Positions 1 to 22,536 of a stretch of DNA of 22,536 nucleotides are shown here, one piece after another. Numbering within the stretch: the first letter of the stretch is position 1; each line of letters begins with the position of its first letter. This stretch comes from a virus. The notes under the pieces are model-generated. The model saw nothing but the letters and a program-made list of their open reading frames with translations, did no database searches and was not told where the DNA came from. The stretch is from the UHGV virus genome UHGV-0277527; one strand, 5' to 3'. Both the position numbers and the translations under genes were made by a program.

Positions 1-797
1 AAATTTGATAATGAGATATACTTACTGTAATGTGAATCATCACTAGAACCAAAGTTGCTTACAAGCATACCGTTATCATTATAATATCCACTCTCAAAAA
101 GAGTAATATCTGAAAGCATGTTGAATACGCAACCGCATCCATCTATAATTTTTTGCTTTGCCCTCTCAAATGTTTCATCGAAATTTTGAGGTATAATTAA
201 TGTTTTTTTTATGCCATATACCTTACCTGGAACTCCAATTATTTTTTTGTTGCTATTAAATGCCTCTTTTATTCCTGCTTGAATGTAGTTAGAGCAGTCA
301 ATATCTGATGTATTCCCATTAATGTCTGGCGGTATGAAATCATCAAAAGAAAGTGTTTCCCTTAATTTAATTAATGATGTCGTGCCTTTTGCATTGTTTT
401 CACTCTGAATGAATCCTATATATTTTGAACCATCGTTTCCAGACAATCTTTCTTCAAGCTGATCAGGGTCATACTTCAGCACATTAGGGAAATAGAATTG
501 CTGAGCACCATATGCATCATAAATAGCCATAGAGTGGCCTTGCACAGTTACGAACTTGGCAATCTGTCCGTTATATACAGGATAACCAGCGGCGTTAATG
601 ATGATTGGCTGCGAAACAGGAACGTGAGAACCGTCTTCATTCTCTACATAAACCTGAATCTGGTTTTCAGGATTTACCGGATCCGTGTCAATTTTTCCGA
701 TATAAATTTTGCCATTGGCATTTGCTTTAAACGAGCGAGCTAAAGTAAATAACTGACTTGGTTGTGAAACAACTACGTTGTATAATTGTTCTGGCAT
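1..797 (-). CDS. Tailspike protein, N-terminal part (P22 gp9-like head-binding domain, then a divergent AT-rich receptor-binding region); 3' end lies beyond the window
   Basis: Minus-strand translation from the ATG at 797-795 gives [59 protein letters not shown]...[27 protein letters not shown], which matches the P22 tailspike head-binding domain as I recall it. The frame stays open to position 1. Not in the ORF track because the stop is outside the window. Confidence 0.85.
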
Positions 798-819
798 AAT
801 AAACATTCCGGAGAAAATA

Positions 820-1320
820 ATGAGTAAGAGACGTCACGAGGTAGTAACTCGGGAGCGCCTTATGGAGGTTCTCGATTACAATAAAGAAACAGGAATTTTC
901 ACTTGGAAAAAGAAATTAAGCGCCAGAGGTGCTGTTGGGAAAGTTGCTGGCACAATTTCTTATGGATATAACGCAATTAATATTGATGGCGTAAGATATT
1001 TTGCACATAGACTTGCCTGGCTGTATGTATATGGCGAATGGCCCAAACAAGAGATTGACCACATTGATAGAAACAGAAGAAATAACGCAATCTCAAACCT
1101 TAGGGATGTCAGCAGAGTCGTAAATGCATTAAATGTCGGACCTCGAAATAGCAATGCTGGAATCAAGGGGTTAACTTTCTGTCAAGCCAGAAATCAATGG
1201 CAAGCTCAGATAAATGTCTCAGGTAAAAACATAACCCTTGGGAGATTCAACACCATTGATGAAGCGGCTATAGCTTATAAGGCAGCAAACATGGTTGCTG
1301 ACCATCTGTTGAGTAGGTAA
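820..1320 (+). CDS. Free-standing HNH homing endonuclease (HNH_3-type motif plus AP2-like DNA-binding domain)
   Basis: Track ORF 778-1320; the start is better placed at the ATG at 820, preceded by GGAG (MSKRRHEVV...). HNH-like motif [21 protein letters not shown]; C-terminal [43 protein letters not shown] resembles an AP2 domain. The gene is AT-rich and antisense to its neighbours. Confidence 0.75.
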
Positions 1321-1388
1321 TGTCTGTCATTTAATTTGCTCCAGATACAAGGAATCGCCGCAGCATGGCTACGGTGAATTTTGGGCAT

Positions 1389-1411
1389 AAAAAAACCCAG
1401 CCGAAGCTGGG
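1389..1411 (-). terminator. Rho-independent terminator downstream of ant (hairpin CCCAGC-TTCG-GCTGGG followed by a T-run on the minus strand); may act weakly in the plus direction for the HNH gene
   Basis: Plus strand reads aaaaaaa-cccagc-cgaa-gctggg; on the minus strand this is a GC stem with a TTCG loop followed by 7 T. It lies about 20 nt past the ant stop. Confidence 0.6.
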
Positions 1412-1430
1412 TCGTTGCGTTGGTTATCTG

Positions 1431-2333
1431 TCAGTAATTATGTACTGAAGGAGGTAATTCTTTATTCTTAAGTCTCATCCATGCGGAAAGATTCGTTGGT
1501 CCGTCTGGCTCATTGATATCAACATCTCGTGTGTGATTAATTAAAACGTCTCTCGCTATATCGATAATACGGGAGAACTCATAACCGCAGTCATGACATC
1601 TGCCGGAATAGTTCGATTGAATTTGTTTTAATGCCGGATACAGTTCGCGGAATAATGCCTGTGAACGGTTGGCATAATCCCATAACCATACAAGGCTGTT
1701 TGCTTCTTTTGCAGAAAGCTCGTTGGTTTTCTTCTCTTGTTTGCCAATGAACTCACCTTCAAGCACTACCCTGTGGATGTACTCTACGGCTTGCGGTATC
1801 TGAGATGCATCAAGCTCTTCAATACTTTCCACATTGAAACGCTGATGAATCATTGCATAAGCTTCTGGGTACATTAGATGCTTTTTGCTGACCAGCATAT
1901 TTACAGCATCACGAAGCGGAGTCCTGTCATCAACAGATGTTTTCTTACGTGCATTTTCTGCCTTTCCCTTTGTCCAGTAGTCATGCAGCACAGTAAAGCA
2001 TTCTTCCTGGTACTGAATCAGTTTATCGCGGATGTCAGCACGAACTTTCTCAGGGTTGATGCTGAACAGCCACCCATTTAACTTCTTCAAAGGAAGGCAG
2101 AGTAACTTACGAAGCTTCCCATCAGCGGCAACCATGTTCATATGAACACAGTTGAATTTGCTAATCTGCTTCATGAGTTTTGTTTGCTGCGTTGACCAGC
2201 TCATTCCAAGGTTTTCAACGATTGGCTTCATCGCAACATATGCAACTCCGGCAGCCATGGCGGTGATAATTTGCTGACCGTTGAATGGTACGTAAGAGGT
2301 GTTCACTGCTTCTAAAATTGCTATACTATTCAT
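1431..2333 (-). CDS. ant: Antirepressor Ant (P22 immI)
   Basis: Track ORF 1431-2399; the start is placed at the internal ATG at 2333-2331 ([21 protein letters not shown]...), giving 300 aa as in P22 Ant, with GGAGA 7 nt upstream. Near-identical to P22 Ant as I recall it. Confidence 0.9.
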
Positions 2334-2334
2334 G

Positions 2335-2405
2335 TTGGTTTTTCTCCACGGATTTACTGACAACCGAAGCCCTGACTGTTCCCGCAGTTGGGGCTTCAAC
2401 TTTAC
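2335..2405 (+). ncRNA. sar: Candidate sar antisense RNA (about 70 nt, complementary to the ant RBS and the arc-ant junction)
   Basis: P22 is known to encode a 68-69 nt antisense RNA at this position. On the plus strand there is a -10-like TATACT at 2322-2327 inside the ant 5' end, and an imperfect hairpin (aagccctgac...gttggggctt, 2365-2398) followed by caacttt. Boundaries are approximate and inferred. Confidence 0.35.
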
Positions 2406-2563
2406 GCGCCAATGCGCCCTTCCTTCTTAAAGCTTTCCATTACTCTCTGATAAATCTCAGAGTTAACAGACCGACCATTCTCTTCCGCCACCTTGCGGAC
2501 CAAATCCAATACTTCTTTAGGCCACCGCAAATTGAACTGCGGCATCTTGCTCATTCCTTTCAT
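2402..2563 (-). CDS. arc: Arc repressor (ribbon-helix-helix)
   Basis: Track ORF 2402-2626; the start is placed at the internal ATG at 2563 ([53 protein letters not shown], 53 aa), matching P22 Arc. The track's upstream ATG at 2626 lies inside the Arc operator. Confidence 0.9.
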
Positions 2564-2579
2564 ATTCACCTCACAATAT

Positions 2580-2596
2580 AGGTCCACCGTGGACCT
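2580..2596. promoter_or_regulatory. Mnt operator (Omnt), 17-bp near-palindrome overlapping the Pant start region
   Basis: AGGTCCACCGTGGACCT read directly at 2580-2596; the half-sites GGTCCAC/GTGGACC are inverted repeats. Matches the P22 Mnt operator as I recall it. Confidence 0.7.
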
Positions 2597-2605
2597 ATTG
2601 AGAAT

Positions 2606-2626
2606 ATAGTAGAGTGCTTCTATCAT
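2606..2626. promoter_or_regulatory. Arc operator (Oarc), 21 bp, within the divergent Pant/Pmnt promoter region
   Basis: ATAGTAGAGTGCTTCTATCAT read directly at 2606-2626, with TAGA/TCTA half-site symmetry. It sits between the arc start (2563) and the mnt start (2654). Confidence 0.7.
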
Positions 2627-2653
2627 GTCAATACACTAACTTGGAGTGATGGC

Positions 2654-2905
2654 ATGGCTAGAGATGATCCGCACTTTAACTTCCGTATGCCTATGGAAGT
2701 AAGGGAGAAATTAAAATTCAGGGCGGAGGCGAATGGGAGATCAATGAACTCCGAGTTGTTACAAATCGTCCAAGATGCTCTATCAAAACCATCGCCTGTG
2801 ACTGGATATCGCGACGATGCAGAACGACTCGCTGATGAGCAGTCAGAGCTTGTTAAGAAGATGGTGTTTGATACGCTGAAGGATTTGTACAAAAAACCCA
2901 CCTGA
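2654..2905 (+). CDS. mnt: Mnt repressor (maintenance of lysogeny; represses ant)
   Basis: 83-aa ORF MARDDPHFNFRMPMEVREKLKFRAEANGRSMNSELLQIVQDALSKPSPVTGYRDDAERLADEQSELVKKMVFDTLKDLYKKPT, which matches P22 Mnt nearly residue for residue as I recall it. Confidence 0.9.
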   Translation: MARDDPHFNFRMPMEVREKLKFRAEANGRSMNSELLQIVQDALSKPSPVTGYRDDAERLADEQSELVKKMVFDTLKDLYKKPT

Positions 2906-2912
2906 AGGTGGG
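2891..2912 (-). terminator. Terminator between the convergent mnt and lipoprotein genes (strong on the minus strand; overlaps the mnt stop codon)
   Basis: Plus strand reads aaaaaa-cccacc-tgaa-ggtggg; on the minus strand this is a GGTGGG/CCCACC hairpin followed by TTTTTT, about 10 nt past the lipoprotein stop. Confidence 0.5.
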
Positions 2913-2921
2913 TCCTATTTA

Positions 2922-3341
2922 TTAGTCTTGCTTTGTTGATGGCATAAGAGATGCGTTTGCCTCTTTTGGCTTCAAGGTATACATCCCACCATTAAAAGGA
3001 TCTACAGCAAGCCAACCAATTAACCCACCAAACACAAGGTTTCCACCAATATACCAGCCATTAGCATTGGCTTTGATTGGCAGGGTAACTGGTTCGTACC
3101 CATCCTTTTCCATAGTGATCTGGTAGCTCTTTTTGCCAAAATAACTACCATCTGACTTGGCAAGAGTTACTCCTTGCGGGGTCTTACCTTGCGCAACAAT
3201 CACGCCTGATTCGTCTTTTACCTTAAAGCTCGCACCGGAAGGATTGCTGTTCACTTGCACAAGCTGCGTTTCGTCACCAACAATAGTTGCGCACCCAGAT
3301 AACAATATAGCGCCAGCAACGACGCCAATAATCCTCTTCAT
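2922..3341 (-). CDS. Predicted outer-membrane lipoprotein with a PEGA-like beta domain and a glycine-zipper-like hydrophobic C-terminus; accessory gene of unknown function
   Basis: Track ORF 2922-3353. Signal peptide with lipobox (MKRIIGVVAGAILLSG|C, Ala at +2). PEGA-like stretch SNPSGASFKVKDESGVIVAQGKTPQGVTLAKSDG...MEKDGYEP. C-terminal GWYIGGNLVFGGLIGWLAV. The start could be 3353 or 3341. Visibly AT-rich compared with the structural genes. Confidence 0.6.
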   Translation of the reverse strand: MKRIIGVVAGAILLSGCATIVGDETQLVQVNSNPSGASFKVKDESGVIVAQGKTPQGVTLAKSDGSYFGKKSYQITMEKDGYEPVTLPIKANANGWYIGGNLVFGGLIGWLAVDPFNGGMYTLKPKEANASLMPSTKQD

Positions 3342-3458
3342 ATCAATTTCCATATTTAAAAAACCGGAAACATCCTAATGACAAACCATTCAAATGTGAA
3401 GTAGGCAAAAGATGTTTACTTTTTTCATGGTATCCTGCTCAAAACTAAGGAGGTTGTC

Positions 3459-3848
3459 GTGAAGCAATTTCTTACTGCTATGTTCTTATTCATATCTTTT
3501 GGGGCTACAGCAGAGTGCTGGGTCGTTGGAGATATGCGCGGAATAAGCTATTCAGAACGAAATAATTTCCATCCGGAAGAAGATGGTTTTAGTGGAACAT
3601 TCATCATTAAGACAAACGGTGAAGATGCCAGCATCACATATTCTGGGACAGATGCGGGCGGCATGGCTTACAAAGCATTGTCTAAAAACTCCATCATAGG
3701 AATCGGCGCGAATGGCGAAACTCAACGCGTTATCGACTCATGGGTAATACATCCTACTGGAACAGTTTTAATGTCAAAAACCATTTCCGGTTATGGAAAT
3801 ATGGATTCAACCAAAGCTTTTGTTGGAAAAGTAAAAAGAAAATGTTAG
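3459..3848 (+). CDS. Secreted (periplasmic) protein of unknown function; accessory gene
   Basis: 129-aa ORF with a GTG start preceded by a strong SD (TAAGGAGG, 5-nt spacer). N-terminal signal peptide MKQFLTAMFLFISFGATA|ECW. No family recognised. AT-rich, and on the strand opposite the late operon. Confidence 0.55.
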   Translation: MKQFLTAMFLFISFGATAECWVVGDMRGISYSERNNFHPEEDGFSGTFIIKTNGEDASITYSGTDAGGMAYKALSKNSIIGIGANGETQRVIDSWVIHPTGTVLMSKTISGYGNMDSTKAFVGKVKRKC

Positions 3849-3872
3849 CGATTGAATCCAATTTCCCATACG

Positions 3873-5714
3873 TTACTGCTGTGTTGCCTCAGTAGCAAGC
3901 AGCGGCCTGATGGCATTTGCAGCGTTACTCAACGCTCTTTCATAGGCTGGCGTTCCAGCTTTAGTGTTTGCCAGACGTAAGAGAGCATTCCTTGCTGCTT
4001 TGGACTCATACAAGCGCATCATTGCACCAAAACCAGCCTCAAGCCCCATTGATACGCCAAGGGTCGCAGTTGCGCCAATCGTCCTTATCCTGTTGGCTTG
4101 CGATTGCCCCGTCTGAGTTACTACATTTGCGGTGTCTGACCTTGCTGTTTGCTGTAGAACTTCATGAAGAGCATCAAGCTCTTTCATGTGCTTTCCAGAA
4201 AAAATAGTGTTGTAAATTTCACCGCCTGACTGAGATTTCAGCTTATTAACTTCAGTGATGAACTTGGCTGGAGAGTCCCCGGCCTTTTCCGCTATTTTGC
4301 TGACGTAAGCTGCACGCATAGCATCTTTCCCTTTATCATCCAATGCGCTCCAGATTCGTTTCACGTCAGATGGTTTTCTGCTTAATACAACAGTATTTAT
4401 AAGTTCAGGACTGGCTTCACTGCTTGCCTTGTTGAGCTTGTTAGCAATGTTTTTATTAAGCACCTTATTATAAACGTTTGCATAATCGGAATTTGCTTTA
4501 AGGTATTTTGCTGCGTCTGACGCACCGAGGTTTTTTGCAACTGCGTTACGAAGGTCTTTTGACATTGCATTCTCTACCATATTGGTAGCTGCTTTTGCCT
4601 GGTTGGGGAAGACCATAGCATCTCCCTGAACATTAGATCTAAATGCTGTTCTGTGCTGACGCAAGAGATCAAACGTAACATCCAAATCAGTTGCAGGGTT
4701 TGCTAATTCTTCACGCAGGTTACGCAAGGATGTAAGCAGGCTTTGATTGGCAGACGTCCCAAGCCGTTCCTGTCTTGCGATCGCTGTATTCAGAGCATTC
4801 ATGGTATTTGTGGTATCAACTGCGGCATTACCCATTTTATTGGTGACGTCATTGATAACAGCGCCAGCGGCATCCTTCCGCCCCCTTAACGTGGTGGTAA
4901 GAGACTTCACCACATCATCAGGGTTGTACTCACCAAAACGGTCAAAATAATTGCTTACCAGCTTACTACGCGTTGCATATTGCTCAGCTCGCTTTGAGCC
5001 TGTCCCGAGCAAAGCCCCCTCAGCATCCTGAGTAAGTCCGCGAGTGAAAGCATTTTTCGGCGGGATAACATCAGATGTCATTGGTGTCACGCCCATCGAT
5101 TCTGATGTGGCAATTTTCTTCACCACTTCTGGCGCAATATCACCTTTTATAGCCGTTATTCCACGCCCTATTCCCTTTGCTGCTGCGGAAAGAACACCCT
5201 GAGCGGCAAGGTTAACTCCGGCATTTTTAGCTGCATTTTGTGCGAAATCGCCTTTCTGATTTGCGGCCTCTGCCAGTGATCCAATAGCCATGCTTCCTGC
5301 CGTTCCAACTCCTGGAACTAAATACCCGCCAATTGTTTCTCCAGCTTGCGCATAAGGGTCTGTCGGTCGCTCGACAGGGCGATAAACATCATCCAAAACC
5401 TTGGGGCCGCCAAGCCCCTGGCTGATTGCATTAATCAGACTTGCGCCCCCCTGCAATACGTCAAATGGTATGTTTACCAGACCACGACCAGCCTGTTCTG
5501 CAATTTGCCCTGCACTTTGACCACCTGTGAGCCAATCACCAGCTTGTTGCATCAATGATGGTTCTTCCCGTGTTGGTGCATTATTGGCCTGATTAACTGT
5601 TTGTTGCTGAACAGCCTGACCAGCAAAATACTCATCAATGGCGGTGCCAATATCTTCGGTGCTCGTACCATCAGGAAAGGTAAATGTCTTACCGTTTGCA
5701 GTTACTTTCATCAT
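3873..5714 (-). CDS. 16: Ejection (injection) protein gp16
   Basis: 613-aa ORF beginning (M)[33 protein letters not shown], matching the P22 gp16 N-terminus and length as I recall it. Start overlaps the upstream stop (ATGATGA). Confidence 0.85.
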
Positions 5715-7126
5715 TCCACCGTAAATTGAATGCCTGATTTTGAGGTATATGGTCCAACCTGATTCCGTGGTTCTCCTGAAGGTGTCGAATCTTGTGCTGG
5801 CGCTGCGTCAGTATTCATTGACATATACCGCTTAACGGCACTCCCCAATGATTCACCTTTTTTAACATCCAACCCCAATATCTGACCGCCATTACGCGAT
5901 TGTCCAGGGTTGCCATTCGCGCTCATCCACTCGGCTTTAAACTCATTAAACTGCGCGTTTCGTCGCTCAAGGTTTGCCATTGCATCAAGCCATCTTGCGA
6001 CCGTCTCAGGGTTATCCATGTCAGTTGGCGCACCCTGTCGAACGATCTCAACGTCTTTATCCGTTGCTGGTCCGGGAGGTAGGAATTTAAGAACCTGACT
6101 GTTAACAAGGGCATTTTGGCGAATGCGCAAATCACGCAATGTTGTATCGCTTCCGGTAAGTTTTGCGAACATGTTCTGTGCGTTACCGAACAAACCTGTC
6201 GTTGGTTTTTCTGCTCTGAACTGTTGAGCAAGCGCACTCATAGAATTGGCTGAGTTTGATGATGCTGTAGCATTGTTTACAGCCGTCTCGATGCCTTTTT
6301 CCATGTTTACTGACAGCTTAGGTGCTTCGCTAATCAACTGCTGAGCCTTTTCCTGCGCTTGCTGCATCTTAAACCCGAACTCTTGCTGATCCAGAGCTAA
6401 GCGTTGTGCTGCGATATTGTGCCCAGTCATTGCTGACTGATAGGAAAGGTTTTGCCCTCTCGCCTGAAGTGCTTCTCCTGCCTGATTGCTGCGGATTGTC
6501 TCTGCCAGCCTGCCTCGGTCAATTTCACGACCAGCCATCTTGTCCTGAACAGCAAACGCCTTTTCTGGACCAAGTGCACCGAGAGACATAGTAGTCAGCA
6601 TGTGTGATAGCTGCTCTGGATTCTGGATACCTGTCTGAATCATCCAGTCAGCATTAGCACCAACGCGATTTAACCTGTCCTTGTTGTCAGTAATGAATTT
6701 ACTGTAGGCTTCCGGTCCCTGAGAAAGAGCGACGTTAGCCCTCATGGCTAAATCGCCCATATCGTTGCGTTGCTGATCATTAAGACCGGAAAACGCCTGT
6801 TGTGCCTGTGCAACAAACGCTGGATTTTCCTGGGCAAACTTAAATAGTCCCGATGGATCACCAGAAGCCCATGCATCAGCGTGAACCTTATTGAACACAC
6901 TAATAGCTTTCTGTTGCTGTTCCTGATTGTAAATATCAGCAACTCCAGCCAGACCACGTAACGCGGTCAGGCCAACGTTATTTGCACCTGAGCGAGCCAG
7001 TTCATTGTTTTCGCGGATCAGACCAAGCGTTGCGTTAATGTCGCTTGCCTTTGGCGCATTCTCATTTTGCGTACCGATGCCAGCCAGAAAACCACCAGAA
7101 TTAATACCCTGTTGCCACGTAGCCAT
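5711..7126 (-). CDS. 20: Ejection protein gp20
   Basis: 471-aa ORF; its size and its position between gp7 and gp16 match P22 gene 20. Confidence 0.8.
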
Positions 7127-7136
7127 TGATTACCCC

Positions 7137-7832
7137 TTAATAAAGCAGTGAACCAAGCAGACCGATACCAGCACCGATACCAGCACCCCACGGAGTTGAT
7201 GAACCAATTAATTTCGCAAGTCCAGCCCCAGCAATAGCACCAGACGCACCTCCGCCAATAGCAGATTGCATTGCTGATGGTCTGTTGGCATTTGCCGCTG
7301 CAAGAGCCGCACTTTGCTGCGAAATCTGACTCATGTTGTTGGCATATGTCTGCCCGGCGTTTGCCTGACCTTGCAGTGCGCCAAGACCAATATTTGCCAG
7401 ATTCTGGTAGTTGTTCATCTGACCAGATAGCCATTGCTGACCAAGCGTTGGTGCGATTGTTGCTAACTGATTACCGGTTGCAGTGGAACCCAATCCACCT
7501 GTTGCTTCCGCTGCCGCCAGACTCTGATAGCGAGCCTGACCAGCAAGATCTTTGTACTGCTGAGAGTTGTAATACTGGTTAAGTGCCTGACCTTGCCCTT
7601 CCAGAGACGATAAGTTCTCGAGGCTGCCGACATACTTATCAGCCAGAGGAGTAAACGGCTTCAGGTTGTTCATGATGGTGTTGAACTGCTGATTTTGCAG
7701 GTCTGCGGCATACTTCTGAGCTTCTGCTGCATACTTTGCGCTTTTATCAGAACTGCCACCTTTCCCACCCTTTTCAGGGCAATAAGGTTCCTCGCCGCGC
7801 AGTTTTCTGCCCAGCTTAAATGCATATAACAT
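7137..7832 (-). CDS. 7: Ejection protein gp7
   Basis: 231-aa ORF with a Gly/Ala/Gln-rich low-complexity body; its position and size match P22 gene 7. Confidence 0.8.
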   Translation of the reverse strand: MLYAFKLGRKLRGEEPYCPEKGGKGGSSDKSAKYAAEAQKYAADLQNQQFNTIMNNLKPFTPLADKYVGSLENLSSLEGQGQALNQYYNSQQYKDLAGQARYQSLAAAEATGGLGSTATGNQLATIAPTLGQQWLSGQMNNYQNLANIGLGALQGQANAGQTYANNMSQISQQSAALAAANANRPSAMQSAIGGGASGAIAGAGLAKLIGSSTPWGAGIGAGIGLLGSLLY

Positions 7833-7834
7833 GG

Positions 7835-8290
7835 CTATCTCCCGTGATTCAGGAAGTCGATTAGTTCTTCGCGTGTGGCGCTGTAAAACGTCACGTCATC
7901 CACGCCTTTGAAGTATTTCTTGATGGTTCCTACACGCTTAAGGCCAATCATTGCGCAGTACATCTGCCCGTGGCGGAATTTGCGTGCAGCGAACGATGTG
8001 ACGCACTGAACGGTGGTGTTAGTCAGAATGTATCGCCAGAACGCCAGCCCGATTTCCTTGCTGAATCCGCGAATCTCTGGCAGGTACATGGCGTGGCAAT
8101 CGAATGTAAGCGGCTGAATCTCCTGATAGTAAACAATGCCGCCGAACTGCCCGTGCACGTTCACCTCAAAGTAACGGCAATCAGGTTTGTAGTCGTATCC
8201 ATCACCGTTGTTGCTCCCGGCAATAATGTCAGGGTGATTTCCGACTGCTTCGATCAGGTCGATGTTTCGCGTTGGTTTGAACTGAATCAT
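7835..8290 (-). CDS. 14: Head assembly protein gp14
   Basis: 151-aa ORF immediately downstream of the tail needle gene, as in the P22 gene order 26-14-7-20-16. Confidence 0.7.
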   Translation of the reverse strand: MIQFKPTRNIDLIEAVGNHPDIIAGSNNGDGYDYKPDCRYFEVNVHGQFGGIVYYQEIQPLTFDCHAMYLPEIRGFSKEIGLAFWRYILTNTTVQCVTSFAARKFRHGQMYCAMIGLKRVGTIKKYFKGVDDVTFYSATREELIDFLNHGR

Positions 8291-9138
8291 TACTGCTCCG
8301 CGATTATCTTGATGGTTGTGGCAGTAAACGCCGCACCATTTGACTGAATGGTTAACGTACTGCCATTTGTGGCAAGAAAGCCGTCTTTATCCACGCTGAA
8401 GAACGTAGCTAACAGGATGTTGTCGGTTGTTGTCGCCGCATTACGACTGCTGACCAACGTGTCAGGAACAGAGCCGGAAAAGGTTAGCTGCATTGACCTG
8501 TTGGCGGTTCCGCTGGGCCACGTCCCGACGATCGACAGCTTGAAGAACAAGGTTTTGTTCTCGTTGAACACAACCATCTTGTTGTTAACAGTGTCGAAGA
8601 ATGGTGCCAACGTCCCGGATGACGGCGTGAGCGTTTTCAGCAGGCTAACAAGGTTGGTCGGCGCTGTCGGGATGGTTACAGATACGCCAGAGTAAACAAC
8701 CTCTGACTTTTTGCGAGTAGTGGCATACTCCAGAGCATCAATGCGCGTTTCATGGTCTGAAAGCGTGTTTTGAATGGCGATAACTTCATCAGTCAGATAA
8801 TCAATATCGTTTTCTGCTGTCGTTAATCGGGAATCAAGGCCGACTATCGCCGATTCTGCGTTAGTGATCCTTGTTTCGTGGTCCTGAATCTTCGCTTCAG
8901 CTGATGCAAGTCGAATTTCGTGATCGACCAGAATCACATCCTGCTCATCGTTCCTGACTTGTGCGTCATAAGCGCCCTGTCCGGCCTCGTTGGCCTTGTT
9001 CGCCACGTTACCAACATCAGTACCCTGTGCGATAACGTAAAGCAGATACGACTGCGAGAAGATATTGCGTGGAAGGATTGATGTATCGAGCCGCGTAGCT
9101 TGGATGATTACCGGCACATTGAGATTCGAATCCGCCAT
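8290..9138 (-). CDS. 26: Tail needle protein gp26 with an extended C-terminal knob domain (Sf6/HK620-type rather than P22-type)
   Basis: 282-aa ORF. The N-terminus and coiled-coil heptad region are P22 gp26-like; the ORF is about 50 aa longer than P22 gp26 (233 aa as I recall), and the extra C-terminal region is Ser/Thr-rich and beta-type. Confidence 0.8.
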
Positions 9139-10556
9139 TACTCAATCCTTATCTGGCAGCCAGACAGAGTGACAGGTGACTTCGTGATAACGCGCAATTT
9201 GAAGCCAACATTTTTCCTGATTCGCCCGACACGCTTCCACAAAACGCGTTTGTCGTAAACGAACGGTTCATTCTGCTCAATCATCTGCTCACGACCGTAA
9301 TTTATGCCGTCAGTGGTTGCAGAGAGAAAAAGGCGGTCAGCGTACTGAGCAACGCCAGTTGACGATTCAACCTCAAGGTCGAACACTCTGGCGTTATCCG
9401 CTTTGAACAGCGGAGTAAACAGAAGATGTTCCTGTTGCTTGTCGTACTGGCTGCTGATATCGAACTGCAGTTTCCCTGTTATCGATTCAAGCTTATCGCC
9501 GCACGTTATTTGGTTGACTTCGTAAATGAAGTCGATAGCGCGGTACGCATCGTCATACAGGCCTGTTTTCAACACACACCATTGCGGACCATTGGCGCTT
9601 GAAGATGCGTCGTACACGAGGACGTGACGCGGAAGATGGATAATCAGCAACTCATGAGCATCAAACCGCAACGATTCCATCACGCCATCAGCCAGTTCAT
9701 CAGCAGTGTAGGAGCGGAGGATTTTCTCAATGCTCGCACTGGCGATTGGTGACACCTGACCGGAGCCGATGATGTACACAGACGGCGCACCTGTTGCCGG
9801 ATTGCTGATGAACGCATATGAATCAGAGAATGGCGTTTTGCAGTAAGTCCCGGCAATGCCTTTCTGCACCATCAGCGATGGCTGGGCGACATACAAAGCA
9901 GCACCAACTGTGGTTGCACCAGTCAGGGAGAAATATTCAATCGTCGATGAACCAAAACAGACGATGAAATCTCGCCATGTACCTATGCCGATGATGCCGT
10001 CCGGCTGAGACTCGGCACGATATTGTGCACTGTAACGGTCAGGATGCGATTCGTCTTCAAGATCAGTGATAAACCATGAATCAGTACCGTCTTTTGACCA
10101 CGCATAACGCCCTCGTAAGCGAGTAATGTCGCGGACTGAGCCTAACTCATACTGCGTGAATCCGCTGTCTGTAGGCCAGTTTGAGACGGTTTTAACCGTG
10201 CCATCATAGCGATACTCGACCAGTTGACCATTAACACCTACCGCCTGTGATGTCCGACCATGAGCCATTGATACTCGACCACTTCCGGCAACATCACCGA
10301 CTTCACTTTCTCCTTTGTACAGCTTCCCACCACACACGCGATACACAGCATTCTGCGCCATGTTGTACTCAACGCCGCGAGATACACCGTTCACATCTGA
10401 ACGTTTGGCAATGCCCGGGAATGAGCGAAGATATCCGCTGCTGTTGAGGATTTCTTTGGGTGTGGCCAGCATATTCACTGGCAGATAGTCGATATAGTCG
10501 GCGTTTCGGAAGTCTTTTCCGACACCTTTCATAAGCGGAAGTTGCTGAATCGGCAT
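9138..10556 (-). CDS. 10: Tail accessory / head-completion protein gp10
   Basis: 472-aa ORF; same length and position as P22 gp10. Confidence 0.8.
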
Positions 10557-11056
10557 TATTCGCTCCCGTTATCGCAAGGTTCCTTCCGGTGGAAGTAATT
10601 CCAACCATTCCACTTCGCCAACTGGTTACCGCTACCAACAGGCATACGGTTTGGATAACCGGACTTACATTTAGCGGCTTTTGCTCTGTCCATTGCAGAC
10701 AGTTTGACGAGTCGCTCTTTCCCGTATCTGGCAGTGGTTATAAGTTTTGCTGACGCTTCCAGCGCATAATCCGGAGCAATGCGGCAGGCAAGGTTGAAAA
10801 TGACGGCATTGATAGCGTTATTTGATAAACCGTGTTCATCGCCAGGATCTGGAGCGACATCTGCATCAGCGAAAATGTAGCCAACGTTGATACCTGGTGA
10901 CGCATCACCGCCAAGCCATTCAGCCATCATCATTTCAAGGTCGTTGACGCCATCTTCCATAGACTGCGGTTCGACATCGGTTAACGTGGCATTTGATGCC
11001 ACACCGAGCTTACGTAATGCCGCAAGAACTAAATCACCCTTCGTTGTCAGGTTCAT
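10556..11056 (-). CDS. 4: Tail accessory protein gp4
   Basis: Track ORF 10556-11119; the start is placed at the internal ATG at 11056 ([33 protein letters not shown]...), giving 166 aa, matching P22 gp4 as I recall it. Confidence 0.8.
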
Positions 11057-11258
11057 CTGCTGCCGCCTTAGGTTTTCGACCGGGCTTTTTACGCTGTTTT
11101 TCTTCTGGCTCTGCAACATCCTTCAAAAGGTCATCAGGATGTGAAAACCAGCCAGCATCCAGATATTCCTGAAGCTCTTCGGCTTTCACGATTTCAAAGT
11201 CGTAGCCAACGCCTTTCCACTTCTTCATGTCGCCATGACGAAAGATCATGTGTGTCAT
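11034..11258 (-). CDS. Small hypothetical protein between the coat gene and gene 4 (74 aa, acidic/lysine-rich C-terminus)
   Basis: Track ORF 11034-11306 begins at a GTG inside the terminator. The plausible start is the ATG at 11258 ([16 protein letters not shown]...), preceded by GGAGA. Overlaps the gene 4 start by 23 nt. Confidence 0.4.
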
Positions 11259-11273
11259 GCTTGTCTCCAGATA

Positions 11274-11295
11274 AAAAAGGGAGCCGAAGCTCCCT
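11274..11295 (-). terminator. Intra-operon rho-independent terminator or attenuator just downstream of the coat gene
   Basis: Minus strand reads GGGAGC-TTCG-GCTCCC followed by TTTTTT, starting a few nt after the coat stop. Coordinates are approximate to within 1-2 nt. Confidence 0.5.
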
Positions 11296-11302
11296 CTGGT
11301 TA

Positions 11303-12598
11303 TCACGCAGTCTGGTTAGGCAGACCAACACCAATTGCCTCTGGTCGTACAGCACATGCTGAATACCACACAGCAATACGGCACTTACCAGACAGAGTGT
11401 TGATATCACCCTGCGTTGCGAAGATGCCGTTAACACCAATACCAGGAATGCTGAAGGAAGAAGTTTTCATGCCAGCAAACAGTTCATGAGTTACCGGGAT
11501 CGGCTGAGACAGCAGACGGATTGAGTCATCAGCCCAGAACACGTTAGCGGTGGTTGTTGCCACGTTCAGAACATTTACCGGAGTGGTATCAGCAAGAGAG
11601 GTGTTTACGTTAGCGTAAGCCTTCTCTTCTTTTGTCAGTGACGCGTCATCCAGTGCAATCGGTTTCGGCGTGATTTCGAGGTGAGTACCATCGATCACAC
11701 GGGTGATTGAGAAAGTAGCATCATCAGTCAGCACGTTCTTCGCCATCTGAGACAGGAATTTCACACCAGTGAAGCTGATTTTGTCGCCGCGCTTAAATCC
11801 GGTGGTGGAGGATACGGTTACCGTTGCAACACGGTTGTCGACGTTCTCTTTGTTACCATCGGTATCAAGAGTGTATGCCTGCGGCTTAAACTTCTGCGCA
11901 CCAGAAACAGTTACACCAGTAGCGGTTGACTTGGTAACTGCCGGAAGTTTCGGTGAGCGAAGAATTTCATCAAAGCCAGCAATCTGACGCTGAATAGTAC
12001 CGTTGCGATACGCTTCTTCAGGAACGCGACCGAAGATGTCACCATCTACCAGGTTGCGGCCGGCTTTGCGGTAATCGTCAGGGTTCAGGAAGTAACTGAT
12101 GCCCATATCGCGGTTTAGCTCACGGGAGAACATCAGGCGCTCTGCATCAGACACAAAATCCCAGCCAGACAGGCCAGTAGATGGACCAATTGCGCGGGTA
12201 TCGTGAACAACAAGCGAGCCCATTTCAGTTGCCTGTTTGGCAATTGCTGACTCAATGTTATTCGCCAGTTTTTTGGCGGATGCCTGGATGCGGCGACGGA
12301 AAGAACGCTCATCACGCAGGTCATCTGCACGAAGCTCGAAGAAATCGTTATCCGGATCGCCCATGTTGCATTTCACGGAGAGTTCCAGAATCCCGGTTGC
12401 GTTGCCAGTTAAATCCCAGCCAGTCTGGGTTGGCGCTTCCTGCTCAACAGGCATCCACACGGTGTTGCTTGAACGCTGCATGGATTCTGCCGGAGGGGTG
12501 TATTTTGTCACTTTGGACGCCATTGGCGTCAGGTTCTGGAGGGTTTCGATGATTTCATCCAGAGCATACGTGACCATTTGACCTTCATTTAATGCCAT
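11303..12598 (-). CDS. 5: Major coat protein gp5
   Basis: 431-aa [33 protein letters not shown]...[10 protein letters not shown]; clear match to P22 coat protein as I recall it. Confidence 0.9.
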
Positions 12599-13509
12599 TA
12601 TCGAATTCCTTTATTCAGTTGCGCCTTGAGCTTGCGGTATGTCTCTACATCCCCTTTGTTTGCTGCCGCTTCCATCTGCTTTTCAATCGCAGATATATTT
12701 GCAGCAACAGCGTGTCCCTGAATGGGTTCATCAGGTAGCGGGGCTTCTGAAACAGGTTTGGCTCGAGGCTTGAGAGTTAAACGTTCTGACAGTCGAGTGA
12801 GTTCAATCAGCGCGGATTGCCCGTCCATCGCCAGCAACTGGCGTGTTTTCTCAGGATTAGCACCAAGGTGATACATGAGAGCAGCGGATTTCTCCGGGAA
12901 GAGGCGCATGATGTCGGCACCGACTGCTGGCGGCACCAGTTGCATGAATGCATCCTCTTTCTCCTGATAGTCAGGGATGTTGAGCTTTTCCGCTGCGTCG
13001 TAGTGCTTACGGGCTGCCTCGACGTATTGCGCTGATTGCTGGGTGAACTCCTGAGTTTTTCGCCCCTGCTCGGCGACAGCCTGGCTTCGTGCGTCCATAG
13101 CCTTGATCTGCCATTCACTGTTTGCCTGCTGGAAGGCAGCCAGTGCGCGGCTCTGGTCATAGTCGTACTTAGCCAGTGCGTCTTCGGAAAGATAATCGTT
13201 AGGGTCTGGTTGTTTTGGTAACTCAGGGTTCACCCGCAGGTGCTCCGGCAATTCTCCACGCTTAACCGCTTCCATCTGCTGCTCAAGCTCACGCTGGCGT
13301 TTGCGTTCGATGCGGCGACGGGCAAATTCAGCATTAGTTGCCGGGTCTTGTTTTGGTTTCTCATCGTCTTTCAGGACAATCTCGAAGCCTTCTTCCTGAC
13401 CTGCGTTGTCGTTGGCATTATCGACAACTAAGCCATCAGCAGATGCCGCTGCATGATTGCCGGGCAGGGTTAATTCTTCAGAAGCCTGAATGTCGGTGGT
13501 TTGGTCCAT
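12598..13509 (-). CDS. 8: Scaffolding protein gp8
   Basis: 303-aa ORF; the N-terminus (...[21 protein letters not shown]...) and C-terminus (...[14 protein letters not shown]...) match P22 gp8, and the length is the same. Confidence 0.9.
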
Positions 13510-13522
13510 GATTAACTCTCTC

Positions 13523-15688
13523 TTATTGAGGTGTCTCGGCTACTCCGCCGGAGGGGATTTGAACTTGACGCATAAGATTCGCGAAATCCATGCGTTGTGA
13601 ATGAGTCTGGTCTGCATCTTTAAGAAGCAGCTCAGCGTTAGCACGAGCATCTTTGCTGCGCTGTTGCTGGAATTGACCTACGAGCTTGAGGTACTCACGC
13701 AGTTCTGCCTGCTTGTCGAGGTCCATATTGTTGAAGATTTCCGCAATCTTCGCGGCGTTGAGTTGGTTTTGTGCTTCAACCTTGGCAGCTTCAACCTGAA
13801 TCTGCGCCTGTTGGTTCTCTGCCTTGAGCAATTCAGCCTGACCTTGCAGAAGGATACCCTGCGCCTGAATTTGCTCTGCTGATGGCTGCTGCGGCTGCTG
13901 TTGAGCCTGCTGTACCATCTCCATCTCTTCAGGTGTTTCTGGTTTCTTCAGCCCCATCATCACCAGTTGCTTGTTCGCGTACTCTCGCATCATCTCGACG
14001 CCTTTACCGTCAAGCAGCGTGAAGTATTGCAGCATCAGCATCTGGAACTCTGGAGTACCTTGTGGAACCTTGGTGAGTAACTCCTGAATCTCTGCGCGGT
14101 TCTGTTCCTTCATACTCTGGAAGGATGGTCCAACATCTGTATAGCACTCATAGCGACCGCGAATGTCGTTGAGTGTGACCACATTGCCGGACTGGTAATC
14201 TACAACTTGCGCGTAGAGTTGAACGTCTTTCTCGCTTCCGTCTTCAAGAGTCAGCGTTACATGGCGAGGAACGTCATAAATATCATTGACCATTGAGGCA
14301 TAAATCTCGCCATCACGTCGCATTGCGGTAGCCAGGTTATCCTGAAACACGTATGTCTCAAGGTCTGCCCGCATGTTCAGTTGATTGACGGTATCGAAAG
14401 CGACCTGACCATTTGCCGCCTGCGCATCCACGCCAAGACTAGCCACCTCTTTCACTGCGTTGGTGGCAGCCTCAAGCATGTAAGCGTTGGCTTGCGGCAC
14501 TTCAGGGTTTTCCATGTAGGAGATTGGACCAATCGGCAGGTCATTACCGTTTTCATCGGTCTTGTTCTGCAAATAGTACGGATAGTCATCATTTCCACCG
14601 TACATGTATTCGTAGCCTTCGATTTGCTCAGGAAAGAAGGTCGGTTTCTTCTTCGGTGAACGAGCAACAATATCGGCGTTGAACGACATGATCATGTTAC
14701 GAAGGCGTTGACCGTCTTTCGTCAGCCTTACCACTCCTTCGTAGCACTCCTTGTCACCAGCGAATGACCATTCGCCGTACACAGGAACGATTGGAATATG
14801 CTCTCCGGCTATCTTCTCGCGGTCTTTCAGTATCTGCGTGCAGGTGATGATCGACTTATACACACGCCGACGCTTCACCTTACGCTCTGCTACCTTAATG
14901 AATCCACGATTAGCCAGGTCGTCGATGACGTCTTTGATATCCTGCTGGTAATAGCTGACCGGCTCACCTGTCAGCGGGTCGCGGTAGATGAATACTTTCT
15001 CTTTCTTCTCTTCGACCTCGTAATACTCAGCGACGTAGACGACATCATTCGATACCCACGGAAACAGCCATGTATCGTTCGGATTCTGGAAAGATGGCAA
15101 GGTGTCAGGATCAATACCGTAATCCTCTGCGAACTCTTTCCAGCCATTGCGTGACAAAGCGTTAATCACCGTGCAGTGCTTAGCGTCGCTCTTATCCATC
15201 TGCTTGCTGTTGGCGTCCCATATGACGTGTGAGCAGGCTTCATGGATTGGCAGGCGTCGGATTACCTGATTGTTGCTTGTTGGGTCGTTGTCTTCGTACT
15301 GGGTAACCAGACGCCATGCACCAACGCCGGACTCTATCTGCTCACGAACGCCAACGTTAACGGCAATCTTTGCCGTGTTATGGCGCATATCAGTACGATA
15401 CATTCCCATCAACACATCGGCAGCATCAGGATTAGCGCCGTCTTTGGGTCGGAAGAGAACGTCGATAGGGTTCCGGCGCATCTCTGCGACCAGTTTCCTG
15501 ACCACCGGGCGAACAACATCGAATTGTCCGCGATATTGCAGGGTGGTGTAGTTTGATAGCCAGTCATCCCATTGCGACACTCGGCTAAAATACAGGTCAT
15601 TTGTCGCCTCGGTTCTGGCTTCATCGCTCGCCATCCAGTCTGCGTCAAACTTACACAGAATGGAATTGAGTCTGTTTTCGTCGGCCAT
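13523..15688 (-). CDS. 1: Portal protein gp1
   Basis: 721-aa [48 protein letters not shown]...; matches the P22 portal along its length as I recall it. Confidence 0.9.
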
Positions 15689-17188
15689 TTAAGTTCTCCG
15701 TGCGATGGGCCTGATTGGGGCTGGTATCTTTTTCTCTTTTGGTTTTTTGATGTCGCGCATCATTTTGGCGAAGCGTCGCATCATGTATGCATAGCGAACG
15801 GCTGATAGCACGTCGTCGTTAAGCTTGACGATCTTCCCGTTTTCATCACGGTGATAGAGGCGGAACTCTTCAAAAAATGGCTCACAGGTGTTGAATACTT
15901 TGAAGCGACCATCGAGCATCATGTCGCGCAATTCAGTGATGCCAGGCTCAACAGCATTACCGCCATCAGGCCATGTCGCATGCTCCTGCAACATCATAAA
16001 ACCAGCGTCCGCGTACTGCCCTTTAAGCTGCTCACCGCCGCCCTTCTCGTGCTGGTTTCCGTCATGAGGCCATGCGGTTGGCACTTTATGCGCCCATGAT
16101 TTAACAGCTCCCCACGCCTGAACGGCTGTTTTTTCTTTCGCCTTCCACACGCGTGAAACGTAGATTGTGTCTGCGTCCTTATCCCACCAAAGCTGAACCT
16201 GCGCCTGTGGGTGATCCCATCCAAAATCCATCCCGCCAATTACGTAGAAGTGATCAGGACACTCGAACGGCTGACACTTAATCGTCTCTTCCGGTATCTG
16301 GAAGATTCGACCGCTACCCATCGTAGGAATACCGCGAGCACGCGCCTCTCTCTCATGCTCAGGATAAGATGCGATGATTTGCTCTTTCTGTTCTTCTGTG
16401 TAGTGCTCAGCGTCGTAGATGGTCATGTTGACCACTTTCTGCGACTTGCTTGGATTCTTCAGGAATTTGGTAACAACGTCAGACATCCCCATCAGCGGGG
16501 TAAACGTCAGAATTGAGAATTGCCCGTATTTGTTGGTACGGGTAAGACCTTCGCCATAAATGCTGTATGGTGGCTCTTCGTCAAACCACACGCCGTGGAT
16601 TGTGTCACCCTGCCAGCGAGCACGGCCTTGCGAGTATGGTTTGAAGTAGCAGATTGAAATGCCATCTTCAACGCCATCAGCCGTGTGATGCTTAACCAGA
16701 AGGTGATCAACAAGGTTCGGAAAGAAAGGAGACTTCTTCCAGCTAATGATGTCTTCTTTCGGTATGGAACCGTAGCCAGGCTCATCATTCTCTTCGATAC
16801 GACCGCACAGGATGCGTTGAGTCGTTTTGGTTACAGTCTCGTTTGTCTCGCCGCCAATCCAGAAGACAACAGGCTCATAGAAACGCTTACCTTTCCACTC
16901 ACCGCCATATTTACCATCAACAGGATAGCCTTTTGTGCCCGGATAACGCCCGGTAAGGTGAAACGCGACTTCAGCAGCACCAGTAAATGACTTACCAAGC
17001 TGGTTACCAGCCATAAAACATCGCTCTGGATAGTCATGTCCGGCGTCGATGAACTCACGCTGTTTGCTGTATGGCGTAAATTCATATAGCAGGTGTGTGT
17101 TACGGTAGTTCTCTTCTTCTTCGAGTAGCTCGAGCAATTCGATTTGCTCTTCGTCGCTCAAGTTATCAAGAATCGCGTCCAGTTCCAC
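15689..17188 (-). CDS. 2: Terminase large subunit gp2
   Basis: 499-aa ORF with a Walker A-like motif ([11 protein letters not shown]); same size as P22 gp2; overlaps the terminase small subunit gene by about 23 nt. Confidence 0.9.
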
Positions 17189-17654
17189 GGTTGAATAGCT
17201 CCTTGATACGAGAGCGCCGCTTATCGCGATCTCCCTTATCAGGTGTCACGTCTTCAACTTGCGACTGCTCTTTGAGGCCCAAATCACGGGCGATGATGTT
17301 AGCGTTGAGAAGGTCAGCGGCTGCGCCAGAGAATTTCTGGTCGTAGATGACCTGTTCTGCTCGCGTAACGACTTCAGATAAATCTTCTCGCAGGCGATAT
17401 GTGCGCCATGTTTCAAGCGTCACATCAATGAACAGAGTGAGGCCGGTAATGGTCATCGCTCGCATCTTGGCGATAGGCTCTTGTATCACTTCACCCTGAT
17501 ACGAGAACGCCTTCATCTCCCATAGCGGGTTAGCTTCCACCCACTCGAAGTATTCACAACAAGCAGCCCACAGCGCCTCAGGCGATTCGAATTTAGGATT
17601 TCGCCCATGACTACTGCGGGCCTCCCAAAATCGGTTGCCCTTTGGTGCTGCCAT
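17166..17654 (-). CDS. 3: Terminase small subunit gp3
   Basis: Track ORF 17166-17660 ([52 protein letters not shown]...); matches P22 gp3, which I recall as starting MAAPKGN. Start is either 17654 or 17660. Confidence 0.9.
17360..17387 (-). other. pac-like packaging initiation site inside gene 3
   Basis: The minus strand reads GAAGATTTATCTGAAGTCGTTACGCGAG (encoding ...[10 protein letters not shown]...). The P22 pac site lies at this position in gene 3 with a very similar sequence as I recall it. Confidence 0.55.
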
Positions 17655-17858
17655 ATTCATCTCACTTAGTTGTTATTTCAGGCTGAGGACTCTTTCGCGC
17701 CTTCAATCAGTGACTGCTTCAGCAATTCGAGTGTGCCAATCGCCTCGCATAAACTGATTTCACCATCGTAATCATGAATGACGCTTTCCAGCCGCTCGTA
17801 TAGCTCTTGAGTAATTGGGAATTTCTTCTCCTTACCCAAATTGATTACGCGGCTCACA

Positions 17859-18101
17859 TCATGCTCCGGTAGTGAACAGGTCTAACGCTTCCTTCGATTT
17901 ACGCACCGCTTCAAATGTGCGGATCGTGATATCCGAATTAGCGCCGCCTGACTGGAAGTGAATTTTGAATAGCTCAAGCTTCAGCTCGTCAGTGCCAATG
18001 AACTGAAATGCTTCCTCTGCAGCTGCGTTCTGGTTCATTACCAGCTTGTAAATCTCTAACTGGAATTTCTGTTCTTCAGTCATGGGAATAATCTCTGCCA
18101 T
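17859..18101 (-). CDS. Hypothetical protein (80 aa), conserved-position small ORF upstream of the terminase genes
   Basis: 80-aa ORF MAEIIPMTEEQKFQLEIYKLVMNQNAAAEEAF..., with an SD-like sequence upstream. Function unknown. Confidence 0.55.
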   Translation of the reverse strand: MAEIIPMTEEQKFQLEIYKLVMNQNAAAEEAFQFIGTDELKLELFKIHFQSGGANSDITIRTFEAVRKSKEALDLFTTGA

Positions 18102-18328
18102 TGTTGGCTCCGTTTATCCGTTAAAAGGGATATCAGTTAAGTTATCCCGTGCAGGGTATAAGCCATTGTCGAGACCACTCATTGAATGGCCTCTGCAATA
18201 ACCGATGTCTTTCCATCAGTCCGCCACCACAAAGAATCTTTTTTGCCATAAGGCTGGAGGTTCATCTTTCAGTGGCTGCCAGTGTTATTTCCCCACTTAC
18301 TGGCTTGGGTTGTTTCGCGGTGCTGCCG

Positions 18329-18871
18329 TTAATTGATGAGCCCGGGGATTACGGTTTGCCCGTGCTGTTCAAGGCGTTCAATTCTAGCCATCAGCTGTGG
18401 CTTCTTAATTTTGCCCCAGCGATTTAGCAGGCGACCTGACATGCTGGCAACATCCTTCTCTTTCATGTACTCCAGCATTACGGCATTTCTCTCTTCTTCA
18501 AATTGACGATGACCAACCTGAAGCATGGCGTACATCCAGTTGAATGCGTTGATGTAAGCAATTTTGATACGCATTGCTTCTTTTTTGGTGTAGGACATAA
18601 CCAAAAGCATCAACCCATCCTTGCGGAGACGGTAGAATTTTTGCGGCTTACCATTCTGTAACTCATTGTTTTTATAGCAAAGCTCAAAGTTGAGCTTTGT
18701 ATCAAACTCAGGAGGGCAAGCTTCTATGGTTCGTTCAATGTCACGAACTACGTTCTTCGGCAGCTTTCCAAATGCTTTTGCCACCATAAAAGAATCTGTA
18801 ACCGGATCGTTGTTTGCTACAAAAATTAGGTCTCTGAAATCTATATCGTTAACAACGGTTGGGTAGTTCAT
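18329..18871 (-). CDS. rha: Rha-family phage regulatory protein (antirepressor-like)
   Basis: Track ORF 18329-18940. N-terminal region MNYPTVVNDIDFRDLIFVANNDPVTDSFMVAKAFGKLPKNVVRDIERT resembles the Phage_pRha domain. Start is either 18871 (preferred) or 18940. Confidence 0.65.
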   Translation of the reverse strand: MNYPTVVNDIDFRDLIFVANNDPVTDSFMVAKAFGKLPKNVVRDIERTIEACPPEFDTKLNFELCYKNNELQNGKPQKFYRLRKDGLMLLVMSYTKKEAMRIKIAYINAFNWMYAMLQVGHRQFEEERNAVMLEYMKEKDVASMSGRLLNRWGKIKKPQLMARIERLEQHGQTVIPGLIN

Positions 18872-19017
18872 TGCGTCTTTACCTTTTAGAAAGATGAGCC
18901 TGTTCGCACAGAAAAGCCGCCCCGAGATGGTCGCCACCATATACGGCAGTTCTCAGGCTCAGCTTTCTGAAAGACTCGGGATTGTTACGCGCTGCGATGC
19001 GCGGTTTACTGCAGATG

Positions 19018-19041
19018 TAAAAAAGCCCCGCAAATGCGAGG
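19018..19041 (-). terminator. Candidate terminator downstream of the lysis cassette
   Basis: Minus strand reads GCCTCGC-ATTT-GCGGGGC (one mismatch in the stem) followed by TTTTTT, about 175 nt past the Rz stop. Confidence 0.4.
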
Positions 19042-19216
19042 CTAAATCATGGTATTTGTAATGACTGGCTCTTATCTCAACGCAGCCCCTTACCGCGCGC
19101 CATATGCTCAACTTCAAGCATCAGCAATGAGATGTTTAATCTGGATTGGCTCCAGAAGTGATCACCACCCTGTCTACAGAGCCAGATGTGAAGGATGATG
19201 AGTAAAATTATCGCTA

Positions 19217-19684
19217 TCATCGAAGGCATTGCGTCCTGATGTATTCCTGAAGCGTTCTCAGTGCTGTTTGGTCGCGGATAATTCCGTCCCGGACACCGAG
19301 AACGTTTCGTCCAGCAACTGGAGAGAGTTCGACGGTGGCATCATTGCCCATGCCGGAGGCGCCGGAGGTTTCGGCTGAGGATGGCACAGGGCATTTTCCT
19401 TTGACGAGCACCCTGCCACCATTATCAAGCTTGCGCCGAAGAGCATCATTTTCAGCTTTCGCATCAGCTAACTCCTTCGTGTATTTAGCATCGAGTGCAT
19501 CAGCAGCACGCTGGCGTTGCTGCATGTCAGTAATGGTAGCGGTCGCCTGCTTCAGCTCACTGACTTTTTTATCTCGCTGTTCTTTGTAGGCGATGGCGTT
19601 ATCACGGTAGTGATTAACAGCCCATGACAGGCAAACGATGATGCAGATAACCAGAGCGGAGATAATCGCGGTTACTCTGCTCAT
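19217..19684 (-). CDS. Rz: Inner-membrane spanin Rz (i-spanin)
   Basis: Track ORF 19217-19696; the start is placed at the ATG at 19684, which overlaps the endolysin stop (ATGA). The N-terminal two-thirds ([31 protein letters not shown]...[16 protein letters not shown]) matches lambda Rz as I recall it; the C-terminal third diverges. Confidence 0.85.
19258..19464 (-). CDS. Rz1: Outer-membrane lipoprotein spanin Rz1 (o-spanin), embedded out of frame inside Rz
   Basis: [21 protein letters not shown]... has a lipobox (MVAG|C) and a proline-rich region ([11 protein letters not shown]), as in lambda Rz1. Lies entirely within Rz in a different frame. Confidence 0.75.
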
Positions 19685-20184
19685 TGTTGCCCCCACAAAC
19701 AGACTTCACGCTCAATCTCACGGCGAGTCATCAGCCCTTTCCATTGCTTACCGCCAGCGTATGTCCAGCGACGTAGCTGGTCACATGCGCCATTGATATC
19801 GCCCTGGTTGATTTTGCGAAGAAGCGTCGATGTTCTGAAATTGCCTGCGCCCACGTTATAGACGAACGAATAAAGAGCGCCGCGCGTTGTTTCCGGTATA
19901 TCGACTTTGATGTACGGGTTAATTTGTCTGGCGACAGTGGCAAGGTCTTTATTCAAGAGTGCTTTGCATTCTGCTTCGGTATACGTTTTACCGAGCATGA
20001 TGTCTTTTCCGGTGTGTCCGTGACATACAGTCCATACACCAACAATATCTTTGTATGGTATGTAGCTAACACCTTCCAGACCATCGTTACCACTTGGTCC
20101 AGTGATTAACACAGATGCTATAGCAATAGCCCCGCCACTTATCGCCGCTATTACGCTATTTCGTAGTGCCGGTGACATTGCCAT
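19681..20184 (-). CDS. R: SAR endolysin (T4-lysozyme-like family, phage 21 R / DLP12 RrrD type)
   Basis: 167-aa ORF. N-terminal signal-anchor-release-type segment ([17 protein letters not shown]) followed by ...[31 protein letters not shown]...; near-identical to the phage 21 endolysin as I recall it. Confidence 0.85.
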
Positions 20185-20359
20185 TCAATCTGTCCTCGCG
20201 CTCTTTGCGCTTGTAGTACCAGTTGATGCCAAATGTGCCGACAGTACAAAGAATACCAATGATGACAGCCCAGTCATTCAGGGAGAGAATGCCACCCATC
20301 GCAGTCAGTCCTCCGAAGCTGTAACTGAACCATTCTCTGATTTTGTCCATACGGTACAT
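20156..20359 (-). CDS. Class II holin / probable pinholin with a dual-start motif
   Basis: 67 aa with two predicted transmembrane segments (Gly/Ala/Ser-rich [17 protein letters not shown], then [20 protein letters not shown]) and a charged C-terminal tail. N-terminus is Met1-Tyr-Arg-Met4. Overlaps the endolysin start by 29 nt. Confidence 0.65.
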
Positions 20360-20652
20360 GCTCTACCCCTTCATTGAGGGGATTTGCTCTATTTAATTAG
20401 GAATAAGGTCGATTACTGATAGAACAAATCCAGGCTACTGTGTTTAGTAATCAGATTTGTTCGTGACCGATATGCACGGGCAAAACGGCAGGAGGTTGTT
20501 AGCGCAGCCTCTTGCCACCCGCTTTCACGAAGCCAGCCATTGCGCTGGTTTTCTTTTATGCAAAGCACACCGCACCGTAGCCACAGCGGATAAGGTGATT
20601 ATTTTGGTCTGTCTGGTATTTGGTTTGATGTGCTTTCAGAAAGTCCGTGCTT

Positions 20653-20689
20653 AAAACGCAAAAAGCCCCGAGCTATTAACTCAGGGCTT
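20653..20689 (-). terminator. Rho-independent terminator about 20-55 nt downstream of the pR' start (likely Q antitermination target, tR'-like)
   Basis: Minus strand reads GCCCTGAG-(7-nt loop)-CTCGGGGC, an 8-bp stem with one G-U pair, followed by TTTTTGCGTTTT. Confidence 0.55.
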
Positions 20690-20713
20690 TATTTAACGAG
20701 TGCATTTATCCAT

Positions 20714-20742
20714 CGTTGAGTCAAATTTACCCAATTTTATTC
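20714..20742 (-). promoter_or_regulatory. Late promoter pR' with overlapping qut site (lambda type)
   Basis: Minus strand reads TTGACT-17 bp-TAAATT-TGACTC-AACGATGG, which matches the lambda pR' -35, -10 and initial transcribed sequence as I recall them. Predicted +1 is about 20707. Confidence 0.75.
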
Positions 20743-20794
20743 AATAAGTCAATATCATGCCGTTAATATGTTGCCATCCGTGGCAATCATGCTG

Positions 20795-21418
20795 CTAACG
20801 TGTGACCGCATTCAAAATGTTGTCTGCGATTGACTCTTCCTTGTGGCATTGCACCACCAGAGCGTCATACAGCGGCTTAACAGTGCGTGACCAGGTGGGT
20901 TGAGTAAGGTTTGGGATTAGCATCGTTACAGCGCGATATGCGGCGCTTGCTGGCATTCTTGAATAGCCGACACCTTTGCATCTTCCGCATTCTTTCTCAA
21001 CAACTCTCCCCCACAGCTCTGTTTTTGATATATCAACCGCACGGCCTGTACCGTGGCAATCTCTGCATCTTGCGCCAGGCGTCGCGGCACTACGGCAATA
21101 ATCCGCATAAGCGAATGTTGCGAGCACTTGCAGTACCTTTGCCTTAGTATTTCCTTCAAGCTTTGCCACACCACGGTATTTCCCCGATACCTTGTGTGCA
21201 AATTGCATCAGATAGTTGATAGCCTTTTGTTTGTCGTTCTGGCTGAGTTCGTGCTTACCGCAGAATGCAGCCATACCGAATCCGGCTTGTGATTGCGCCA
21301 TCCCCATAGCAGCCATCACATCAGTACCGGAAAGAGAGTCAGAAGCTGTAGCCCGTGGTGAGTCGCTCATCATCGGGCTTTTTGGCGAATGAAATTTAGC
21401 TACGCTTTCGAGTCTCAT
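20795..21418 (-). CDS. Q: Late gene antiterminator Q (lambda type)
   Basis: 207-aa ORF MRLESVAKFHSPKSPMMSDSPRATASDS...CRDCHGTGRAVDI...ECGRCKGVGY...; essentially identical to lambda Q as I recall it (zinc-binding Cys cluster present). Confidence 0.95.
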   Translation of the reverse strand: MRLESVAKFHSPKSPMMSDSPRATASDSLSGTDVMAAMGMAQSQAGFGMAAFCGKHELSQNDKQKAINYLMQFAHKVSGKYRGVAKLEGNTKAKVLQVLATFAYADYCRSAATPGARCRDCHGTGRAVDISKTELWGRVVEKECGRCKGVGYSRMPASAAYRAVTMLIPNLTQPTWSRTVKPLYDALVVQCHKEESIADNILNAVTR

Positions 21419-21603
21419 CGTCTTCCCCTCTTGCCCTGTTTGACCATCAGGACGCCGTTAACTATTACGTGACGCTCGCCTTTTCTGTCTCGGTTGTACT
21501 TGAGCACTGTTCCTCTTGCGCAGGAAAGCATCCTCGCCACTTCTGTCTGATTGCCTCGTGTCTGGATAAGAAGCTCTGGTATCGTTTGAATTGTGGCGTT
21601 CAT
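21415..21603 (-). CDS. ninH: NinH-like small DNA-binding protein
   Basis: 62 aa, ...TIPELLIQTRGNQTEVARMLSCARGTVLKYNRDRKGERHVIVNGVLMV, resembling lambda NinH. Its stop overlaps the Q start (ATGA). Confidence 0.75.
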   Translation of the reverse strand: MNATIQTIPELLIQTRGNQTEVARMLSCARGTVLKYNRDRKGERHVIVNGVLMVKQGKRGRR

Positions 21604-21962
21604 ACGTTCTCCAGTTCGGTGATTTTTATTCCAAGCCGTCCGCCTGGTACTTTCACACCACGAATTACGCGAATGTCATCGAATTGCTCGTCGTCTTCCG
21701 CAAATCCGGCGTGGATAAGGGAGTCGAGTAAACCTTTCAGGATGTTGTCGAGGTCGCGGCGGCGGGAGTCTGGAACGTCTGCGATGACTTTGATGCGGAG
21801 TCGTGATTTGGTGAAAATGTCTAACTTGAGTTGGCGGATGATTTGCTGAACGTCTTTTCGGTATTTCTGGCCTTTATCGCTGATGTAGTATTGACTCCCC
21901 CGTCTTCGCCAGTAGGTATTCACCGACGGCGGGTATGGAAGCACAAACTGATATTCGTTCAT
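21600..21962 (-). CDS. rusA: Holliday junction resolvase RusA
   Basis: 120 aa, MNEYQFVLPYPPSVNTYWRRRG...DVPDSRRRDLDNILKGLLDSL...GGRLGIKITELE, matching the E. coli RusA family including the catalytic D-x-D-N region. Confidence 0.9.
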   Translation of the reverse strand: MNEYQFVLPYPPSVNTYWRRRGSQYYISDKGQKYRKDVQQIIRQLKLDIFTKSRLRIKVIADVPDSRRRDLDNILKGLLDSLIHAGFAEDDEQFDDIRVIRGVKVPGGRLGIKITELENV

Positions 21963-22237
21963 TGGACAAACACCCTCCCATTGTTAACCAATTTTTTAAG
22001 GGTAAGCACAATGGCCCGATCCATTTCAGCCCTTCGCTCTTCCCTGCTCATATCTCTCCCATTATCAATTCTTGAATGACAATCAACACATAGCGCAGCA
22101 GTAAGGCAATCATCTACTTTAATCCCAACCCCCTTCCCTTCATTTCTGTGAGCGGCCTGAACTCCGTATCTTCCGCAAAGAACGCAAAATTCAATATCCC
22201 TGACTGCCTGAAGCCATTTTTTGCTTCTAAACATCAA
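21959..22237 (-). CDS. DUF1364-like small zinc-binding protein (YbcO-like, putative nuclease) of lambdoid nin regions
   Basis: 92 aa with a CxxC...CxxCH pattern (CVLCG...CVDCH). Sits immediately upstream of rusA with overlapping stop and start; the family assignment is from memory. Confidence 0.55.
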   Translation of the reverse strand: MMFRSKKWLQAVRDIEFCVLCGRYGVQAAHRNEGKGVGIKVDDCLTAALCVDCHSRIDNGRDMSREERRAEMDRAIVLTLKKLVNNGRVFVQ

Positions 22238-22536
22238 CCCCCTCCAAAAAACGTCGGTACGCTGATTTGTTTTTTATGTTGCACACTGTCTGCGCACAAA
22301 CACCAAATTCTTTGGCTATATCTCTGTATTTGCCTTTTGATTTATATATTGATTTCACTTGTTCTGGCGTTAGTTTGCAGAAGTGATGATTAAACCCATG
22401 AACAAGCAATCCGGAATCAAATCCATGTTTCGCATTTTCTGTTCGCGTTACCCACTCAAGATTTTCAACTTTATTATTAAGTTTATTTCCATCCTTGTGA
22501 TTAACTTCCGGTTTGCCATCTGGGTTATCAATAAAT
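22227..22536 (-). CDS. HNH homing endonuclease, 5'-truncated by the window edge (HNH_3 motif plus C-terminal helix-turn-helix)
   Basis: The minus-strand frame is open from the window edge: FIDNPDGKPEVNHKDGNKLNNKVENLEWVTRTENAKHGFDSGLLVHGFNHHFCKLTPEQVKSIYKSKGKYRDIAKEFGVCAQTVCNIKNKSAYRRFLEGVDV*. The track lists only the part from the internal Met (22227-22409). Confidence 0.7.
   Translation of the reverse strand, partial: FIDNPDGKPEVNHKDGNKLNNKVENLEWVTRTENAKHGFDSGLLVHGFNHHFCKLTPEQVKSIYKSKGKYRDIAKEFGVCAQTVCNIKNKSAYRRFLEGVDV

Follow-up and report, generated by a model that had tools for sequence, protein, structure and literature searches.

How did an endonuclease gene come to lie antisense at the very beginning of a P22-like tailspike gene, and does it behave there as a mobile element? 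The window (the whole stretch of DNA that was analysed, 22,536 nucleotides) belongs to a P22-like (Lederbergvirus) prophage and comprises its late region, which is transcribed from the minus strand. Judged from the size and position of the ORFs, the late genes are arranged in the order terminase, portal, scaffold, coat and ejection proteins, followed by the immI region. The features that bear on the question are listed by window coordinates.

1-797, minus strand: 5' part of the tailspike gene, ATG at 797; runs off the left end of the window
720-779, minus strand: recoded tailspike codons 7-26, with dense, mostly synonymous changes linked to the cassette (association analysis and the L020/L067 pair)
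758-763, plus strand: TTGGTT, weak putative -35 box (3/6 consensus matches)
780-797, minus strand: cassette-borne replacement tailspike start, ATG plus codons 2-6 (MPEQLY), in place of the ancestral MTDITA
781-786, plus strand: TATAAT, putative -10 box of the endonuclease gene, inside the replacement tailspike codons Q-L-Y
807-813, both strands: putative shared divergent translation-initiation region, with the palindrome TCCGGA at 807-812
820-1320, plus strand: free-standing HNH-AP2 endonuclease gene, 166 aa (HNH motif, aa 60-103; AP2, approximately aa 114-157)
1317-1330, minus strand: stranded ancestral tailspike start, ATGACAGACATTAC, encoding MTDIT; the endonuclease stop codon TAA (1318-1320) lies within this remnant
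1331-1388, minus strand: ancestral gene 9 leader, with the same sequence as in empty-site alleles; its Shine-Dalgarno sequence CTGGAG is the complement of 1339-1344
1389-1413, minus strand: ant terminator found by the terminator scan, a stem-loop (1394-1413) followed, 5' to 3' on the minus strand, by a T-tract (1389-1393)
1431-2336, minus strand: ant (antirepressor), the right flank (Pfam P22_AR_N, 2.9e-45; P22_AR_C, 9.4e-29)
2334-2401, plus strand: sar RNA (Rfam, 95.6 bits)
2402-2626, minus strand: arc, immI region
2654-2905, plus strand: mnt, immI region

The endonuclease gene and its product

The surroundings of the gene are those of a P22-like phage. Codons 1-113 of the tailspike gene match Pfam Head_binding (E=5.4e-65), the scan for promoters and terminators picked up Pant, Pmnt and the ant terminator, and this terminator corresponds to those annotated in P22 and epsilon34. 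In P22 a terminator is all that is annotated between ant and gene 9, in agreement with the initial annotation.

The plus-strand ORF extends from 778 to 1320, with TTG at 778 and ATG at 820, the latter preceded by GGAG at 810-813. Read from ATG 820 it codes for 166 amino acids and, with the stop, comprises 167 codons; the coordinates, the opposite orientation, the codon number and the start given in the initial annotation were all correct. Identical genes in PGAP annotation begin not at 820 but at Met15 (window 862), an alternative start. The description of the gene as AT-rich was only mildly true: its GC content is 41.1% compared with 47.8% for the window, but that of ant is 42.7% and that of the neighbouring head-binding region 40.2%.

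The product carries the two domains that had been proposed for it: an HNH nuclease domain of the I-HmuI kind and, at the C-terminus, an AP2 domain for DNA binding. The HNH part matched Pfam HNH_3 (PF13392) at aa 60-103 with 59.7 bits against a cut-off of 24.8 bits (E=2.1e-16), and the protein matched PHROG 99 'HNH endonuclease' (2e-61). In 57 homologues D80, N89, N93 and N105 were invariant and H81 was conserved in at least 90%; both the catalytic His (the general base) and the metal-ligand Asn residues are present in the endonuclease. The AP2 profile PF00847 stayed under the Pfam gathering score (23.2 vs 33.3 bits, E=8.7e-5), but the domain was recognisable by structure. An AlphaFold2 model based on the 57 homologues had a pLDDT of 88.2, its predicted fold resembled that of a solved HNH homing endonuclease, and with Foldseek the C-terminal 41-45 residues (a three-stranded sheet plus a helix) superposed on the AP2 domain of TEM1 at 1.1-1.5 A. 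A precomputed PF00847 match is present in many of the homologues. Searching the PDB by sequence gave marginal matches only (WRI1, E=0.024; I-HmuI, E=0.076).

Two other origins or roles of an HNH gene were considered. Phage terminases commonly have HNH proteins as accessory factors (PMC3592412, PMC5304195), and HNH genes of this kind stand beside the terminase genes in cos phages. That the present gene serves packaging is highly improbable: the terminase genes (15689-17660) are about 15 kb away and on the opposite strand, the family is HNH_3 plus AP2 and not the zinc-ribbon, terminase-associated type, and about 98% of the related phages lack the gene and package normally. Position, family and dispensability in relatives thus rule out a terminase-associated role. 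An intron-encoded origin of the I-HmuI type was likewise rejected. Scanning window positions 1-4000 against Rfam at E<=1 returned the sar RNA and two chance matches elsewhere, but no intron, and the gene lies on the strand opposite to the ORF that it interrupts.

Insertion point, empty sites and signs of mobility

Alignment of the junctions with those of the empty-site phages 611R6, CUS-3 and N7 showed that the insert splits the ancestral tailspike ORF after nucleotide 14/15. The initial annotation had placed the gene antisense between ant and the tailspike gene; this is right for its position, but the point of insertion is inside the tailspike ORF and not in the spacer. The unique insert covers 780-1316 (537 bp) and stands in place of 4 bp. 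On its right side the old Shine-Dalgarno sequence, the ATG and five codons were left stranded (1317-1344 in total). The plus strand reads GTAATGTCTGTCAT at 1317-1330, the reverse complement of ATGACAGACATTAC, and the MTDIT remnant is still joined to its own leader and GGAG ribosome-binding site (1339-1344). All that this leader can still serve is a remnant ORF of 20 codons, which runs antisense to the 3' end of the endonuclease gene. On the left side the cassette brings a new initiation region and six codons, and the tailspike therefore keeps its full length. An in-frame ATG at 806 (MFIMPEQ...) is unlikely to be the tailspike start, because GGA abuts it and the variants in other genera do not have it.

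Empty alleles proved to be abundant, and the gene is thus not a syntenic constant of all relatives. In 611R6, CUS-3, N7 and EC.P3 both flanks were matched and 533 bp were absent. The first three have ant, terminator, leader and tailspike, with a spacer of 100 bp and no insert, and the span matched by BLAST is 668 bp in them versus 1201 bp in the window. Among 5426 complete E. coli genomes 15 carry the cassette, while head-binding DNA is found in about 1002, some 985 of which lack the cassette; the frequency is about 1.5% of E. coli tailspike loci. Empty alleles also made up 63 of the 80 loci with a head-binding domain retrieved from IMG/VR. The polymorphism concerns one fixed site in otherwise homologous genomes, and 20 loci with the cassette share one and the same junction.

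Presence of the endonuclease gene was completely linked to the replacement start. All 17 of the IMG/VR loci with the N-terminus MPEQ[L/S]Y had the gene and none of the other 63 did, and nucleotides 4-21 of the tailspike ORF were found solely in endonuclease-bearing alleles. In an association scan the cassette-linked haplotype spanned only nucleotides 4-78 of the tailspike gene, ending at nucleotide 78.

The right-hand junction is informative about how the cassette arrived. In the first context, that of the window, the cassette end abuts the ATGACAGACATTAC remnant with the ant terminator upstream. In eight other loci this same end is joined to another allele of the remnant, ATGTCAGATATCACC, and the DNA upstream is unrelated. 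Alleles of either context without the cassette can be aligned as far as the junction itself. Since different remnants and unrelated upstream DNA meet the cassette at the same nucleotide, there is no homology for a right-hand crossover. Ordinary homologous recombination would have essentially no substrate at this point, and an end-directed process at that site, namely repair of a break, is the economical explanation.

This observation bears on the possibility that the cassette is passive cargo, an HNH gene, or former HNH gene, that no longer spreads by itself and whose patchiness reflects mosaic recombination at the boundary between head-binding domain and immI region. P22-like genomes are indeed mosaic in this region (the CUS-3 annotation marks boundary sequences, 'bsq1/bsq2'), the head-binding DNA, more than 90% conserved, is an obvious substrate for crossovers, only 15 of about 1002 E. 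coli loci carry the cassette, and some endonuclease copies have decayed (the gene is frameshifted in EC06, and in 30COLEC its 3' end has been replaced or truncated). Occasional decayed copies fit the life cycle of a homing endonuclease as well. Against passive transport stand the right-hand junction just described, the uniformity of the cassette relative to its immediate flank and the intactness of the gene. In 20 aligned loci identity was 99.35% for the cassette (minimum 98.3%) versus 90.8% for the head-binding DNA at nucleotides 79-330; for the right flank it was 62%. Over 21 loci a single cassette type was found beside 17 different receptor-binding modules and six different upstream flanks. 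The catalytic residues are intact and dN/dS does not exceed 0.08 among endonuclease variants. We consider passive cargo unlikely, yet part of the distribution of the cassette could stem from ordinary recombination, P22-like phages being highly mosaic at this junction. Nor is a frequency of about 1.5% what would be expected of a strongly driving element at equilibrium.

A near-isogenic pair was compared along the tailspike gene. The tailspikes of L020 (with endonuclease) and L067 (empty) are 99.1% identical, and their 51 mismatches are distributed unevenly: 36 fall in nucleotides 4-78, eight in 80-190, five in 190-470 and two in the remaining 1365 nucleotides. Such a gradient is co-conversion-like, that is, the footprint that co-conversion would be expected to leave. 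The 36 differences among the 78 junction-adjacent positions of the carrier allele are mostly synonymous, and the recoded tract (720-779) is presumed to be co-converted or to confer immunity. The recoded block at nucleotides 27-78 (type II) is, however, also present in two cassette-less alleles (L028 and L078), and it may be an ordinary old allele instead of an immunity adaptation.

The age of the association was assessed from relatives. A protein search of genome contigs yielded only two loci, and the wider context was obtained from homologous proteins and the contigs that encode them. Relatives with 66-84% identity were found in Salmonella enterica, Citrobacter, Mixta calida, Serratia marcescens and Escherichia sp. 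ESNIH1. Each relative examined lies at the same site, divergent against a Head_binding tailspike gene. After the endonuclease stop these loci have a stranded Shine-Dalgarno sequence, ATG and remnant of 3-7 codons, and they have their own replacement tailspike start. In another locus, L079, the endonuclease lies in the leader; an ancestral arrangement of that kind could account for the duplication of the start. Outside this tailspike-associated clade, identity to any relative in phage records is at most 46.6% at the amino acid level. Synonymous sites are saturated between most variants, which, together with the low dN/dS, indicates strong purifying selection on the endonuclease and ancient occupation of the site by the lineage. 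The insertion had been called recent; this applies to the spread of the present cassette type, with its 99.35% identity, but not to the lineage at this site, given the saturation and the occurrence in other Enterobacterales.

The comparative data (junction, uniformity, modules and gradient) fit the homing-endonuclease insertion envisaged in the initial annotation. The interpretation that we favour, with a probability of roughly three in four, is that the product of 820-1320 is a homing endonuclease of the free-standing type and that its gene forms the core of a mobile cassette, at home in the extreme 5' end of the tailspike gene of P22-like phages. Homing would begin when co-infection, or superinfection of a lysogen, brings together in the same cell a P22-like genome that lacks the cassette and one that carries it. 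The endonuclease would nick or cut the 5' end of the cassette-less tailspike gene, and repair on the cassette-bearing template would copy the cassette together with about 80-460 nucleotides of adjoining tailspike sequence. The recoded codons 2-26 presumably shield the carrier from its own enzyme. Targets of homing endonucleases often lie in unusually conserved sequence. In empty alleles the region around the insertion site did not exceed the remainder of the head-binding domain in conservation, which therefore gives no basis for proposing a target site. Aligning the junction with insert-free genomes, as had been suggested, defined the boundaries of the insert.

Expression signals and possible roles

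The two start codons are separated by 23 bp and flank the palindrome TCCGGA (807-812), exactly as the initial annotation had it. GGAG (810-813) would serve ATG 820, and on the other strand GGA is located 9 nucleotides before the tailspike ATG 797. The motif (T/C)CCGG(A/G)G was conserved in five of six other variants examined. The replacement ribosome-binding site of the tailspike gene (GGA, 9-nucleotide spacing) looks weaker than the ancestral GGAG.

A promoter of the endonuclease gene with its -10 box at 781-786 is probable, the basis being the conservation of this box across variants. With only three of six positions of its -35 box matching the consensus, it fell below the threshold of the consensus scan. 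In the Salmonella and Citrobacter variants the -10 motif is kept (CAATTATA/TATAATTG) and is preceded by TGn, making it an extended -10, whereas the tailspike frame is shifted there and encodes S-I-I. Conservation of the DNA but not of the encoded protein argues for a promoter element.

The minus-strand stretch from the ant terminator to the ATG of the tailspike gene contained no promoter-like site in the consensus scan. In a model for P22 reportedly put forward by Berget, Poteete and Sauer in 1983, tailspike mRNA derives from late transcripts reading through the terminator. In the window, late gp23-antiterminated transcription would have to pass the ant terminator and then cross the endonuclease gene in antisense before reaching the tailspike gene; such antisense read-through of the endonuclease gene by late transcripts is plausible from the arrangement of the sites.

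A putative promoter of its own, independent of the late operon, and the immI/moron neighbourhood would suit a domesticated gene. Such a gene might act as a weapon, a nuclease with which the lysogen excludes superinfecting P22-like phages that lack the cassette by cutting their tailspike gene, or as a regulator that tunes tailspike production by its antisense position, mobility being a side effect. Purifying selection maintained across genera and the seemingly weaker Shine-Dalgarno sequence of the replacement start are compatible with this explanation. Competition mediated by homing endonucleases is also known in other phages: I-HmuI and I-HmuII are responsible for marker exclusion between SPO1 and SP82, and an intron-encoded HNH enzyme acts in the competition of PhiPA3 with PhiKZ. 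On the other hand, the low population frequency speaks against a large benefit, and the endonuclease had no match among the NCBIfam profiles. We regard domestication as the primary explanation as quite unlikely. Moreover, one and the same cleavage would lead to both exclusion and homing, and a weapon would therefore be an added role more than an alternative to homing.

The layout, with its stranded start, replacement start and putative embedded promoter box, illustrates how a selfish gene can invade coding DNA that its host cannot do without and yet leave the host viable. The tailspike sets the O-antigen or capsule type that a P22-like phage can infect, and modular exchange is classic phage mosaicism. 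The cassette is positioned at the border across which tailspikes exchange their specificity modules, and a site-specific nuclease acting at the conserved 5' end would provide a concrete mechanism for localised recombination, and at the same time a means of competition between related prophages. It is tempting, but for the time being speculative, to extend homing to a wider role. The endonuclease lineage might drive tailspike evolution, its breaks at the start of the head-binding domain leading to swaps of receptor-binding (serotype-specificity) modules, and serve prophages as a weapon that destroys the tailspike gene of superinfecting cassette-less relatives. The replacement start with the embedded promoter might then be an adaptation by which a selfish element can persist, antisense, within an essential late gene. 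With Kapi1 and several relatives without the cassette available in culture, the system lends itself easily to experiments.

Comparison with known systems

The closest counterpart is Kapi1_066, annotated as 'HNH endonuclease' in vB_EcoP_Kapi1 (MT813197). It is the same gene, with 99.4% amino acid identity, the same position between ant and tailspike and the same junctions, and the arrangement as a whole is 97% identical to the window at the nucleotide level. The Kapi1 paper never mentions the endonuclease gene. In RefSeq the same gene appears in 15 E. coli genomes as 'HNH endonuclease signature motif containing protein', by annotation only and with the shorter PGAP ORF. No description of the element was found in the literature on P22-like phages, tailspikes, the antirepressor and HNH or homing endonucleases.

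Magnani et al. are said to have noted the HNH-AP2 family in 2004. The combination of HNH with AP2 is a recognised family of phage homing endonucleases (PMC10448857). The gene in the window resembles its members (PHROG 99; T5-like, RB16/RB49-type and Felix O1-type phages; the 'IPA-HNH' of ICP1) in having HNH_3 plus AP2, a length of about 160-180 aa, a free-standing location and a patchy distribution. It differs from them in residing in temperate P22-like prophages and not in large lytic phages, and in its antisense insertion into the beginning of an essential structural gene, for which it brings a replacement start.

I-HmuI of SPO1 (PDB 1U3E), a nickase, is encoded in a group I intron, whereas the site in the window has neither an intron nor another Rfam family. 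The C-terminal domain of I-HmuI is helical (HTH), whereas that of the present endonuclease is AP2.

SegF, SegG and MobE of T4-type phages are free-standing enzymes of 'intronless homing', and MobE splits nrdA in Aeromonas phage Aeh1. The likeness to them lies in a free-standing nuclease gene at or in a conserved gene, presence/absence polymorphism and co-conversion of flanking sequence. Nuclease genes at the boundaries of genetic exchange are another feature that the T4-type endonucleases and the gene in the window have in common (PMC10448857). The T4-type enzymes are, however, GIY-YIG proteins or HNH proteins without AP2, and their genes are usually co-oriented and intergenic, unlike the antisense HNH-AP2 gene within an ORF described here. 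The outcome also differs from a split of the MobE type: five codons were split off and functionally replaced, and no two-piece protein results. The element type, an HNH-AP2 homing endonuclease, is thus well known, and the gene was already annotated as 'HNH endonuclease' in GenBank and RefSeq. The advance is therefore incremental and not categorical, and consists in the target and the layout, which are newly described.

Alternative starts and flanking genes

Judged from the sequence, the start codons of both the tailspike and the endonuclease are ambiguous, as each gene has a second possible start:

804-806, minus strand: in-frame ATG three codons 5' of the tailspike ATG, giving MFIMPEQ...
862-864, plus strand: Met15 codon of the endonuclease

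Annotators differ over the endonuclease start, which PGAP places at Met15 (862) and the authors of the Kapi1 annotation at 820.

To the right of the cassette the window carries what is, by its predicted elements, the canonical P22 immI region:

2334-2401, plus strand: sar antisense RNA overlapping the 5' end of ant (Rfam RF00262, 95.6 bits)
2575-2631: divergent Pant/Pmnt promoter-like sites

Two small ORFs, for which Pfam returned no matches, are located between mnt and the ejection-protein genes and are candidate moron-like genes:

2922-3353, minus strand: 143-aa ORF with a lipoprotein-like signal (...LLSGC)
3459-3848, plus strand: 129-aa ORF with a hydrophobic signal-like segment at the N-terminus

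P22 has sieA in this region. At the other end of the window, the beginning of the receptor-binding part of the tailspike (1-375) has a GC content of 30-32%, far under the 47.8% of the whole window, which suggests that the specificity module was recently acquired or is foreign. This short receptor-binding segment had no match of at least 85% nucleotide identity among the cassette-bearing loci retrieved.

Decayed copies and a different endonuclease gene

Decayed copies of the endonuclease gene were found in two E. coli tailspike loci:

L006 (EC06), 3623-4081: decayed copy
L005 (30COLEC), 3623-4075: decayed copy

In EC06 a frameshift divides the gene, which carries a pseudogene annotation. In the 30COLEC copy other DNA replaces the last ~58 nt of the gene together with the remnant of the ancestral tailspike start, and the gene adjoins an ASCH-domain gene and an integrase, which stand in place of ant.

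The locus L079 contains a different HNH endonuclease gene:

L079, 883-1422, minus relative to the tailspike: 179-aa HNH endonuclease

Its product is ~41% identical to the window endonuclease across the HNH-AP2 core. The gene is divergent from a P22-like tailspike and lies ~58 nt upstream of the tailspike ATG, that is in the leader and not in the ORF. This gene appears to belong to an independent second lineage of endonucleases occupying the same junction.

MTDSINA tailspike alleles

In the cassette-less loci L028, L033, L039, L055, L066 and L079 the tailspike, which starts near position 1480, has the N-terminus MTDSINA, one codon longer than MTDITA. One of these alleles, L028, also contains the recoded block (tailspike nt 27-78) of the cassette type. 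The MTDSINA alleles may have been left behind when the cassette was lost; alternatively, the cassette may have arisen in an ancestral allele of this type. MTDSINA resembles MTDSIIA, the replacement start supplied by the Citrobacter variant of the cassette.

Follow-up and report, generated by a model that had tools for sequence, protein, structure and literature searches.

A probable P22-like tailspike gene combining a conserved head-binding domain with an AT-rich, predicted beta-helix receptor module

Results and discussion

Genomic context and full-length relatives

The gene running off the left end of the 22,536-nt window (the whole stretch of viral DNA analysed here, UHGV-0277527) very probably encodes a two-module tailspike, in which a P22-type head-binding domain is joined to an AT-rich beta-helix receptor module that has moved as a cassette between P22-like backbones. 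On the minus strand, positions 797..1 form a stop-free frame of 265 codons (plus two bases) that is cut at the window end, and sequence similarity and gene context largely support reading this frame as the beginning of a tailspike gene that belongs to a P22-like (Lederbergvirus) temperate phage or prophage of E. coli. The window holds only 152 residues of the receptor module, and properties of the remainder are deduced from relatives; the window's own copy could be truncated or broken further downstream. A database protein identical to the first 220 amino acids is encoded on a 22,520-nt contig, suggesting that the cut is most likely a contig end.

The whole window aligns to the coliphages HZ41, APC_JM3.2 and IME10 at 95–96% identity and to P22 at about 84% identity, over 52–59% of its length. 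The tailspike gene lies 3′ of the ant/immI region at the end of the late operon, with a P22-like virion gene set upstream (84–96% identical to P22-like phages); further upstream on the same strand come an Arc-family gene and the complete P22-like series of ORFs for ejection proteins, tail, head, portal, terminase and lysis. The antirepressor gene ant (1431..2399, minus strand; Pfam P22_AR_N E 3e-45, P22_AR_C E 1e-28) typically precedes the tailspike gene in P22-like phages, and the gene order ant, (HNH), tailspike, int is common to Kapi1 and to two relatives of the window's gene, L001 and L004. In both of these relatives int and the tRNA-Arg gene argW are located 3′ of the tailspike gene, a side that the window ends before reaching. 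A terminator-like hairpin follows ant upstream of the tailspike gene (1394..1413, minus strand; GACCCAGC-TTCG-GCTGGGTT and then TTTTTT). Positions 1317–1400 are 97.5–100% identical to HZ41 and epsilon34, in which a terminator is annotated, and this stretch overlaps the hairpin only at 1394–1400. A promoter scan returned no more sites than were present in shuffled sequence.

The window departs furthest from Kapi1 and P22 in the ant/immI region and the sequence just beyond it. Minus-strand ORFs in or just beyond this region occupy positions 2623–2901, 2922–3353 and 3873–5714, and include 92-aa and 613-aa ORFs without a Pfam match and a 143-aa ORF with a weak PEGA match. The 613-aa ORF occupies the position of a P22 gp16-type ejection protein.

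A protein search with the 152 receptor residues recovered one truncated 199-aa protein, P0001, which is encoded in P22-like E. coli prophages adjoining int and argW and with flanks 99.9% identical to E. coli. Searching with the distal 405-aa ORF led to an intact 631-aa protein, P0002, from other argW prophages, and the 265 amino acids encoded in the window share 96% identity with P0002. The full gene, which the first-pass annotation had suggested obtaining by extending the sequence to the left, could thus be recovered at its full length of 631 aa from relatives, while a megablast search with window positions 1–470 gave no match in 5,426 complete E. coli genomes. Many copies are present at NCBI under no other name than 'phage head-binding domain-containing protein [Escherichia coli]', for example WP_250111890.1 and WP_225386969.1. 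These uncharacterised prophage proteins, together with the P0002 cluster, resemble the window's protein in a receptor domain that is 99% identical and in a length of 631 aa, but differ in their head-binding variants (MTDITANVV..., MSDITANVV... and MSNIVPNVI...), in lacking the HNH gene in some cases or carrying a different one (41% amino acid identity), and in several cases by a frameshift at an A tract.

Domain boundaries

Codons 1–113 (459..797, minus strand) constitute a P22-type head-binding (particle-attachment) domain, matching Pfam Head_binding PF09008 over profile positions 1–113 of 113 (E 5.4e-65). PDB matches to Sf6 gp14 (7sg7, E 2e-62) and P22 (8tvr, E 1e-47) align over about residues 4–118 only. 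These profile and structure matches bear out the first-pass proposal that the 5′ codons correspond to the head-binding domain of P22 gp9. The head-binding DNA is 85–97% identical to that of Kapi1, N7, CUS-3, Sf6 and others, and similarity is lost at window positions 441–459 in all 38 phage records with megablast matches. A seven-gene alignment of 5′ ends shows identity falling from 0.8–1.0 to 0.3–0.5 at the joint against Kapi1, CUS-3, Sf6 and APC_JM3.2. Codon 113, the Q of YDPDQ, occupies window positions 459–461, placing the joint at 458/459; the landmark ...NVLKYDPDQ had been called exactly, and the accompanying estimate of about position 480 was 20-odd bases off. Codons 114–147 (357..458, minus strand) make up the AT-rich start of the receptor module, a linker or neck following ...YDPDQ that is recognisable from the end of DNA similarity, the GC change point and low model confidence at residues 79–145.

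The YDPDQ joint is an ancient module boundary common to all P22-like tailspikes. A two-module design with a boundary at about residue 115, and exchange of the receptor domain, is textbook knowledge for P22-like phages, whose tailspikes are conserved over amino acids 1–115 and have unrelated C-terminal parts (PMC2629481; PMC10408124). Like the window's protein, P22 gp9, Sf6 gp14 and the HK620 tailspike possess the PF09008 domain (residues 1–113 are about 90% identical to Sf6 and slightly less so to P22), a boundary at ...YDPDQ, a gene located after the ant region and a beta-helix of similar length (631 aa in total here); they differ in showing no detectable similarity past about residue 115 and in having catalytic residues that cannot be aligned. 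Kapi1 (MT813197), an argW-type P22-like temperate phage, shares with the window an identical first 101 nt of the gene, the end of ant and an HNH gene whose product is 99.4% identical at the amino acid level to Kapi1_066, but its 792-aa tailspike has an unrelated receptor domain with a GC content of 0.415, and similarity stops at the YDPDQ joint. CUS-3 also fuses a P22-type head-binding domain to a foreign module at the same boundary; its module, however, is an endosialidase belonging to a different fold family and without sequence similarity to the receptor module described here.

Base composition

GC content falls from 0.406 over gene nt 1–342 to 0.319 over nt 343–797 (Fisher p = 0.011, computed from this short fragment only), and GC3 decreases from 0.36–0.40 before the joint to 0.25 after it. 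The AT-rich shift reported after ...NVLKYDPDQ in the first pass is therefore real, and a plot of GC across the gene, the check suggested for it, is non-uniform with a maximum-likelihood change point at about window position 429. For the rest of the window the mean GC is 0.484 and the lowest 455-nt stretch has a GC of 0.391. The full-length relative gives the same contrast at greater length, with 0.427 in the head-binding part vs 0.334 in the receptor part over 1,554 nt. As a control, the receptor parts of four other P22-like tailspikes from E. coli/Shigella phages (Kapi1, APC_JM3.2, CUS-3 and Sf6) have GC contents (0.415–0.446) equal to those of their head-binding parts, which indicates that the drop is specific to the receptor domain in the window. 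This module is compositionally foreign (GC 0.33 vs 0.48 for the phage) and far more deviant in composition than other domains at the tailspike locus, the receptor parts of these four Lederbergvirus tailspikes lying at 0.42–0.45 vs 0.33 here.

Receptor-domain homologues in other phages (48–53% identical) have GC contents of 0.41–0.44 without a drop, and are thus not the source of the AT-rich version. A low-GC donor of the E. coli version was not found in a profile scan of genome contigs based on a six-sequence alignment, which recovered four loci: Xenorhabdus, a Burkholderiales MAG, a Lentisphaeria MAG and Paenibacillus.

The gene is located at the extreme end of the window, and N, I, S, F and Y, residues that favour AT-rich codons, are abundant in beta-helix domains. 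It could accordingly be proposed that the AT-rich part arose as a chimera during assembly, or that its composition follows from the amino-acid make-up of a beta-helix without any foreign origin, but we consider either extremely improbable. The identical joint sequence recurs in at least five independent assemblies (L001–L005) and in many NCBI E. coli proteins, and the assembly chimera was rejected on this ground. The amino-acid explanation is contradicted by the concurrent fall in GC3 and by the absence of a drop both in four other P22-like beta-helix tailspikes and in the homologous domains of other phages. The preferred reading is a compositionally foreign receptor module, and the earlier interpretation of a joint between two modules stands, in that a conserved head-binding domain is followed by a receptor region that comes from another sequence family and has an aberrant base composition.

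Cassette exchange and the recent crossover

The receptor-part DNA is 99.1–99.6% identical to that of L001, L004 and L005 (453 of 455 positions in the case of L001), whereas the head-binding parts of the same genes are only 83–86% identical to the window. The occurrence of a near-identical receptor domain on head-binding variants this divergent is direct evidence of cassette exchange. In all, one receptor domain is joined to at least three anchor variants, beginning MPEQLYNVV..., MTDITANVV... and MSNIVPNVI....

Mismatch mapping establishes a mosaic pattern and locates a recent crossover zone inside the head-binding coding region (524..696, minus strand; gene nt 102–274). Compared with Kapi1, the window has no mismatches over gene nt 1–101 and then a difference about every 9 nt. 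Compared with L001, it has 62 differences in nt 1–141, six in nt 142–274 and none from nt 275 to the joint, the whole of the sequence from nt 275 onwards differing by two substitutions and an A-tract indel. Judged from these patterns, the recent exchange crossed by homology inside the head-binding coding region, upstream of YDPDQ. The first-pass annotation had viewed the joint as the recombination point for host-range switching, which fits its status as an old module boundary but not the recent crossover, placed within the head-binding coding region at window 524–696. Mechanistically, the 5′ crossover uses homology within the conserved head-binding coding sequence, and the 3′ crossover would presumably use the conserved int/att region, which lies outside the window (int is seen in L001, L004 and Kapi1).

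An HNH endonuclease gene upstream of the tailspike gene

A free-standing, homing-endonuclease-like gene with HNH_3 and AP2 domains (820..1320, plus strand; Pfam HNH_3 E 2e-16, AP2 E 9e-5) occupies the interval from ant to the tailspike gene, in antisense orientation to the late operon; 22 nt separate it from the tailspike start. After Kapi1_066, the next-best phage relatives of its product are HNH genes of T5-like, Klebsiella and Salmonella phages at about 46% identity. Between about positions 697 and 1550 the window differs from Kapi1 (L006) at three positions in about 850 nt, and this patch of near-identity is centred on the HNH gene, reaching from about 120 nt before the end of ant, across the terminator, to nt 101 of the tailspike gene. 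On either side of the patch the window diverges from Kapi1, by about 10% in the head-binding region and by far more in ant. We speculate that the patch is a mobile cassette with co-converted flanks, as would fit a homing element. The stronger proposition, that the HNH gene actively homes and that the resulting repair tracts are what drives tailspike exchange, seems improbable to us; if it were true, with breaks stimulating co-conversion, homing elements would promote swaps of host-range cassettes in temperate phages.

The Kapi1-like patch ends where the mosaic switches toward the lineage carrying the window's receptor domain. Relatives L001–L003 have a different HNH gene (41% amino acid identity) at the same spot between ant and tailspike (L001 9486–9974), and L004 has none there (5900–6001).

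Fold, family and distribution of the receptor module

Codons 148–265 (plus two bases; 1..356, minus strand; GC 0.30–0.33) hold the most conserved motifs of the receptor family and, according to an AlphaFold model of P0002, would form an N-terminal cap helix and the first beta-helix rungs up to the cut at the window end. The model has a capping helix at residues 169–182 followed by short beta strands, with pLDDT values of 84–93 at residues 150–260 and 85–93 over about residues 150–470; it is a monomer built from 10 aligned sequences with a pTM of 0.58, in which the head-binding domain and linker are badly modelled. On the basis of this model the fold class can be assigned as a right-handed parallel beta-helix, predicted to have the same architecture as P22 but to belong to a different sequence family. 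The difference from P22 is thus one of sequence family, and presumably of specificity, rather than of architecture. The closest folds to the model are nearly all enzymes, many of them capsule depolymerases of Klebsiella and Acinetobacter phages. The modelled fold also led us to reject two other spike types, namely an endosialidase and a spike of the esterase or SGNH type.

Sequence searches place the receptor part at a distance from characterised families. A Pfam scan of its 518 residues at E ≤ 10 detected no beta-helix family and no P22 tail family, and the best chain in a PDB sequence search had an E value of 1.6. The C-terminal fold, which the first-pass annotation had recommended identifying, was consequently provided by the structure model as a beta-helix, the Pfam and PDB sequence searches having given no usable match. 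The same annotation had noted no resemblance to the P22 endorhamnosidase domain, in agreement with PDB matches that end at about residue 115 and with the Pfam result; high-identity alignment of the downstream region to P22 gp9, which would have contradicted it, did not appear, phmmer alignments to the P22 tailspike chain stopping at residue 115.

The profile phrog_8280 'tail spike' is matched with E 2.1e-83 (283 bits), the best stretch aligning query residues 230–459 with profile positions 384–613 of 632; its label, 'tail spike protein with colonic acid degradation activity', is an inherited annotation. The tailspike itself does not reach the gathering threshold of PF12708 (Pect-lyase_RHGA_epim) and has no match to it at E ≤ 10, and its homologues P0007–P0009 (38–40% identical) pass that threshold with E values of 1e-11 to 4e-7. 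Together with the fold, this indicates that the tailspike is a divergent PF12708 relative by transitivity rather than a scored member. The N-terminal DFGA.GDG..DD motif of the phrog_8280/PF12708 superfamily is degenerate in the window's protein. Two glutamates located beyond the window, E258 and E281 in receptor numbering (E371 and E394 in the full-length protein), show no variation among 30 family members and lie 23 residues, or one coil, apart; in these 30 members the W and H of an IQDWH motif show hardly any variation. We infer from this conservation that E371 and E394 are candidate catalytic residues.

Relatives of the receptor module form a small beta-helix family, itself uncharacterised, whose members are found on different anchors in phages of unrelated types. 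An exhaustive search from the anchor-less homologue P0007 recovered only about 50 cluster representatives at E ≤ 1e-30, and distant relatives of the receptor domain (37–53% identical) carry other anchors. Within the group that is 50–53% identical, one homologue (L014 8001–9767) directly follows Baseplate_J in a myovirus-type cluster and another (L015 8001–9992) is one of several large spike genes in a 154-kb phage that also has T4-type neck genes, indicating that the receptor domain crosses phage morphotypes. A relative in a Xenorhabdus prophage has a head-binding domain, and further distant relatives occur in the MAGs and the Paenibacillus genome named above. Among 50,697 phage records, a tblastn search with the 152 receptor residues gave no match and one with the receptor domain at E ≤ 1e-3 gave no coliphage matches; sequenced phage isolates contain no relative of the receptor domain above about 25% identity. 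This receptor-domain type is new among sequenced phage isolates and uncharacterised, with no homologue that has been characterised by experiment, a novelty that we regard as modest.

Inferred function and target

By analogy with P22, Sf6 and HK620, residues 1–113 would dock the spike onto the tail, while residues 114 to about 631 (to 265 in the window) would form a trimeric right-handed beta-helix that would bind, and most likely cleave, a host surface polysaccharide, thereby bringing the particle to the outer membrane. Polysaccharide binding would in turn set the host range. Formation of a homotrimer and polysaccharide cleavage are suggested by the modelled fold and the invariant E371 and E394, and a glycan specificity different from that of P22, as proposed in the first pass, is presumed.

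Arguing for a module that binds a glycan without enzymatic activity are the failure of searches to find a catalytic motif of a characterised family and the absence of a match to PF12708. This is nevertheless very unlikely in view of two glutamates and an IQDWH motif that have stayed invariant or nearly so across a family diverged to 26–53% identity, and of closest folds that are nearly all enzymes. All P22-like tailspikes known to have been tested biochemically are enzymes, which also counts against a role in binding alone.

With regard to the target of a putative cleaving spike, we lean towards O-antigen, by analogy with the spikes of P22, Sf6, HK620 and Kapi1, which bind and cleave this polysaccharide (PMC2629481; bioRxiv 10.1101/2021.04.09.439263; PMC10408124). 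A less probable but still plausible target is a capsule or exopolysaccharide (K antigen, colanic acid) instead of LPS O-antigen, as in CUS-3, whose endosialidase tailspike targets the K1 capsule. The phrog_8280 label refers to colanic acid degradation, CUS-3 provides a precedent for pairing a P22-type head-binding domain with a capsule depolymerase, and many Klebsiella and Acinetobacter phage capsule depolymerases are among the closest folds.

An A8 tract and the integrity of the gene

Codons 196–198 (IKK) contain an A8 homopolymer (203..210, minus strand; gene nt 588–595) that is in frame in the window. A8 is also the length found in L004 and L005, and is the in-frame length of intact 631-aa alleles. 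L001, L002 and L003 have an A7 tract, resulting in a 199-aa product and a separate 405-aa ORF. The A7 form occurs on two head-binding backgrounds (P0001, P0157) and an A9 form (207 aa) on a third (P0162). This distribution points to repeated change in tract length, whether by a hot spot of mutation that inactivates the prophage spike time and again, by decay of the prophage or by sequencing error in the homopolymer. The tract may instead act as a slippage-prone on/off switch for spike production.

As frameshifted alleles (A7 and A9, over three backgrounds in total) are common among relatives, part of the gene population is non-functional, and the window's gene is cut past codon 265. We nonetheless doubt that its copy is a decaying prophage remnant or pseudogene rather than a working tailspike gene, given that all 265 codons are open, the A tract has the in-frame A8 length, and the P22-like virion and lysis ORFs in the rest of the window are complete as a set, normal in length and about 95% identical to the isolated phages HZ41, APC_JM3.2 and IME10. 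The identical 220-residue database protein on a 22,520-nt contig likewise suggests that the cut reflects a contig end. We thus continue to favour a working tailspike gene.

Implications

The locus extends a well-described pattern in P22-like phages and leaves current understanding unchanged. Its value is as a clean, base-resolved example of cassette movement, with the old boundary at YDPDQ and the recent crossover upstream of it. The receptor domain is absent from complete E. coli genomes yet nearly unchanged on several P22-like prophage backbones from draft E. coli genomes, making the serogroup of their hosts worth identifying. Since the receptor domain of its tailspike determines the surface polysaccharide on E. 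coli that a phage is able to use, any new type of domain could serve as a depolymerase or as a reagent for typing.

Follow-up and report, generated by a model that had tools for sequence, protein, structure and literature searches.

In phage P22, the slot between mnt and gene 16 holds the superinfection-exclusion gene sieA, whose product is a 164-aa polytopic inner-membrane protein (PMC10883804). In P22-like phages the 'ant moron' has already been published as a hot spot (PMC2629481). A second described system is Hex of phage 434. According to PMC3564112, which cites Susskind and Botstein 1980, Salmonella lysogens with imm434 need this 'heterologous exclusion' protein in order to exclude P22. 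Hex is carried on the PRM transcript, and hex- lysogens undergo 30-fold more spontaneous induction, in recA+ cells only. A 6-kDa fragment, with which the in vitro work was done, blocks RecA-stimulated autocleavage of the 434 and P22 repressors, and a cytoplasmic role was assigned to the protein; full-length Hex is lethal when overexpressed (PMC3564112). This is the only biochemical study of a member of the Hex family. A third group of described proteins consists of Cor, Llp and Bor, which are small prophage-encoded outer-membrane lipoprotein morons.

We compared with these systems the interval 2922-3848 of the window, that is, of the whole stretch of 22,536 nucleotides analysed (virus genome UHGV-0277527). 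The interval is the right-hand part of the hypervariable 'ant moron' in a P22-like prophage of E. coli and consists of two independent single-gene cassettes, here called genes A and B. Table 1 lists their features and those of the flanking genes. We lean slightly towards an explanation in which the cassettes are independent, B being a Hex-family exclusion factor in the sieA-type expression site (the socket) and A a captured outer-membrane lipoprotein. The locus and its genes do not represent a new kind of system: all are already known, and genomes of E. coli, Salmonella and E. albertii commonly list the products as 'hypothetical proteins'. The initial annotation recognised neither as a characterised phage protein and placed the secreted one in an unknown family. 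This has to be corrected, as A is gp15 of epsilon34 (phrog_6823), and B is orf129 of Emek (phrog_2651) and falls in the family of phage 434 Hex. The Pfam, NCBIfam and PADLOC scans of both proteins gave nothing above threshold. Profile searches against PDB sequences gave chance-level matches only, and Foldseek against BFVD gave no match with E < 1e-3. The anatomy read from the DNA at the outset, namely the lipobox, the signal peptide, the consensus SD with a GTG start, the terminal cysteines and the terminator, holds, and both products are predicted to be envelope-targeted.

Table 1. Features of the mnt-gene 16 interval and its borders (positions in the window)
Feature	Position	Strand	Remarks
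mnt repressor gene	2654..2905	+	Context; left border of the variable cargo slot; Pfam Arc 3.9e-30 and Repressor_Mnt 7.2e-19
Bidirectional intrinsic terminator	2895..2913	.	Common to mnt (+) and gene A (-); left edge of the A cassette
Gene A, 139-aa predicted outer-membrane lipoprotein precursor	2922..3341	-	ORF open from 3353 (2922-3353)
Candidate sigma-70 promoter of gene A	3372..3400	-	-35 TTCACA, 17 nt, -10 TAGGAT; consensus match only, 9/12
sieA-type leader (socket)	3412..3458	+	TGGTATCCT at 3428-3436 is a candidate extended -10; SD TAAGGAGGT at 3446-3454; GTG at 3459
Gene B, 129-aa predicted secreted Hex-family protein	3459..3848	+	Start codon GTG, 4 nt beyond TAAGGAGGT
Gene 16-type ejection (DNA transfer) protein	3873..5714	-	Context; phrog_770 at 1.8e-279; convergent with B, 24 nt apart

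At the left border, the mnt DNA is 98.4% identical to that of P22. The terminator reported beside mnt is real, and it is bidirectional according to the terminator scan and folding: the hairpin reaches -14.5 kcal/mol on the - strand, where it is followed by U6, and -12 kcal/mol on the + strand. The same hairpin is annotated as a Rho-independent terminator in epsilon34, and similarity to A-less relatives ends at its last position, 2913. At the other end of gene A, the DNA shared with the Gally prophage, whose orthologue of A is transcribed in lysogens, stops at 3385 and so covers the -10 but not the -35 of the candidate promoter; the Gally sequence upstream of 3385 differs. Inspection by eye for a PhoP-type box upstream of A gave nothing convincing.

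The start of A is likely M5 (position 3341), because its relatives are 137-139 aa long and begin with MKR or MKK. The lipobox reads LLSG/C, with Ala at +2. A Gly-rich hydrophobic hairpin (GWYIGGNLVFGGLIGWLAV) is the most conserved part of the family; its hydrophobic stretch of 19 residues holds two GxxxG motifs, and a VDPFNGGMY beta-hairpin is also present. What had been called a glycine-zipper-like C-terminus is a real and conserved Gly-rich stretch, but 26 residues lie C-terminal to it, it is modelled at low confidence, and A has no match to the Gly-zipper models of Pfam (SlyB/PCP type) at E<=0.1. The term PEGA-like likewise fits the fold, as the AlphaFold model of A is a transthyretin/PEGA-type beta-sandwich, but not the Pfam score, since PEGA (PF08308) gives A 17.5 bits against a gathering cut-off of 20.8. 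Among 49 relatives of A, 6 reach E<0.01 with this model (best 0.0013), and all members tested stay under the gathering cut-off. When compared with known PEGA/transthyretin-like domains (SlaB, carboxypeptidase regulatory-like), A differs by its lipid anchor and its hydrophobic C-terminal module. For A, neither the fold nor the neighbourhood offers a functional clue.

Orthologues of A, 97-98% identical, are found in epsilon34 (gp15) and Gally (GALLYPH_14) at the same place beside mnt and with the same terminator. The neighbouring gene differs, being hkcB in epsilon34, another lipoprotein gene in Gally and B here; nothing else of substance distinguishes the three. Relatives of A are encoded in at least 209 species, and the family is chromosomal in over 200 proteobacterial species, with identities of 51-62% from Enterobacterales to Zetaproteobacteria. 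The order mmuP-mmuM-A-speG is kept in 26 Pantoea/Erwinia loci, and phage tail genes occur near the relative of A in only 6 of the best 80 loci. The closest relatives (68-78% identical) are morons in lambdoid tail clusters of Pseudescherichia, E. coli ED1a and Proteus, some of them beside the gpJ or tape-measure gene and one directly before the tip-fibre gene J. Judged by these comparisons, the A family is an ancient, strongly conserved and mostly chromosomal group of proteobacterial lipoproteins that has been captured by several phage types. It has no Pfam model, no characterised member was found in the literature, and literature searches on the locus tags of A and on PEGA lipoproteins in prophages found nothing.

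Expression of A can be followed in E. coli LF82, where its 98% identical orthologue in the Gally prophage is transcribed (PMC9928086, S1 and S4 Tables). The log2 fpkm values of GALLYPH_14 are 6.2/4.8 in LB, 9.8-10.5 for bacteria only and, in macrophages, 11.0 after 1 h and 9.4-9.5 after 6 h; the log2FC of 3.84 (q=1.4e-31) corresponds to a roughly 14-fold rise in macrophages (PMC9928086). Virion genes of the same prophage stay at 3-4 and the C2 repressor lies at 9-12 on this scale (PMC9928086). The authors did not class GALLYPH_14 as a moron, because its 3.3-fold level over the LB background is below their 5-fold cut-off (PMC9928086). The earlier suggestion of lysogen expression stands for A through its orthologue. 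A marks a large outer-membrane lipoprotein family across Proteobacteria, a member of which is strongly expressed by the prophage of a Crohn's-associated E. coli inside macrophages. In our explanation, A forms, with its own promoter region and the bidirectional terminator, a cassette of its own between the mnt terminator and the socket. Its transcription from the prophage, as measured for the orthologue, rises sharply in cell-culture medium and in macrophages. A would act as a lysogenic-conversion envelope protein that brings a host-type outer-membrane function (for example envelope robustness or surface remodelling).

A different reading of A, as an exclusion lipoprotein of Cor/Llp type that binds and inactivates an outer-membrane phage receptor, appears unlikely to us. 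It would suit a predicted outer-membrane lipoprotein whose closest relatives are morons in lambdoid tail clusters, once right before J, and there is a weak match to the Cor family of PHROGs (phrog_1119, E 0.0036). However, this match is confined to residues 5-24, the signal peptide, and past that point Cor, Llp and Bor have no homology to A, which has in addition the transthyretin/PEGA-like sandwich, the Gly-rich hydrophobic hairpin and an old chromosomal ancestry, with housekeeping synteny conserved in Pantoea. The dN/dS of 0.03-0.12 also argues against an arms-race protein, and A is carried by phages with unrelated receptors. The lipoprotein is thus probably not a phage-specific receptor mask.

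The placement of the interval in the 'sieA position' proved exact for gene B. Like sieA in P22, B lies between mnt and gene 16 and is convergent with gene 16, at 24 nt from its stop compared with 22 nt in P22, behind a near-identical leader, SD and GTG. From 3412 to 3456, 43 of 45 positions (95.6%) agree with the DNA immediately before sieA in P22, and this P22 counterpart of the leader overlaps what the P22-pbi record annotates as 'P sieA'. The core of the leader occurs once in the window and in 0 of 100 shuffles. It was found in 119 IMG/VR contigs, preceding B in 22, hkcB in 20, SieA in 12 and, in the rest, 65 other ORFs of at least nine further families. In total, the ORFs behind the leader belong to at least 12 unrelated families, and 11 of 12 were judged by eye to carry either a signal peptide or a TM segment. 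The slot is occupied by SieA in some P22-like prophages and by B in others, and both are envelope proteins. They have no sequence similarity, and a tblastn search with SieA gave no match in the window and none in the 80 B-carrying contigs. Unlike the polytopic SieA, B combines a cleavable signal peptide with an all-beta fold and is predicted to be a secreted soluble barrel. The shared leader suggests that P22-like phages swap exclusion cargo by replacing whole cassettes from a start codon that stays in place, and it may offer a route to harvest candidate entry-blocking proteins.

The promoter scan gave no canonical -35/-10 pair for B, and we infer from the sequence of the leader that it may act as a promoter for this gene. 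In other P22-like prophages, the reading frames of B relatives either overlap the stop codon of mnt or come after mnt and Rap1a in a single operon, which corresponds to the lysogenic Pmnt transcript. Here A and the terminator lie between Pmnt and B, so transcription of B would depend on the putative leader promoter.

The signal peptide of B, MKQFLTAMFLFISFGATA followed by EC, is of the Sec type with a predicted cleavage at ATA/EC, after residue 18. The mature protein is flanked by Cys20 and Cys129, both invariant or nearly so across the family, and in the model these are probably placed for an N-to-C disulfide. The model itself is an up-and-down beta-barrel of about 111 aa, a generic 8-stranded fold that gives no functional clue. 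Two assignments were rejected. B was tested as an integral 8-stranded outer-membrane barrel (NspA/OmpW/OmpA type) by its membrane-spanning strands and C-terminal aromatic beta-signal, and it does not qualify; as a PliC/MliC lysozyme inhibitor it lacks a match in sequence or in specific fold. A Pfam scan of 68 distant relatives of B and three long multi-domain matches found no shared family.

Profile comparison places B in the Hex family of phage 434. The profile built from B relatives matches 434 Hex and Sf6 gp38 end to end (105 bits, E 2e-25; 27% pairwise identity), and tblastn with a relative of B finds the 434 'repressor protection protein', Sf6 gene 38, HK446, HK633 and Sf101. The search for related loci was seeded with a close B alignment and with Hex alone, as broad B alignments were too divergent. 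Hex and B have the same size, a signal peptide followed by xCW, an ETW motif and FVGxVxGxC at the C-terminus, and both occupy an accessory position, which is expressed from the prophage for Hex and may be so for B. The position differs, however: Hex is translationally coupled to cI as the second gene of the PRM operon, directly downstream of a 434-type cI in 80/80 loci, whereas B, with only about 27% identity to it, lies beside gene 16 behind the sieA leader. One contig carries both Hex and B, so the two may not be redundant. In 143 members of the B/Hex family, we counted an N-proximal Cys-aromatic pair in 140, a hydrophobic h-region just before this pair in 128 and a Cys within the last 8 residues in 131. 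The family is therefore probably periplasmic.

In the explanation that we prefer for B, the gene occupies the expression socket that holds sieA in P22, and its product would be made by the lysogen. The precursor would be exported by Sec and cleaved after ATA18. Once in the periplasm, the mature chain would fold as a small beta-barrel, which a Cys20-Cys129 disulfide probably closes. There it would exclude incoming P22-like phages by interfering with the trans-periplasmic ejection-protein conduit (gp7/gp20/gp16), and it could thus be a soluble functional analogue of the inner-membrane SieA. The published alternative is that B acts as described for Hex, in the cytoplasm, where it would bind a 434/P22-type repressor, protect it from RecA-stimulated autocleavage and stabilise lysogeny. 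We consider this quite unlikely for B, even though B is a homologue of Hex in a P22-like phage and the recA-dependent 30-fold effect on induction and the block of autocleavage in both repressors (PMC3564112) speak for it. The family keeps a Sec signal peptide, with a cleavage site of the AxA type, and a pair of cysteines as is typical for periplasmic proteins in oxidised form. The first residue of the active fragment is exactly the predicted N-terminus of the mature protein, as the stable Hex fragment (PMC3564112) starts at E43 of the 158-aa ORF, which is E19 of the 134-aa ORF and the first residue past the predicted site ANS/E; with 6 kDa, it amounts to half of the barrel. Moreover, the gene stands in the sieA socket by an ejection-protein gene, among membrane-protein cargos, and not by a repressor gene, both in the window and in at least 80 contigs.

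The exclusion reading can be extended to the whole family. The sieA socket holds a relative of Hex, and signal peptide and cysteine pair run through the whole family; from this follows a concrete and cheap hypothesis, a periplasmic block of DNA delivery. All Hex proteins, including B, would then be soluble periplasmic exclusion factors directed against the P22-like ejection conduit, the published anti-RecA role of Hex in the cytoplasm would reflect an indirect effect or an artefact of the in vitro assay, and the sieA leader would be a plug-in socket for a dozen or more unrelated envelope-acting exclusion genes. This wider proposal is tentative, and we regard it as possible but rather doubtful. 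It questions the only published mechanism of Hex. If true, it would mean that short-tailed phages of Gram-negative bacteria have, as a first case, an exclusion protein that is secreted and not bound to a membrane.

A periplasmic B could also be an immunity or inhibitor protein whose target is a type VI effector, a lysozyme or a bacteriocin, with no anti-phage role. We hold this to be improbable. The Pfam scan gave no match to MliC or another inhibitor, the PhiA score is under that of many unrelated barrels, and Rap1a is just one among many alternative neighbours. In addition, exclusion of P22 is the sole known phenotype of the family.

As for the relation between the two cassettes, the initial annotation treated the interval as a two-gene locus. 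Sequence comparison shows instead that A and B are unrelated and separately inherited and do not form a two-gene module. Epsilon34 shares the window from 2400 to 3456, that is, mnt, A and the leader, while Emek shares it from 3428 and ST-35 from 3412, which covers the leader, B and gene 16 at its 3' end. In a relative that lacks A, 2400-2913 and 3425-6000 are shared. The mosaic breakpoint between the genes lies at about 3412-3428. Across P22-like prophages with B, the gene 16-mnt junction keeps B fixed beside gene 16 and has variable inserts toward mnt. B is convergent with, and directly beside, the gene 16 homologue in 80/80 IMG/VR contigs and in all further P22-like loci examined, with relatives down to 29-33% identity, and the mnt-B spacing in the IMG/VR B contigs falls into at least 15 size classes from 360 to 3060 bp. 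In the 69 B contigs that include mnt, the DNA between the two genes carries A in 18, a homologue of Rap1a in 12 and the toxin-antitoxin pair SocA/Panacea in about 6. Epsilon34, Gally and 720R6 have A but no B, as do the lambdoid tail clusters and ordinary chromosomal loci.

That A and B form one new two-component envelope module for superinfection exclusion, receptor masking or anti-phage defence is very unlikely, for although the genes are adjacent and divergent around a shared AT-rich intergenic region, their products are both envelope-targeted and 43 of 5426 complete E. coli genomes contain exactly this junction, PADLOC matches neither gene, the breakpoint separates them, B is accompanied by Rap1a, the SocA pair or other inserts instead, and A lacks B in more than 200 chromosomal loci. 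Superinfection exclusion stays plausible for B by itself.

Each ORF is real and intact, and purifying selection acts on both, with a dN/dS of 0.03-0.12 for A and a median of 0.24 for B. A frameshifted B allele (P0132, in a cluster of 642) was considered as a widespread form and rejected, since the frameshifted sequence is on 2 contigs and the intact sequence of the window on at least 1000. The description of both genes as visibly AT-rich applies to part of the interval. Its GC content of 41.9%, compared with 47.8% for the window, is at the 4th percentile of 927-bp windows, and B (40.8%) and the intergenic stretch (33%) are low; gene A, however, equals mnt at 45.2%, and the neighbouring ant/arc/mnt region is itself at 40-45%.

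The window comprises the half of a P22-like (Lederbergvirus) prophage that contains the virion genes; over 2600-4000 its identity with the E. coli strain 19451123 chromosome is 100%. Of 5426 complete E. coli genomes, 43 have the same junction, O111:H- 11128 among them. The immunity I region is complete, with sar, ant, arc and mnt. Under the name 'ant moron', the stretch separating gene 16 from the tailspike gene was characterised in 2008 as 'in a state of rapid flux'; sixteen genomes had ten types of it (PMC2629481). It is a known hot spot, and its genes A and B, listed in the table, are both common 'hypothetical proteins'. The HNH/AP2 gene lies between the tailspike gene and ant, and P22-like prophages from Citrobacter and from metagenomes (L019, L022-L024) have the same insertion.

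Features of the ant region and its neighbours (window positions)
Feature	Position	Strand	Remark
HNH endonuclease gene with AP2 domain	778-1320	+	HNH_3, 2.5e-16
ant	1431-2399	-	
sar antisense RNA	2334-2401	+	Rfam RF00262, 95.6 bits
arc	between sar and mnt	-	
mnt	2654-2905	+	
Bidirectional terminator hairpin	2895-2913	both	-14.5 kcal/mol then U6 on A side; -12 kcal/mol on mnt side
Gene A	2922-3341	-	predicted outer-membrane lipoprotein
Gene B	3459-3848	+	secreted Hex-family protein
Gene 16, ejection protein	3873-5714	-	
Gene 20, ejection protein	beyond gene 16	-	

The initial annotation had described A and B as one AT-rich accessory locus in the sieA position; its observation was largely correct and its interpretation partly right. 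Both ORFs agree with its description (lipobox, signal peptide, GTG start, cysteines), and the proposed envelope targeting fits the lipobox of A and the signal peptide of B. The AT-richness is modest: the GC content is 41.9% compared with 47.8% in the window, but the rest of the ant region is similar and A has the same GC content as mnt. The terminator claimed between mnt and A works both ways according to its folding energies, and is stronger for A than for mnt.

The sieA position is confirmed for B. In P22, sieA shares the strand of mnt and is convergent with gene 16, from which 22 nt separate it; B is placed likewise, with a gap of 24 nt. The stretch upstream of P22 sieA is identical to window 3412-3456 at 43 of 45 positions, while both flanks are unrelated, and the 'P sieA' feature in the P22-pbi record overlaps its 5' end. 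The invariant core of this leader, which we call the socket, is TGGTATCCTG-N3-AAAACTAAGGAGGTTG-N2-GTG (window 3428-3461); it occurs once in the window and in 0 of 100 shuffles. IMG/VR was scanned for the exact pattern, and among the matches listed the core was followed by B in at least 22 contigs, hkcB-like proteins in at least 20, SieA in at least 12, and at least 65 further ORFs from at least 9 families. Inspection by eye shows a transmembrane segment or signal peptide at the start of 11 of the 12 families among these matches. No SieA was found in the 80 B-carrying contigs searched, and therefore a single expression site takes either B or SieA. TGGTATCCT is a candidate extended -10 element; a standard promoter scan at the leader returned no -35/-10 pair. 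B relatives down to 29-33% identity still adjoin gene 16. In two contigs, no gene other than B separates the tailspike gene from gene 16; in other loci the coding sequence of its relative overlaps the stop codon of mnt, or the relative shares an operon with mnt and a Rap1a-family gene, both of which precede it. The placement of the Hex family in a shared sieA-type expression socket is new and testable. At least 12 unrelated small ORF families follow the core by gene 16 in P22-like contigs (including L273-L352), and certain unclassified membrane proteins among them may represent other SieA sequence types mentioned in PMC10883804.

B starts at a GTG four bases 3' of TAAGGAGGT; its signal peptide ends ATA/E, and cysteines occupy mature positions 2 and 111. 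B had been taken as a protein of unrecognised family, and the Pfam, NCBIfam and PADLOC models gave no match to it, but it belongs to phrog_2651 and profile comparison relates it to a named exclusion protein, Hex of phage 434. Word-indexed search gave 22 close relatives and a profile then gave 50. When 1.84 billion representatives were searched exhaustively with a profile, 118 clusters matched, almost all of them proteins of about 125-135 residues that stand alone. With a 51%-identical relative as tblastn query, annotated phage genes were matched at 33-35% identity: the 434 gene directly 3' of cI (annotated 'repressor protection protein'), Sf6 gene 38, and the counterpart of these genes in HK446, HK633 and Sf101. 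A profile built from 32 relatives of B, with all these sequences left out, aligned end to end with the 434 protein (105 bits, E 2.2e-25 in a search space of 1.84 billion). At least 1000 contigs carry the exact, intact B sequence; the frameshifting raised initially as an objection was seen on 2 contigs, whose rare 134-aa form is the cluster representative (P0132). Many database entries give B as 122 aa from an internal ATG (MFLFISF...) instead of the GTG, and so truncate the signal peptide. One 41-kb P22-like contig (IMGVR_UViG_648276644_000012; L135, L255) has B by gene 16 and Hex by a 434-type cI, so two paralogues are able to coexist in one phage.

Hex is co-transcribed with cI from PRM (Shkilnyj et al., PMC3564112), and is needed for exclusion when P22 superinfects lambda-imm434 Salmonella lysogens, according to Susskind and Botstein 1980 as cited in PMC3564112. 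Without Hex, spontaneous induction in recA+ cells is 30-fold higher; in vitro, a 6-kDa fragment of the protein inhibits the autocleavage that RecA stimulates in both the 434 and the P22 repressor, and overexpression of the full-length protein is lethal, which is left unexplained there (PMC3564112). The stable, active fragment 'sHex' (L030:2378-2854, phage 434, OL657227) begins at Glu43 of a 158-residue ORF (PMC3564112). This residue is Glu19 of the 134-residue ORF, the first past the predicted signal-peptidase site ANS/E; PMC3564112 makes no mention of a signal peptide, membrane, periplasm or export. Among 143 full-length family members, a Cys-aromatic pair near the N-terminus is found in 140, a hydrophobic nine-residue stretch directly ahead of it in 128, and a cysteine in the last eight residues in 131. 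AlphaFold models B with confidence (pLDDT 89.8) as an up-and-down barrel made of beta strands only. B is unlikely to be an integral membrane barrel because its mature form has only 111 aa, its strands are mostly 5-9 residues, it ends in KRKC and the cysteine pair is conserved. Hex-family proteins thus look periplasmic from these predicted features, a reading that is new and testable. The place of B in the sieA socket supports the idea that it would do a SieA-like job from the periplasmic side, and for B an exclusion role is plausible.

A and B do not form the two-gene pair originally proposed; they are independent cassettes, and A also occurs elsewhere without B. In the mosaic mapping, epsilon34 matches the window over 2400-3456, Gally (a prophage of E. 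coli LF82) over 2654-3385, Emek and ST-35 from 3428 and 3412 onward, respectively, and an A-less relative over 2400-2913 and 3425-6000. These breakpoints bound the A cassette at about 2914-3411, with the mnt terminator on one side and the socket on the other. The mnt-to-B DNA falls into at least 15 size classes in the 69 B-carrying IMG/VR contigs that include mnt: 18 have A as the insert, 12 have a homologue of Rap1a-type type VI immunity proteins, about 6 have a SocA/Panacea toxin-antitoxin pair, and the rest have other inserts. The Rap1a-family (PF18602) protein has a signal peptide, and in some P22-like prophages its gene lies in the mnt operon, between mnt and the B homologue (L019:6646-6987; L180 and 11 other IMG/VR loci); it would be a phage-borne orphan immunity gene. 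In phage Emek (L002:1290-2163) and about 9 IMG/VR loci, the slot holds a SocA/Panacea antitoxin gene (PF13274, 8e-25) that overlaps the gene of a 161-aa partner; the two probably form a toxin-antitoxin or defence pair.

A (phrog_6823; lipobox LLSG/C, Ala at +2) is found exactly on 260 contigs, and epsilon34 gp15, Gally GALLYPH_14 and a vB_EcoP-720R6 gene are 97-98% identical to it. The PEGA-like domain suggested for A stands as a confident beta-sandwich (residues 25-93) in the AlphaFold model (mean pLDDT 78), but the Pfam PEGA score was below threshold in all 49 relatives tested. Two low-confidence short helices over a Gly-rich hydrophobic stretch and a confident beta-hairpin follow. The family occurs in at least 209 species-level genomes at 51-80% identity, from Enterobacterales and Pasteurellaceae to Chromohalobacter, Nitrosomonas, Gallionellaceae and Mariprofundus. 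It lies between mmuP-mmuM and speG with conserved synteny at 26 Pantoea/Erwinia loci, and at ordinary chromosomal loci in Enterobacter and Xenorhabdus; lambdoid tail genes accompany only 6 of the best 80 family loci. The closest relatives of the window copy (68-78% identical) are morons in lambdoid tail clusters: in Pseudescherichia the moron separates gpI from gpJ, and in E. coli ED1a and Proteus it is flanked by the genes for the tail chaperone and the tape measure. Since the family is large, old and mostly at non-tail loci, A is a host-type, predicted outer-membrane lipoprotein captured repeatedly by phages. Both genes are under purifying selection (dN/dS 0.03-0.12 for A; median 0.24 for B, 286 pairs), and the very low values of A together with its host-type origin argue against a fast-evolving receptor mask. 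The ED1a lambdoid prophage (CU928162, L012:11261-12424) also has a porin gene (Porin_1) inside its tail cluster, which therefore holds several envelope morons.

For A, the proposed expression in lysogens is borne out by its orthologue GALLYPH_14, which is transcribed in the LF82 transcriptomes (Misson et al., PMC9928086, S1 and S4 Tables). Its log2 fpkm is 6.2 / 4.8 in overnight LB, 9.8-10.5 in bacteria alone at 1 h and 6 h, 11.0 in macrophages at 1 h and 9.4-9.5 at 6 h (log2FC 3.84 for macrophage 6 h vs LB, q=1.4e-31); in the same data, virion genes remain at 3-4 and values for the C2 repressor are 9-12. The LB level of GALLYPH_14 is 3.3-fold over the prophage median, under the 5-fold cut-off, and the authors therefore judged Gally moron-free (PMC9928086). 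Gally DNA is shared with the window only to 3385, so the regulation of A in Gally may differ. New and testable here is an uncharacterised, widely conserved lipoprotein family with a member that is induced in macrophages from a Crohn's-associated prophage. Divergent from the A orthologue, GALLYPH_13 (L004:3140-3655) encodes a predicted lipoprotein of 171 aa with an LLLAGC lipobox; it is up in macrophages (log2FC 2.55) and in LB is 4.5-fold over background, just below the published moron cut-off.

Follow-up and report, generated by a model that had tools for sequence, protein, structure and literature searches.

The locus examined here raises the question of whether one short holin gene, whose product opens with MYRMDK, yields two proteins with opposing roles in lysis. 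It lies in a stretch of 22,536 nt (virus genome UHGV-0277527), referred to below as the window. A first-pass annotation, made from the sequence alone, had proposed that a pinholin and its antiholin are translated from Met4 and Met1, respectively, as in the phage 21 holin S21, beside an endolysin with an N-terminal SAR domain. The gene, part of a lambdoid, P22-like cassette, encodes a class II holin that belongs to the HP1 family and has two transmembrane domains (TMDs). We consider it fairly probable that it is a dual-start holin/antiholin gene, most likely for a pinholin. The earlier reading was borne out wherever sequence can test it, and the pinholin/antiholin behaviour that we infer is supported by the comparisons described below.

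Holin gene and lysis cassette

The ORF listing and its translation placed the 67-codon ORF with the MYRMDK N-terminus at 20156..20359, where it had been reported, and on the minus strand, which had been left unstated. Two products can be read from it:

20156..20359, minus strand: long product of the holin gene, 67 aa, start at Met1 (ORF; PF16080; PHROG 20; identity to gp13)
20156..20350, minus strand: short product of the holin gene, 64 aa, start at Met4 (MDKIRE...; in-frame ATG)

On the minus strand, ATG1 occupies 20359..20357, the Arg3 codon (CGT) 20353..20351, and ATG4 20350..20348. We call a gene dual-start when it has two in-frame starts 1–3 codons apart and a basic residue in the longer product alone, and this gene has both. 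The 64-aa product is predicted to be the active holin, and the 67-aa product, which carries Arg3, is predicted to be an antiholin-like form. Some gene callers place the start of relatives at the internal Met (P0013, P0017, P0023, P0025, and P0039), and users of such predictions should expect the annotated start to be either Met. A 91-aa ORF on the plus strand (20102..20377) was rejected as a real gene: it runs antisense to the conserved holin and is without support.

The late region lies entirely on the minus strand, in the order Q, pR'-like promoter, terminator, leader, holin, endolysin, and Rz/Rz1, with a leader of ~300 nt ahead of the holin. Apart from the holin and the leader, its features are as follows:

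20795..21418, minus strand: Q-type late antiterminator (PF03589, E 1.2e-57)
20752..20724, minus strand: pR'-like promoter, TTGACT-17-TAAATT, between Q and the holin
20690..20662, minus strand: intrinsic terminator, between Q and the holin
19681..20184, minus strand: R21/RrrD-type SAR endolysin, 167 aa (PF00959, E 1e-45; PDB 3HDE, 4ZPU)
19217..19684, minus strand: Rz-type i-spanin (PF03245, E 5e-29; PHROG 13)
19258..19464, minus strand: Rz1-type o-spanin lipoprotein, embedded in Rz (PF06085, E 3.8e-21; PHROG 3198)

The holin and endolysin genes overlap by 29 nt (20156..20184), holin stop codon included, and this overlap is conserved across loci. Translation of Rz likely begins with the ATG at 19684; a GTG at 19696 opens the ORF as listed. 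The structural module of a P22-like podovirus makes up the remainder of the window, and the window is ~95% identical to the E. coli phages HZ41, APC_JM3.2, and IME10 over 52–58% of its length.

Family assignment and membrane topology

The holin matched the Pfam family PF16080 (Phage_holin_2_3, "holin family HP1") with 75.1 bits (E 4.4e-21, profile positions 1–49 of 56) against a gathering threshold of 28.8 bits, and the same family was found in all 45 of its 45 close homologues. PHROG 20, "holin", was matched with an E-value of 3.5e-25. The layout of the HP1 holin family, namely two TMDs, a charged C-terminal tail, and a gene adjoining that of the endolysin, is present in the window holin. The score for PF04971 (Phage_holin_2_1, P21 holin S) was 19.5 bits, below the threshold of 26 bits, with residues 25–54 matched alone, and a search of the NCBIfam profiles returned no model that matches the window holin.

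Using hhalign, we compared EssD, the S21-type holin from prophage DLP12, with a profile built from 40 members of the family. The two aligned over nearly their full length (probability 96.4%, E 1.1e-9), with Met4-Asp-Lys of the window holin falling on Met4-Asp-Lys of EssD and the TMD2 stripe G35/T39/T42/N46 falling on S44/G48/T51/N55. Because this alignment goes together with a sub-threshold PF04971 score, the homology to S21 is best described as remote and the families as different: these profile comparisons place the window holin in the HP1 family, with the S21-type holins as remote homologues at the superfamily level, in a separate family. The S21-like architecture claimed earlier thus stands as regards remote homology and the aligned M4-D-K, but not as regards family, which is PF16080. 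The S21 start given in the first-pass annotation, M-K-S-M-D-K, matches that of EssD (MKSMDKL).

The topology check that the first-pass annotation had called for was made by hydropathy and gave a two-helix layout with a weak TMD1 and a strong TMD2:

20279..20332, minus strand: TMD1 (W10–L27), weakly hydrophobic, SAR-like candidate (hydropathy, composition, family alignment)
20216..20272, minus strand: TMD2 (W30–Y48), strongly hydrophobic, with the stripe G35/T39/T42/N46 (hydropathy, family alignment)
20159..20215, minus strand: C-terminal tail, charged, 19 residues, cytoplasmic (hydropathy/charge)

The first TMD had been described as rich in Gly, Ala, and Ser, and nine of its 18 residues are indeed Gly, Ser, Thr, or Ala (four Gly, three Ser, one Thr, one Ala); in the family alignment, small residues run along the whole of TMD1. 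Its best 17-residue Kyte–Doolittle mean was 1.13, which lies between that of EssD TMD1 (0.56) and that of its own TMD2 (up to 1.9). The two segments are joined by a two-residue turn, N28-D29. Within TMD2, G35 is invariant in the family alignment and T42 and N46 are conserved at 90% or above. The C-terminal tail carries five basic residues in eight positions (K50, R51, K52, R54, R57). AlphaFold2, run on the family alignment, gave helices at residues 3–22 and 28–62 with a moderate pLDDT of 67.5, rising to ~83–84 over TMD2.

The N-terminal tail of the short product is net-neutral (D5, K6, R8, E9). The long product gains one positive charge, Arg3, the counterpart of which in S21 71 is Lys2. Four charges in the N-terminal tail (two in S21 68), combined with a more hydrophobic TMD1, could hinder the exit of TMD1.

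Endolysin partners and hole size

R21 is the paradigm of SAR endolysins. The endolysin in the window, a GH24 lysozyme, proved near-identical to the lysozyme R21 of phage 21 (PDB 3HDE) and to RrrD of E. coli (4ZPU) at full length (E ~1e-106), N-terminal hydrophobic segment included, which agrees with the SAR domain assigned to it earlier; its residues 3–167 align with chain residues 1–165 of both structures. A second ATG is present at 20178, and the SAR-like segment spans roughly residues 10–29. The catalytic Glu/Asp/Thr of R21 (E35, D44, T50) sit in identical sequence.

We examined the partners of related holins in the same manner. Thirty-seven loci gave a candidate downstream ORF, one of which (L014) was listed as an out-of-frame read-through whose inner Met opens a similar segment. 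A hydrophobic, Gly/Ala-rich N-terminal segment was found in the partner endolysins of 36 of the 36 readable genomic loci, where at least three N-terminal sequence types occur: one R21-like, one that we read as P1-Lyz-like, and a third. A SAR-like N-terminus was also found in 72 of 72 readable viral contigs carrying the same holin allele, which are near-identical copies alone and add no diversity, and in four of four distant phages (APSE-2, a Providencia phage, a Pseudoalteromonas phage, and, via an out-of-frame ORF, phiE125). gp25 of phiE125 was considered as a SAR-less exception and rejected, as the interval between gp24 and gp25 holds a SAR-like ORF (MAEKKTLIGVVGAATAALLLSIIAALK) in a different frame, indicative of a frameshift or of a problem in the annotation. 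Since the readable partner endolysins all have a SAR-like or signal-anchor-like N-terminus, the pinholin/antiholin reading is well supported by comparison, and the window holin is likely to be a pinholin.

A SAR endolysin partner is nonetheless insufficient proof of small holes, because a large-hole holin can serve a SAR endolysin. SAR endolysins require depolarisation only, so any holin type would suit them, and phage P1 pairs its SAR endolysin with a large-hole holin. The window gene may accordingly be read as a canonical large-hole class II holin beside a SAR endolysin, its dual-start pair producing a micron-scale lesion that would release a soluble endolysin. Such a holin would fit the finding that a SAR endolysin functions with either holin type (N4 preprint), as well as a TMD1 more hydrophobic than that of the S21-type protein. 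We consider this unlikely, though by no means far-fetched, because none of the 36 genomic loci, 72 viral contigs, and four distant phages showed a soluble-endolysin partner despite the mosaic nature of the cassettes, and because HP1 Hol, the family prototype, acted without beta-galactosidase leakage (PMC7312051). The content of the same slot in APC_JM3.2, the closest whole-genome relative, also speaks against it: the slot holds a lambda-family holin and a 159-aa lysozyme of lambda R length, which suggests that holin and endolysin types are exchanged as matched pairs. The dual-start pinholin reading is further supported by DLP12, in which the R21-type endolysin seen here beside an HP1-family holin comes after a holin of the S21 type.

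Conservation of the dual start

By chance, only a few per cent of proteins would carry another Met three codons past the first, so a single sequence is weak proof of a dual start. We therefore turned to relatives found by scanning one genome per bacterial species, which gave 40 loci with 50–82% identity over the matched segment, and followed each reading frame upstream as far as the previous stop before scoring the motif. A start of the form M-x(0-2)-[R/K]-M was present in 39 of these 40 species-level loci, a frequency that by this count far exceeds chance. The spacing between the two Mets varies, at one or two residues, and both Mets are kept. Citrobacter and Raoultella have M[YQH]RMDK. Yersinia, Photorhabdus, Serratia, Pectobacterium, Erwinia, and Izhakiella have MRMDK, with MKMDK also occurring in Izhakiella and MIRMDK in Erwinia; a subfamily of longer proteins (89 aa) has M[TAK][RK]MS[TV].

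The inter-Met residue was always Arg or Lys, encoded by CGT, CGC, CGA, AGA, or AAA. Because Arg or Lys is kept via five different codons, selection acts at the protein level on a residue found in the long product alone, which in turn argues that Met1 is translated. The first-pass annotation had assigned the extra positive charge of the long form to Arg3, and the conservation of Arg/Lys across clades by way of synonymous codons agrees with this. From these comparisons, the two start codons are most likely both used for translation.

The motif has a limited range. When the family was clustered at 50% identity, seven of the 66 representatives showed, as annotated, a tight dual start with a basic residue, and six more had a longer basic extension before the conserved Met. 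As far as these representatives go, the dual start is a trait of the enterobacterial clade rather than of the HP1 family as a whole.

Leader hairpin

Two features precede the holin gene:

20372..20535, minus strand: leader of the late operon, identical at every base to the one ahead of S in phage lambda (alignment)
20366..20381, minus strand: sdi-like hairpin, CCCCU-CAAUGA-AGGGG (folding; inverted repeat)

The hairpin folds at -8.7 kcal/mol (z -1.9 against dinucleotide shuffles). Its 3' arm is a G-rich, Shine–Dalgarno (SD)-like run 6 nt upstream of AUG1, and a weaker GAG follows the hairpin 10 nt before ATG4. Over ~165 nt, the leader equals that of lambda through the 5' arm of the hairpin, and identity ends inside the loop; at the corresponding place lambda has CCCCU-UAUU-GGGGG-UAAGAC-AUG-AAG-AUG. 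The lambda hairpin upstream of S is the sdi element, which partitions initiation between S107 and S105. Because the leader is base-identical to that of lambda up to the loop, we regard the window hairpin, on alignment, as the positional counterpart of the lambda sdi hairpin.

The SD-like run was paired in the minimum-energy fold of 22 of 22 representative leaders, and likewise in those of EssD and lambda. The stems vary by clade (UCCGA/UCGGA, UCCGU/ACGGA, CCCC/GGGG, CCAUC/GAUGG, and CACCCGC/GCGAGGUG), and z-scores against dinucleotide shuffles were negative throughout (mean -1.67). Covariation was judged by per-sequence folds and shuffles, a weaker form of evidence for it, on leaders that are related and hence non-independent. 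RNAalifold, applied to a MAFFT alignment of the 22 leaders, yielded no consensus structure; loop lengths differ and the arms were misaligned. The overall folding stability of the 111 nt around the start was insignificant (z +0.30), the local hairpin alone being notable. An SD-sequestering hairpin thus has good comparative support, short of proof, and it probably governs how initiation is divided between the two starts.

The conservation data and the hairpin bear together on another possibility, that a single start, Met1 or Met4, is in use and that M-x-R-M has been inherited without a regulatory role. Gene callers do differ in the Met they choose, and HP1 Hol and most of the distant family members are without the motif as annotated. 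We nevertheless regard a single start as distinctly improbable. The two Mets and the basic residue are kept in nearly all of the species-level loci though spacing and codons change, a lambda-type SD-sequestering hairpin stands just upstream, and in lambda S and S21 a 5' end arranged in this way is a proven dual start (PMC9636201).

Proposed lysis mechanism

In the dual-start pinholin reading that we favour, initiation at Met4 would give the 64-aa lethal form. Initiation at Met1 would give the 67-aa form, in which Arg3 would add a positive charge to the cytoplasmic N-terminus; this charge would delay the switch to the active topology and so confer antiholin behaviour, as in S21 71 and lambda S107. 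By sequestering the upstream SD-like G run, the hairpin at the sdi position would probably determine the ratio in which the two starts are chosen. Accumulated holin would depolarise the inner membrane, most likely via small holes, upon which the membrane-tethered R21-type SAR endolysin would be released, refold, and degrade the murein. Once the murein is lost, Rz/Rz1 would disrupt the outer membrane.

A variant of this scheme, to which we assign a low probability, keeps the dual start and changes its mode of action. The extension may control triggering otherwise than by blocking TMD1 exit; the idea arises because the N-terminal tail has four charges and because C-terminus exposure has been reported for HP1 Hol. 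One possible form of such control is holin–holin pairing on the cytoplasmic face. If true, this would be a second kind of dual-start antiholin. Separately, the SD-sequestering hairpin may serve as a portable joint, by which holins of unrelated classes would be fitted to one lambda late leader.

Least credible, with a very small chance of being right, is HP1 Hol-like action, in which TMD2 and the C-terminus go periplasmic and the Arg3 extension acts unlike that of S21 71 or is idle: family membership, the four charges in the N-terminal tail, and the C-out/N-in topology reported for overexpressed HP1 Hol (PMC7312051) would fit it, but the C-terminal basic cluster (K50, R51, K52, R54, R57) strongly favours the cytoplasm, the conserved basic N-terminal extension is best explained if the N-terminus moves, and the S21-type homology runs full length.

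Occurrence and prior annotation

The gene is an ordinary, already catalogued phage lysis gene. The window holin is 100% identical to gp13 of the Salmonella phages PS119, ST104, SE1, and SPN9CC and 98.5% identical to PS34 gp13. It is annotated as "holin" in the PS119 record and as "class II holin" in many others, and PS119 gp13 is already named as a class II holin in the record of phiE125. In the record of phage 434, a protein identical to EssD carries the annotation "antiholin | holin class II". Of 5426 complete E. coli genomes, 82 matched the holin-gene query (321 nt) at a coverage of at least 80%; the top matches were 100% identical and annotated "phage holin family protein" beside "lysozyme RrrD". 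The allele was also present in 361 IMG/VR stretches. Six P22-like phages are reported to carry three non-homologous holin types and three lysin types (PMC2629481). A search of the available literature for experimental work on this holin allele (PS119/PS34, SPN9CC, ST104/ST64T) returned none, and the experimental support for pinholin behaviour comes only from the distant prototype HP1 Hol, itself without a dual start (PMC7312051).

To the existing record we add that an enterobacterial clade of the HP1 family has kept both the dual start and its basic residue, that an sdi-like hairpin accompanies the dual start and, in the window, marks the joint with a lambda-identical leader, and that these holins are paired with SAR-type endolysins in every readable case. 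The family prototype has neither the dual start with its basic residue nor the SD-sequestering hairpin. Through this clade, the S21 antiholin model could be examined in a second family of holins, divergent though homologous. Beyond correct annotation the importance is slight. We suggest the label [quoted passage not shown], with the neighbour labelled as a SAR endolysin.

Comparison with known systems

The closest known counterpart is gp13 of PS119, PS34, ST104, SE1, and SPN9CC (AJ011581, CAA09709.1), with which the window shares the gene order 13-19-15 and the upstream leader. Compared with PS119-type gp13 there is no difference at the protein level; the window backbone is that of an E. coli P22-like phage, whereas the hosts of gp13 are Salmonella phages.

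S21 (S21 68/S21 71) and EssD resemble the window holin in having two TMDs with a weak, Gly/Ser/Ala-rich TMD1, a dual start of the form M-x-x-M-D-K whose longer product gains a single basic residue, an SD covered by a hairpin, and essentially the same partner endolysin (R21/RrrD). They differ in Pfam family, with an aligned identity of ~25%, and in a periplasmic turn of about seven residues compared with two (N28-D29) in the window holin. The window holin has a more hydrophobic TMD1 and two extra charges in the N-terminal tail (R8, E9), and its basic residue is Arg at position 3 rather than Lys at position 2. The antiholin function of S21 71, like that of S107, comes from the extra N-terminal positive charge supplied by the dual start (PMC9636201).

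Hol of Haemophilus phage HP1, the PF16080 prototype, is likewise encoded directly upstream of a SAR endolysin gene and overlaps it. In contrast to the window clade, it has 78 aa, no dual start, and no known antiholin. HP1 Hol was lethal to E. coli with neither lysis nor beta-galactosidase leakage, and its authors concluded that HP1 uses a pinholin and a SAR endolysin; on overexpression, a C-out/N-in topology with an exposed C-terminus was reported (PMC7312051).

Lambda S (S105/S107) is, unlike the window holin, a three-TMD class I large-hole holin of unrelated sequence with a soluble endolysin partner. Besides the leader, what the two have in common is the arrangement at the start, a hairpin followed by a dual start with a basic residue, M-K-M in lambda and M-Y-R-M in the window.

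A mosaic joint and a possible recombination joint flanking the holin gene

The late leader of the window (20372..20535, minus strand, approximately 165 nt) was identical at every base to the phage lambda leader upstream of S, and behind it lies a class II holin unrelated to that of lambda. The identity with lambda stops within the loop of the hairpin (20366..20381, minus strand) just before the holin start codons, and the mosaic joint therefore lies inside the translational-control hairpin. At its other end, the holin gene overlaps the endolysin gene by 29 nt (20156..20184), the holin ending in ...NGNVTGTTK* and the endolysin opening with MAMSPALRN.... This overlap module, KEREDRLNG / MAMSxxxRN, recurred in the window and among the holin-encoding loci L002-L034, where it precedes endolysins differing in their N-terminal domain, either R21-like (GGGAIAIAS...) or of the type KLSAAVxGLILAGASAP..., which we take to be P1-Lyz-like. 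From the sequences compared, the module looks like a shared recombination joint. A 91-aa ORF on the plus strand (20102..20377), antisense to the holin gene and spanning it entirely, was without any support as a gene and is most likely an artefact of ORF listing.

Start codons of the endolysin and Rz genes

The endolysin ORF opens with M-A-M, with ATG codons at 20184 and 20178. A GAGGA motif (20197..20193) precedes the first of these by 8 nt, and alignment with R21 and RrrD begins at the second Met; the two-residue extension ahead of that Met adds no charge. The listed Rz ORF (19217..19696) begins at a GTG (MGATMSRV...). Four codons into it, an ATG at 19684 forms an ATGA overlap with the endolysin stop codon, and reading from this ATG gives MSRVTAII..., the N-terminus of lambda Rz. 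The ATG at 19684 is the more likely Rz start, rather than the GTG.

Divergent relatives

An 89-aa holin subfamily (L013, L015, L019-L034 and L039-L041; proteins P0042 and P0048) was found in Citrobacter, Kluyvera, Klebsiella, Phytobacter and others. It has TMD2 and the tail in common with the window holin, and the phage HK225 holin, placed with this subfamily, matched the window holin over residues 25-63. The N-terminal part is longer (MTRMSTIYSRLSYGTGTALTGCGVSAKAYA...WMLADK...), possibly adding an extra segment to the topology, and is still opened by a basic dual start. The sole related locus without the dual-start motif was L038 of Xenorhabdus szentirmaii (1360..1644), where no plausible Met was present in the reading frame upstream of TMD1 and a search for a downstream endolysin ORF found none; it may be a decayed prophage copy.

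In Burkholderia phage phiE125 (AF447491), the annotated lysozyme gp25 has no membrane segment at its start, and a SAR-like ORF (MAEKKTLIGVVGAATAALLLSIIAALK*; L125, 1388..1480) lies in a different frame between holin gp24 and gp25. This arrangement probably reflects a sequence frameshift or mis-annotation; a programmed frameshift is conceivable.

Exchange of the lysis cassette

The window and its closest whole-genome relatives, represented by Escherichia phage APC_JM3.2, have the Q gene and structural genes in common. At 17142..18389, APC_JM3.2 encodes a lambda-family class I holin and a 159-aa lysozyme, as long as lambda R, whereas the window carries a class II holin and a SAR endolysin in the corresponding place (19217..20359). 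The difference between the two lysis regions is a swap of the whole cassette.

Follow-up and report, generated by a model that had tools for sequence, protein, structure and literature searches.

A probable short-leader late antitermination switch of the P22/HK97 type upstream of an HP1-family holin gene in virus genome UHGV-0277527

The Q protein of lambda forms a nozzle at the RNA-exit channel of RNA polymerase that prevents formation of the terminator hairpin, and by about 15–16 nt the 5' end of the transcript is expected to have passed through the Q-lambda torus. Once loaded with Q, polymerase passes over pause and termination sites for thousands of base pairs (PMC9388147). The Q proteins of lambda and P22 are interchangeable (PMC8022706), and in the P22-like phage epsilon34, Q is 98% lambda-like and qut is identical to that of lambda (PMC2629481). 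In work cited by PMC7547250, the late promoters of lambda, 21, phi80, 82 and P22 are described as giving rise to short RNAs under antitermination control. Phages L and Sf6 carry tRNA genes downstream of the late promoter (PMC8022706), and several non-homologous holin and lysin types have already been published for P22-like phages (PMC2629481).

The control region of P22 is annotated in two records. The curated record BK000583 gives a promoter ('P late or P R''), a qut-like site and the 5' nucleotide of the late RNA, followed by a hairpin at +31 to +59 described as 't late or tR'; antiterminated by gene 23 protein'. The same hairpin is labelled 'terminator tR'; terminator tQ'' in record X78401. 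P22 thus combines a Q-type protein (gene 23) and a promoter with qut with a terminator about 30–60 nt from the start. In lambda, on the other hand, tR' is found at about +194, and the late region includes orf-64 and the S/R lysis genes.

The window analysed here is the whole stretch of 22,536 nt presented as UHGV-0277527, and the features described below are on its minus strand unless stated otherwise. The ORF list and Pfam matches place rusA at 21600–21962 and ninH at 21415–21603, followed by a gene for a lambda-type Q antiterminator of 207 aa (20795–21418). A non-coding interval of 435 nt (20360–20794) separates Q from the lysis genes, which specify a class II holin of 67 aa (20156–20359), a SAR endolysin of 167 aa (19681–20184), the spanin Rz (19217–19684, with its ATG at 19684) and the spanin Rz1, embedded in Rz in another frame (19258–19464). 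The rest of the window resembles the P22-like podoviruses HZ41, APC_JM3.2, IME10 and P22 in its portal, terminase, coat and injection genes. This makes the source element a temperate phage or prophage of the P22-like type with an enterobacterial host, most likely E. coli. The control region upstream of the lysis genes is, with high confidence, the late antitermination switch of this element in the short-leader version found in P22, HK97 and HK022.

The Q protein is identical to that of lambda at 206 of 207 residues (99.5%), and matches Pfam PF03589 with 192.4 bits (E = 1.2e-57; cut-off 26.7). From the Q stop codon through AACGATGG, alignment of the window with lambda shows base-for-base identity. 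A consensus scan placed the late promoter pR' (P late) at 20724–20752, with a −35 hexamer TTGACT (20752–20747), a spacer of 17 nt and a −10 hexamer TAAATT (20729–20724). Taken by itself the scan performed near chance, with 3 sites against 2.7 expected; the promoter call is meaningful because the sequence is identical to lambda pR', not because of the scan. Between the two hexamers lies the Q-binding element (QBE), or qut string, TATTGAATAAAATTGGGTAAA (20746–20726), which is identical to that of lambda and also to the qut string given in the annotations of the mEp and HK phages. Homologous promoter and qut sites are annotated in HK140 and P22, and a qut site in Emek. The initial annotation of this DNA had described Q and the pR' core as identical to lambda and the Q–qut pair as lambda-type, and these observations bear it out.

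Transcription would start at 20717 (+1), as judged from lambda and from the P22 feature 'P late RNA 5' nt'. A −10-like element, AACGAT, occupies +1 to +6 (20712–20717) and is identical in sequence to lambda, where an element of this type has a role in the sigma-70-dependent pause (PMC9388147). The base past the expected pause site differs, being C16-A17 in the window versus C16-G17 in lambda, and this change is common to all of the short-leader phages. Given this difference, the position or strength of the pause may not be the same as in lambda.

The interior of the Q gene also carries, on the plus strand, what resembles the antisense units paQ of lambda and a23 of P22. A CII/C1-type box (TTGCGAGCACTTGC) and a terminator-like hairpin followed by CGGGCTTTTT occur at 21118–21131 and 21355–21373, and their relative positions within Q match those of the a23 promoter, the C1-binding site and the a23 terminator in BK000583.

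A predicted intrinsic terminator of the P22/HK97 type (t late or tR'; 20652–20690) lies very close to this promoter. Its hairpin (20690–20662) has 13 pairs and a 3-nt loop (AAU), and is followed by a T-run, TTGCGTTTTA, that extends to 20652, so that the whole spans +28 to +65. The RNA from +1 to +73 has a folding energy of −25.3 kcal/mol, compared with −14.0 ± 2.8 kcal/mol for dinucleotide shuffles (z = −4.1), and none of 200 shuffled sequences was as stable. The terminated RNA is predicted to be about 58–62 nt in length, in keeping with the earlier statement that this leader is much shorter than the 194-nt 6S RNA of lambda. The stem does not vary in any of the homologues aligned, and the terminator as a whole is 100% identical in Emek and HK97, 97.7% in HK140 and 95% in P22. 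The Emek record carries an annotated rho-independent terminator at the homologous position. In the comparison with P22, the promoter region (96%) and terminator (95%) are retained while the remaining leader has fallen to 61–69% identity, a selective conservation that is the pattern expected from a working terminator.

Conservation of this kind, with the segment from +1 to +65 far better conserved between the window and P22 than the remaining leader, could also mean that the RNA of about 60 nt is itself the functional product. According to this reading, the pR' leader RNAs of P22, HK97, HK022 and the present prophage would be trans-acting sRNAs in lysogens, with host or phage targets. There is a precedent in StxS, a regulatory sRNA from the pR'–tR' unit of Shiga-toxin phages, and the text in which it appears suggests antiterminated phage promoters as a source of sRNAs, with the short late RNAs of lambda, 21, phi80, 82 and P22 as cases in point (PMC7547250). 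The predicted fold of the leader, with a 5' stem, an A/U-rich linker, a strong terminator hairpin and a U tail, would suit such a role. However, the conservation of +1 to +65 is fully accounted for by promoter, pause and terminator function, the U tail is interrupted (UUUUUGCGUUUU), and the leader has no Rfam family match (best E = 0.82, far below the gathering score). A scan of 20100–20900 against Rfam at permissive thresholds gave chance-level matches only (NsiR1, E = 0.82; snoU85, E = 0.091), again far below gathering scores. An sRNA function is accordingly considered unlikely.

BLAST of the window against lambda gives a first block (21428–20695) of 96.9% identity. It is followed by a short-leader segment of 162 nt (20533–20694) in place of 405 nt of lambda (44610–45014), the latter containing lambda tR' and orf-64. 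A third block, an untranslated lambda-like segment of 169 nt upstream of the holin gene (20364–20532; lambda 45015–45181), is 95.9% identical to lambda and 100% identical in Emek. The holin and endolysin genes that follow have no similarity to lambda by BLAST. The initial annotation had the transcribed region leaving the lambda sequence and then reaching a hairpin with a T-run. The hairpin is present, but the departure is not a clean break: from +9/+10 the two sequences diverge by point differences, at 5 of 18 positions between +10 and +27, and similarity is lost at +24.

The leader between the terminator and the holin gene contains several further features. In HK633 (NC_019719, 36956–36996), only 41 nt match the window (20660–20700), covering the terminator at 100% identity, and the sequences are divergent beyond; a recombination or mosaic junction among lambdoid late leaders thus seems to lie at the 3' edge of the terminator. 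A terminator-like hairpin on the plus strand at 20529–20552, in the middle of the leader (GAAGCCAGCCATTGCGCTGGTTTT then CTTTTATGCA), would oppose late transcription. Its stem is kept only partly in HK97 and P22, and the resemblance to a terminator may have arisen by chance.

A search for tRNA genes gave none, either in the window or in the loci of lambda, Emek and HK140, and the late leader is thus without the tRNA genes reported for phages L and Sf6. Part of the leader that is found only in lambda (44866–44952) gives matches of 82–98% both in phage P7 and, over stretches that bear the annotation tRNA-Lys or tRNA-OTHER, in rV5-like phages. ARAGORN, run on lambda, predicts no tRNA at 44866–44952. 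This segment may be a relic of tRNA genes like those in the late leaders of phages L and Sf6.

The lambda-like segment upstream of the holin gene ends at ...CAAATCCCCT, as the initial annotation had noted, and in the alignment this end falls within the loop of a short hairpin (CCCC-N8-GGGG, 20366–20381; palindrome list and alignment) that immediately precedes the holin start codons. The sequence at the same position is CCCCTTATTGGGG ahead of S in lambda and CCTCACGGTCGTGAGG ahead of gene 13 in P22. A stem-loop is thus kept ahead of the dual-start codons of non-homologous holins, with the lambda breakpoint in its loop. The hairpin is placed like the sdi structure of lambda S, and by analogy with that structure it could have a regulatory role.

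An open reading frame of 51 codons is also present in the leader (20413–20568), and if it were a real small late gene then the leader would be partly coding. It has a full-length match to phrog_22751 (8.3e-41) and is annotated, as hypothetical, in HK140 and in some other phages. The start codon is GTG, however, and there is no Pfam match to the product. The corresponding sequence of HK97 has 2-nt and 1-nt deletions inside the frame, while that of P22 has frame-breaking indels and the stop position is absent; lambda shares only the 3' two-thirds and has no gene annotated there. With its frame broken by indels in both HK97 and P22, the ORF is probably non-coding, and a real gene here is less likely still than a regulatory leader RNA. 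The broken frames suggest an annotation passed from record to record.

Searches of sequenced phages found the short-leader switch to be widespread. The stretch from Q to the endolysin gene gave megablast matches in 183 phage records. The closest is Salmonella phage Emek (vB_SemP_Emek, JQ806763), which is collinear with the window from the start of Q to the endolysin gene (21418–19678) at 97.8% identity without gaps. Over the interval 20360–20794, identity to Emek is 98.4%, again with no gaps (promoter region 96%, remaining leader 97.5–100%), to HK140 96.6% (98% and 96–98%), to HK97 91.3% (98% and 87–90%) and to P22 75.2%. The full unit of Q, leader, holin and endolysin genes is found in Emek, the Klebsiella phage phiKp_30 and phage PS34 at 94–98% identity. 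A second group, which includes HK97, HK022, HK140, the mEp phages, Sf101 and others, is collinear from rusA/ninH/Q to just before the holin ATG (21650–20364), with 96–97% identity for HK97, HK022, HK140 and the mEp phages. Emek differs from the window in a few point differences, two of them in the QBE region, where the window is identical to lambda, in carrying ninZ among its upstream nin genes where the window has rusA–ninH, and in an Rz region that diverges downstream.

The prevalence of the two types of leader was compared with a 168-nt query for the short-leader segment and a 416-nt query for the lambda alternative, counting matches with at least 80% coverage. At least 89 phage records, from hosts belonging to Salmonella, Escherichia, Shigella and Klebsiella, contain the short-leader segment, and so do 261 of the 5426 complete E. 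coli genomes; phages of Hafnia, Cronobacter and Pantoea give partial matches. The lambda segment occurs in 24 phage records, including lambda, lambda imm434 and HK630, and in 218 complete E. coli genomes. The idea that the lambda leader is a rare outlier is therefore only partly true, as it holds for phage records (24 versus 89) but not for E. coli genomes, where the two segments have similar frequencies. The short leader and the lambda (194-nt 6S) leader are two common alleles of one control region.

The same searches bear on the origin of the parts. The initial annotation had assigned the terminator an origin different from that of the Q protein acting on it, and had presented the region as a mosaic, a reading to be given up if the whole interval proved collinear with one known phage. 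The first proposal is not sustained, because the short leader is the usual partner of a lambda-type Q, being found in P22, HK97, HK022, HK140, the mEp phages, Sf101 and Emek, and the second fails with the gap-free alignment to Emek over the whole interval. Although the region is a patchwork when compared with lambda alone, and its QBE is identical to that of lambda where those of Emek, P22 and HK97 differ at two positions, a recent and unusual recombinant, in which the Q/qut of lambda was newly joined to a foreign terminator and a phage 21 lysis cassette, is very improbable, being refuted by collinearity with single known phages, with the Q–leader–terminator unit spread over several host genera, the unit of Q, leader, holin and endolysin whole in three phages, and the holin not of the phage 21 type. 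An unusual pairing of Q with its terminator, as the initial annotation implies, is not borne out. By its sequence, the Q switch described here is of the standard P22/HK97 type, already sequenced and annotated in known phages.

The lysis genes downstream of this switch differ from those of several of the phages that share it. In P22 the holin is of the lambda S type (gp13, 108 aa) and the lysozyme (gp19) is a different one, and in HK97, HK022, HK140 and the mEp phages the leader is followed by a lambda-type S holin and an R transglycosylase. In the window, the holin belongs to the HP1 family (PF16080, Phage_holin_2_3), matched over residues 5–53 with 75.1 bits against a cut-off of 28.8, and it also matches phrog_20. 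The gp13 proteins of PS119, ST104, SPN9CC and other P22-like phages of Salmonella have the identical sequence (100%). The score with the family of P21 holin S (PF04971, Phage_holin_2_1) is 19.5 bits, below the cut-off of 26. The essD–rrrD–rzpD region of DLP12 in E. coli K-12, which we take to be 21-like, served as a proxy for the 21-type cassette, and BLASTP of the holin against DLP12 EssD gave only 8 identities in 27 residues (E = 0.024). The score below cut-off and the marginal similarity to EssD rule out the S21 family. Of the statement that an S21-like pinholin replaces lambda S, what stands is that the replacement is a small dual-start holin of class II; its assignment to S21 does not.

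The N-terminus of the holin carries the dual-start motif M1-Y-R-M4-D-K, and its hydropathy profile shows a weakly hydrophobic stretch at about residues 11–27 and a strongly hydrophobic one at about residues 29–48. As these features are found together with a SAR endolysin directly downstream, the protein is a probable pinholin. The holin of Haemophilus phage HP1 reportedly acts as a pinholin with a SAR endolysin (PMC7312051). HP1 shares the same Pfam holin family, but the relation is distant and at the level of the family, and both host and phage type differ.

The endolysin is of the phage 21 R / DLP12 RrrD type, being near-identical to R21 and RrrD. It matches PDB entries 4zpu (RrrD; 1.2e-106) and 3hde (8.8e-106), with residues 3–167 aligned to residues 1–165, and the alignment covers the Gly/Ala-rich N-terminal SAR segment. 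It also matches PF00959 (glycoside hydrolase 24). The ORF begins two codons (M-A) before the methionine aligned to residue 1 of R21/RrrD and overlaps the holin stop codon by 29 nt; the longer form is annotated in Emek. Nucleotide similarity to rrrD–rzpD of DLP12 (90.7%) does not begin before 20179, where the endolysin gene starts, and BLAST of DLP12 against the leader and Q detected no similarity. The spanins Rz and Rz1 are identified by matches to PF03245 and PF06085 and to phrog_13 and phrog_3198. Phage 21 and DLP12 have the same layout, in which the SAR endolysin gene directly follows that of a small dual-start class II holin, but their holins belong to the S21/EssD family, whereas the one here is of the HP1 family. 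The description of the cassette as phage 21-type is therefore correct for the endolysin and incorrect for the holin. Set against the reference phages, the locus appears as a mosaic of three parts, a lambda/HK-type Q and leader, an HP1-family holin and a 21/DLP12-type SAR endolysin with Rz, a combination that by the same comparison is already present in Emek, phiKp_30 and PS34.

A mechanism can be proposed by analogy with lambda and P22. RNA polymerase would initiate constitutively at pR', with +1 near 20717, and would pause via sigma-70 at AACGAT. Without Q, transcription would end at the terminator (+28 to +65) to give the leader RNA of about 60 nt. When Q is made from the early-right operon, it would bind the lambda-identical QBE between the −35 and −10 hexamers and, together with NusA, load on the paused polymerase, where its nozzle on the RNA-exit channel would block the terminator hairpin. 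Read-through would then extend into the remaining leader, the holin, SAR endolysin and Rz/Rz1 genes, and the P22-type virion genes. Such proximity of terminator to promoter is compatible with the mechanism, because threading of the RNA by 15–16 nt precedes the hairpin sequence, which begins at +28. Since Q-loaded polymerase passes over termination sites along thousands of base pairs, a common origin of Q and terminator is not required. The data contain nothing at odds with the reading of the locus as a short-leader switch.

The value of these results lies mainly in correct annotation. The locus is best described as the textbook late switch governed by Q, in the widespread form known from P22 and HK97, and the lysis cassette that it would control is already present in sequenced phages of Salmonella, Klebsiella and E. 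coli. The small holin beside R21-type SAR endolysins in these phages should be annotated as a member of the HP1 family rather than S21. The 194-nt 6S leader of lambda would likewise be better viewed as one of two common alleles than as the norm.
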